Assembly: GCF_964213995.1 (NCBI RefSeq)
Contig: NW_027590185.1
Location: 186,001 to 250,000, forward strand
Source: Mustelus asterias
Taxonomy: Eukaryota
DNA: 64,000 nt
Reading direction: 5' to 3'
The notes beneath the pieces are model-generated. The model saw nothing but the letters and a program-made list of their open reading frames with translations, was not told where the DNA came from and did not search any database. Made by a program: the position numbers and the translations under genes. How positions within the stretch are numbered: the stretch's first letter is position 1; each line of letters starts with the position of its first letter. Of this stretch, positions 1 to 64,000 are shown piece after piece.

Positions 1-76
1 AACATCAGCAGAAACAGACACCAATGAAAATGGTTGGGACCTCGATGTGATTAACAGCAAAATTCAGTCCTTGCAG

Positions 77-751
77 TCACTCATGAACATGATGGTGTTT
101 CAGCAGGTGAGGTGACTGAGTGAATCCCTTCCCACACACGGAGCAGGTGAATGGCCTGTCCCCAGTGTGAATTCGCTGGTGCTTTACCAGGTTGGATGAT
201 TGACTGAATCTCTTACCACAATCAGAGCAGGTGAATGGTCTCTCCCCCGTGTGAACTCGCTGGTGCCTCCGCAGGCTGGATGAACAAGTGAATCCCTCCC
301 CACACTGAGAGCAGCTGAATGGCGTCTCCCCAGTGTGAACTCGCTGGTGTTTCTGCAGGTTGGATAACTGAGTGAATCCCTTCCCACAATGAGAGCAGCT
401 GAATGGCCTCTCCCCAGTGTGAACTCGCTGGTGTGTCCGCAGGTTGGATAACTGAGTGAATCCCTTCCCACAATGAGAGCAGCTGAATGGCCTCTCCCCA
501 GTGTGAACTCGCTGGTGTGTCTGCAGGTGGGATGAACAAGTGAATCCCTTCCCACAATGAGAGCAGGTGAACGGCCTCTCCCCAGTGTGAACTCGCTGGT
601 GTGTCCGCAGGCTGGATAAATGACTGAATCCCTCCCCACACTGAGAGCAAGTGAATGGTGTCTCCCCAGTGTGGCTGCGCCGATGAGCTTCCAGCTGAGA
701 TGGGGATATGTATCTCTTCCCACAGTCCCCACATTTCCATGGTTTCTCCAT
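77..751 (-). CDS. C2H2 zinc-finger protein, 8 fingers (ZNF-A)
   Basis: ORF from ATG (MEKPWKC) with 8 CxxC..HxxxH repeats and TGERPF linkers; splice acceptor ttttacag|g with exon starting at 1101 (-). Confidence 0.88.
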
Positions 752-1339
752 GGTGCAGGTGTCCTTGCCTCTCTCTTGGGTGGACAATCAGTTGAAACTT
801 CGTCCACACACAGAACACGAGTACAGTCTCTCCCTGCTGTGAATGGTGTGATATTTATTCAGGCTGTGTAACTGGTTAAAGCTCTTTAGTCTGTGCACTG
901 GAAGACTCTCACTCGAGTGTGGCAGTGTGTTGGTGCTTTTCCAGTCACACTGATGGTCGAACTCTTTTCAAATCGACAAACTGGACAATCATTTCTCCTT
1001 CTAGATTCAATGGCTGATGATATTCAGCTCCCAAGGAATATGACTCTGTCAGATCTGACGTGACATTTGAGATTTCGGCCTGTGATTCCTCTTTCAATAT
1101 CCTGTAAAATGGGTTTACAAAAGTCATCAATGTTAGTCCAGGATAGAAATTCAGAACAGACAATTCTAGTTTCTATGGAACATTCTTTCCTATTTCAGTC
1201 CCAAAAAGCTGTGAATCCACACACTCTCCCTCGATTCTCACTCTGCTGTATCTAATATTCACCCTCCCAATTCTCCTGAAGGTGCTGATTGAGGCTGATT
1301 GACAGATCCATGCTCACTGCTTCATGTCCTGGACACAGA

Positions 1340-1755
1340 GACCATAACAAATTGGAGCTGCAGTCGGCCATTTGGCTCATCGCGTCTTTTAAACTATTCA
1401 ATGAGATAATTCGTTCATAAACCTCAGCATCATTCTCCCCACACTAAACCCATATCCCTTGATATCCTCAATATCTAGAAACCAATCAATCTCTCTCTTG
1501 AAAATAGTTGATGACTGAGGTTTCACTGTCCTCAGGGGTTGAGAATTCCAAATCTTTCCCACATCCTTGAGTGAAGAAATCCCCCCATGTCTTAGCTTTT
1601 GCTCCATCTTCTTGTCTGTTCCCCATAACTCTTGACACCCTTGTCAGTCAAAGATCTGTCTAACTGGAATATATTCAATGATCCTCAGCCTCCACTGGTC
1701 CCTGTGGAAGAGAAATCCAAAAGACTAACAACCCTCTGAGGGAAGAGATGTCTGG
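1340..1755 (-). mobile_element. Degraded CR1 LINE 3' fragments
   Basis: Minus-strand decayed CR1 C-terminal peptide (IWNS.P...IFKREIDWFLD..DIKGYG); paralogous block at ~35140-35560. Confidence 0.55.
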
Positions 1756-1759
1756 AAAT

Positions 1760-3078
1760 ATATAACAAGTTCCACCCCACCATCAGACTCACCATGGACT
1801 ACTCTCCGGAATCGGTTGCATTCTTGGACACATGCATCTTCATTAAGGAGTCACCTCAGCACCTCACTATACCGCAAGCCCACAGATAACCTCACGATGC
1901 TCCACTTCTCCAGCTTCCACACGAAACACGTTAAAGAAGCCATCCCCTACGAACAAGCCCTCCATATACACAGGATCTGCTCGGATGAGGAGGATCGCAA
2001 CAGACACCTCCAGACGCTGAAAGATGCCCTCATAAGAACAGGATATAGCGCTCGACTCATCGATCAACAGTTCCGACGCGCCACAGCGAAAAACCGCACC
2101 AACCTCCTCAGAAGACAAACACGGGACACGGTGGACAAAGTACCCTTCATCATCCAGCATTTCCCCGGAGCAGAGAAGCTATGGCATCTCCTCCGGAGCC
2201 TTCAACATGTCATTGATGAAGATGAACATCTCACCAAGGCCATCCCCACACCCCCACTTCTTGCCTTCAAACAACCGCACAACCTCAAACAGACCATTGT
2301 CCGCAGCAAACTACCCAGCCTTCAGGAGAACAGTGACCACGACACCACACAACCCTGCCACAGCAACCTCTGCAAGACATGCCGGATGATTGACACAGAT
2401 GCCATCATCTCACGTGAGAACGCCATCCACCAGGTACACGGTACATACTCTTGCAACTCGGCCAACATTGTCTACCTGATACGCTGCAGGAAAGGATGTC
2501 CCGAGGCATGGTACATTGGGGAAACCATGCAGACGCTGCAACAACAGATGAATGAACACCAGTCGGCAATCACCAGGCAAGACTGTTCTCTACCTGTTGG
2601 GGAGCACTTGAGCGGTCACGGGCATTCGGCCTGTGATATTTGGCTAAGCGTTCTCCAAGGCGGCCTTCACGACACATGACGGCGCAGAGTCGCTGAGCAG
2701 AAACTGATAGCCAAGTTCCGCACACATGAGGACGGCCTCAACCGGGATATTGGGTTCATGTCACACTATCTGTAATCCCCACAGCCTGCCTGGACCTGCA
2801 GAGTTTCACTGGTTGTCCTGTCTGGAGACAATACACATCTCTTTAGCCTGTCTTGATGCTCTCTCCACTCACATTGTTTGTATCTTAAAGACTTGATTAG
2901 CTGTAAGTATTCGCATTCCAACCATTATTCATATAAATTGAGTCTGTGTCTTTATATGCCCTGTTTGTGAACAGAATTCCCACTCACCTGAAGAAGGGGC
3001 TTGCAGCTCCGAAAGCTTGTGTGGCTTTTGCTACCAAATAAACCTGTTGGACTTTAACCTGGTGTTGTTAAACTTCTT
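1760..3078 (+). mobile_element. 5'-truncated Penelope-like element (RT C-terminus, GIY-YIG endonuclease, 3' pLTR)
   Basis: ORF 1816-2679 has LYRKPTD, IPY.QA..I.RICS and a GIY-YIG signature (VYLIRC...WYIGET); premature TGA at 2677; terminal repeat ...aaataaacctgttggactttaacctggtgttg. Confidence 0.88.
2980..3024 (+). ncRNA. Minimal hammerhead ribozyme in Penelope-like pLTR
   Basis: CTGAAGA-a-GGGGC-ttgca-GCTCC-GAAA-GCTT: intact core boxes, stem II, palindromic stem III (AAGCTT), and flanking ccactcac/gtgtgg for stem I. Confidence 0.7.
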
Positions 3079-3092
3079 CCCGAGATTAAAGT

Positions 3093-3235
3093 CATGATGT
3101 GGAGATGCCGGCTTTGGACTGGGGTAAAGACAGTAAGAAGTTTAACAACACCAGGTTAAAGTCCAACAGGTTTATTTGGTGAGTGGCTTTTGTTACCAAA
3201 TAACCTGTTGGACTTTAACCTGGTGTTAAACATCT
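3093..3235. mobile_element. Short inverted-repeat Penelope-like terminal fragment
   Basis: atgatgtggagatgccgg...caccaggttaaagtccaacagg followed by its inverse; cttcccgagat(t/a)aaag occurs on both sides. Confidence 0.65.
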
Positions 3236-3249
3236 TCCCGAGATAAAAG

Positions 3250-3540
3250 CCTGGGAGCTGTAAACCCGGGACCTGCAGGGTCTTATTCGGGCCGTGCGAC
3301 CAACAGCGGGTGTTTGTGAAGCCAGAGCTCCCTCCCTACCCCGACTCCCGGCTCCATTTCTCCCGCAGCCCCACCGACTCACCCGCTGAAAAAAGCGGCT
3401 CCCGCATTCACAGGGCTCAGAGCAAAGTGACACTGCGCACGCTCCAGATACAGCACTGCGCCTGCGCAATGGGCTCCTGTGGAATGAATAGGACACGTTC
3501 ATACGCGCAGAGGCACCTGGGAATTAACGGCGTCATTGTC
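3250..3540 (-). promoter_or_regulatory. CpG-rich promoter and non-coding exon 1, probably of ZNF-A
   Basis: CpG-dense; NRF1-like TGCGCCTGCGCA at 3457-3468; consensus donor GTGAGT on - strand at 3382-3377. Confidence 0.6.
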
Positions 3541-4458
3541 AAAGACAACAATAGAAAACTATCTTGTGCAATTACGAACAAATAATTTTTAAAAATGCAT
3601 TCCTCGGAATTTGTGCGCTGCCATTCTCCATTTCTAAAATTGATTTAAACCAGTGCTCTCCTGTGGGAATACCCTGAGTTTTTAAAACCTTTCCCACTGG
3701 TTTCCTCCCCTCTCTCTCTCTCTGCTCTCCTGAAGGTGCTCACACTGGTTGGGTAAATCCCACAGAGACTGGTTTCTTTCACTTTCTTTCTCCTGATGCT
3801 GAATATTCTGTTTTATGGAATGATACATCACAGATGGAAACCATTTGGCTCATCCTGCCCAGTCGGCCTGTCTTTAAGATCTATCCAATTAATCCCACAG
3901 CCCTGCTGGCAGAGTGAGAACAATGTATATATACTGCAGCAATATGGGAGATGAATGGAAAATGTTTTCCAGTTGCATACCTCTCAGACACACTCACCCC
4001 TAGAAAGATAAATTGTCCTGTGTACTAAGCAGATATTAAGGTTCCACTTAAAATTAAAACAGAAGGTGCTGGAAAAATGCAGCAGTCACCAGGGCCGAGT
4101 TTATGGTCAAAATGATGGTGCTGAGCTGCCGTTAGAAAGTAACCAGCAATCCAACAAACTACTCAAAATAGTGAATCAAACAAAATTGATCAAAGATTGA
4201 GCCAAAGTATTCTGTTTTCCAACATGGTGCTATGATTTTTTGTGATGGTTTTAATGTTCTCACAATTACCTGGTGTAGTCCGGGTTTATTTTATACACAT
4301 TCCAACCCATCGCTGTCCATGAGCACATTACCCCCACTCTGATTCTCCATCCCATCAGAGACAACTCAGTCACTGACTGGAAATTAGGGCTTTTAATGAG
4401 AGCTCTGACAACTGAGAATGCACCGTAGGCAGAATCAACCCGAGCTCACAAACCACAG

Positions 4459-5710
4459 ACAGTGAACATTATCCCCCAGACCCGAATATAAAACAGTGAA
4501 CATTATCCCCCAGACCCGAATATAAAACAGTGAACATTATCCCCCAGACCCGAATATAAAACAGTGAACATTATCCCCCCCAGACCCGAATATAAAACAG
4601 TGAACATTATCCCCCCCAGACCCGAATATAAAACAGTGAACATTATCCCCCAGACCCGAATATAAAACAGTGAACATTATCCCCCAGACCCGAATATAAA
4701 ACAGTGAACATTATCCCCCCCAGACCCGAATATAAAACAGTGAACATTATCCCCCCCAGACCCGAATATAAAACAGTGAACATTATCCCCCCAGACCCGA
4801 ATATAAAACAGTGAACATTATCCCCCAGACCCGAATATAAAACAGTGAACATTATCCCCCCCCAGACCCAAATATAAAACAGTGAACATTATCCCCCAGA
4901 CCCGAATATAAAACAGTGAACATTATCCCCCAGACCCGAATATAAAACAGTGAACATTATCCCCCAGACCCGAATATAAAACAGTGAACATTATCCCCCA
5001 GACCCGAATATAAAACAGTGAACATTATCCCCCAGACCCGAATATAAAACAGTGAACGTTATCCCCCAGACCCGAATATAAAACAGTGAACATTATCCCC
5101 CAGACCCGAATATAAAACAGTGAACATTATCCCCCCCAGACCCGAATATAAAACAGTGAACATTATCCCCCAGACCCGAATATAAAACAGTGAACATTAT
5201 CCCCCAGACCCGAATATAAAACAGTGAACATTATCCCCCCCCAGACCCAAATATAAAACAGTGAACATTATCCCCCAGACCCGAATATAAAACAGTGAAC
5301 ATTATCCCCCAGACCCGAATATAAAACAGTGAACATTATCCCCCAGACCCGAATATAAAACAGTGAACATTATCCCCCAGACCCGAATATAAAACAGTGA
5401 ACATTATCCCCCCCAGACCCGAATATAAAACAGTGAACATTATCCCCCAGACCCGAATATAAAACAGTGAACATTATCCCCCAGACCCGAATATAAAACA
5501 GTGAACATTATCCCCCCCAGACCCGAATATAAAACAGTGAACATTATCCCCCAGACCCAAATATAAAACAGTGAACATTATCCCCCCCAGACCCGAATAT
5601 AAAACAGTGAACATTATCCCCCCCAGACCCGAATATAAAACAGTGAACATTATCCCCCCCAGACCCGAATATAAAACTGTCAACATTATCCCCCCCACAC
5701 TTGAATACAA
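4459..5710. repeat. Minisatellite, 34-37 bp unit, about 36 copies
   Basis: acagtgaacattat(c)5-8agacccgaatataaa tandemly repeated. Confidence 0.97.
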
Positions 5711-6334
5711 AATTGTCCTGATGGATTCAGACAGCATTATCACAATATTCCAAATGTATTTTTTCCAGGAATAGATTCAGCGGCTGCATCACAGGAGGCC
5801 AGAGATACTCTCCTCAAACTCGGCTCATGTGAGGAATCCCTCCAATGAGGCTCAGGAATGTTGCAACCAGAGTCACGTGACCACCAAGTGTGTAACTGAA
5901 CAAACTACCGCAACGTTGAAGATGTGTTTCAGTGTGAAATGATTTGCTTCACCTGTTGGTTCAGAGTTGAGAGAAAATTTCCCTTTCTGGGGTAACTTCT
6001 TAAAGCGACAGAGCACGACAAGCTCACAACTCCTTGATTAAAATAAGATGCAAGATCCTTCATTGTAACTTAACCCTTTTTAAGCCAACTTCCAAGGCCT
6101 GATTTTATCAGCAACATCTAATCTTTGTTAATTTAAAATCCCAAACACGTTACCAGCTGCAATCTCCTTGTTCTTTATCTGGGGTTGAGGTGACAACAAT
6201 ATAAAATTCTCAGTTATTCCAAATTCCTCCAGGGTATGCTTAAAATTTCCACATTTAACTGGCTCCAATAAATCCACAATTATAAACTAAAATAGACACG
6301 AGTTTCTGGGTGATTTAAAAACAATTTAAAAACA

Positions 6335-9265
6335 AGATGCCATAGGAAAGATAGAACAGGAGGAAAGAAAGGAGGGGGAGTTGCACTTTTGATTCAGGAA
6401 AACATCACGGCAGTACTGAGAGGGGATATATCCGAGGGTTCGCCTACTGAGTCAAAAGGGGTGAACTGAGAAATAAGAAGGGGGAAATCACTTTGATAGG
6501 GTTGTACTATAGGCCCCCAAATAGTCGGTGGGAAATTGAGGAGCAAATATGTAAGGAGATTACAGATAGTTCCAAGAAAAATAGGGTGGTAATAGTCGGG
6601 GACTTTAACTTTCCCAACATTGACTGGGACAGCCATAGTATTAGAGGCTTGGATGGGGAGAAATTTGTTGAGTGTATTCAGTAGGAATTTCTCATTCAGT
6701 ATGTGGATGGCCCGACTAGAGAGGGGCAAAACTTCACCTCCTCTTGGGAAATATTAAGGGCAGGTGATAGAAGTGTGAGTGAGGGATCACTTTGGGACCA
6801 GTGACCATAATTCCAATAGTTTTCAGATACCTATGGAAAATGATTGGTCAGGTCCAAAAGTTAAAATTCTAAATTAGGGAAAGGCCAATGTTGATGGTAT
6901 CAGGCAGGAACTTTCGACAGTTAACTGGGAGAGTCTATGGGAAGGCAAAGGGACGTCTGGTAAGTGGGAGGCTTTCAAAAGTGTTTTAACCAGGGTTCAG
7001 GGTAAGCACATTGCTCTTAGAGTGATGGGCAAGGCTGGTAGAAGTCGGGAACCCTGGATGACTCGAGATATTGAGGCCCTCGTCAAAAAGAAGGAGGCAC
7101 ATGACATGCATAGGCAGCTGGGATCAAGTGGATCCCTTGAAGAGTATAGAGGGTGTAGGAGTAGAATTAAGAGAGAAGTCAGGAGGGCAAAAAGGGGACA
7201 CGAGATTGTTTTGGCAGATAAGGCAAAGGATAATCCAAAGAGGTTCTATAAATACATAAAGTGCCAAAGAGTAACTAGGTAGAGAGTAGGGCCTCTTAAG
7301 GATCAACAAGGTCATCTATGTGCGGATCCACAAGAGATGGGTGAGATCCTAAATGAATATTTTTCATCATTATTTATTGTTGAGAAAAGCATGGATGTTA
7401 GGGAACTTGGGGAAATAAAGTGATGTCTTGAGGAGTGTACTTATAACAGGGAAGGAGGTGCTGGAAGTCATAAAGCGCATCAAGGTAGATAAATCCCCGG
7501 GACCTGATGAAGTGTATCCCAGAACACTGTGGGAGGCTAGGGGGGGAAATTGCGAGTCCCCTAGCAGAGATATTTGAATCATCGATAGTCACGGGTGAGG
7601 TGCCTAAAGATTGGAGGGTGGCAAATGTTGACCCTTTGTTTAAAAAGGGCTGCAGGGAAAAGCCTGGGAACTACAGGCCAGTGTGATTCACATCTGTAAG
7701 TTGTCAGAAGGTATTTGAGAGACAGGATCTACAGGCATTTGGAGACACAAGGACTGATTAGGGACGGTCAGCATGGCTTTGTGAGTGGAAAATCATGTCT
7801 CACAAATTTGATTGAGTTTTTTGAAGGGGTAACCAAGAAGGTAGATCAGGGCAGTACAGGTGATGCTGTCTACATGGACTTTAGCAAGGCCTTTGACAAG
7901 GTACCGCATGGTAGATTGTTGCTTAAGGTTAAATCTAATGGAATCCAGGGTGAGTTCGCCAAATGGATACAAAACTGGCTTGATGACAGAAGACAGAGGG
8001 TGGTTGTAGAAGGTTGTTTTTCAAACTGGAGCCTGTGCCTCAAGGATCGGTGCTGGGCCCACTGTTATTTGTCATTTATATTAATGATTTGGATGAGAAT
8101 GTAGGAGGCATGGTTAGTAAGTTTTCAGATGACAACAAGGTTGGTGGTATCGTGGACAGTGAAGAAGGTTATCTAGGATTGTAGCATGATCTTGTTGGGA
8201 CGTCTTGTTGAAGTTGTACAAGACATAGGTAAGGCCACACTTGGAATACTGTGTACAGTTCTGGTCACCCTATTATAGAAAGCATATTATTAAACTGGAA
8301 AGACTGCAGAAAAGATTTACTAGGATGCTACCGGGACTTGGTGGTTTGAGTTATAAAGAGAGGCTGGATAGACTGGGACTTTTTTCCCTGGAATGTAGGA
8401 GGCTGAGGGGTGAACTTATAGAGGTCTATAAAATAATGAGGGGCCAGTGGACTGACAAACGGCAGATGGAGTTTAATTCAGATAAATGCGAGGTGATACA
8501 TTTTGGGCGATCGAACCAGGGCAGGACTTACTCAGTTAATGGTAGGGTGTTGGGGAGAGTTACAGAACAGAGATCTAGGGGTACAGGTTCATAGCTCCTT
8601 GAAAATGGAGTTGCAGGTGGACAGAGTGGTGAAGAAGGCATTCTGCATGTTGGTCAGAACATTGAATACAGGAGTTGGGACGTCTTGTTGAAGTTGTACA
8701 AGACATTGGTAAGGCCACACTTGGAATACTGTGTACAGTTCTGGTCACCCTATTATAGAAAGCATATTATTAAACCAGAAAGAGTGCAGAAAAGATTTAC
8801 TAGGATGCTACCGGGACTTGGTGGTTTGAGTTATAAAGAGAGGCTGGATAGACTGGGACTTTTTTCCCTGGAATGTAGGAGGCTGAGGGGTGAACTTATA
8901 GAGGTCTATAAAATAATGAGGGGCATAGATCAGCTATATAGTCAACATCTTTTCCCAAAGGTAGGGGAGTCTAAAACTAGAGGGCATAGGTTTAAGGTGA
9001 GAGGGGAGAGACACAGAAGGATCCAGAGGGGCATTTGTTTCACACAGAGGGTGGTGAGTGTCTGAAAAAAGGTGCCAGAGCTAGTAGTAGAGGCAGGTAC
9101 AATTTTGTCTTTTAAAAAGCGTTTAGACAGTTACATGGGTAAGATGGGTGTCGAGGGATATGGGCCAAACGTGGGCAATTGGGACTAGCACAGGGGTTAA
9201 AAAAGGGGCGGCATGGACAAGTTGGGCAGAAGGGCCCGTTTCCAAGCTGGAAACCTCTATGACTA
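6335..9265 (+). mobile_element. CR1 LINE, decayed ORF2 (APE endonuclease + RT) with 3' end
   Basis: YYRPPNS, VGDFNFPNIDW, QHGF..GKSCLTNLIEFF, YMDFSKAFDKVPH, LVRPHLEYCVQFWSP; many stops and frameshifts; tail ...aaacctctatgact. Confidence 0.93.
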
Positions 9266-9654
9266 AATGAACTGTCTGCTGAAAGGGTTAACTTTTCTAC
9301 AGAATCTAAAGGGGTGGGGAGTGAACAGAAAACACTTGGCACACAATTACATCACTTTACATAATTTTTAAAAACTTCTCCAACAACAAAATAAAGTTGA
9401 TTTTAAACTTAATCTATTAATTCTTTTGTTCTCTTCCTCAACCTAATTATTTTTATTTGATCAGTTTTTGTTAGGGATGGGTAACTTCTGTTCTTTATAA
9501 ACTGGTTCACTGGTTTTGTTGATTCTACATGGGCTCGGAGAATCAGAACCCAGACTTTATCATCCTTATCCTTTTTCTCGCTTTGCCACCACTCCCTCTG
9601 TTTTGCGGGAGGGTCATGGGGATTCCAATCAGACCGAATCAAATTATCAGATAA

Positions 9655-9825
9655 GTAAAATACTGCGGATGCTGGAATCTGAAACAAAAACAGAAAATGC
9701 TGGAAAATCTCAGCGGGTCTGACAGCATCTGTGAAGAATGGAGCCAAAGTTTCAATACTGGATGACCCTTCATAACAGCTCTCATGAAGCATCATCCAGA
9801 CTCAAAACGTTGGCTCTATTCTCTA
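9655..9825. mobile_element. Second Penelope-like terminal family fragment
   Basis: tactgcggatgctggaatctgaaac...aaatgctggaaaatctcagc.ggtctgacagcatctgtg; related copies at ~11860-11990, 19935-20010, 23805-23895, 59970-60015, 60370-60520 and 61275-61445. Confidence 0.55.
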
Positions 9826-9857
9826 ATCATTTTATCGATACATTTCTAGTTCTTAGT

Positions 9858-10133
9858 TTTAGGTTTAAAGTGAGAGGAGAGAGATACAAAAGGGTCCAGA
9901 GGGGCAGTTTTTCGCTCAGGTCGTGGTGAGTGTCTGGAATGAGTTGCCAGAGGCAGTGGTAGAGGTGGGTGCAATTCTGTCTTTTAAAAAGCATTTAGAC
10001 AGTTACATGGTAAGATGGGTATAGAGGGATATGGGCCAAATACGGGCAATTGGGACTTGCTTAGTGGTAAAAACTGAGCGGCATGGACAAGTTGGGCCGA
10101 AGGGCCTGTTTCCATGTTGTAAACCTCTATAAC
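9858..10133 (+). mobile_element. CR1 LINE 3' end fragment
   Basis: Close copy of 8990-9262 (RFKVRGE..., gggccgaagggcctgtttcc tail). Confidence 0.8.
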
Positions 10134-10359
10134 TTCCTAACACCCAGTCACTCTGTGATCCTTGTGAAATCTGAAACCAGGTATTTGCAACAAGACTCAA
10201 AGAGCATCAGCCCACTGGAGGCAAAGTCATGAGACCGGCCAGTCCAGCAGAAAGAAACCCCCCGACCCTCCCCATTGACCAACTGTGAGAACGAACAAAA
10301 TGCAGTCCTGGATGTAATTGAGAGCAGAAACAATAACAGCAGAATCCAACCCCCTGGAA

Positions 10360-11385
10360 TCACTTGTGAATTTCTTGGTGTCTCAGCAGGTGGGATGAAA
10401 CTCTGAATCTCTTCCCACACTGAGAGCAGGTGAATGGTCCCTCCCCAGTGTGAATGCGCTGGTGTCTCTGCAAGTTGGATGACTGAGTGAATCCCTCCCC
10501 ACACTGAGAGCAGGTGAACGGCCTCTCCCCTGTGTGAACTCGCTGGTGTGTCTGCAGGTCAGATGAGTTAGTGAATCCCTTCCCACACTCAGAGCAGATG
10601 AATGGTTTCTCCCCAGTGTGAACTCGCTGGTGTCTCCGCAGGCTGGATAACAGAATGAATCCCTTCCCACACTGAGAGCAGGTGAACGGCCTCTCCCCTG
10701 TGTGACGGCGCTGGTGTCTCTGCAGGTCGGTTGACAGAGTGAATTCTTGCCCACACTGAGAGCAGGTGAACGGTCTTTCCCCAATGTGAACTCGTTCGTG
10801 TGTCCGCAGGGTGGATGAGTTCGTGAATCCCTTCCCACACTGAGAACAGTTGAATGGCCTCTCCCCAGTGTGAACTCGCTGGTGTCTCTGCAGGAGGGAT
10901 GACCGAGTGAATCCCTTCCCACACTGAGAGCAGGTGAATGGCCTCTCTCCAGTGTGAACTTGTTCGTGTGTCCGCAGGGTGGATAACTGAGTGAATCCCT
11001 TCCCACACTGAGAGCAGGTGAACGGTCTCTCCCCAGTGTGAACGCGTTCGTGTGTCTGCAGGCTGGATAACTGAGTGAATCCCTTCCTACACTGAGAGCA
11101 GGTGAACGGTCTCTCCCCAGTGTGAACTCGCTGGTGTCTCTGGAGGTCGGATAACTGACTGAATCCCTTCCCACATTGAGAGCAGGTAAATGGCCTCTCT
11201 CCAGTGTGAACTCGCTGGTGTCTCTGCAGGAGGGATAACCGAGTGAATCCCTTCCCACACTGAGAGCAGGTGAATGGTCTCTCCCCAGTGTGGCTGCGCC
11301 GATGAACTTCCAGCTTAGATGGGGCTCTGTATCCCTTCCCACAATCCGCACATTTCCATGGTTTCTCCATGATGCAGGTGTCCAT
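10360..11385 (-). CDS. C2H2 zinc-finger protein, 12 fingers (ZNF-B)
   Basis: Uninterrupted array; first ATG at 11385, family-homologous [10 protein letters not shown] at 11370; acceptor ttttccag|g with exon starting at 11721 (-). Confidence 0.9.
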
Positions 11386-11994
11386 GCCTCTCTCTTGAGT
11401 GGACAATTCGTTGAAACTTCGTCCACACACAGAACAAGATTACAGTCTCTACCCGCTGTGAATGGTGTGATATTTATTCAGACTGTGTAACTGGTTAAAG
11501 CTCTTTAGTCAGTGCATTGGAACACTCTCACTCGAGTGTGTCAGAGTGTCGATGCTTTTTCAGTCACACTGACATTTCAAATCTTTTCAAATCGACAGAC
11601 TGGACAATCATTTCTCCTTCTGGATTGAAAGTCCGATGATATTCAGCTCCCAAGGAATATGACTCTGTCACGTCTCGACGTGACGTTTGAGATTTCAGCC
11701 TGTGATTCCTCTTTCAATATCCTGGAAAATGAGTTTACAAAAGTCATCAGTGTCAGTACAGGATAGGAATTCAGAACAGACAATTTCTACGGAACATTCT
11801 TTCCTCTCTCATTCCCCAAAAGCTGTCAAACTCCATCCCACACACTCTCTCCCCATTCTCAGCAGGTCTGGCAGCATCTGTATGGAGAGAAAAGAACTGA
11901 TGTTTCAGAGCTTTGACAAAGGGTCATCTAGACAAGAAACATCATTTTCTCTCTTGGTTTCAGATTCCAGCATCCGCAGTAATTTGCTTTTATA

Positions 11995-13200
11995 AGGCTG
12001 CAGATACCTCCTCCCAAGTAACATGCGTGTGCCCAAGACATCATCACTTGTTTCCCTTATTTCTTTAGCACCCATGGTGCTCTCCGCAGAAAACACAGAG
12101 GAGAAGTATTCATTAAAAATCTCACCCATCTCCTGTGGCTCCACACACAGATGGCCATACTGATTTTTAAGGGGATCTATTCTCTCTCTGTCCACCCTTT
12201 TACTCTTAATATAGCTATAGAACCTCTTGGAATTTTCTTTAATCTTACCTGCCAGATCCATATCATACCCTCTTTCTGTCCTCCTGATTTCCCTCCTCAG
12301 TATTTTCTTACACTTTTTACAGTCAGAGTAATTCACTTGTCCCCGATTGCCTAAACCCAATCTATGCTTCCTTCTTTTACCTGACCAGAGCCTCAATGTC
12401 CCTTGTCTGCCAGAGATCCCTAAATTTACCATTCTTTCCCTTCATCTTAACAGGAATATACTGCCCCTGGACTCTTGATATCACACTTTCAAAACCTCCC
12501 AATTGCCAGTCATTCCTTTCCCTTCAAACAAATTCACCTAATCGACATCTGCTCGATCCTGCCTAATGCCCACAAAAGTGGCCCTGCTCCAGTTTAGGGC
12601 CTTGACTTGTGGACCTGTCCTATCTTTTTCCAGAACTATTTTGAAACTATTGGTGCTCCCAATAGTGCTCCCTGACTGACACTTCAGTCACTTGCTCCAC
12701 CTCATTTCTTAACTGTCTAATAGAAAGTGATTCCAGGAATTGATAATGAAAAATAAGGAGCTGGGAGATGAATTGAACAAGTATTTTGCCTCGGTGTTCA
12801 CAATAGAGGATAGAGTTAAAACTCAGAAACAGCTGGAAATCAGAAAACAGAAGTGTGGGATGAACTCTGAAAAAGCACAATTCCCAGGGAAGTGGTCCTC
12901 AGCAAACTGTTGGAGCTGTGGGCTGATGAGTCCTCAGGTCCTGCTGGGCTTCATTCTCGGGTCTTAACAGAGTGAGAGAGTTGATGTGTTGTTCAATTTT
13001 CTAAAATTCCCCATCGGGAATTGGATAAAGGGAAACCAGTGGATGCGCTGTACTTAGATTTCCAGAAGACATTTGATGAGGTGCCACATGAAAGGTTATT
13101 GCAGCAAATAAAAATTCATGCTGCGGGGAGAACATATTGGCGTGGATAGAAGATTGGCTCATAGCAAACAGTGGGCAGAAATGGATCATTTTCTGGGGTT
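11995..13200. mobile_element. Degraded CR1 ORF2 fragments (- strand to ~12720, then + strand)
   Basis: REIRRTERGY..LAGKIKENSKRFYSYIKSKR (-); ELNKYFASVFT and a YLDFQK.FD.VPH-like segment (+). Confidence 0.75.
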
Positions 13201-13249
13201 TAAGAGAGAGAGAAACCTGGACCAACCTTTCCAGAGTCTGCACCCTCCC

Positions 13250-13930
13250 TGGATTCACTTCCTTTCCCTTCAGTTGCTGCAAGTCCCCAGTTTCCCCCCA
13301 GAATGAGAAAAGAAATGGAAAGGGGGAGAAAAGAAAGTGTTTTACTCACAGATGTTTGAGATAGGAGGAAGTTTGAGTCTGTCTGAAAATCAATCTTCAT
13401 TCACACAAAGCCCGCGCTCTGATTGGCTGGAAGACCAGAGTCCTTCCGGTCCTCCAACTCTTCCCATTGGTCAACACCTCAGCATGAAGATCAGAGGGTG
13501 GGTTCTCCCCCGCACATGCGCAGCTTCCCCTCTCCCTCGCACATTTTGCAGTCCCGGGCCGGGGGGAGGGGGAGATCACCGAGCGGCTTCTTGCTCTTGC
13601 CGGAGCCGTCAGCCGGTTGCCTGGAAACCTTGGTTCAAGGAGATGTAGGGGAGGGGAACAATGGGTGGGGGCGGGGCTCCTGGGTCCGCGCGCCCGGGCC
13701 TGAGCACTGGAACCCGGAGACGTCACCGCGAAGCAGAGTGATTCCTATTGGCTGATTCAGGCAGGACTCTATTGTGACGTCACAATGCGGAAGTTGTCCA
13801 ATGAGCTTCAGAGTGAAACTCCCTCCTCTGGACAACATCTGGGAGGAAATCAATGTTTCCCCCTTTCCATTTCTTTTCTCATTCTGGGGGAAGTTGGGGA
13901 CTTGCAGCAACTGAAGGAAATGAAGTGAAT
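13250..13930. promoter_or_regulatory. CpG promoter cassette flanked by inverted arms; exon 1 of ZNF-B on - strand
   Basis: CCAAT boxes, GC box at ~13667, perfect palindrome ATTGTGACGTCACAAT (CRE) at 13771-13786, CGGAAG; donor GTGAGT (-) at 13349-13344; paralog at 37.3-38.1 kb. Confidence 0.7.
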
Positions 13931-14056
13931 TCGGTCTGTATATTCCACACATTTTTACTCCAGTAATGCAGACATTTATCTGTCTGGCAGCCTGCATGGA
14001 AATTTTCAGCTCTCTGCATCCAGAGCAAGAAGCAGTGAGCATGGATCTGTCAATCA

Positions 14057-14433
14057 CACATGAGGACGGCCTCAACCGGGATCTTGGGTTCATATCACAC
14101 TATCTGTAACCCCCACGACTTGCCTGGGCTTGCAAAATCTCACTAACTGTCCTGGCTGGAGACAATACACATCTCTTTAACCTGTGCTTAACCCTCTCTC
14201 CACTCACATTGTCTGTACCTTTAAGACTTGATTACGTTTAAAGACTCGTATTCCAACCATAATCTTAAATTGAGTTTGTGTCTTTATATGCCCTGTTTGT
14301 GAACAGAACTCCCACTCACCTGATGAAGGGGCAGCGCTCTGAAAGCTTGTGGCTTGTGCTACCAAATAAACCTGTTGGATTTTAACCTGGTGTTGTGAGA
14401 TTACTTACTGTGCTTACCCCAGTCCAACGCCGG
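14057..14433 (+). mobile_element. Penelope-like 3' fragment with hammerhead core
   Basis: HEDGLNRDLGF.SHYL C-terminus; CTGATGA-aggggc-agc-gctct-GAAAGCTT at ~14320-14348; terminal repeat. Confidence 0.8.
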
Positions 14434-14435
14434 CA

Positions 14436-14592
14436 GATCTTTGGACTGTGGAAGGAAAACCGGAACATCCGGAGGAAACCCACACAGACACGGGGAGAAT
14501 GTAGAAACTCTGCACAGACAGTGACCCGAGGCTGGAATTGAACCCGGGTCCCTGGCGCTGTTAGGCAGCTGCACTAACCACTGTGCCACCGG
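14436..14592 (-). mobile_element. HE1/V-SINE head fragment
   Basis: Reverse complement of tRNA-like head (ggtggcacagtggttag...gggttcaattcc) and V-domain. Confidence 0.75.
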
Positions 14593-14779
14593 GTCACATG
14601 TCAGTGCCATCGCCCGACTCCAGCCCAGTCTCAGCTCATCTGGAACCCTCACCCATTCCATTGTGACGTCACACTCTCACCCATTCCATTGTGATGTCAC
14701 ACCCTCACCCATTCCATTGTGACGTCAGGGCTTCACTCTCCGATCACAATCCCTGCCGGCCTCCCACATGCAGCCTCAA

Positions 14780-15300
14780 TGGCGGCAGTCAGCCCGGGTC
14801 TAACACTACAAGCTGTCGCTCCATTTGCTACAAAGGGGGTGACCGGGAAGTTCATTTCCGGGTTTGGGTTTGAACAACATGTTTACAAAGTCTCTCCACC
14901 CACCCGCCACATTTATCATTCCCCGCACGCCGCCCACTACCTCGTATTGATCTCCCTTCCAAACTAAAACCGGCCGTCTGTCGCCATTACCCGCACTGAT
15001 GTGGAGATGCCGGCGTTGGACTGGGGTAAACACAGCAACAAGTCAAACAACACCAGGTTAAAGTCCAACAGGTTTTTCTGGTTCACCCGCACTGCGCATG
15101 CTTCAGGTCCCGCCTCTCATTCACTCCGATTGGTTGAAGGACCAGCCACTCCCGCTCGGTCCTCCAGTCCCGCCCCCTCTTCCTATTGGTCCGGAGCTGC
15201 CGTCAATCAATCCCGGGCATTGTGATGTGGAGCATGCGCACTGTCATTGCTGTCCTTGGCGCTTGTTTGTCCCGGAGAAGCGGAGTCAGCGTTAGGCGGT
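14780..15300 (+). promoter_or_regulatory. CpG-rich promoter of ZNF-C
   Basis: TGCGCATGC and GCATGCGCA (NRF1-like), GATTGG (CCAAT), CCCGCCCC GC boxes; inverted copy at 63.0-63.24 kb. Confidence 0.65.
14999..15084 (-). mobile_element. 86-bp Penelope-like terminal insertion with 10-bp TSD
   Basis: TSD ACCCGCACTG at 14989-14998 and 15085-15094; insertion absent from the paralogous site at ~63215. Confidence 0.85.
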
Positions 15301-16241
15301 GGCTGGGAGGATTTGGAAACACTTTGTGGATCCGCAAACCCTTCAGAATCATTGTCAGCTCCCTGGTTTGCAGCTGCGGGGCTTCTCCCTCCCTCCCTCC
15401 CTCCCTCCCTCCCGGGAACAGGCCCAGGTTAACGGCCCCATCCTGGCTCAGCCACTGGAGGATGGTTGACATCAGAGGATGGGGGAGGGGGACAATAAAT
15501 AAGAGGTTACACTTTGGCCTCAAATCAATGAGGACTCTGATCTCTGGGAAGGAAGGAAACCCTGGGAGGTGGGCGGGGAGGATTCACAAACACCCGCTGG
15601 AGGCCCCAACACCACCAATAAGACCCATTCGTTTTATTGTCAGTCTGCAGACAGGAGCTGGAGAACTGAACCCAGACAGAGGAGAGGGAGGGAGAAAACT
15701 GGGAGTGGAGGAAAGAAATGGTGAGATGGGTTTGGATTTCAGCCCAGGGAGGAGGGAGAGTGTGTGGGACGGGGATTTACTGATTTGGGGGAACAAGAAA
15801 GGAAAAAATGTTCCAGAGAAACTAGAATTGTCTGTTCAGAGTTTGTATCGTGTTCTGACAGTGATGACTTTTCTAAACTGTTTTTACAGGATATTGGAAG
15901 TGAAAGATTGGCAGACAGAAAACTCAAACCGGACATCACATCTGACAAAGTCATTCAGTTCCTTCGGAGCTGAATATCATCGGTCTTTGAATGTGGAAGG
16001 AGAAATATTTGTCTGTTCTGCCTGTGGGCAAAGAAATTAAACATCAGTATGACCGGAAAAGTATCGAGACAAACACACACCCGAGTGAGAGTGTTCCAGT
16101 GAACTGAATGTGGAAAGAGCTTTAACCAGTTACACAGCCTGAAAAAACATCACAGTTCACAGCAGGGTGAAACTACGTGTATGTTGTGTGTGTGGATGTG
16201 GCTTGAACTGATCATCCAACCTGGAGAAACACAAGGGCACC

Positions 16242-17408
16242 ATGGAGAAACCGTGGAAATGTGTGGAGTGCGGGAAAGGATTCGGTTTCCCATCACAACT
16301 GGAAGTTCATCGGCGCAGTCACACTGGGGAGAGACCGTTCACCTGCTCTGTTTGTGGGAAGGGATTCACCCATTCATACAACCTTCTGACTCACCGACGG
16401 GTTCACACTGGGGAGAGGCCGTTCACCTGCCCTGTGTGTGGGAAGGGATTCACTCGCTCATCCCACATTGTGACACACCAACTTGTTCACACAGATGAGA
16501 GAATGTTTACATGTTCTGACTGTGAGAAGAGTTTTAAATGCAAAAAAGATCTGCTGACGCACCAACGTATTCACACTGGGGAGAGACCATTCACCTGCTC
16601 TGTGTGTGGGAAAGGATTCATTCAGTCATCCCACCTGCAGACACATCAACTTGTTCACTCTGATAACAAACTTTTTAATTGTTCCCACTGTGCGAAGAGC
16701 TTTAAAAACAAAAAGGATCTGCTGACGCACCAATATACTCACACTGGGGAGAGGCCATTCACCTGCTGTGTGTGTGGGAAGGGATTCAGCCGTCCACCTG
16801 CCCTATTGAACCACCAGAGAATTCACACTGGGGAGAGGCCCTTCACCTGCTCAGACTGTGGGAAGGGATTCATTAATTCATCCAACCTTCTGATACACCA
16901 GCAGCTCCACACAGGGGATCGACCGTTCACCTGCTCTGAATGTGGGAAGGGATTCACCCGTTCATACAACCTTCTGACACACCAGCAGGTTCACAGTGAG
17001 GAGAGGCCATTCACTTGCTCCGTGTGTGGGAAGGGATTCACTCGTTCATCCAACCTATTGAATCACCAGCGAGTTCACACTGGGGAGAGGCCGTTCACCT
17101 GCTCCATGTGTGGGAAGGGATTCAGTCAGTCATCCAACCTGCTGACACATCAGAGAGTTCACAGTGGGGAGAGGCCATTTACCTGCTCTGTTTGTGGGAA
17201 GGGATTTTCTCATTTATCTTATCTTCTGAACCACCAGCGAGTTCACAGTGGGGAGAGGCCGTTCACCTGTAATGTCTGTGGAAAGGGATTTATTCAGTCA
17301 TCCCACCTGCTAAGTAACACCGGCAAGTTCACAAACGACTGCAAGGTTTGGATTCTCCACTTATCGATGCTGTTAATCATATCCAGGTCTGAATCATGTT
17401 CTCTCTGA
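16242..17408 (+). CDS. C2H2 zinc-finger protein, 12 intact fingers plus a frameshifted 13th (ZNF-C)
   Basis: 388-aa ORF starting MEKPWKC; acceptor tttttacag|g with exon starting at 15890; last finger reads into a non-ZNF tail. Confidence 0.9.
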
Positions 17409-18299
17409 CTTTTTTCTTCTGTTGAGGTTTAATATTCTGAATAAATGTGAAATAGACATTTGATTGAATCATTGTTGTAGATTTTTGTCTTTTCCATTTG
17501 AGTGTTTAACGTCACCAGGCTGGAGCTCAGAAAGGGCAATCTGAGGGAGGATCACACAGTCGGAACAGAACTTCATTCTTGACCCAGTCCTTCAGGGTCT
17601 CGCTGAGAGGGACAAACAGCACTTTGGTCTTTTTCGTCACTTTTCACTGACAGCAAAGTCCCCGTGTGGGTGAATCCTGAGGAGTGTAAGAAATGTGTCC
17701 CAGTCGTTCTTTTCCATGGTTCAGAGCTCCTAGACACGGAAAAGAAGCTCCTTTACAACTGTGTTTAGAGTCAGGAAGAACAATGGTGAATGCTGGAAAC
17801 GTGCTGTCAAAGATTGGTGTAAAACTGGGATCTATTCCTGACTGAGAGTGAAACGGCAGGTTTAGGTTTCCAGACTTAGAATGAAAAAAAGTCTGAAACA
17901 TTTTAATGTGTGTGTGTCAGTCCTGGTTTATTGAACAGAAACTGGCGTCAAATAAATTGGTTGAAGTCTGCATTAAAGTAGCAGCTGGAGACGTTCAAAG
18001 GAGCCTGTTAACTGCTGGGACAATGAGACAACAATTTGATTCCCAGATAGAGAAGGAGCTGCAGTGTGTGTCCAAGAATTCTCAGTTTTGTTGTGTGCTT
18101 CCCATACACTATCCTTCTAAATAAACCTCACTCCTATCAGCCTTTAACCATTATAAACAGAACAGAGAGAAGCTGAGCAGCATCAGAGCCCTGACTGACC
18201 ATTTAAGAATGAGTGATGTGTTCAGCTGAAGTTTCCTGTTGGTAGTTTTCTGGGTGATCTCCTTATTTTGATCATTCTCAGTGACCCCTGGGTGTGAAC

Positions 18300-18850
18300 C
18301 TGCTCTCCTCTCTTTCAGACATTCACTCACTTAACATCTCCTCTCTCTCAGAAACTCAATCACTCAACATCTCCTCTCTCTCAGAAACTCAATCGCTCAA
18401 CATCTCTCATCTCTCTCACACTCACTGAACGTCTCTCTCTCTCTCCAGGCATTCACTCACACTTACCTCACCTTCCACCTCTCTTACACTCTAACCTCGC
18501 TCCTCTCTCATTTTCACTTAACCTCTCTCCTCTCAGAAACTGTCTTCGTCACTTAATGTCTCTCTATCTTTCTTTCAAACACTCACTCATTTCACCTTCC
18601 TATTTCAGATAATGCTTAAACTTGTTCATTGTTTTCTCTCTCTCATTACCTCTCTCTGAAAAAGCACAAACACACTTCATCTCTCTTCGCTGTCTGAGAA
18701 AACATGTAATTGATGGAGATTCAATCCTCTGTGTTTCTCTCTCCCACTTCCTCTGACAGGCCCTGACTCACTTTAAATCTCCTCTTTTCTAATAACCCTC
18801 TTTGGGAAAACTCATTTGTTCTCTAATTCCTCCTCATTTCTCCCAGTGAT
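18300..18850. repeat. CT-rich low-complexity region
   Basis: Degenerate cactcaacatctcctctctctcaga units. Confidence 0.6.
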
Positions 18851-19306
18851 GACCCTCAGTCCATCTCCCAATTCAGTGAATGTGTTAAAAGTCCAAATAA
18901 TCTCCTTTATTGTTTAAAATGGGAATGGAGATGAATGTAATGCTGAGACCAGCAGCAATCTGTGTGGTTGTTCTTGATGCTGCCAGAGTGAGTTCACCCT
19001 CACAGACAGGAAGACTGTTCACGGTGATAACATCAAACTGACACCGGCTGTTTCATTCTCAGGTAACACAACTTCCTGTTTCTCTGCTGCCGGTTCAAAA
19101 ACGCACATCTCATTTCTGAGCAGAAAATAAATCCAGGGACCACAATCTGGTGAGAACATCTGTCAATGCGGCCTATATCTGTCCACAGAGTCAGGGCAGA
19201 GTCACACAGATCACATTGTGGTGACATTTACAAATGAGCCAGTTATTTCTGTTCAGAGTTTCCATTCGCAGATATAACCAGCTGTGTCTGTGGATCAGTT
19301 ACTGAA

Positions 19307-19641
19307 TCATAGAAACTCTGCAGTGCAGAAAGAGGCCATTCGGCCCATCGAGTCTGACCACAATCCCACCCAGGCCCTACCCCCATATCCCTACATATAT
19401 TTACCCGCTAATCCCTCTAACCTACACATCTCAGAACACTAAGCGGCAATTTTAGCATGGCCAATCAGCCTTACCCACACATCTTTGGACTGTGGGAGGA
19501 AACCGGAGCACCCGAGGAAACCCACGCAGACACGAGGAGAATGTGCAAACTCCACACAGACAGTGACCCGAGCTGGGAATCGAGCCCAGGTCCCTGGAGC
19601 TGTGAAGCAGCGCTGCTAACCACTGTGCTACCGTGCCGCCC
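19307..19641 (-). mobile_element. HE1-type V-SINE, full length
   Basis: tRNA-derived head with A/B boxes, V-domain ctccggtttcctcccacagtccaaag, CR1-like tail ending tttctatgat. Confidence 0.9.
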
Positions 19642-19874
19642 ACTGAGTTCCCTCTGCTCTGATGTGGAGATGCCGACTCTGCTCCCCATAGCTGGGAACT
19701 GATAGCCTGCTCCCTTATATTCTAGATCATTCTCTCTGTATTGCTTGTTTCCTCTGTTTCTCAGCTTTTATCTTTGACCGTCTCATCTTTCTGCTTTTTA
19801 AAATCTTTCTCAATTTTTCTCTCAGTCTTTCTGTCTCTCCCTCTGTACCTCTCTCAGGCTCTGTGTGTTCCTAT

Positions 19875-20400
19875 TTGATCAAGATGTTCAAAATCATGAA
19901 GAGTTTCTGATTGATTATAGAAGGAAAAACAGGGAGAAAAGCAGAAAAACCCGGCAGGTCCGGCGGCATCTGTTCAGAGAGTTAACATTTTGAGTCCGTA
20001 TAATTCTTCAGGGCAGGAAAAACATGGGTTATCCACCTGAGATGAGGGAATGTGATGGGGAGATTTAATAGAGGTGTTTAAAATGACAAATGATTTATGA
20101 TAGTGTCAATGGAGAGAAATTATCTCCCAGGAGTAGGAGGGTTTGTCGATGGAGAGAATCGATTTCCTCGGTGCAGGAGGGTCTGTAAGCAGAGGACACA
20201 GAGATTTAATTTAATTGACAATGGAACTGGAGGGGGTGATGAGGAGAATGTTTTACACAATAACTTGATATGATCTGGAATGCACAAACTGACAGGTGCT
20301 CGAAGCAGGTTTAATAGTAACTTTCAAAGGGAATTGGATAAATACTTGCAGAAGGTAAATTGGCAGAGTTATGGTCAATGGGATTAATTGGACAGTTCAC
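19875..20400 (+). mobile_element. Degraded CR1 3' fragments
   Basis: Decayed RGDLIEVFKM...WNA..FKGELDKYL-like sequence. Confidence 0.5.
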
Positions 20401-20947
20401 TCATCTTTGTGACATTCTGAATGTTTCTCTCCTAAGGATTTAATATTTGATCTTTTCGGTTATAATGTGTCTCAAACAGAAGATTAAACTATTGTGTTTG
20501 ATGAGCTGTCAGATCTCTTTCCTGTGTGTCTGTGTAACTTGAGAACTGGAGATAACCATGAGGAGGAACTGATTATTTTCAGTTCCTCTAACAGATTCCC
20601 CTCAGATATCAGAAATCCCTGGAGCTCCCCATGTCCTCATTATTCTCGCCTCGACTATAACAGCTCTCAGTCAGGCCGAGTCAGTCACATGTGTCTCTGT
20701 CATGATGTTTCCACTTGTATTTTATCACTCACTTCCCAGTGACACTCACCATAACACAGACACCTTAAAATATCATTGCTCCCTTACACTTTGTCCTCCT
20801 ATTATAATCAAATGTTTGTTGGGCCTCTTGTCTCCCTTAATGTCAGATTACCTGCAGTTAAAATGACCTCAGAGACACTGAAACCGACCTTTGTGATTGT
20901 TATACCAGACTCCAATCAGCCCCAGGAGCTGCAGTTGTAAAATACAG

Positions 20948-21161
20948 TAAGAGTTTTAACAACACCAGGTTGAAGTCCAACAGGTTTATTTGGTAGCAAA
21001 TACCATTATCTTTCGGAGCGCTGCTCCTTCGTCAGCGCTCCGAAAGCTAATGGTATTTGCTACCAAATAAACCTGTTGGACTTTAACCTGGTGTTGTTAA
21101 AACTCTTATTGTGTTCACCCCAGTCCAACGCCGGCATCTCCACATCATAACAACCATCGAC
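20948..21161. mobile_element. Miniature palindromic Penelope-like insertion with 14-bp TSD
   Basis: TSD GTTGTAAAATACAG at 20934-20947 and 21162-21175; ~75-bp inverted arms; hammerhead core on - strand at ~21008-21035. Confidence 0.85.
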
Positions 21162-21416
21162 GTTGTAAAATACAGCAGAATTGGAAGAACAGACAGGTTA
21201 TTGTCTGATACTGACAGTGGCAGAGTAACACACACCGGAATCTAAATACATTATATCAATAGACCATGACTCACTCACACTATCAAATGAAACCTAAACT
21301 TTGGTTCTGGTGCACTAGATACTGACTGTATTATCATTACATTGGATCTAATGCTGTGTTCGCTAACATACTGCAACGTGACTTATTATTTGAACAAACA
21401 TTGTATTTGTTGCACT

Positions 21417-22503
21417 CAGAGTAAGTCAGTGCTTTGCTGTGTTGTCTCTGTGCTCCATCCCCACTCTGATTGTACTGGAGCCTGTGTGTCAGAGTAAGTC
21501 AGTGCTTTGCTGTGTTGTCTCTGTGCTCCATCCCCACTCTGATTGTATTAGAGCCTGTGTGTGTCATTGTTACACTCAGAGTAAGTCAGTGCTTTGCTGT
21601 GTTGTCTCTGTGCTCCATCCCCACTCTGATTGTATTGGAGCCTGTGTGTGTGTCATTGTTACACTCAGAGTAAGTCAGTGCTTTGCTGTGTTGTCTCTGT
21701 GCTCCATCCCCACTCTGATTGTATTAGAGCCTGTGTGTGTCAGAGTAAGTCAGTGCTTTGCTGTGTTGTCTCTGTGCTCCATCCCCACTCTGATTGTATT
21801 GGAGCCTGTGTGTGTCACTGTTACACTCAGAGTAAGTCAGTGCTTTGCTGTGTTGTCTCTGTGCTCCATCCCCACTCTGATTGTATTGGAGCCTGTGTGT
21901 GTGTCATTGTTACACTCAGAGTAAGTCAGTGCTTTGCTGTGTTGTCTCTGTGCTCCATCCCCACTCTGATTGTACTGGAGCCTGTGTGTGTCAGAGTAAG
22001 TCAGTGCTTTGCTGTGTTGTCTCTGTGCTCCATCCCCACTCTGATTGTATTGGAGTCTGTGTGTGTCATTGTTACACTCAGAGTAAGTCAGTGCTTTGCT
22101 GTGTTGTCTCTGTGCTCCATCCCCACTCTGATTGTATTGGAGCCTGTGTGTGTCATTGTTACACTCAGAGTAAGTCAGTGCTTTGCTGTGTTGTCTCTGT
22201 GCTCCATCCCCATTCTGATTGTACTGGAGCCTGTGTGTGTCAGAGTAAGTCAGTGCTTTGCTGTGTTGTCTCTGTGCTCCATCCCCACTCTGATTGTATT
22301 GGAGCCTGTGTGTGTCATTGTTACACTCAGAGTAAGTCAGTGCTTTGCTGTGTTGTCTCTGTGCTCCATCCCCACTCTGATTGTATTGGAGCCTGTGTGT
22401 GTCATTGTTACACTCAGAGTAAGTCAGTGCTTTGCTGTGTTGTCTCTGTGCTCCATCCCCACTCTGATTGTATTGGAGCCTGTGTGTGTCACTGTTACAC
22501 TGA
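21417..22503. repeat. Minisatellite, 13 units of 73-89 bp
   Basis: cagagtaagtcagtgctttgctgtgttgtctctgtgctccatccccactctgattgta.tggagcctgtgtgtgt(cattgttacact); the Cys/Val-rich ORFs here are repeat artefacts. Confidence 0.97.
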
Positions 22504-22525
22504 GACTCTGTCACTGTGATTATTG

Positions 22526-23218
22526 TAAAAAGTTTAACAACACCAGGTTAAAGTCCAACAGGTTTATTTGGTAGCAAAAGCCACACAAGCTTTCGAGGCT
22601 CTAAGCCCCTTCTTCAGGTGAGTGGGAATTCTGTTCACAAACAGAACTTATAAAGACACAGACTCAATTTACATGAATAATGGTTGGAATGCGAATACTT
22701 ACAACTAATCCAGTCTTTAAGAAACAAAACAATGGGAGTGGAGAGAGCATCAAGACAGGCTAAAAAGATGTGTATTGTCTCCAGACAAGACAGCCAGTGA
22801 AACTCTGCAGGTCCACGCAACTGTGGGGGTTATAGATAGTGTGACATGAACCCAATCTCCCGGTTGAGGCCGTCCTTGTGTGTGCGGAACTTGGCTATCA
22901 GTTTCTGCTCAGCGACTCTACGCTGTCGTGTGTCGCGAAGGCCGCCTTGGAGAACGCTTACCCGAATATTTTGTTTTGTTTCTTAAAGACTGGATTAGTT
23001 GTAAGTATTCGCATTCCAACCATTATTCATGTAAATTGAGTCTGTGTCTTTATAAGTTCTGTTTGTGAACAGAATTCCCACTCACCTGAAGAAGGGGCTT
23101 AGAGCCTCGAAAGCTTGTGTGACTTTTGCTACCAAATAAACCTGTTGGACTTTAACCTGGTGTTGTTAAACTTCTTACTGTGTTTACCCCAGTCCAACGC
23201 CGGCATCTCCACATCATG
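22526..23218. mobile_element. Penelope-like insertion with inverted 3' ends, two hammerhead cores and 13-bp TSD
   Basis: TSD ACTGTGATTATTG at 22513-22525 and 23219-23231; arms ~22526-22730 and ~22972-23180 are reverse complements; CTGAAGA..GAAAGCTT at ~23086 (+) and ~22617 (-). Confidence 0.88.
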
Positions 23219-23231
23219 ACTGTGATTATTG

Positions 23232-23660
23232 GACAAACAGCAAGTCACCGTCACAATGACCAGCTGATTGACGGCAGCGCGGGCCAATGGGAGGAGGGGG
23301 CAGTGCTGGAGGAACGTTCTGGAGCGGTCGGTCCTCCAACCAATAGGAGCGAACGAGGGGCGGGGCCAACTTTGACTCGAGCATGCGCAGTGTGAGTAAT
23401 GGCGATGGAAAACGTTTATTTTGGGCTCGGAAATCTGTTCGAGGTGATTGGCGGTACGGAGAGAGCAATGGATCGTCCAGGTGGGTGGAAACGCTGTGTA
23501 AGCATGTTGTGAGAGTCGCAAACCGCGGAAGAGAGCTTCCCGGACCCAGTTTGTACCGAGCAGGGCTGCAGTTCCTCATGTTCGTCCCGGGTTAACTTCG
23601 CCATCTTTAATGGGGGCAATATGCAGCAGTGCGCATGTGCGGCTGCCATGTTTGTAGAGG
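23232..23660 (+). promoter_or_regulatory. CpG-rich promoter and exon 1, probably of ZNF-D
   Basis: CCAAT at 23284 and 23340, GGGGCGGGG, GCATGCGCA (NRF1-like), CGCCATCTT (YY1-like) at ~23599. Confidence 0.65.
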
Positions 23661-24009
23661 GCAATGTTGTCAATCAGTGGGAGGAGCTTGTTCCCCAGTG
23701 TTCAGAATGGAGACAACTTGTCCATCAAACTGCATCAACCCTCTGAGTCCCAATGTCTTATTGATGAGGCAGAGCGGTGACAGAGAAGGAAAAAGAAAGG
23801 GAAATAAAAACAGAAAATGCTGGAAAATCTCAGCAGATCTGACATCATCTGTGGAGAGAGAATAGAACCAACGTTTTGAAACTGGATAACCCATAGTCAG
23901 AGCTTGTACACGTGTAAACAGAGCATGAAAACTTTGACACCTCCATGTACCCTTGTACACCGCTATCAATCTACTTCGCTCCAAGGAGAACAACCCCAAG
24001 TTATCCAGC

Positions 24010-24380
24010 CTAACATTGAGGTGTATAAAATTCTGAGGGGCACAGATAGGGGGGACAGGAAGGAACTTTTCTCTTTAGTAGAGGGGTCAATAACCAGGGG
24101 CCTGGATTTAAGTTGAGGGGCAGGAGGTTTATAGAAGATGGGAGGGAAAGCTTTTTCACTCAGACGGTGGTGGGAATCTGGAACTCAGTGCCTGAAAGGG
24201 TGGTAGAGGTGGGAATCATCATAACATTTAAGAAGAATTTAGATAAGCTCTTGCAATGCCATAGCATACAAGATTACGCACCAAGTGTGGAAAATGGGAT
24301 TAGAATAGAACGGTCCTTGATGGCCAGCACAAACACGATGGGCCGAAGGGCCTCTTTCCATGCTGTAAAACTCTATGATC
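24010..24380 (+). mobile_element. CR1 LINE 3' fragment
   Basis: IEVYKILRG.DR, FFTQ.VVGIWNS.PERVVE; tail gggccgaagggcct...ctctatga. Confidence 0.75.
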
Positions 24381-25090
24381 ACCCACGTTGGCAGCAAGTT
24401 CAATATCATCATCAGTCACAACCCCCCTGTATCTTCACTAACTGATACAATCCATTTAAAACATTCTTAGTTGAGAATGTAGCCATATTTCTGTTAGACT
24501 GGCAGTCTGCATGGAGATTTTCAGCTCTCTGTGTCCAGGACAGGAAGCAGTGAGCATGGATCTGTCAATCAGCCTCAATCAGCACCTTCAGGAGAATTGG
24601 GGGGGTGAATATTAGATACAGCAGAGTGAGAATGGAGGGAGAGTGTGTGGGATGGAGATTCACAGCTTTTGGGGAATTAGAGAGGAAAGAATGTTCCATA
24701 GAAACTAGAATTCTCTGTTCTGAATTTCTATCCTGTACTGACACTGATGAATTTTGTAAATTGTTTTTACAGGATATTAGAAGAGGAATCACACTGATAA
24801 ATCTTAACTATCACATCTCGATCTGACAGAGTCACTCGATTCCTTGGATACTAAATATCCTCAGCCTCTGAATGGGAAGGAGAAATGTTTGACCGGTCTG
24901 TCCACTGCAAGATTTTAAGCAGCAGTGTGACTGGAAAAACACCAGGACACAAACACACACCCGACTGAGAGTGTTCCAGTGCACTAACAGTGGAAAGAGC
25001 TTTAACCAGTTACATAGCCTGAAAAAAACATTGCAGCATTCACAGTGGGGAGAGACTGTACCCGTGTTCTCTGTGTGGACAAGGCTTCAA

Positions 25091-25434
25091 ATCATAGAAA
25101 TCATAGAAACCCTACAGTGCAGAAGGAGGCCATTCGGCCCATCGAGTCTGCACCGACCACAATCCCACCCAGGCCCTACCCCCACATATTTTACCCGCTA
25201 ATCCCTCTAACCTACACATCCCAGGACTCTAAGGGGCAATTTTTTAACCTGGCCAATCAACCTAACCCGCACATCTTTGGACTGTGGGAGGAAACCGGAG
25301 CACCTGGAGGAAACCCACGCAGACACGAGGAGAATGTGCAAACTCCACACAGACAGTGACCCGAGCCGGGAATCGAACCTGGGACCCTGGAGCTGTGAAG
25401 CAGCAGTGCTAACCACTGTGCTACCGTGCCGCCC
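25091..25434 (-). mobile_element. HE1-type V-SINE inserted in the leader of the ZNF-D coding exon
   Basis: Full SINE splitting the degenerate finger ...ggcttcaa|tgattg, 35 nt upstream of the ATG. Confidence 0.9.
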
Positions 25435-25469
25435 TGATTGACCTGCAATGATACTAGGAGACCGACAAT

Positions 25470-26144
25470 ATGGAAAAACCATGGAAATGTGAGGACTGTG
25501 GGAAGAGATACAAAGCGCCCTCTCTACTGGAAGCTCATCGGCGCAGCCACACTGGGGAGAGGCCGTTCACCTGCTGGGTGTGTGGGAAGGGATTCACTGA
25601 TTCATCCACTCTGCAGAGACACAAGCAAGTTCACACTGGTGAGAGTGCATTCACCTGCTGTCAGTGTGGGAAGGGATTTACTCAGATATCAAGCCTGCAG
25701 ACACACCAGCGAGTTCACACTGGGGAGAGGCCATTCACTTGGTGTCAGTGTGGGAAGGGATTCACTCAGTTAACTAATCTGCGGAGACACCAGCGAGTAC
25801 ACTCTGGAGAGAGGCCATTCAGCTGCTCTGCATGTGGCAAAAGATTCACTCAGTTATCTCATCTACGGGCACACCAGCGAGTTCACACTGGGGAGAGGCC
25901 ATTCACCTGCTCTCAGTGTGGAAAGGGATTCACTCAGTTAACTAATCTGCGGAGACACCAGCGAGTACACTCTGGAGAGAGGCCATTCAACTGCCCCGTG
26001 TGTGGGAAGGGATTCACTCGGTTATCCACCCTGCAATCACACCAGCGAGTTCACACCGGGGAGAGACCGTTCACCTGCTCTCAGTGTGGGAAGGGATTCT
26101 GTGATTCATCCACCCTGCGGACGCACCAACAAGTTCACAAGTGA
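25470..26144 (+). CDS. C2H2 zinc-finger protein, 8 fingers, 4th degenerate (ZNF-D)
   Basis: 224-aa ORF MEKPWKC...HQQVHK; acceptor tttttacag|g with exon starting at 24773; 3' flank homologous to that of ZNF-B. Confidence 0.87.
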
Positions 26145-26399
26145 ATATGGGGATTAGATTCTGCTGTTATTGTTTCTGCTCTCAATTACATCCGGGACTG
26201 CATTTTGTTCATTCTTGGCCAATGGGGAGAGTCAGAGGGTTTCTTTCTGCTGGACTGGCCGGTCTCATGACTTTGCCTCCAGTGGGCTGATGCTCTTTGA
26301 GTCTTGTTGCGAATACCTGATTTTAAATTTCACAAGGATCACAGAGTGACAGGGTGTGAGGAAGTTCAGAGATATTTAGTCAGCATTTCTGTTTGAAAC

Positions 26400-26695
26400 C
26401 CTCCCAAATGTCCATCCAATTTCCTTTGTAATTGTTTATTGTCTCCACTTCCTCCACCCTCGTAGGGAGTGAGTTCCAGGTCATTACCATTCACTGCATC
26501 AAAATATTCTTTATCACATCCCCTCCACTGCATCTCTGACCCAAAACCTTAAATCTATGTCCCCCTCGTCCTTATCCCATCAGCTAATGGGAACAGCTTT
26601 TCTTTGTCCACCTTATCTAAACCTGTCAGAATCTTGTCCACCTCTATCAAATCTCCCCTCAACCTCCTTTGCTCCAAGGGGAACAACCCCAGCCT
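26400..26695 (-). mobile_element. Degraded CR1 3' fragment
   Basis: Reverse complement of LE.RRLRGDLIEV.KIL.GLDKVD..LFPL-like sequence. Confidence 0.6.
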
Positions 26696-26843
26696 GACAT
26701 CAACAATAAAGAACAAACTAACAGAATATGTTACTGCCTGAAATCAAATGTGCAGGTCGAATTTCTGTTTTAAAGATATTGTGAACATATTGTCCTGGAC
26801 AATAAAGGAATTTGAATAACTCACCTTGGGTGTGGGTGAAATG

Positions 26844-28007
26844 TGTTATGATCCAGGTCAGAAATCCAAGGTGTTTTACAAAGTCAGCCTAGCCATAAGA
26901 TTTGCACTCGAGTGAGTGTAAGATGTTTCACTCCAGGTACGATTCAAGTGACCCACTAGGAAGCTTTTATCAAACAAAGTTAATTTAAGAACACAGTTAA
27001 AATATAATTAGAAAAAATAGCATAACTTTTACCAATTGCAATAAAAAACAACCATGATCTTTCTTATATCAATCAGTACAGCTTGGTGTTCCAAATCAAA
27101 TAATCCCTACAAATATATTCCAGGCTTTGCACAGAAAGCAGGTATGCTCACGTGATGCTGGATTTGGCAGCTTTTTAACACCTGCTGTGAATTAGCGCTT
27201 AAAATGTTGAATTCAAACTATGCCTTCCCTGTCCTGGAACTTCCAGCATCGAGAGAGAGAGAGAGACTGCTTGCTTCTATCTTCCAGCTGGCAACTCTCA
27301 GGCAGCGGAATCTTCACTCTAGAGAGAGAGACGACAAACACTGCTTTCAGTCTGCAGTCCAGACAGCTTGTGACAAAATGAAACTAAAACTTTCTCCTGT
27401 TAAAAAAAACTGTCCAAAGACAGCACTGACCTTTCAATCAGGCTCCACCCAACAATTCCAAAAGGATCATAAAACTCCAGGTCACTGTATTAGCCCAGGC
27501 TCAAAATAAACAAGATGCCCATTATATTGCTTCATTATATTCATAGAATAGAATCCCAACAGTACAGAAAGAGGCCATTCAGCCTATCGAGCCTGCACTG
27601 ACAATAATCCCAGCCTTTCTCCGTAACCCCACCTGTTCATCCTGCTAATCCCCCAGAAACTAGGGTCAATTTCGCATGGCCAATCAACCCAACCCACACA
27701 TCTTTGGATTGCGGGAGGAAACCGGAGCACCCGGAGGAAACCAACGCAGACACGGGGAGAATGTGCAAACTCCACACAGACAGTGACCCAAGCCAGGAAT
27801 CAAACCTGGATCCCTGGTGCTGTGAGGCAGCAGTGCTAACCACTGTGCTACCGTGCCACCATATTGTTCTATGTATTAGCGGAGTTGTAAATCAGTGAAG
27901 GCCAGCATAATACTTGGTCTGTGAAACACTCCGACATCCATGAACTTTGTTTTAAAGAAATCCACATTTGAAAGCCCGGTCACTGCATGAAATATCAGAC
28001 CATAACA
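26844..28007. mobile_element. Putative solo LTR-like element interrupted by a SINE
   Basis: Termini TGTTATG...CATAACA are 7-bp inverted; no TSD found. Confidence 0.35.
27541..27860 (-). mobile_element. HE1-type V-SINE
   Basis: Head, V-domain and CR1-like tail on - strand. Confidence 0.85.
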
Positions 28008-28302
28008 GGGGGAGATAAGAAAGACAGACACTCACTTTGATCTTTTCGTCAGCACATCTGAGAGTTAAGAATGTGTGACATGATTTTGGGATACCGGAGT
28101 GAGTGTACAGATGTGATTTGTTACATGTGAAAAATAACAAGCCTAAATTCATGGTGAGTTGGAGTGAAGAGCGGGTCCCAAACGCACACAGCTACTTGAG
28201 ACACAGCAGGAGATGAAATGGTTAATGTGGCCAGGGGATTGAGACAACATTGTGACATCATCAAGGCACTGACACACACTCCAGAGAGAAACTGAGTTCA
28301 CT

Positions 28303-28646
28303 GGCGGCACGGTAGCACAGTGGTTAGCACTGCTGCTTCACAGCTCCAGGGACCTGGGTCGATTCCTGGCTCGGGTCACTGTCTGTGTGGAGTTTGCACA
28401 TTCTCCTCGTGTCTGCGTGGGTTTCCTCCGGGTGCTCCGGTTTCCTCCCACAGTCCTACGATGTGCGGGTTAGGTTGATTGGCCATGATAAAATTGCCCC
28501 TTAGTGTCCTGGGATGCGTAGATTAGAGGGATTAGTGGGTAAAATATGTAGGGATATGGGGGTAGGGCCTGGGTGGGATTGTGGTCGGTGCGGACTCGAT
28601 GGGCCGAATGGCCTCTTTCTGTACTGTAGGGTTTCTATGATTTCTA
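28303..28646 (+). mobile_element. HE1-type V-SINE, full length
   Basis: ggcggcacggtagcacagtggttagc...gggtttctatgatttcta. Confidence 0.9.
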
Positions 28647-30064
28647 AAACAATCAGGATCCAATTAAACACACTGCACATCCTCACAAAGTGAGGAAAAT
28701 TACAGTAAAATGAATAATATTATAGATTGGGACAATTAAGGGCTTGGGGGAAATAATACTGAGTAAGAACTGTCCACAACTTGGATAGGGGTAAAGAGAG
28801 AGCTGGAGAATCTTTTACATCCATGCTTGACCTGTTGCTTGAAGCATCTGTCCTTATGTACGAGTAACCTAGAACTCACAGCGCTCCTTCAGAAGAAAAA
28901 AAGATTGAGTAGATGTTACCCCAGGCGGGACCAGAACAGAACTGGAAAATAACGGAGTGAAGTTGAGTGAGGGATCAGAGAGAGAGCATCTTTAACAGCT
29001 CTCTTGAAAGCCCAGCATGTTAAAGAGCCTGCCAACCCCTCTCACCCACTTTCCCGAAAGTGCATCAATCTCAGCAGGAAATGTCCAGAAAAATCAAATA
29101 TTTTTACTGATAAAAGTTTATTAATGAAACAGAACATGGTTAAAACAAACAGAAAATGACTTGAGGATCAAAGACAACCAGAGTAAAAGGATGTTCACAA
29201 TGTTCTGGACACAAATGGTTTCTCTTCAGCTGCTCTGTCCCCTGTTCCTGTGACTCCCCGCTTTGGACACAGGGACACTGAACCCCGGGGGTCACGTCAC
29301 CATCAGCCCCAGTCACCCTCTCCCGTGTCCTGATTGGTTGGAGGCCCATTTCCCACTCCAGTACCTTCCTGTCTCTGTATTATTGCGACGCCCAGGGCAG
29401 TTTTCCAACTGGGGCGCAGGCACCATTATTCTCAGCTAAATTCAGCCTTCAGCTCCGTCGCCTGGCTGTCATTGACACGAGCAACAGAGACAGAAAGGTG
29501 TCCCAGGCTCAAATGGGAAGTTGAAACTTGTGGGTCGAAAGCAACACTTCACCATTTGCCAGTCAAATCCATGTTATTTACACTGGGGGTTTTTATGATG
29601 AGATTAATTGAATTGTTCGGCGAGTCAGCAAGCTCGAGAAGCACTGATTCCAGATTGTTCAATACTTCTGTCTTGAATCACAAAAGCTTCTCGCTTTATC
29701 CCCTTCCTGAACTGAATTCCATCATCCTGAGCAGCTGTGGGTGTCACCTCTCTGTGTAAACTCCTGCCCCTTTTTATAAGGCTCTCTCATTCCTTATTGT
29801 GGGTCAATTCTTTAATGGTTGAGGATCGCTCTGTGATGTAGTGAGTGTTTATCCGGTCAATCAATGTTTCTGATGTCAGTCGGAACGTCCATCGTTACTT
29901 TTCACCTGTTTCTTACTCTGTGTTATAAAAAAATAAAGTTTTTAAATTTTTAACAGAATGGTCAGCTTTAAGGTTTCTTGAGTCTGTGGCGACGTCATCC
30001 AAAGGTCAAAGCCTTTCTCTTTTCTCCTTCCCGTTTAACTAAGGGTTGTGTGGAATATTCCACT

Positions 30065-30450
30065 CAGGGGGAGGTGGTGGGAATGTCGCTGGCCGAGTAA
30101 TGCAGAGATCCAGCAAAGGATCTGGGGACAGGCAGCTGGTGGGATTGGATTCAGTGAATCAATCTGGAATTATATAAAGTTAGTGTCAGAAACGGTGACC
30201 ATGAAACTATCGACTGTTGTAAAAACCCGTCCAGTTCACCCTCTTCATGCTCCCTATTAGGGAGGGAAATCTGCCATTCTTACCCGGTCTGGCCTACAAG
30301 TGAATCCAGACCCACACAGCGATGTGGGTGAATCTTAACTGCCCCTCTGAAATGGCCGAGCAAGTCACTCCGTTCAGGGGCAATTAGGAGATGAGCAACG
30401 TGTGCTGGGGCTTTGCCAGCAGTGTCCACATCCCAGGGAAGAATAAAGAA
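30065..30450 (+). mobile_element. SINE of a second family (tail gggcaattagg...gccagc..cacatccc)
   Basis: Homologous to 35660-36850 (+) and 47905-48255 (-): ggaaatctgcc.t.cttacc.ggtctggcctaca core. Confidence 0.65.
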
Positions 30451-31084
30451 TATTCCAGGGAAAGTGATGGGTGATTTGAAATGAATTGAAAGTAGGTCAG
30501 GAGGTGCTCGTATCATCCAGAGCTGCTTTTCAGTGGATCCTCCTGTTTAAAATAAAAACACATCAGTGTGCCCCTTTCCCAGACACACTGACCTTGGAAT
30601 ATCACAATGCTGTTTTTAAACATTCCTTTGTTAAAGAATCAGTCATTTAGAATTGTGAAACAGACAGAAATTAAATGTTCCGTTTTTCCTGGGATCCTCC
30701 TGTGCCTGGCACCGGTGTCCTGAACAAGGTTATTAACATTCTCTGTGTTAAAGGTTCCTCCTGGTTCTTGCTGTCTGTTGTGTCCTTTGTCACAGTCGGT
30801 ACCAGGACATTTCTATTGAAAGGTTGTTAAGAAATTCCAGTGAATTCCAGCCCCTTGTGTAACGTTCCATTTGGTGTGCGTCAGATTCAGAGATGTCCAC
30901 GTGTGTGTGAAAAGGGTTCTGGGTAAGGGTTTTAACCCTTCTTTCCCCGTTAGTAACAATGAGCCCTGTATTCAATTCTAAAGTATAAAGTCCTCATTAG
31001 ATATCAATTCTACCTGTTATCTACATTTCACCAACCAGTCTATATTTTCATCACAGGACTGCAGTGGGAGCACCGTCAACATCT

Positions 31085-33195
31085 TACTGACTGGATCGAT
31101 TTTATCGAGGGGGTGACGAAGGTGATCGATGAGGGTAGAGCAGTGGATGTTGTGTACATGGATTTTAGTAAGGCTTTCGACAAGGTCCCTCATGGTCGGC
31201 TCATCCAGAAGATTAAGATGCATGGGATTCACGGTCACTTGGCCACTTGGATTCAGAATTGACTTGCCCATAGAAGTCAGGGAGTAGTGGTGGAGGGTGT
31301 TTTTCTGACTGGAGGTCCATGACTAGTGGTGTTCTGCAGGGATCCGTACTGGGACCTGCGCTATTTGTGATATATATAAATAACTTGGATGAAAACGTGG
31401 ATGGGTGGGTTAGTAAGCTTGCAGATGACACAAAACTAGATGGAGTTGTAGATAATGTCAAAGGAAGTGGAGGGATGGGTTGGTAAGTTTGCTGACGACA
31501 CCAAGGTAGGTGGTGTTGTGGATAGTTTGGAGGGATGTCAGAAGTTGCAGCGAGACATAGATAGAATGCAGGACTGGGCGGAGAAGTGGCAGATGGACTT
31601 CAACCCGGATAAGTGTGTGGTGATCCATTTTGGCAGATCCAATGGGATGGAGCAGCAGTATAAAATGAAGGGTACCATTCTTAGCAGTGTAGAGGATCAG
31701 AGGGACCTTGGGGTCCGGGTCCATAGGACTCTTAAATCGGCCTCGCAGGTGGAGGATGCGGTCAAGAAGGCGTATGGCGTACTAGCCTTCATTAATCGAG
31801 GGATTGAGTTTAGGAGTCGGGAGATAATGCTGCAGCTTTATAGGACCCTGGTTAGACCCCACTTGGAGTACTGCGCGCAGTTCTGGTCACCTCATTACAG
31901 GAAAGATGTTGAAGCCATTGAAAGGGTGCAGAGGAGATTTACAAGGATGTTGCCTGGATTGGGGGGCATGCCTTATGAGGATAGGTTGAGGGAGCTTGGT
32001 CTCTTCTCCCTGGAGAGACGAAGGATGAGAGGTGACCTGATAGAGGTTTACAAGATGTTGAGGGGTCTGGATAGGGTGGACTCTCAGAGGCTATTTCCAA
32101 GGGCTGAAATGGTTGCTACGAGAGGACACAGGTTTAAGGTGCTGGGGGGTAGGTACAGGGGGGATGTCAGGGGTAAGTTTTTCACTCAGAGGGTGGTGGG
32201 TGAGTGGAATCGGCTGACGTCGGTGGTGGTGGAGGCAAACTCGTTGGGGTCTTTTAAGAGACTTCTGGATGAGTACATGGGATTTAATGGGATTGAGGGC
32301 TATAGATAGGCCTAGAGGTGGGGATGTGATCGGCGCAACTTGTGGGCCGAAGGGCCTGTTTGTGCTGTGGCTTTCTATGTTCTATGTTCTATGTTGTCAA
32401 AGGATACAGTGGGATGTAGATCAGCTGTAGATATGAGCGGAGAAATGGCAGATGGATTTTAATCCGGGCAAGTGTGAGGTACTGCACTTTGGGAGATCAA
32501 ATATTAAGGATAAGTATACAGTTCATGTACAGAGGTCTTGGGGTTCAAGTCCAGAGCTCCCTGAAATTAGCCACACAAATATTTATCGGTAAAGAAGGCA
32601 TATGGCATGCTGGCCTTTATTGAGTACAAGAGTCAGCGTGTCATGTTGCAGCTTTATAAAACTTTGTTTGGGCCGCACTTAGAATATTGTGTTCAATTCT
32701 GGTCACCACATTACAGAAAGGATGGAGAGGTTTTGATGAAGATGCAGAAGAGGTTTCCCAGGATGCTGCCTGGACTGGAGGGTGTGAGCGACTGACAAAC
32801 GAGGGTTGTTTTCTCGAGAGCGGTGGAGGGTGAGGGGAGATCTGATAGCAGTCTATAAAATGAGAGACATAGAATCTTTTCCCCCAGAGTTGATATGTCT
32901 AATACCAGGGAGCATGCACTGAAGGTGAGATGGGGAAAGTTCAAAGGAGATGTGAGAGGTAAGGTTTTTTACACAGAGAGTGGTAGGTGTCTGGAATGCG
33001 CTGCTAGGAGTGGTGGTGGAGGCAGATACGATAGGGGTGTTTAAGGGGGTTTTAAATAAGCACATGAATATGTGAGGAATAGAGGAATATGGACCAAGGG
33101 CAGGCAGAAAGGAATAGTTTAATTTGACATCATGTTCGACACAACATGGTGGGCTGAAGGGTCTGTTCCTGTGCTGTACTGTTCTATGTTCTATT
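31085..33195 (+). mobile_element. Older CR1 LINE 3' portion (RT to tail) hosting a nested CR1
   Basis: VDVVYMDFSKAFDKVPH, GSVLGP, LADDTK, HLEYCVQFWSPHY; tail ctgtactgttctatgttcta. Confidence 0.88.
31466..32394 (+). mobile_element. Young 5'-truncated CR1 nested in CR1, 10-bp TSD
   Basis: Stop-free RT C-terminus (FADDTK...); (TTCTATG)3 tail; TSD TGTCAAAGGA at 31456-31465 and 32395-32404. Confidence 0.92.
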
Positions 33196-33284
33196 GTGAT
33201 CTCCATTTAGAAAAAGGAAATAGAGGCACTGGAGAAGGGGCAAGAAAGATTCACAAGAATAATCCCAGAACTGTCATCACTTCT

Positions 33285-33626
33285 GAACTCACTGGTGTTT
33301 CACCAAGTTTGCTGACTGAGTGAATCCCTTCCCAGTCAGAGCAGGTGACCAGCCTCTGCCTGGTGTGAACTCACTGGTGGGACATTAGTTCCCGAGAGCT
33401 TTTGAAGCCGCGCCCACATTTAAAGGGTCTCTCCTGGGTGTGATGATGTTGTGTCTGGGCAGGCTGGATAACTGAGTAAATCCTTTCGCACACACCGAGC
33501 AGGTGAATGGTTTCTCCCCGGTGTGAACTCACTGGTGTTTCAGCAGTGTTGGTGATATTCTAAACCTCCTTGAACAGTGAGAGCAGCTGAACGGCCTCTC
33601 CCCGGTGTGAATGTGCTCGGGGATCA
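33285..33626 (-). pseudogene. Decayed former 3' fingers of ZNF-E
   Basis: Finger-like sequence ([16 protein letters not shown]..., [12 protein letters not shown]) with stops and frameshifts downstream of the present stop. Confidence 0.7.
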
Positions 33627-34358
33627 TCAGTTCCTGAGAGCTTCTGAAGCCGGCCTCTCGGGCAGAGCATTAAAGGGGCTCTCCTTGGAGTGAGTGGCTT
33701 TGTGTTTCAGCAGGCTGGATGAAGCAGTGAATCCCTTCCCACACACACAGCAGGGGAATGGTCTCTCCCCAGTGTGAACTCGCTGGTGTACCCGCAGGCT
33801 GGATGACCATTTAAACCTCTTTGTGCAGTGAGAGCAGCTGAATGGTCTCTCCTCAGTGTGAATGCGCTGGTGGGACACCAGATCCTGAGAGCTTCTGAAT
33901 CCGCTCCCACAGTCAGAGCATTTAAACGGTCTCTCATTGCTGTGAGTGAGATTGTGTCTGCACAGGTGGAATGACTGAGTGAATCCCTTCCCACACACCG
34001 AGCAGGTGAATGGATTCTCCCCAGTGTGAACTCGCTGGTGTACCCGCAGGGTGGATGACCATTTAAACCTCTTTGAGCAGTGAGAGCAGCTGAACGGTCT
34101 CTCCTCAGTGTGAGTGCGCTGGTGGGACACCAGATCCTGAGCGCTTCTGAATCCGCTCCCACAGTCAGTGCATTTAAACGGTCTCTCATTGCTGTGAGTG
34201 AGATTGTGTCTGCGCAGGTGGGATGAATGAGTGAATCCCTTCCCACACACAGAGCAGGTGAACGGCCTCTCCCCAGTGTGACTGCGTTTATGAATTTCCA
34301 GTACAGATGGGTATCTGAATCCCTTTCCACAGTCCCCACATTTCCACGGTTTCTCCAT
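33627..34358 (-). CDS. C2H2 zinc-finger protein, 8 fingers, truncated by frameshift (ZNF-E)
   Basis: ATG MEKPWKC at 34358; frameshift at ~33672; acceptor cttacag|g with exon starting at 34707 (-). Confidence 0.78.
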
Positions 34359-35659
34359 GGTGCGGGTGTCCTTGTGACTCTCCAGGTTAAACAATCAGTT
34401 AAATCTCACACAGAACACGGGTACAGTCTCTCCCGCTGTGAATGCTGCGATGTATTTTCAGGCAGTGTAACTGGTTAAAGCTCTTTCCACACTCAGTGCA
34501 CTGGAACACATTCACTCGGGTGTGTGTATCTCAGTGCATTCCTAGTCACAGTGATGTTTACAATCTTTTGAAGCCAAGAGGCCAAACAAACATTTCTCCT
34601 GCTAGATTCAAAGGCCAATGATATTCAGTTCCCAAGAAGTCGAGTCACTCTGTCAGATCTCGATGTGATGTTGGAGATTTCTGTCTGATTTCTCCTTGTC
34701 TAATATCCTGTAAGTCAATTTAGAAAAAACATCGTAATTCAGAATACGATCGAAATTCAAATCGACATTTCTAGTTTCTATGGAGCATTCATTAAAGACA
34801 CAGTCATGGAGCATTAAACCTGCCCAGCAGGGCCTCCCGTATCAGCACACAGGCAGCTGCTTTGTGAGACTGCCAGCAGTACAGACAAGTCAGAGATAAG
34901 GGTGTCCTCAGAAGTGGGATTCATTGTGAAAGCTCAGGGACGGTTGATAAGATGCAGCAATTCTGTGATTCTAATGAACATTCTTTCCTCTCTCATTCCC
35001 CAAAAGCCGTAAATCTCCATCCCACACACTCTCCCTCCATTCTCACTCTTCTGTATCTAATATTCACCCTCCCAATTCTCCTGAAGGTGCTGATTGAGGC
35101 TGATTGACAGATCCATGCTCACTGCTTCCTGTCCAGCACAGAAATCATAACAAATAGGAGCTGCAGTCAGCATTCGGCCCATCGAGTCTGCACAACCATT
35201 CATTCAGATTATTGGTTGATCAACCTCTGCATTATTTTCCCCACACTGTCCCCCATATCCATCGATATCTTCAATATCCAGAAACCTATCAATCCCTCTC
35301 TTGAAAATTCTTGATGACTGAGGCTCTGTAGTCCTCTGGGGTAGAGAATCCAAAACATCACCACATCCTTGAGTGAAGAAATCCTTCCTCATCTGAGCTT
35401 TCTCTCCATTTTCCAGCCTGTTCCCAATAATTATTGACTCCCTTGTCATTCAAAAACTGTCTAACTCATCCTTGAATATATTCAATCCCTCCACTGGTCC
35501 CTATGGAAGAGAAATCTAGACACTAACAATTCTCTGAGGGAAGAGATTGTTGGAAATATATAATATAACTGCAGTCCAAAATTACACAGCCAGATATAAT
35601 AAGTGTATTTTATTACAGAGCTATAAATAATATATCGAATCTGTACCATATAACAACAG

Positions 35660-36850
35660 GGGAGTGGATAGCCTCGTGGTATTATCGCTAGACTATTAAT
35701 CCAGAAACTCAGCTGATGTTCTGGGGACCCAGGTTTGAACCCTGCCACAGCAGATGGTGGAATTTGAATTTAAATACAAAATCTAGAATTAAGAATCTAC
35801 TGATGACCATGAAACCATTGTCGATTGACCAAAAAACCCATCTGGTTCATTAATGTGCTTTAGGGAAGGAAATCTGCCATCCTTACCCAGTCTGGCCTAC
35901 ATGTGACTCCAGAGCCACAGCAATGTGGTTGACTCTCAAACAGCTTCTGAAATGGCCGAGCGAGTGTAAGGGAAATTGTACTGGATATTGTATGAGTTTA
36001 GTATGGAATCCAGATTCATAGGTCTTAGTGAAATGATAAAGTAGATTTAGGTCTTAGTGAAGTGATAAAGCAGATTTAGGTGAGTAGTGAGATGGGTATG
36101 TAACCAATGTAACCTAAAGTAACTTCGTGTGACCTAATGTGATCAAGTATAGATGACATGCTCAAGGCAGAGGAAACAGGGAAGTAAATGGCAGTCACTG
36201 ATTAGCAAAAGCAGACAATAGTCACTTAAGAAAACAATGAATACTGCTCAGTGGTCTAACTTAATGTTGGACCATAAAAGTCAGCAAAGAGGATGTCTTT
36301 TCTAACACATTCGGCCTAAGTCAGCAAAGAGGATGTTTTTTTCTAACACATTCGGCCTAAGTCAGCAAAAACTACGATTATTGTGCAAGCAGACAGTTGA
36401 GGTAAGGGCAGAGATATAACCACCATGGTTTAAGAAACAAAGAAATGTAACAGGGAGCGACAAATCGCGAATAAAACGGATAAAGGGTCAACTAAAAACA
36501 ATGGTGGCCAAAGAAACAAGGTCAGGCTGTAAAGTAAGATAAGAAACAAGGACAGGATGTAAAAGTGAGATAAGAATCCTGAGATATGAAGCTGAAATGT
36601 ATTTAAAGACTGAAAGCCTGAGGGCTCTTTGGATTGCTCCGGAGATCCCGACTTTATTCTGCTTGTGCTGCGAAATAAAGTCTATTGCTTGAAAGATCAC
36701 TGCTCAGACTCTCTGTTTTAATCGATGTGAATAAATTGTCGTCCTGGGGAACCACGACACGAGCCATTCAGTTCAAGGGCAATTAGGGATGGGCAATAAA
36801 TGCTGGCCCAGCCGGCAATGCCCGTGTCCCAAGGATGAATAAAAAAAACA
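35660..36850 (+). mobile_element. Second-family SINE split by a solo LTR
   Basis: tRNA-like head (B-box-like ggtttgaaccc) to 35964; resumes at 36760 with tail gggcaattagggatgggcaataaatgctggcc...gaataaaaaaaa. Confidence 0.75.
35965..36759 (+). mobile_element. Solo LTR, 795 bp, 4-bp TSD
   Basis: TGT...ACA termini; TSD CGAG at 35961-35964 and 36760-36763; AATAAA near the 3' end; cleanly interrupts a SINE. Confidence 0.85.
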
Positions 36851-37164
36851 TCAGACACGTCTCTGTCCTGTATTAGTTTACTGTCCCCTTTAATATATTT
36901 CAGAAATTAGATGGGCACATGAAGGAAATAAAGTTGCAGGGGAAAGGGAATATAGAAAGGGAATGGGACTGACTGGATTGTTCTACAGAGAGTCGGCATG
37001 GATTCGAGTTACTGAATGGACTCCTTCTGCGCCGTAATGACTCGATGAGTGAAAATATATAACATAGCTTCAGTGCTACATTATAAAACGAGAATTAATA
37101 ATAAACGTACTTTGTTACAGAACCATAAATATTATACCAAATCTACAATATAACAACACAAGGC

Positions 37165-38320
37165 ATATCTCTGTCCTATATTAATTTATTGTCCTTTTAA
37201 ATGCCAGCCATCACCTGGGGAAACCAGCCCTTTAATTGTGAACATTAGGAAAGGGACCTTTTAGCCAGACAAATCAATGAGTCAAGCTGAGAGAGCAAAG
37301 GATGTCAATGTCTTTAAGAGAAAGAGAAACCTGGGCCAACCTTTCCAGAGTCTGCAGCCTCCCTGGATTCACTCCGTTTCCCTTCAGTTGCTGCAAGTCC
37401 CCAATTTCCCCCAGAATGAGAAAAGAACTGGAAAGGGAGAGAAAAGAAAGTGTTTTACTCACAGATGTTGAAGACAGAAGGAAGTTTGAGTCTGTCTGAA
37501 GCTCAATCTTCATTCAGAGTGAGAGCAGCAGCAGCTTTGCTGGGCAGGAATGAGCAGCCGAACAAGCTCATTGTCCACTTCCGCATTCAGACAATGGGGG
37601 AGCTCTGATTGGCTGGAGGACCAGAGAACGTCCGGTCCTCCAACTTTCCATTGGCCAACACCTCAGCAGCAGGTCAAAAGGTTGGCTCCCCCCCGCACAT
37701 GCACATCTTCCCCTCTCCCTTGGAAATGCGCAGTCCTGGGCCGAGGGAGGGGGCGATCAATACGCGGCTTCTCGCTCTGGCCGGAGCCGTCAGCCGGTTG
37801 CCTGGAAACCGTGGCTGGAAGAGGTGGAGGGGGAGGGGGAACAATGGGTGGGGGCGGGGCTCCCGGGTCCGCGCGCCCGGGCCTGCGCACCGGAGACGTC
37901 ATCGCGGAGCAGAATGATTCCTATTGGCTGATTTAGGCAGAGCTCTATTATGGACGTCACAATGCGGAAGTTGTCCAAACTCCCTCCTTTGGGCAACATC
38001 TGGGAGGAAATCAATGTTTCCCCCTTTCCATTTCTTTTCTCATTCTGGGGGAAATTGGGGACTTGCAGCAACTGAAGGGAAAGGAAGTGAATCCAGGGAG
38101 GCTGCAGACTCTGGAAAGGTTACAGATGAAGACCGGATTCAGGAACAGGACTAGGCCCAGGTATATTTTTGTTTCTCTCTCAAAGACATTGACATCTTTT
38201 AGTTCCCTCAGTTTATCTGGCTAATAGGGTAGCCTCTTACCCAATGTTCACAATTCAGTTTTCCCAGAAGAGGGCTAACATTTAAATGAACAGTAAATTT
38301 GTATGGGAGAGAGATATGTT
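37165..38320. promoter_or_regulatory. Second copy of the mirror-armed CpG promoter cassette; exon 1 of ZNF-E on - strand
   Basis: Direct paralog of 13200-13930; donor GTGAGT (-) at 37462-37457; CCAAT boxes, GC box, GACGTCA, CGGAAG. Confidence 0.7.
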
Positions 38321-38456
38321 ATTTATGATCCCATATTTTTTGTCTTGAAATATACAGCAGTGTGGCTGCTTTATCAATTTCCAGTGATGCAGAGATTACA
38401 ACATAGAAGGAAATGCATTTGGCAACTTAAATCCATGCTAACTCTCCATGGTAGCC

Positions 38457-38623
38457 ATGATGTGGAGATGCCGGCATTGGACTGGGTTGGGCATAGTAAG
38501 AAGTCTCACAACACCAGGTTAAAGTCCATCAGGTGAGTGACCTGAGGAAGGAGCAGTGCTCCAAAAGCTCGTGATTCCAAATAAACCTGTTGGACTTTAA
38601 CCTAGTGTTGTGAGACTTACTGT
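38457..38623. mobile_element. Short inverted Penelope-like terminal insertion with degenerate hammerhead
   Basis: atgatgtggagatgccgg...; CTGAGGA-aggagc-agt-gctcc-AAAA (GAAA mutated); degraded TSD actctc..tgg.agc. Confidence 0.7.
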
Positions 38624-39239
38624 ACTCTCTGTGGAGCAATTTGGTCAGTTCCATTCCCTTGAGCTCCACGTCACATTGGAATGGATGAGAGTTCCAGATG
38701 AAGTGAGACTGGGGTGGAGTCGGGCGATGTCACTGAGATGGGAATAGGCGATTTTGATGATGTTGTGGATATGTGGTTGGAAGCTCATCTTGGGGTGAAA
38801 TATTTCACCATGGTTGTGAACAGTTTGGTTCAGCCTCAGACAGTTACCAGGAAGATAGAGTTGCTGGTGAGGGAGTGGAGTTTGCAGTGGGGACTGAAGA
38901 CAATGGGTTCAGTCTTCCCAGTATTTATATGAAAGAAGTTTCAGTTATTTTAGTACTGGATTTCAGACAAGTCAGGATTGTGTGCGAGTTGTGGGGGGAG
39001 AAACTCGGAGGTGATGGCGTTCACATCTACCTGCTACCTCGGTCCTTCTAGGTGGTGGAGGTTGAGGATTTGGGAGATTCTGTCAAAGTTCCCATTGAGT
39101 TCTAGATGTATAAAATCCCTCTCCTTCACCCCGGCCCCTTCTACTTCTCTCTGTCTCCACTTGAGACCAGGTGCCAGATTTCCTTTCTTGACAGACATCA
39201 GCATAACACTTGGGTTTTTATGATAATCCAGCAGCTTTC

Positions 39240-39480
39240 CTCTGTGTGGGTTTCCTCCAGGTGCTCAGGTTTTCTCCCACAGTCCAGAGATGTGCAGATT
39301 AAGTGGGTTAGCCATTTCCCTTAGTGTCCCAAGACATGTAGGTTAGATGGATTAGCCATGGTAAATGTGTGAGGGTATGGGGATAGGGTGGGAGAGAGGC
39401 TCTGGGTAAGATACTATGTGAGAGAATTGGTGCGACCCATGGGTTGAATGTCCTCCTTCTGCACTGTAGGGACTCTATGA
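39240..39480 (+). mobile_element. HE1-type SINE, 5'-truncated
   Basis: V-domain plus tail ending ctctatga. Confidence 0.7.
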
Positions 39481-39482
39481 TA

Positions 39483-40545
39483 ATGTGGGAAAATGTGAAA
39501 CTGTTCATTTTAGAAGGGAGATCAGGGGAGTATTATTTAAATGGGGGAAAATTCTGTAAAGCTGCAACACAACAGGACTTGGGGGACTTCTGCACAAAAC
39601 ACAGAAACCGTCAGTGTACCCGAACAAAACACAGAAACCTAGCACACAGGTGCAGTTGGTAATCAGGAAGCCTAATAGAATGTTGGCCCTTATTTCAAGT
39701 AAAGTAAAGTTTATTCATTTGTCACAAGTAGGCTTACATTAACAATGCAATGAAGATACAGTGAAAATCCCCTAGTCGCCACACTCTGGCACCTGTTCAG
39801 GTACACTGAGGGAGAATTTAGCATGATCAGTTCACCTAACCTGCATATCTTTGGACTGTGGGAGGAAACTGGAACACCCGGAGGGAACCCACGCAGACAC
39901 AGGGAGAATGTACAAACTCCACACAGACAGTGACCCAAGCCGGGAATCGAACCCGTGTCTCTGGCGCTGTGAAGCAGCAGTGCTAACTGCAGTGCCACCG
40001 TGGTTGGAGTATATGAGTAGGGAAGTCTTGCTGCAACTGTACAAGGTACTGGCGAGACTATATCTGGAGGACTGTGAGCAGTTTTGGTCTCCTTATTTAA
40101 GGAAAAATATTATTTCATTGGAGGCAGTTTACAGTAGATTCACTTGGATTATCCCCGTTATGGAGGGATTGTTTTATGAGGAAAGGTTAAACAGGTTGGG
40201 CCTCTCCTCATTGGAATTTAGAAGAATGAGGGGTGATCTCATTGAAGCATATTGGATTCTTAAGGGACTTGACAAGGTAAATGCTGAGTGGATGTTTCCT
40301 CTCATGGGAGAGTCTGGGACCAGAGGGCACAGTCTCAGAATAAAAGGTGCCAATTTAAGACTGAGATCAGGAGCAATTTCTTCTCCCAGAGGGTTGAGAG
40401 TCTTTGCAACTCCTTGCCACAGAGAGCTGTGGGGGCAAAGCCCTTGTGTATATTTTTGAACAGTAAGGAAATCAAGGGTTACGGGAAAAGGGCAAGAAAG
40501 TGGACATGAGGAATGTCAGATCAGTCATGATCCTATTGAATGGGT
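39483..40545 (+). mobile_element. CR1 3' portion interrupted by a SINE
   Basis: EY.SREVLLQLYKVL.R..LE.C.QFWSPYLRK, RMRGDLIE. Confidence 0.8.
39697..40001 (-). mobile_element. V-SINE with alternative tail
   Basis: HE1-like head and V-domain joined to tail gtggcgactaggggattttcac...gtaagcctacttgtgac..(aaacttt). Confidence 0.8.
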
Positions 40546-40738
40546 GACATTCAATCCCTTCCCTGCAGGACATCAGTGAATCACTTGGGTTTTTATGACA
40601 CTCCAGAATTTTCATGGTCACTTTTTCCTGGTGCCGGCCCCAGAAATTACCAGATTCATTCAGCTCAATTTCACAACCTGCCTTTGTGTTTTTGTGGGTT
40701 CTCTCTCACTTTTTTTTCTTTTAAATTCAGTGTCACAG

Positions 40739-41392
<654 letters not shown>

Positions 41393-41549
41393 AGTTGAAA
41401 AAAATTACAAGTAAATCACTATTTGCTACAGACCAAAGAAAGATACTTTATTAGAAGAGTAAGGGTCACAAGGTAAAACAAGCCAAGTTCCAGAATATTA
41501 AACATCCAGTCCAGTTATAGAGATTATAAACATCAACAGAAACAAACCC

Positions 41550-41740
41550 AAACTATCAGAATGAACAGAGTTCAGTCTTGGATGTCATTAACAGCAGCAA
41601 CAACAGCAGAATCCAAGCCCAGTAATCACTGCTGAACTCGCCGGTGTGTCAGCTGATTGGATGATCGATTGTATCTTTCTCACATGTGGAGCAGGAGTCT
41701 GGTCTCTCCCCAGTCTGAACTCGCTGGTGTGTGTCTTGGA
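41550..41740 (-). pseudogene. ZNF 3'-end fragment
   Basis: HQRVQTGERP..CSTCEK relic plus the family 3' UTR motif gattctgctgtt..tgctgctgttaat. Confidence 0.55.
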
Positions 41741-42206
41741 GGTGATGGTTTTCCCAGGCACCGGCTGCTCTTATCTTTCTGTGGGTGGAGTTATGGGTTT
41801 GGGAGATTCTTTCAAAATTCAAATTCAGTTGCAGATCTATGAAGTTCATCTCTTCTACCCTCTCCTCCCATAGAAGCCAGAGTCTTGTGTAAGCCCCGAC
41901 TGGGTGGCAGGTTCCCTTCCCTAAAGGACATTAGTGAACCAGTTGGGTTTTTATGAGAAACCAGCAGTTTTCAGGGTCACTTTTTCCGAGCGCTGGCCCC
42001 ACAAATTACAAGATTAATTTTGCTCAATTTCACAACCTGCCTTTGTGTTTTTCTGGGTTCTCTTTTACATTTCCTTGATTCTGTCTTAAATTCATTTTAC
42101 AGAATGTTTGAAATGTTCACGATCAGGAAAGTCAAACCAAACATCACATCAAAATCTGACAGAGTCACTCGATTCATCAGGACTTGAATATCATCGGCCT
42201 TTGAAC

Positions 42207-43076
42207 ATGGAAGCAAAAAGCACTGTTCACACCAGGGAGAAACCGTGGAAATGTGTGGACTGTGGGAAGGGATTCAGATCCCCATCTGAGCTGGAAATTC
42301 ATCGACGCAGACACACCGGGGAGAGGCCGTTCATTTGTTCCGTATGTGGGAAGAGATTCGCTCAGTTCATCTGCCTTCAGCTGCATGAGCGACTCCACAC
42401 CGGGGAGAGGCCGTTCACCTGCTCGGAGTGTGGAAACGGATTCACTCGCTCATCCCACCTGCTGAAACACCAGCAAGTTCACACTGACAAGAGAGAGTTT
42501 CAATGCTCCAATTGTGAGAAGAGCTTTAAAAGCCCACACGGACTGAGGGAGCACCAGCGCATTCACACCGAGTACACACTGTTCAGCTGCTCTAAGTGTG
42601 GGAAGAGTTTCAGGACAGCAACCCACCTTCAGACACACCAACGAGTTCACACTGACAAGAGACCTTTTAAATGTCCAGAGTGTGGGAAGTGCTTTAAAAG
42701 TTCTGGTGAACTGATGTCCCATCAGCGAGTTCACACTGAGGAGAGACCGTTCAAGTGCTCTCACTGTGGGACTGGGTTCAGGCGATCATCTCATCTCACT
42801 GTACATCAGCGAGTTCACACTGGGGAGAAGCCATTCATCTGCTCCAAGTGTGGGAGGGGATTCGCTCAGTCCTCCAACCTGCTGACGCACCAACAAATTC
42901 ACACTGAGGTGAGGCCGTTCACCTGCTCCGAGTGTGGAAAGGGATTTGCACGATCATCCCACCTGCTGACACACCAGCGCATTCACACTGGGGAGAGGCC
43001 GTTCACCTGCTCCGAGTGCGGGAAGAGATTTACCGAATCATCCAATCTGGTGAAACACCAGCGAGTTCACAGATGA
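42207..43076 (+). CDS. C2H2 zinc-finger protein, 10 fingers (ZNF-F)
   Basis: aacATGg start (MEAKSTVHTREKPWKC); frame open back to 42108; acceptor ttttacag| with exon starting at 42103. Confidence 0.9.
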   Translation: MEAKSTVHTREKPWKCVDCGKGFRSPSELEIHRRRHTGERPFICSVCGKRFAQFICLQLHERLHTGERPFTCSECGNGFTRSSHLLKHQQVHTDKREFQCSNCEKSFKSPHGLREHQRIHTEYTLFSCSKCGKSFRTATHLQTHQRVHTDKRPFKCPECGKCFKSSGELMSHQRVHTEERPFKCSHCGTGFRRSSHLTVHQRVHTGEKPFICSKCGRGFAQSSNLLTHQQIHTEVRPFTCSECGKGFARSSHLLTHQRIHTGERPFTCSECGKRFTESSNLVKHQRVHR

Positions 43077-45177
43077 CGGCTCTGCTCTGATTCTGCTGTT
43101 GTTAATCAGATTCAGGACTGAACCCTATTCATCATGACATTGGGGGAGTGTTGATGATGTTGCTGCAAAGTACAGTAACTGGGCTGGAGTCGACAGAATT
43201 TGCATTCATATAGCACCTTTCACAACCTCAGGACATCTCTGTGCGCAGTCAGCCTCCACAAGCAGCAATGTGATGAGGGGCAGTGACCTGTTTGCAGTGA
43301 GATTGGGTGAGGGGTAATATTGGTTTCAGCGGGGTAAACCACATCAACAATGTGATAATGAGCAGTGTTCTGTTTTTAGGGAGATTGGGTGAGGGGTAAT
43401 ATTGGTTTCAGCAGGGTGAGCTCCCTCCTCTCCTTCCAAATAGAAGCCGTGTGATCTTTCACCTCGGAGAGCAGACGGGACCTTCGGGTTAACATCCTCA
43501 TAGCAGTGAAGTGAAGAACCTTCATTCTGAGACTATTGAAGAATCAGCACTTAATCAATAGATGTACTTGTCAGACTGGTAATATAACCTGTAACACAAA
43601 GTCTGTAATGTTTTATTATAATAAATAATATGATTTTAAGTACACTGGTCATAAATCATGAGAACTGTCAAATTATGTTTTCCAGCCAATCTAGAAAGAT
43701 AAGGTCGAGCTCACAAAACATTTATGGCTTTGACAAGTTACATTAAGTTGGGAATAAATGGGACCTTACCCAAGCTGCCTCATTTATTCAGTAGACCTTT
43801 GTACTCAGACATCAGGAGATGCTAGTAGGTGTCAGGGGCCAATCAGACAATTAAGTTAATCAATTATCATTCAACACTGAGGCTAATTTGAGTTAAGTAA
43901 ATGTGAGTTGAAGGGGTTAAAATAAAGGTTTTGAGTCGCCAATCTGTTAACATGTCCTTGTCTGATGATCATTTCATGTCTTTGGCCTGATCGACCGAGG
44001 AAAGTTGTGAGAAGTCTGTTTCATTGTTAAAGATGAGCTTTCTCCTCCTCCTCTCCATCACTGTTAATTCAAACTTTGCTTTTTATCTTTCTAACTTGTT
44101 ACCTTTTTACCTTCTTAATGGTTAATAAATCTTCTGAATTTACCAATTAGAATGTTCATTCTGGCCAGATAGTTAAATATTGTAGATTTAATTTAAAATT
44201 GGGGATTTATTGCAAACAACTTCTACCTGATAAATCAACTTCAAAGTATAAATGCTGCCTGGATTTGGTGTCTTGGTGTAAATGGTCCCTGGATTTGGTT
44301 TCTCAGTCCATGTGGGCCCCGCACTGCTTTCAACCCAACTGTCTGTCTCAGATCTTTCATTGATTTCAATTGAATGGAAACTGGGAGTTGGGACCTGTCA
44401 ACATTTGAAATATATTTACAAATGTTTGGAGGGTTTCTTACAGTTGGGACCTTTCTCTGTTCTGTCCACTCAAGATGTTGGGTAACAGACTTTCTCCTGT
44501 GAATATCCAGCTGGAGTTTTGGGCCCTGATGTGTTTCCTTGTTCATCTTGTTGACTCTAAATATTGAATCTTATGGTTTCATACATCAGATAATCAAACT
44601 CCCAACACCAGATTGTCTTTAACTGACTTTATTACAGCACTGCAATAATAGACAGAATATAGTTACTTGTCCTGCAGAACAGAGGTAATACCCTAGATTC
44701 AGAGCTCTCTATCCTGAGCAAGCTATTCAGTTGTGTCAAATTGCTACAGAAGAGTCAATGATAAAACCAGACTGACCACCCTGCATTGACCTAGGTTCCA
44801 GAAATGATAAAAGCACACTGTTCCCAAGTTAATCCTGCAAAGAATTCCTGGCTAACAGCTGGGGGCTTGTGCCAAAGTTGGCAGAGATTTTCTGAAAGAC
44901 GTGGGTTCACCTCAACTTAAATGTAAGACTTAAAGTCAATTACAATTGTTGGGTTTAGTTGGGAGAGCTGATCTAAAAGGGACTTTCATTTACAACTAGC
45001 TACAGGACCATACTGGGTGCAAATATTGTTACAAGCTTTACAGAATTTACTAAGTTAATCACATAAGTACAAAATGCAAAACTTAACAAAGGCAGTGGAA
45101 GCAGTCAGTTCACTTTGTAACGCTGGCTCACAACTTCCAGCCAACTGCGGTATTGTTTCTTGTTCTGTTGACTATCT

Positions 45178-45374
45178 TCATAGAAATCATAGAAACCCTA
45201 CAGTACAGAAAGAGGCCATTCGGCCCATCGGGTCTGCACCGACCACAATCCCACCCAGGCCCTACCCCCATATCCCTACATATTTTACCCACTAATCCCT
45301 CTAACCTACACATCTCAGGACACTAGGGGCAATTTTTAGCATGGCCAATCAATCTAACCTGCACATCTTTGGAC
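45178..45374 (-). mobile_element. HE1-type SINE 3' half
   Basis: Tail matches that of 25091-25280. Confidence 0.85.
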
Positions 45375-46647
45375 GTACTCTTCTTCCTACTCCGCTTCTC
45401 TGAGCTGTGAACTGGGCAGCTGAAAGCTGATGGTTATTAACCCTTTCTAGACACAGCCCCTGTGCACGATCAATGGTGTTCCTGAACTCTGGTTCACCAT
45501 GATCAGTCCCTGATTGATGTCGGTGGTGTGTAATCAGTTTCTGATTGGTTTCTTAATGGTGATGGTCATCTACCGATCATTTCCTGCAACCTCCCGACTG
45601 GCCCTCTAATGTATCAGTTACTTCCGGAGTTTGCCCCATATGCCTTTTCTGTGATTTCATTAAATTGTATGGCTTTACACTGAGATAATGGAGGCCTAAA
45701 GATATCTTCTTTGTCACTTATTTGAGAAAAGCAAGTTTATGGTGTCAAATCCTAATGGTTAACATTTGGGTTCATTGTCTCAAATGTCTAATTGATGTGT
45801 AGAAATCCTGTAGAGTTCTCATTGGGGCAGGTGACTCTCAGTATATTTTGGTTAAAGAAAGTGCTTGCTGGTTTTTGTAGTGGTTGCCAGAGCTTGGAAC
45901 ACAGTTAATTAAAAGGACACAAAGTGACACACAGCCTTAAACTAATACAGAAATTACAAAGTTACTTCAGATCTAAAATCCAAAGAAAGTGGGCATCAAA
46001 TCAGTGTGTAAAAGGTGAGATAGCAGGAAACACAAATACAGCATGATACATTCAATTGATAAATGTTCAAAACTAATGAGTCAGAATAACTACTGTGTGA
46101 TGAAAACTAAACTGAAACCTTTAATTTTTCAAACCAAAGATGGTTATAGCGTGTGAAGGAAAGTGATTGTTTCTTTTAAGATATTACAAGTTAAAAGTTT
46201 AAACTAATTTATGACACAGTGCTGAAGGTTTGAAACTTCACAGCTGGTTTCTTCACACAATATGGCCTCTAACTCAAGTATAACTGTTAATTAATGGCTG
46301 AGGGGTTAACAGTTCCAGACCTTAGCTCATCCAGAGTTGATGGGATCCACGGGACTCTGTAATTAAAGTATAAAAGTGTAGCTTTACACCAGCCTCGGGT
46401 CATGTGATGTATTTCACTTGTCAAATGAGAATGCAGTTACAGACAAAGCCAGTTACATGATACTAATATATTATAATTAAGCAGAATATCACATCAGGTT
46501 AATTGATTAATAAACTTCAATTACTTGATTATTACACATAACTAAGCTACAAACTATTAAACATGACCGTTCCTACAGTCAAACAGTCCAGTCAAGCAAC
46601 AGGCTGACACAGTCATACTTTGAATCATATCTTACTGCCAATGTCTC

Positions 46648-47810
46648 ACAGGAACAAGGAGCAGGATTCGGCTATTTGGCCCCTTGAGTCTGCTCCACCA
46701 TTTAATCAGATCAGGGCTGATCTGATAGTAACTTTAAATCTGCATCCTGCCTACCCCCAATAATCTATCACCCACTTGCTTGCCAAGAATCTATCTACAT
46801 CTGCCTTAAAAATATTCAAAGACTCTGCTTCCACCGCCTTTTCAGAAGAGCGTTCCAGAGGCTCACGACCCTCTGAAAGAAAATATTTCACCTCATCTCC
46901 GTTTTAAATGTGTGAACCCTTATTTTTAAACAGGGACCTCTAGCTCTAGATTCTCACACAAGATCCTTTCCACTACATCCTTTCCACATCAACCTGTCAA
47001 GACCCTTCTTGTTTCTTCTATGTTTCGATCAAATTTATCTTATTCTTCTAAACTCCAGCAGACACAAACCTAGCCTGTCCAAGCTTTACCCATAATCCAC
47101 ACATTTCTGGCATTAGTCTGGTCAATCGACTGCTTCCAATGTATTTACATCGTTGCTGAAACAAGATGACCAATACTGTACACCGTACTCCAGATGTGGT
47201 CTCACTGGTGCTCTGGATAACTGAAGCATAACCTCCATATTTATGTAATCAATTCCCCTCACAAATGATAGTTTTCCTAATTATTTGTTTTACCTGCTTA
47301 CGAGCTTTTTGTGATTCATGCAAAGAACAAAGAACAGCACAGGAACAGGCCCTTCGGCCAACGCTGATCACATTGTCCTATCGAGACCAACCGCTTATAT
47401 CCCTCTATTCCCCGGCTGTTCATGTGTTTATCAAGATAAATCTTAAATGTTGCTAACGTATCTGCCTCAACCACCTCACTTGGCAGTGCATTCCAGGCCC
47501 CCACCACCCTCTGTGTAAAAAACCTTCCCCCGCACATCTCCACTGAACCTTTCCCCCTTATCTTGAACTTGTGCCCTCTTGTAATTGTCATTTCTGCCCT
47601 GGGAAAAAGCTCCCAACTGTTCACCCTATCCACACCCCTCATAATTTTATAAACGTCTATCAGGTCGCGCCTCAGCCTCGGTCTTTCCAGGGAGAACAAT
47701 CCCAGTTTATTCAATCTCTAGAACACTCAGATCCCTCTGCATCTCAGAGCTCGACAATCTCTCACCATTTAGATAATCTGCTTGCCTTTTATTCTTCCTG
47801 CCAAAATGTG
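46648..47810 (-). mobile_element. CR1 3' portion with a nested second CR1 3' end (~47322-47717)
   Basis: LGLFSLERPRLRRDLIDVYKIMRG...FFTQRVVGAWNALP; outer copy has an RPHLEY.V.W-like motif. Confidence 0.82.
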
Positions 47811-47904
47811 CTGTCCTACCAGCAGTTCAGACCTGAGTAGAGGGAGCAGCACAGAGGTGTACAGTGCAAGTGAGTCTTCCTGGGAGTCCTCAACTTGAAA
47901 TTCT

Positions 47905-48258
47905 TTTTTATTCATTCGTGGGAAATGGGTATTGCTGGATGGCCAGCATTTATGGCCCAGCCCTTGTTGCCCTTGAACTGAGTGACTTGCGAAGCCATTT
48001 CAGAGGGAGTCACATGTAGGCCAGACCGGGTAAGGAGAGCAGATTTCCTTCCCTGAAGGGCATTAGTGAACCAGATGGGTTTTTTATGATAATCAACAAT
48101 GGTTTTATGGTCATCAATAAATTCTTAATTCCAGATTTTTTTCATTGAATTCAAATTCCACCAACTGATGTGGCAGGATTCGAAACCCGGTCCCCAAATC
48201 ATTAACTGAGTTTCTGGATTAATAGTTCAGCAATAATACCACCAAGTCATCACCTCCC
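47905..48258 (-). mobile_element. Second-family SINE
   Basis: Reverse complement of the 35660-36850 SINE without the LTR. Confidence 0.75.
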
Positions 48259-48959
48259 CTAGTTCAAGATGGAGTGTAGGAGAACAAGTCAGGAGCAGCA
48301 CTAGGCACCCTAAAACTGAGATTCCAATCTGGTGACTCTATAACACGGGACTATAAGCATGCTAAACAGCAGAAGCAGCATCTTCCAGGCAGGGCCAAGC
48401 GATCCCACAAACAACGGATCAGATCAAAGCTGCAGTCCCCCCACATCCAGTCGTGAATGGTGGGGGACAATTAAACAAATCACAGAGAGAGAAAGCTCCA
48501 CAAACATCACCATCCTCAATGACTGGGGAAAGAAGTGGATCAGTGCAAACAACTGTGATTTGTCTTTGGTGATCGCGGATGTGTTACTGATGCCTTCCAT
48601 GGATTCCAAGGCCAGGAAAGACACTCTGGAAGGTGTGGGGAGCTGGGACCTGCCCAGGAGAGTAACTGAAGGTCTGAGAACTGAAATAATCCAGAGTTAG
48701 AAAGGAGAAAAGGCCACAAAAATGCAGCAATTGGTAACAAGACATTGATTAATCTTTTCTTATCCTGGAGAAATGAAGGTCTCAGCTTTGTGTCTTAAAC
48801 AATATTAGTTAATTTGACATTTATCCAGAGTAATAAACTCCAGCCCAGTTATAGCGATCACTAACATCAGCAAAAACACACCCCAACTGTCAGAATGAAG
48901 ACTGTTCAGTCCTGGATGTGATTAACAGCAGCAATAACAGCAGAATCCAATTCCTCCAG

Positions 48960-49965
48960 ACACTTGTCAATTTGCTGGTGTGTTAGAAGGTGGGTTGACT
49001 GAGTGAATCCCATCTCGCACTCAGAGAAGGTGAATGGTCTCTCTCCATTGTGAGTGTGTTGGTGTCTCAGCAGGTGGGATGAGTGAGAAAATCCCTTCCC
49101 ACACTCAGAGCAAGAACGGTTTCTCCCCGGTGTGAATGTGCTGGTGTGTTTGCAGGTTGGATGAACGAGTGAATCCCTTTCCACAGTCAGAGCAGGTGAA
49201 CGGTCTCTCCCCGGAGTGAACTTGTTGGTGTCTCAGCAGAATACTTGAGGTCTTAAAGCTCTTCTCACATTCAGAACATTTGAAAGGTTTCTTATCCGAG
49301 TGAACAAGTTGGTGTGATCTGAGGCTGGTTAAATAAATGAATCCTTTTCCACACAAGGAGCAGGTGAACGACCTCTCCCCAGTGTGAACTCGCTGGTGTT
49401 TCTGGAGGCTGGATAACAGAGTGAATCCCTTCCCACACACTGTACATCTGAATGGCCTCTCCTCACTGTGAACTCGCTGGTGTATCAGCAGATCACTTGT
49501 GGTTTTATAACTCTTCTCACATTCAGTACATTTGAAAGGTCTGTTATCAGTGTGAACCAGTCGGTGTGTAGCGAGGTGGGATGATCATGTAAATCCCTTC
49601 CCACACACAGAGCAGGTGAACGGCCTCTCCCCAGTGTGAGTGCGTTCGTGTTCAATGAGGTTCTGTGATTGTTTAAACAGCTTCCCACAGTGAGAGCAAC
49701 TGAACTGTCTCGCAATGAGAACAATCTGGTGCTTGACCAGGTCCTCAGAGCTTTTAGAGTTGTTATCGCTGTCAGAGTGGTTAAAAAGCCTCTCTTCAAT
49801 GTGAACTTGCTGGTGGGTCAGCAGGTGGAATGACTGAATGAATCCCTTCCTGCACACAGAGCAGGTGAATGGTCTCTCCCCAGTGTGACTGCGGCGATGT
49901 ATTTCCAGCAATGATGGGTAACTGAATCCCTTCCCACAGTCCCCACATTTCCATGGTTTCTCCAT
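48960..49965 (-). pseudogene. C2H2 ZNF pseudogene (ZNF-G), about 12 fingers
   Basis: [10 protein letters not shown] at 49965; degenerate 3rd finger; in-frame TGA at 49587-49585; frameshift at ~49113; leader extends to ~50475 and contains a LINE-tail insert at ~50035-50170. Confidence 0.8.
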
Positions 49966-51029
49966 GGTGCGGGTGTCCTTGTGTCCGTCAAGGTTAAACA
50001 ATCTGTTCAAGCCTTGTCCACATAAAGAACTTGTGTATTATTTCTCAGTAAGGGAATCAAGAGTCATGGGGATCAGGCAGGAAAGTGGAGTTCAGGATTA
50101 TCTCAGATCAGTGAATAGTGGAGCAGACTCAATGGGCCCAATGGCCTAATTCTGCTCCAAGATCTTCTCATCCTTTGGCTCTCTGCTGTGATTACTGAGA
50201 TTTTTTTTAAAAAATCAGGCTGTGTAACTGGTTAAAGCTCTTTCCACAGTCAGTTTACTGGAACACTCTCACTCGGGTGTGTGTGTATGTCTTGGTGCTT
50301 TTCCAGTCACACTGATGTTTGAAATCTTTCCTCGCCGCCAAAATAGAAAAACATTTCTCCTTCCACATTTCAAGGTTGATGATATTCAGGTCCTGATGAA
50401 CTGAGGGACTCTATCAGATCTTGATGTAATGTTTGGTTTCAGTTTCCCATCTGCAATTCATCGCCCTCGTGGACCTTGTAAAAGACATTGACAGAGTCAG
50501 TATCATTGTCACCACAAGATAGAAAGTCAGAACAGACAATTCTAGTTTCTATGGAATATTATTTTCTCTCTTGTTTCCCCAATCTTGTGGTCCAGTTAAA
50601 CTTCCATCTCAACTAAACCAGAACTTTGTTTCCAGTGTCTATGAGACACTCTGTACCCTGAGTTGTGGAAGGTATCGAGTGTTCCAGTCGACACTGCACA
50701 CTTCTTCAGGACCACAAGAGCATGGACAAGACCATGGAAGAGAGGCCAACAGCCTAGTTACCCCATGCTGATCTACAAATCACTGTTTTAATCAGCCCCA
50801 AGAGCAGGTCCAGGAAAAGACCCTCTGACCTCCCAAGCCTCCTCCACATGGGCAGCTAATCATTAGGCGCATGGGGCAGAATAGAAGTGTAACTAAAAGT
50901 GGAGAAGCAGCTCCTTCAGGAACTGCAACCTCTCACACTGAATATGTACATGGTTCATGGACTCCTGTAAACATCAGCTGCAGGCTGGGAGCGGGTGAAA
51001 CTGTTTAGACACCTGTTGCCCAGTTTGCT

Positions 51030-51306
51030 GGGAGGCATGGTGACACAGTGGTTAGACCTGGCTTCAGTTCCCGGATTGGGTCACTGTCTGTGTAGAGTTT
51101 GCACATTATCCCTGTGTCTGTGTGGGTTTCCTTCAGGTGCTCAGGTTTCCTCCCACAGTCCGAAAGATGTGCTGGTTAGGTGCACTGGCCATGCTAAATT
51201 CTCTCTCAGTGGACCCGAGCAGGCGCCGGAGTGCGGCGACTAGGGGATTTTCACAGTAACTTCATTGTCGTGTCAATGTAAACCTACTTCTGACACGAAT
51301 AAATAA
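51030..51306 (+). mobile_element. V-SINE with alternative tail
   Basis: Same head/tail combination as 39697-40001. Confidence 0.78.
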
Positions 51307-51334
51307 TTATAACTCTGATGTGCTGGAAACTAGG

Positions 51335-51730
51335 ACCCGGTGGGAACTGTAAAATCTAAACCCCGCCCTCACTGTTGCGCCACGAAGACCCTGGCGCATG
51401 CGCCTCTCGCTGATCCAAGATGGCGGCCGTTAACCTGGACTTGGGCCTCGGGCGGAAAAAGATCCGGAGCTGCAAACACGGAAGCGCAGAGTCTCAATCA
51501 GGGTTTGAGCGCCCACCAGGTGTTTAGAAACTCTTCTTCTCCAGAGCCGGCTCCATCGCTCCCTCGGAGTTTCCGCTTCCTTTCCCGTGGCAAAGAGACA
51601 AAAAGAGAGACGCACCCCATCGCCATGACTGACTGCGCATGCGCCAATACTGGTGATACTGCACCTGCGCAGTGCCTTCCTCTCGTGCAAATATGGGACA
51701 TTCACCACCGCGGCGAATGCTGGGTAAATC
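51335..51730. promoter_or_regulatory. CpG promoter between divergent ZNF-G (-) and ZNF-H (+)
   Basis: NRF1 GCGCATGCGC at 51394 and TGCGCATGCGC at 51634; YY1 CAAGATGGCGGC at 51416; GC box. Confidence 0.7.
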
Positions 51731-51859
51731 CTCCGTCATTGAAAGTCGTTATTGTTGACTGGTGATCTTTTTGCTGTGATGTGGAGATTGGGAGGAGGGT
51801 CGAAAAAGCTGTGCACAGATCCTTCACTCATCAGAAAGAACAGAAGTGGGAACTGGTGG

Positions 51860-52545
51860 ATTATTTTGATTTATTATTGTCACGTTATGGTTTACAGTGA
51901 AAATTATTATTTCTTGCGCACTGTACAGACAAAGCATTCCATTCATCGAGCGGATAGGAGAGAAGGAAAGAAAAGAGTACAGAATGTAGTGTTACAGTCA
52001 TATCCACGGTGTAGCAAAACAATATATAAGGCAGCTCCATTCAAAAGTCTGATGGCAGCAGGGATTAAGCTGTTTTTGAGTCAGTTGGAAAATGATCTCA
52101 AGACTTTTGCATCCTTTTTCCTGATGGAAGAAGGTGGAAGAGAGTATGTGGGGTTCTTTTTTGATTTGATTTATTATTGTCACATGTATTAGTGTACAGT
52201 GAAAAGCATTATTCCTTGTGCACCATACAGACAAAGCATACTGTACATAGGGAAGGAAAGGAGAGAGTGCAGAATGTAGTATTACAGTCACAGTTAGGCT
52301 GTAGAGGAAGATCAAATTAATGAGAAGTAGGTTATTCAGAAGTCTGATGGTAGCAGGGAAGAAGGTGTTCTTGAATCGGTTGGCACATGATCTCAGACTT
52401 TTGTACCTTTTTCTTGGCGGAAGAAGGTTGAAGAGAGTATGTCCGGGGTGTGTGACATTCTCGATTATGTTGGCTGCTTTTCCGAGGCAGCGGGAAGTGT
52501 AGATGGAGACAATGGATGGGAGGCTAGTTTGTGTAATGGACTGCG
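51860..52545 (-). mobile_element. Two tandem Rex1/Babar-like LINE 3' ends
   Basis: LPSI.SIYTSRCL.KAANII...HPGH.LF.LLP..KRYKSL....NRFKNTFFP.TIRLLN; tails ...gtgacaataataaatcaaa at ~51865 and ~52165. Confidence 0.75.
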
Positions 52546-52727
52546 CAAATGCCCCAAAGTTTTCCACAAACAACAGCAAAATCCAACCACTTCAGTCAAA
52601 TATAAACTCAGAAGCTGGTGTGACTGAGTGAAGTATTTATTTGAGTAACTGTCAGGATTGTTTTCTCATGGATATTCCAAGTCATTTTAAAAATCGTTCA
52701 ATTGATTCTAGTCGTTGGCTAGACGAG

Positions 52728-53530
52728 CATTTATTGCCCATCCTTAACTGCCTTTGAAAAGGTGGTGGTGAGCTGCCTTCTTGAATCGCTGCAGTCTATG
52801 TGGCGTAGGTACATCCACAGTGTTGTTAGTGAGGGAATTCCAGGATTTTGATCCAATGACAGTAAAGGAACAGTGACATATTTCAAAGTCAAGATGCTGA
52901 GTGGTTTGGAAGGGGACTTCCAGGTGATGGCTTTCCCATCTGTCCACTGTCCTTGTCCTCCTGGATTGTAGCGGTCATTGGTTTTGTTTCCTTGTTTTCC
53001 TTTCATCTGTTGCCCCAAAGTGCGGTGGATGCTGGGCAGTGAGTAATTTAAGGAGGAGTTGGACAGATTTTTAATTGGTTATGGGTTGAAAGGTTATGGG
53101 AGAAGGCAGGAAAATGGGGATGAGAAGCATATCAGCCATGATTGAATGGTGGAGTGGACTCAAGGGGCCGAATGGCCTAATTCTGCTCCTATATCTTATG
53201 AACATATGAACTTGCAGGTTTCATACAGATTTGCAAAAAAATAAAAAATTCTTTGGAAGTAGACATTACTGACAAGGCCCAGGTATTTGTCCTGAATTAC
53301 TATCACAGACAGTGATATGTTACCAATCACCAATTGTCCTTTGTGATGGTGATAGTTGGCCTTCTTCTTGAACCTCTGCAGTCCGTATAGTAAAGGTGCT
53401 CCCACAATGCAAGAGTATTAGAATTTTAACCCAGTCACGTTGAAGGGACAGTGATATTTGTCCAAGTCGGGAAGTTGTGTGGTTTTCCCACGTCCCAGCT
53501 GCTCTGGTACTTCCAGGTGGGGAAGATTGT
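52728..53530. mobile_element. Mixed LINE 3' fragments
   Basis: GSKSWNSL.N.TV.VPT.H.LQRFKKAAHHHL (-) twice; CR1 tail (+) at ~53045-53210. Confidence 0.6.
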
Positions 53531-53954
53531 GGGTTGAGGAGATTCTGCCAAAATCCTGGTTGAGTTGCTGATGCATAAAGTCTCTCTCCGTCACCTTCCT
53601 CCTGATCTTTTCCTCTTTTGCATAAAGGCTGGATTCTTGTTGTAGGCTCTGAAGAGGTGGAGGGTTCCTTTCCCTCAGTGCATTGGTGAACAGTTTGAGT
53701 CTTTGTCACAATCCAGCAGCTTTCATATCCACTATTTCCTAGTCCCAATTCCACAGTTTACCAAATTAGTTCAGCTGAATTTCGTATTTTGTGTTTTAAT
53801 GGCTTGTCTCTCATGTTTCCCTCTTTCTGTTTTCAATTCATTTTTCAGGGGATTGGAAGGTGAGGAATTACAGAAAATTGTAAATCAAGGATCACATCAA
53901 GATCTGACAGAGTGTCTCGATTCATCAGGATCTAAACATCATCGGCCTTTCAAC

Positions 53955-55160
<1,206 letters not shown>

Positions 55161-55654
55161 TCACAGGGGTGTGATTCTGCTGTTATTGCTGCTGTTAATT
55201 ACATCACAACTAAATTACGTTTATACTGATAGTTGGAGTTTTTCTGATGTAAATCAGCCCTGTTGGACTTGTAGAATACCCCACAGCATCTCTCATTCAT
55301 GTGTCAATAAATCTTCACACCTGCAGACCTTGTTTTAAATTTAAATCACTCAGAAACTGTATTGAACTAAAGATGAACAATAAACAGATCACAGTCCAAT
55401 CCACCCCTGTGTGAATGTGCCGATGTATCAGCAGGCCGTTGACTAAAGTCTGTTTTGTAACTTCAGGATAAAGATTTGAAAGCTCTGAATGTTGGTCCTC
55501 TCATATGTAGGCTGGAGCTATTTGATAGGCAGGATGTTAATAGCTGTAAACTTGTCAGATGTCGAAAGAATTACTATTGGAGTAAACTCACCCATTTATA
55601 ACCTCAGACTCTGGTCCCTATTGTGATGAATAAGTAACACAGTGGAATAGCGGG

Positions 55655-55945
55655 ATAAATATGTGGGGCTACGGGGATAGGGCCTGGGTAAGATGCTCTG
55701 TTGGAGAGTCGGTGCAGACTCGATGGGCCCTGTACCCTTGTGCATTTACCCTGCTAACCCCCCCTAACCTACACATCTTTGGACGCTAACGGATAATTTA
55801 ACATGGCCAATCCACCTAACCTGCACATCTTTGGAATGTAGGAGGAAACGGAAGCACCCAGAGGAAATTCAGACACAGGGAGAACGTACACAGAAACCCA
55901 CTGCTGTCAGGCAGCAGTGCTAACCACTGTTCCACCGTGCAGCCC
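55655..55945. mobile_element. Rearranged HE1-type SINE pieces in opposite orientations
   Basis: Tail segment (+) to ~55730 joined to a deleted SINE (-). Confidence 0.65.
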
Positions 55946-56577
55946 TTCATCTGCTGCTGAATCCCACATCCACACATTACTGCCAGACTTGACAATTTCA
56001 ACACATTCCTGACTGGTCTCCCGCATTCTGTAATTTTGAGATAATCCAAAATGTCCTCATGTCTTGCAGACGCTTCCTCCATCTTCACAACCCCCTCTTC
56101 TAATTCTGGACCTCTGTGCAGCCCCTTTGCAATTCCTGCAGCATTGCTGGCCTGCGGACTAATGTATGGTTCAATTCCCATTCCAGCTGAGGTCGGTGTC
56201 GGAGCTGTCTCCTCACCCTGCCCAAGAGTGGATGGTAACGGCAGCCTGCTACTGACACAAACTGCCAGGAACACAGCTCTGGATGACACATCAGCAGACA
56301 TTTGGGGTTCCAAATGCTTGAAAAATGTTAACCTGTGTGAAATTGAGGTGTATTCCAGACTAATTTAAATATAGGATGAGTGTCATTGCTTATTTAGTCA
56401 CTGCTGTAAACAGTGGAATTTTCACTTTGTAAACCTCAGCTTGAAGGAATAAAGTGAATAAATTGGGATATTAACTTTTACCATTATCCATCTGAAGCCA
56501 ATGGACTCCCTTTTCCCCATCCTGATGTGACACTGAATCTTCTTCGGTTTGAAGAAGAAACTTAACCTTAGAGCACT

Positions 56578-56878
56578 GGGCGGTACAGTGGCCCAGTGGT
56601 TCGCACTGCTGCCTCACAGCACCAGGGGTTTGGATTTGATTCCCGGCTTGGGTCACTGTGTGGAGTTTGCACATTTTCCACGTGTCTGTGGATTTCCTCC
56701 GGGTGCTCCGGTTTCCTCCCACAGTCCAAAAGATGTGCTGGTTAGGGTGCATTGGCCAAGCTGAATTCTCCCTCAGTGTCCCCGAACAGGTGCCGGAGTG
56801 TGGCGACCAGAGGATTTTCACAGTAACTTCATTACAGTGTGAATGTAAACCTTCTTGTGACTCATAAATAAACTTTAC
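56578..56878 (+). mobile_element. V-SINE with alternative tail
   Basis: Head gggcggtacagtggcccagtgg; tail ...cttgtgactcataaataaacttta. Confidence 0.8.
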
Positions 56879-57190
56879 TACTGGCCTCAGTACCCGAGAC
56901 CTGGCAGGATGGCAAGAATGGCCCGGGAGGTGTACTGGAGGGGCTGGAGTGGGCAAGTGGTGACACTGGGCGGAGCAGCAGCTGGGAGGCCTACAGCGAC
57001 CCCTGGTGGATAGGAGGGGAAACAGCAGCAGTGCAGTCTGCGCAAAAGCTTCCCCAGTTCAGCTGATCAGAGAGACTGGGAACCTCTCCAAATGTAAACT
57101 TCAGCTTCTCACATTCACCCCCATCTCCCTCCATCCACCTCACTCATCCCTCCCTCTCACCATCCATCCCTTTCTCCTTCCTCCCATCCC

Positions 57191-58646
57191 TGTAAGTTTC
57201 AGGGCAATCCTCCATATTTTAAAAGGACTCAGGAGAAACCTGCCAGTTTAAAAGTGGCCAACTCTGGCTGCTGGCTGATAAAAACCTCCCAGAAGGCTCG
57301 GCAGGACAAACATAACCTGCCTGTGGACTGTGCTAAGAGAAAAAAAGGTGTGAGGTCCCTGAATATGTAAGTGGCCAAAAAGGCAGACACACCAGTGATC
57401 GAATCATCAGAAGGACAAAGGACAGTAAACAGACCAGCAGGGAGTCCATGGCCACAGAAATCGGCCCATCCACAGAAGACATTGAAATAACGACCCACAG
57501 GGGGTCAAGGCAGTTCCAGCCTTTTGTGTGTGGACTTGACGAAATTAAACTGAAACTGCCAGTGATCGAAAGCCCCATTGTCCTTGAAAATCACCTACGG
57601 GGGCAGGGAAGGTGTTTTTGATACATTGAGCTGAGAGTCAAACAAGCAGGACCAAGCTCTCTTCCAGAATCACAAGCAGTGACACAGACAAGCAGAACCA
57701 AGCTCTCTTACAGAATCGCAAGCAGGGACACAGACAAGCAGAACCAAGCTCTCTTCCAGAATCGCAAGCTGAAAAGCAGACAAGCAGAACCAAGCTCTCT
57801 TCCAGAATCGCAAGCAGGGACACAGACAAGCAGAACCAAGCTCTCTTCCAGAATCACAAGCTGAGACACAGACAAGCAGGACCGAGCTCTCTTCAGTTTC
57901 GACCCTGCACTAAGACATTTGAGCCGACCACAAAGCCGACCCTTTTAGAATTGTGAGTATCCCAGCCAACCATGCGAAGCTCCCGAGGATAGGATAGAGG
58001 TTGAGGCAAGGGGAGGGGTGGTGTATTGTAATTTTAAAGTTCAGGAATACATTGTACCCATTTGCATTTCTCCCATAGTGTAGTATAAAGTATAAGTTTT
58101 ATTCATGTGTGGTGGGGTATTGAAGAGGTTGATTGTATTGTTAAATAAATCACTGTAAGTTTTGAAACTCATTTGGAGTCCGTCTTGCCTCTTGTTCTCT
58201 CATCAGTGCACTCTGACGAGGTCACAGTTTCAATATCCCTTACCATAAATCCGGAGTCTAGAACCGAGGGTGATCTGAGCGATTCGAACCCGCTCACTCA
58301 AGGGAGACTGCTGGTCAGGAGATAAAGAACAGAGTCTCTCTGTTCTCTCTCTTGGAGACCTACTCGAGTGGAGTGGGTGCAGGGTGGCCGTTGTCCCACT
58401 GACAAGGGAGAGAATCACTCAGGCCTTGGTGGCGGTTTTGGGATGGCTGTGTGATATAAGTATCAGGTTACCGGTCAGGTATAAACGGTGAGCCTGGTTC
58501 AGCGCTCTCTCTCCTGTGGACTTGCCCCAGTACAGCATTCCCCGGCCTTTGAAATTTCAAGGCCTGTAAGAGAGAGACACTCGCAGCTATCGGCAGACCC
58601 TCAAACATCGGCCTGTAAGTGGAGTAACAAGGAAGATCCCGCTACA
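57191..58646 (+). mobile_element. Putative solo LTR or LTR-derived element, 1456 bp
   Basis: TGTA...TACA termini; TCCC on both sides (57187-57190, 58647-58650); internal tandem repeat; AATAAA at ~58144. Confidence 0.55.
57640..57895. repeat. 46-bp tandem repeat, about 6 copies
   Basis: cacagacaagcagaaccaagctctcttccagaatcgcaagcaggga. Confidence 0.9.
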
Positions 58647-58817
58647 TCCCTCCCTCCAATAAGAACCATTCACTGAGCACAGCAGTTTCAGCCTCATTCC
58701 CACAGTCTGTATTCCAGCCTTTATCACATCCACTCTGCTCCCAGATACTTTACACCATTAGATATTACAATTCAAACTTTATAATCTCTACAATTTACTA
58801 TTTGTTCAAGGAGATGA

Positions 58818-59145
58818 GGGCAGCATGGTGGCACAGTGGTTAGCACTCCTGCCTCACAGCGCCAGGGACCTGAGTTCAATTCCTGGCTTGGGTCACTGTC
58901 TGTGCAGAGTCTGCACATTCTCCCCGTGTCTGCGTGGGTTTCCTCCGGGTGCTCCGGTTTCCTCCCACAGTCCAAAGATGTGCTGCTTAGGTTGACTGGC
59001 CATGCAAAATTGACCCTAGTGTCAGGAGGATTAGCAGGTTAAATATGTGGAGTTACGGGGATAGGGCCTGGGTGGGATTGTGGTTGGTGCAGACTCGATG
59101 GGCTGAATGGCCTCCTTCTGCACTGTAAGATTCTACGATTCTATG
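58818..59145 (+). mobile_element. HE1-type V-SINE
   Basis: Full head, V-domain and tail ending attctatga. Confidence 0.88.
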
Positions 59146-59157
59146 AGTTCACAAAAT

Positions 59158-59426
59158 TAAAGTTAAAAGTTAAATTTATTTATTAGTCACAAGTAAGGCT
59201 TACATTAACACTGCAATGAAGTTACTGTGAAATTCCCCTCGTCGCCACACTCCAGCACCTGTTTGGGTCAATGCACCTAAATAGCACATCTTTCAGACGG
59301 TGGGAGGAAACCGGAGCACCCGGAGGGAACCCACACAGACACGGGGAGAACGTGCAGACTCCACACAGACAGTGACCCAAGCTGGGAATTGAACCCGGGT
59401 CCCTGGCACTGTGAGGCAGCAGTGCA
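59158..59426 (-). mobile_element. V-SINE with alternative tail
   Basis: Lies tail-to-tail with the preceding SINE. Confidence 0.8.
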
Positions 59427-59492
59427 GACAGACAGTCAAGAAATCATCAATTCCACTCCCACCCGGAGCGATGGGGATATATTTAGAGTAAC

Positions 59493-59945
59493 AGTTTTAA
59501 CAACACCAGGTTAAAGTCCAACAGGTTTATTTGATAGCAAATACCATTAGCTTTTGGAGCGCTGCTCCTTCGTCAGATGGAGTGGAAATCTGCTCTCAAA
59601 CAGGGCAAAGAGACACAAAATCAAGTTACAGAATACTGATTAGAATGCAAATCTCTACAGCCAACCAGTTCTTAAAGATACAGACAATGTGAGTGGAGGG
59701 AGCATTAAGCACAGGTTAAAGAGATGTGTATTGTCTCCAGACAGGACAGCCAGCAAGTCCAGGAGGCAAGCTGTGGGGTTTACTGATAGTGTGACATAAA
59801 GCCAACATCCCGGTTTAGGCCGTCCTCATGTGTGCGAAACTTGGCTATCAGTTTCTGCTCAGCGACTCTGCGCTGTCGTGTGTCGTGAAGGCCGCCTTGG
59901 AGAATGCTTACCCAAAGATCAGAGGCTGAATGCCCATGACGCACT
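59493..59945 (-). mobile_element. Penelope-like 3' fragment with mutated hammerhead
   Basis: HGHSASDLWVSILQGGLHDTRQRRVAEQKLIAKFRTHEDGLNRD; (-) ccatCTGACGA-aggagc-agc-gctcc-AAAAgctaatgg. Confidence 0.82.
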
Positions 59946-62694
59946 TCAGCGGTCACGGGCATTTGTCAAGAGAGAAAAGTGCTGACGTTTCGAGTCCAGA
60001 TGACCCTTTGTCAAAGACTGACCTCTGAAGAATTGAGAGAGGGAGGTGGAGAAGAACAAAATGAAAGATCTGCAAACTGACAAAATGTTTCATGGCCCAA
60101 GACCAAAACGAGTGGTAATTGAACAAGTAAAGACACAAAAGATGTTTTGGATGAGGTGTGAATAGCCGGTGAGCGATAGTCTGAATGTAAAGTAAACAAG
60201 AGGGAAATGAGGTGAAAAAAGCAGCAACGAAACACAGATCACAATGGGGGCAGAGATTGTGGTGTAAAATTGTTGAGCTCAGTTTTGTTCTGAAGGCTGT
60301 AAAGTGTCTCTTTCAGTTGCGAGAAATAATATTATATTTCCCAGTTCCGATGACAGGTCACATTGAGTCTGTTTCTCTCTCCACAGAGGCTGCCTGACTT
60401 GTTGAGTATTTCCAGCCAAAAGAGAAAACGCTGGAAAATCTCAGCAGGTCTGGCAGCATCTGTAAGGAGACAAAAAGAGCTGACGTTTCGAGTCCAAGTG
60501 ACCCTTTTGACAAAAGCAGCAATTTGCTGTGAACTGGGCCGGGTTGAGGTTTTGAGTGACAGTCCTGGGGCGATATCAGGACAGGAACAGCCACAGATTC
60601 CCCCTTTTCCCTGGGACATTTCACTGGAGCTGCGTTGGTGAGTGTTTGTAATCTCTGTCTCACTATCTCGGTAATGGGGGCAATTTCCAGCGTTTTCCGT
60701 TTGATGTCAACCAGACAATGTGTAAGAATTGTCACACCCGAAACAGATGTCTCTTACTCAGGACACCCCAGCTCGGGTCTCGTTGGCGGGGGGGGGGCGG
60801 GCGGCGGGGGGGGGGGGCGCGGTGGGTAACGTTCACAATTTTGTGTTTATGTCTGCTGCGAATAATACTTTAGATGAAACGGAGAAGTTTTTTAAACTGA
60901 GGAGAGTAACTGCATTTGGGCGCTGACTTTAAACAACATTAACAAGCCCGGGCTGCTGGAGAAACATTTGGGGATTTGTGAGCAGTCAGTTCCGGCTGGT
61001 TTGAAGTGAAATCCTGTCGGTGCTGCGGCAAATCTGAACTCAAACCAGACAAACTGGAACCGCTGGGTGAGAGATTCCGGGTGTTGGGATGTGGGAGCTG
61101 GGGGAGGGGGAGATGGCGGTAAAACTCTGAGCCTGAGTTTCGAGCGGGATGTGAGCGGGATAAAGGGAAGGAATGACAGTTAATGTGGGAGTCAGGGACA
61201 ATAGCAGAAGGTGGGAAGCTCTGGAAAGGAGCACGGAGGGTAAAGGCCATCAAAGAATGCTTGTTTAAATGAAGATAAAAGCAAAATACTGCGGATGCTG
61301 GAATCTGAAACAGAAACAGAAAATGCTGGAAAATCTCAGCAGGTCTGACAGCATCTGTGGAGAGAGAATGGAGTTAATGCTTCCAGTCTGGATGATCACA
61401 GATGCGATCAGACCTGCTGAGGTTTTCCAGCACTTTCTGTTTTTGATTAACTGAAGGTTCAGCAGGGAAAGAAGCAGCGAACTGAACACACTGAACCCAG
61501 GGGGAGGGGGTGACCCAGGATAAGCTCAGTGAGGCTCTGCAATGTCCATCAACACATCCACATTCAGACCTTAGAGAGCCAAGGGGGAGGGGAAGGAGAA
61601 ACTATTTGGGGCACAGCAGGTGGTCACCCCTCCCCCCACTCTGTGGTTCCACATCCCTCCCACACCTGGACAGGGTTGGCTCAAGGTGCAGGAAGCTGCA
61701 AGCTGAGAGGCTGAGCTGTGAACTGGGCCGGGTTGGGGGTTTGAGTGACAGTCCTGGGGCTATATCAGGACAGGAACTGCCACAGATTCCCTCTTTTTCC
61801 TGGGACGTTTCAGTGGAGCTGTGTTGGTGAGTGTTTGTAATCTCTGTCTCGGTAATGGGGGTGGGTTGTCGATTGCTGTGAGTGTTAGACTAAATAACCT
61901 CTCCTCATGCTGCCAGTTCCAGTCTGCAGACTCCATTTCTCAGTCCAGTCTGCTGCTCTGTCTCTCTGTACTTTGCTGCAGTGCTCCACATTCTGAGCAG
62001 CATCCAGTCCATTGTTATCACCCGAAATTTGCGGCAAACTCCCTTCACTGTGACACAGCGGTTAGCACTGCTGCCTCATTGAGTCTGGGTTCGATTCCAG
62101 CGGTGGGTGACTGTCTCTGTGGAGTTTGCACAGTAAGAAGTCTCAGAACACCAGGTTAAAGTCCAATAAGTTTATTTGGAATCAAAGCAAATTACTGCGG
62201 ATGCTGGAATTTGAAACTATGTTCTGTGGAACATCGTTTCCTCACTTGTTCCTGTGCAGCAGTAAATCCTCATCCTGAACACTTTACCTCCTCCCTGTCC
62301 TGCCACCAACTCCCACATTGACCAATCAGCTCATATTTCAATGGATTGTCCCATGACTCCACTGTGCCAGGCTGCATGGCGTATGGGCGCTGTTTCACCC
62401 ATAAGATGGATGTGTGCAGCACCCTCTTCCAACTGTTCTGGCTGCCAACCAGCCCGTGTCCACCCACACAGTTCCAGCAGCACCGCACACAATACTGCTC
62501 ACCTGCTCCGACAGACTCATGAAGGATGTCCTTTCATTTTCTCAGAGGGTTGGTCAGCCTGGCAAACCCAGTGTGAAATATCTTCACAAATCTTTTCTCC
62601 CACCCTCTATTCTGGCTGGGTTCAATTCTCTTTTGTACAGAGTGAAAATAAAATCAATTATTTTCTTTCCTGGTCACTGCAGGGAGCTGCAGCT

Positions 62695-64000
62695 TCTTAT
62701 TGGGGGTGTTGGGGTCTCCAGCGGGTGTTTGTGAATCCTCCCCGCCCACCTCCCAGGGTTTCCTTCCTTCCCAGAGATCAGAGTCCTCATTGATTTGAGG
62801 CCAAAGTCTAACCTCTTATTTATTGTCCCCCTCCCCCATCCTCTGATGTGAACCATCCTCCAGTGGCTGAGCCAGGATGGGGCCGTTAACCTGGGCCTGT
62901 TCCTGGGAGGGAGGGGGGGAGAAGCCCCGCAGCTGCAAACCAGGGAGCTGACAATGATTCTGAAGGGTTTGCGGATCCACAAAGTGTTTCCAAATCCTCC
63001 CAGCCACCGCCTAACGCTGACTCCGCTTCTCCGGGACAAACAAGCGCCAAGGACAGCAATGACACTGCGCATGCTCCACATCACAATGCCCAGGGACTGA
63101 TTGACGGCGGCTCCGGACTAATAGGAAGAGGGGGCGGGGCTGGAGGACCGAGCGGGAACGGCTGGTCCTCCAACCAATCGGAGTGAATGAGGGGCGGGAC
63201 CTGAGGCATGCGCAGTGCGGGTAATGGCGACGGACGGTTTAGAAAATTGAACATCAACTATCTCCCTCTGTTAAGACCCGAGAATGAAGCCCAGCAGGAC
63301 CCGGGAATGAAGCCCAGCAGGACCCGGGAATGAAGCCCAGCAGGACCCGGGAATGAAGCCCAGCAGGACCCGAGAATGAAGCCCAGCAGGACCCGAGAAT
63401 GAAGCCCAGCAGGACCCGAGAATGAAGCCCAGCAGGACCCGAGAATGAAGGCCAGCAGGACCCGAGGACTCATCAGCCCACAGCTCCAACAGTTTGCTGA
63501 GGACCACTTCCCTGGGAATTGTGCTTTTTCAGAGTTCATCCCACACTCCTGTTTTCTGATTTCCAGCTGTTTCTGAGTTTTAACTGTATCCTCTATTGTG
63601 AACACCGAGGCAAAATACTTGTTCAATTCATCTCCCAGCTCCTTATTTTTCATCATCAATTCCTGGACTCACTTTCTATTAGACAGTTAAGAAATGAGGT
63701 CGAGCAAGTGACTGAAGTGTCAGTCAGGGAGCACTATTGGGAGCACCAATAGTTTCAAAATAGTTCTGGAAACAGATAGGACAGGTCCACAGGTCAAGGC
63801 CCTAAACTGGAGCAGGGCCACTTTTGTGGGCATGAGGCAGGATCGAGCAGATGTCGATTCGGTGAGTTTGTTTGAAAGGAAAGGAATGACTGGCAAATGG
63901 GAGGTTTTAAAAGTGTGATATCAAGAATCCAGGGGCAGTATATTCCTGTTAAGATGAAGGGAAAGAATGGCAAATTTAGGGATCTCTGGCAGACAAGGGA
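62695..64000 (-). repeat. Inverted segmental duplication of 12399-13004 joined to ~14965-15622
   Basis: Near-identical ORF-track peptides (15186+ vs 62674-; 12740+ vs 63258-); includes a copy of the ZNF-C promoter at 63000-63240. Confidence 0.92.
63276..63466. repeat. 23-bp minisatellite, 8 copies
   Basis: acccg(a/g)gaatgaagcccagcagg x8; a single unit at the paralogous site ~12938-12963. Confidence 0.95.

Follow-up and report, generated by a model that had tools for sequence, protein, structure and literature searches.

Why does a 60-nt open reading frame (ORF) remain almost letter-perfect in front of three zinc finger (ZNF) genes while the DNA around it drifts? The question is raised by the window, that is, the whole 64-kb stretch of Mustelus asterias DNA that was analyzed (Table 1). 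Three near-invariant copies lying sense to ZNF genes had been predicted and were confirmed: all 60 nt agree between the ORFs of copies 1 and 3, that of copy 2 differs from both by one base (nt 47, E16G), and each is sense to a C2H2 ZNF array whose ORF starts MEKPWKC. The neighboring leaders and upstream relics had been called more diverged than the ORF, and pairwise identities bear this out, with 233/289, 234/295 and 236/292 matching positions among the three leaders and 319/388 between the putative CR1 relics upstream of copies 1 and 3. The main acceptor had been placed about 150-400 nt downstream; the ORF stops of copies 1, 2 and 3 were measured 150, 157 and 349 nt upstream of it. An orphan copy truncated by an inserted repeat, presumably a Penelope-like element, is present as described. 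What did not hold up was the ORF as the unit of conservation. Conservation starts ~15 nt before the ATG and continues at the same level 40 nt past the stop, and the conserved unit is a block of ~115 nt (ATG-15 to +100) with the ORF inside it, identical at 108-113 of 115 positions among the three window copies.

Table 1. Block copies and associated features in the 64-kb window
Feature	Position	Strand	Remark
Conserved block, copy 1 (ATG-15 to +100)	1212..1326	-	
60-nt ORF inside block copy 1	1252..1311	-	Peptide without sign of selection
3' shoulder, copy 1, with putative branch point and acceptor	1102..1211	-	Finger exon starts at 1101
ZNF ORF 1, MEKPWKC start, 8 fingers	77..751	-	Leader in front holds stops and broken fingers
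Conserved block, copy 2 (ORF 24556-24615)	24541..24655	+	
3' shoulder, copy 2, with acceptor	24656..24772	+	Finger exon starts at 24773
CpG-rich promoter-like region and inferred exon 1, gene 2	23265..23480	+	Donor GT at 23481
ZNF ORF 2, 7 fingers	25470..26144	+	
Conserved block, copy 3 (ORF 35116-35057)	35017..35131	-	Acceptor; finger exon starts at 34707
ZNF ORF 3, 8 fingers in frame	33627..34358	-	
Orphan 5' part of block	14011..14056	+	ATG at 14040; cut at +17, 17 nt into the ORF, by inserted repeat
ZNF paralog with block only from +72 on	11720..11861	-	Inserted repeat replaces upstream part
ZNF paralog, other subfamily	15751..15891	+	+79 onward common, upstream sequence different

The donor of gene 2 and the start of its finger exon suggest that the block lies in intron 1. 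The promoter-like region of this gene carries a decamer-like site, a CCAAT and a GC box. Assembled contigs of runs from other organisms, which speak to the presence of the block and not to splicing rates, touch both ends of this putative intron: one contig each of runs X2 and X3 begins aligning at 24772 and 24770, at the acceptor, and one joint in a contig of run X6 leaves at 23480 with GT and lands at a site that differs from the ZNF acceptor. The shoulder of copy 1 holds a four-site haplotype that flips between sister paralogs, and that of copy 3 is broken by an insertion. Several further features of the window were observed. The finger-exon leaders (752-1100 on the minus strand, 24773-25469 on the plus strand and 34359-34707 on the minus strand) are dead coding sequence with broken fingers and common stops, and a subfamily at 42090-43154 keeps an open frame through a linker homologous to this dead leader. 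The promoter-like regions at 23265-23288 (+) and 15185-15209 (-) have a decamer-like site followed after 6-7 nt by CCAAT, the one at 63098 (+) has CTAAT instead of CCAAT, and GC-box and GCATGCGC motifs also occur in ZNF promoter-like regions. Self-comparison of the window revealed two long tandem repeat arrays (4459-5712 and 21407-22516) and two recent inverted duplicates of promoter-side DNA ~50 kb apart (12399-12963 versus 63436-64000, 97%; 15085-15623 versus 62695-63222, 95%).

The block is by no means confined to the window. A 39-mer from the ORF has 1,175 exact matches in the 3.68-Gb genome and its reversed control has 0, and therefore the 60-nt copies are not due to chance; allowing at most one mismatch gives 1,536 matches, the 39 nt after the ORF stop match exactly 1,280 times, and the ZNF start motif matches 2,769 times. 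These genome counts were made by exact patterns; a DNA search scored 27 candidates and missed two of the window copies. Copies were compared in a sample comprising every copy in 1,664,000 bases (the window plus 1.6 Mb of contiguous cluster DNA near known matches), which holds 171 finger arrays and 106 block copies. As +1..+39 is exact in 49 of the 79 sample copies that cover it, the family would come to near 1,900 copies, and we place the number of block-bearing C2H2-ZNF paralogs at roughly 1,500-1,900, a count that very recent duplicates or redundant contigs may inflate, some loci being identical over their aligned length.

The prediction that the element is family-wide and tied to ZNF genes rather than dispersed was also sustained, with 78 of the 106 copies sense to and within 1.5 kb of a finger array (random places, 7.9%) and the block always oriented sense to the gene. 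A CpG island lies at most 3 kb upstream of 77/106 copies (random, 28%), and these islands upstream, together with the finger arrays downstream, place the block between promoter-like DNA and the coding exon. The promoter-like core of the family reaches 86-95% column identity in 39 sample copies, no higher than the block. Opposite-strand copies face each other within 4 kb in 37 of 106 cases; many are arranged head-to-head, 0.9-4.5 kb apart, around a CpG-rich stretch (the L077/L079 region, G000:C71, and others), which suggests shared two-way promoters. A second ZNF subfamily (15 sample copies; 15670-15830 on the plus strand of the window) carries other sequence at the place of the block, with a milder peak of 93-94% versus 77-91% in its leader.

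Formal alignments bear out that the block is more conserved than its flanks. Across 78 copies, identity per column is 92-97% between about -10 and +140. When each event is counted a single time per cluster (39 clusters, from the 84 usable copies of 106), the rate per site is 0.058 in the ORF, 0.047 in +61..+100, 0.095 in +101..+140, 0.122 from there to the acceptor and 0.150 in the non-CpG leader, the block changing about three times more slowly than the exon leader. Median pairwise distances among 62 of the 78 copies are 0.038 for the ORF, 0.22 for the leader and 0.18 for codon positions 1+2 of the first fingers. The edge at +100 is sharp, with events per 10 nt rising about fourfold, from 6-9 to 19-34, in 71 low-divergence copies. 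There is no CpG in the 115 nt, and 66% of the bases are purines. As most of the diverged copies (13/84) are as far from the consensus in the block as in the leader, the block is not a mutation cold spot. The block is flanked on its two sides, near -44 and +97 (24512-24527 and 24652-24667, plus strand), by the copies of a 16-nt near-direct repeat, the second of which straddles the sharp 3' edge; this repeat could be an old duplication or an insertion scar.

The antisense strand does carry the decamer TGATTGACAG, which PMC6023610 describes as the DECA motif, bound by Pbx/Prep and often found beside an NF-Y CCAAT. A special role for it found no support: freeing the ten decamer positions in the genome pattern adds 106 copies to 1,197, versus 112 for ten control positions. 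Events per site over +1..+100 are Poisson-flat (P=0.83) with no motif footprint. Flat sites and an unprotected decamer are unlike a factor-binding element.

What, then, keeps the block alike? Judging from these sequence comparisons, we put an even chance on the block being a family-wide nucleotide-level control element that is under selection and smoothed by gene conversion. Such a block would be read as DNA within the putative first intron. Selection, and not conversion alone, would hold the core, and conversion between copies would even out core positions and scramble the 3' shoulder. An open, protein-bound site would attract breaks, and this could account at once for the evenness of conservation along the core and for the scrambling of the shoulder.

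In eighteen sister pairs picked on their upstream flank, 19 of 1767 block positions differ (1.1%) versus 174 of 5575 leader positions (3.1%; P=5e-7), a block/flank ratio of 0.34 that falls to ~0.16 without two pairs from diverged clades. When pairs are picked on the leader, a procedure that biases the result, the ratio is 0.88 in the 9 youngest pairs and goes down to 0.19 in old ones, the pattern that conversion predicts. As the two ways of picking pairs give such different ratios, no weight is placed on a change of the ratio with time. Blocks beside intact ORFs lie a median of 1% from the consensus (n=58) and the others 3% (n=44; P=0.002, with copies that are not independent of one another). 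The block is nonetheless dispensable for a gene, because 94 of the 171 finger arrays have none within 1.5 kb, 62 of these 94 having ORFs of at least five fingers, and because 5 of 17 diverged copies precede intact ORFs, three of them with 14-17 fingers. Conversely, 21 copies at most 2% from the consensus have no intact ORF behind them. In a subfamily of 10 copies that are flanked on either side by insertions, +1..+100 has still undergone about 2 changes. In one 23-copy clade the block changes near the flank rate (0.16 vs 0.19 steps per site). What defines the subfamily with this near-flank rate (L278-L297) is the insertion at -17 of an AT-rich repeat, about 170-220 nt long, and the pattern of this insertion also matches on the large contigs C1, C3, C7, C9 and C15.

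Gene conversion had been suggested alongside nucleotide-level constraint, and its involvement is borne out by shoulder haplotypes that form a patchwork at odds with the flank tree. In the same 18 pairs the shoulder (+101..+217) differs by 5.4% between sisters, above the leader (P=1e-5), and between distant clusters +101..+180 shows only half of the leader's divergence. Four linked shoulder sites flip together between sisters, including the one supported pair of a subfamily (bootstrap 89), and a perfect-consensus group is nested within the variant-bearing 23-copy clade (bootstrap 77-85, moderate) in an insertion-clade tree from which 6 of 29 members, lacking block or downstream homology, were dropped. 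In addition, the alleles -7C and +21G recur across subfamilies in 38 and 37 exact copies, compared with an average of about 3 per allele, with -7C found in 8 leader clusters (29 of 30 loci examined); these could be tolerated sites that were hit repeatedly. Seven of the 30 +21G copies examined lie in one region (L228-L234; G000:C75, 17.49-17.79 Mb), where the nearest sampled leaders of these genes differ by 9-20% and three genes also carry -7C. The retention index is lower near the block and uninformative at depth. Head-to-head partners share 4 block variants, with 4.4 expected (P=0.49, no excess), and no GC-biased signature was found in the shoulder, and it is for these two reasons that the hotspot step is without direct support.

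Many of these observations can also be accommodated by a functionless conversion island, in which a CpG-free stretch that stayed alike longest is overwritten to one consensus by more than 1,000 donors, and copies that have drifted beyond a threshold escape and decay. We regard this as the main rival, less likely than not. The flat per-site spectrum without footprint, the absence of CpG, the shoulder patchwork with its nested reversion, the recurrence of -7C and +21G and the intact long ORFs behind diverged or missing blocks all favor it, as does a skewed distance distribution whose tail lies at leader-level divergence; partial homogenization of genes is moreover described for zebrafish NLR genes (10.1101/022061). 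It is opposed by the sharp fourfold edge at +100, by the association with intact ORFs and by the 10-copy subfamily that stays close to the consensus between its insertions. The recurrent alleles may be tolerated sites rather than marks of transfer, and neighbors share no excess of variants. Among the 40 of 477 difference rows listed for other organisms, the only one inside the block is a private base of the window copy compared, and the lack of a fixed difference in these rows also speaks against an island without function. Selection on a nucleotide-level element, with conversion acting on top of it, remains the reading that we prefer.

An RNA-level module was considered next to this control element. 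We find it unlikely that the block supplies an upstream 3' splice site or an alternative 5'UTR exon, with a uORF that lowers ZNF translation once it is included, and we are similarly doubtful that dense splicing or RNA-binding signals, and not a peptide, fix its sequence. In its favor are candidate acceptors that precede the ATG by 17 and 12 nt, candidate donors at +50 and +71, the good Kozak context, the constant sense orientation and the purine content. The block is also covered by assembled contigs in 4/4 runs (4 studies, at least three other organisms, guessed to be RNA), which implies that it is older than Mustelus asterias, and one X1 contig starts aligning at the first candidate acceptor. 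The longest pieces from other organisms are only 87-88% alike (14/107 and 18/150 differences), a point against the selected control element, and the unique stretch just upstream of the block is covered by contigs of none of the four runs. The splice dinucleotides, the ATG and the stop are nevertheless no more conserved than their surroundings in the block: the first acceptor is retained in 56/83 copies, the donors in 95/104 and 97/101, the ATG in 88/98 and the stop in 86/101. Conservation continues past both donors, upstream ATGs are already present in the ordinary leader, depth does not drop at the GTGAAT donor, X1 as well as X2 has contigs that continue across it, and none of the 15 of 46 joints listed, all from these other organisms with RNA guessed, uses GTGAAT or the block donors. 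A structured intronic RNA such as a snoRNA or miRNA was rejected: an Rfam search of the window gave 0 hits, and six folds of the block on both strands gave z of 0.0-0.9, none better than shuffles. A 25-mer of the block had 0 matches in a JGI metagenome scan.

We consider it very improbable that more than a thousand loci produce a conserved micropeptide of 19 aa, or that the block is an N-terminal effector exon of the KRAB/FiNZ type. The 19-codon frame has an ATG in good Kozak context and an in-frame stop, 47 of 106 copies encode the identical peptide, and the synonymous nature of the commonest variant (+21) yields an omega of 0.65 (P=0.04) over all sites and 0.59 (P=0.13) in low-divergence copies. 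Thirteen of 35 silent events fall on this single site, however, and omega is 1.04 without it. Rates at codon positions 1, 2 and 3 are equal (0.051, 0.058 and 0.060), none of 14 distinct indel events in the ORF keeps the frame, and of the remaining copies 22 have a changed peptide, the ATG, stop or frame is lost in 29, a net in-frame indel is present in 1, and 7 are partial. Conservation does not end at the start and stop codons: the 39 nt that follow the stop are at least as invariant as the 39-mer of the ORF (1,280 versus 1,175 matches). Splicing the ORF to the main exon produces a stop at the joint, and the leader consensus holds further stops; a KRAB/FiNZ-like effector exon was rejected on the ground that the frame stops at the joint and does not reach the finger array. 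Read-through of the stop into a 50-codon frame was likewise rejected, with an omega of 1.04 after the stop, and a protein search with the 40-aa in-frame extension against longer proteins gave one match among three candidates, an unnamed 86-aa ORF from a frameshifted copy. The frame tests go most of the way to refuting the micropeptide reading, and the 19 codons are probably incidental; constraint would act, as anticipated, at the level of nucleotides rather than codons.

A dispersed transposable element was rejected (78/106 copies sense near arrays versus 8% by chance, and no clean empty site), and it is highly unlikely that the block came from a short, young mobile element homing to one intron position common to many ZNF genes already in place, since the star-like variation on old flanks and the 16-nt near-direct repeat that would suit it are countered by the lack of clean empty sites (paralogs without the block keep +79 onward or were cut by other insertions), by conservation that fades into both flanks, by the existence of old diverged copies and by the first 100 listed matches of the ORF 39-mer, which lie in only three contigs, all with ZNF clusters.

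If the control element is real, a wider but quite unlikely extension would make it one 115-nt switch, bound from end to end and common to almost two thousand shark ZNF genes that lack KRAB, which would also be a break hotspot kept self-identical by conversion and a shared joint at which the copies swap coding exons and promoters. This switch would possibly be bound by the family's own finger arrays, as a family-wide feedback. For the co-regulation of very large KRAB-less ZNF families, a block far more alike across paralogs than the coding fingers points to a common input. In practical terms it offers a single probe, guide or reporter addressing more than 1,000 genes at once. Should the block prove functionless, nature would have provided an exceptionally clean example of a short conversion island that sustains itself, and one that cautions against taking invariant small ORFs in paralogs for micropeptides.

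A search of mostly open-access literature found no description of the block, and the accessible text of the shark genome paper PMC8455134 has nothing on it. As far as its sequence tells, the block would be paralog-conserved non-coding DNA and not a micropeptide. It resembles known systems in part, in its working above all the mouse V1R promoter peaks and the zebrafish NLR genes. With the DECA sites of PMC6023610 it shares the exact TGATTGACAG, but it differs from them in having no exact CCAAT and no extra protection of the decamer; the pair of a decamer-like site and CCAAT is found in the family's promoter-like regions and not in the block. Like the FiNZ and KRAB exons (PMC10547256 and PMC2604467), it is short, highly conserved and placed in front of the one exon that holds the finger array, in a ZNF expansion particular to its lineage. 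Those exons, however, are coding and joined in frame, whereas the frame of the block stops and shows no codon signal. The zebrafish NLR-B30.2 genes (10.1101/022061) are similarly homogenized in part within a cluster of hundreds of genes, where coding domains within groups are affected and not, as here, a short non-coding block. The mouse V1R promoter homology peaks (PMC1955453) are likewise peaks of non-coding identity between the paralogs of a large gene family and are unbroken rather than motif-like. Those peaks span 500-1000 bp, are subfamily-specific and contain start sites; the block, in contrast, measures ~115 nt, extends across subfamilies and shows ~99% identity in most copies. Its place is downstream of the promoter-like region, and its family is some ten times the size. 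For the V1R peaks, too, the authors of PMC1955453 bring up gene conversion in addition to selection.
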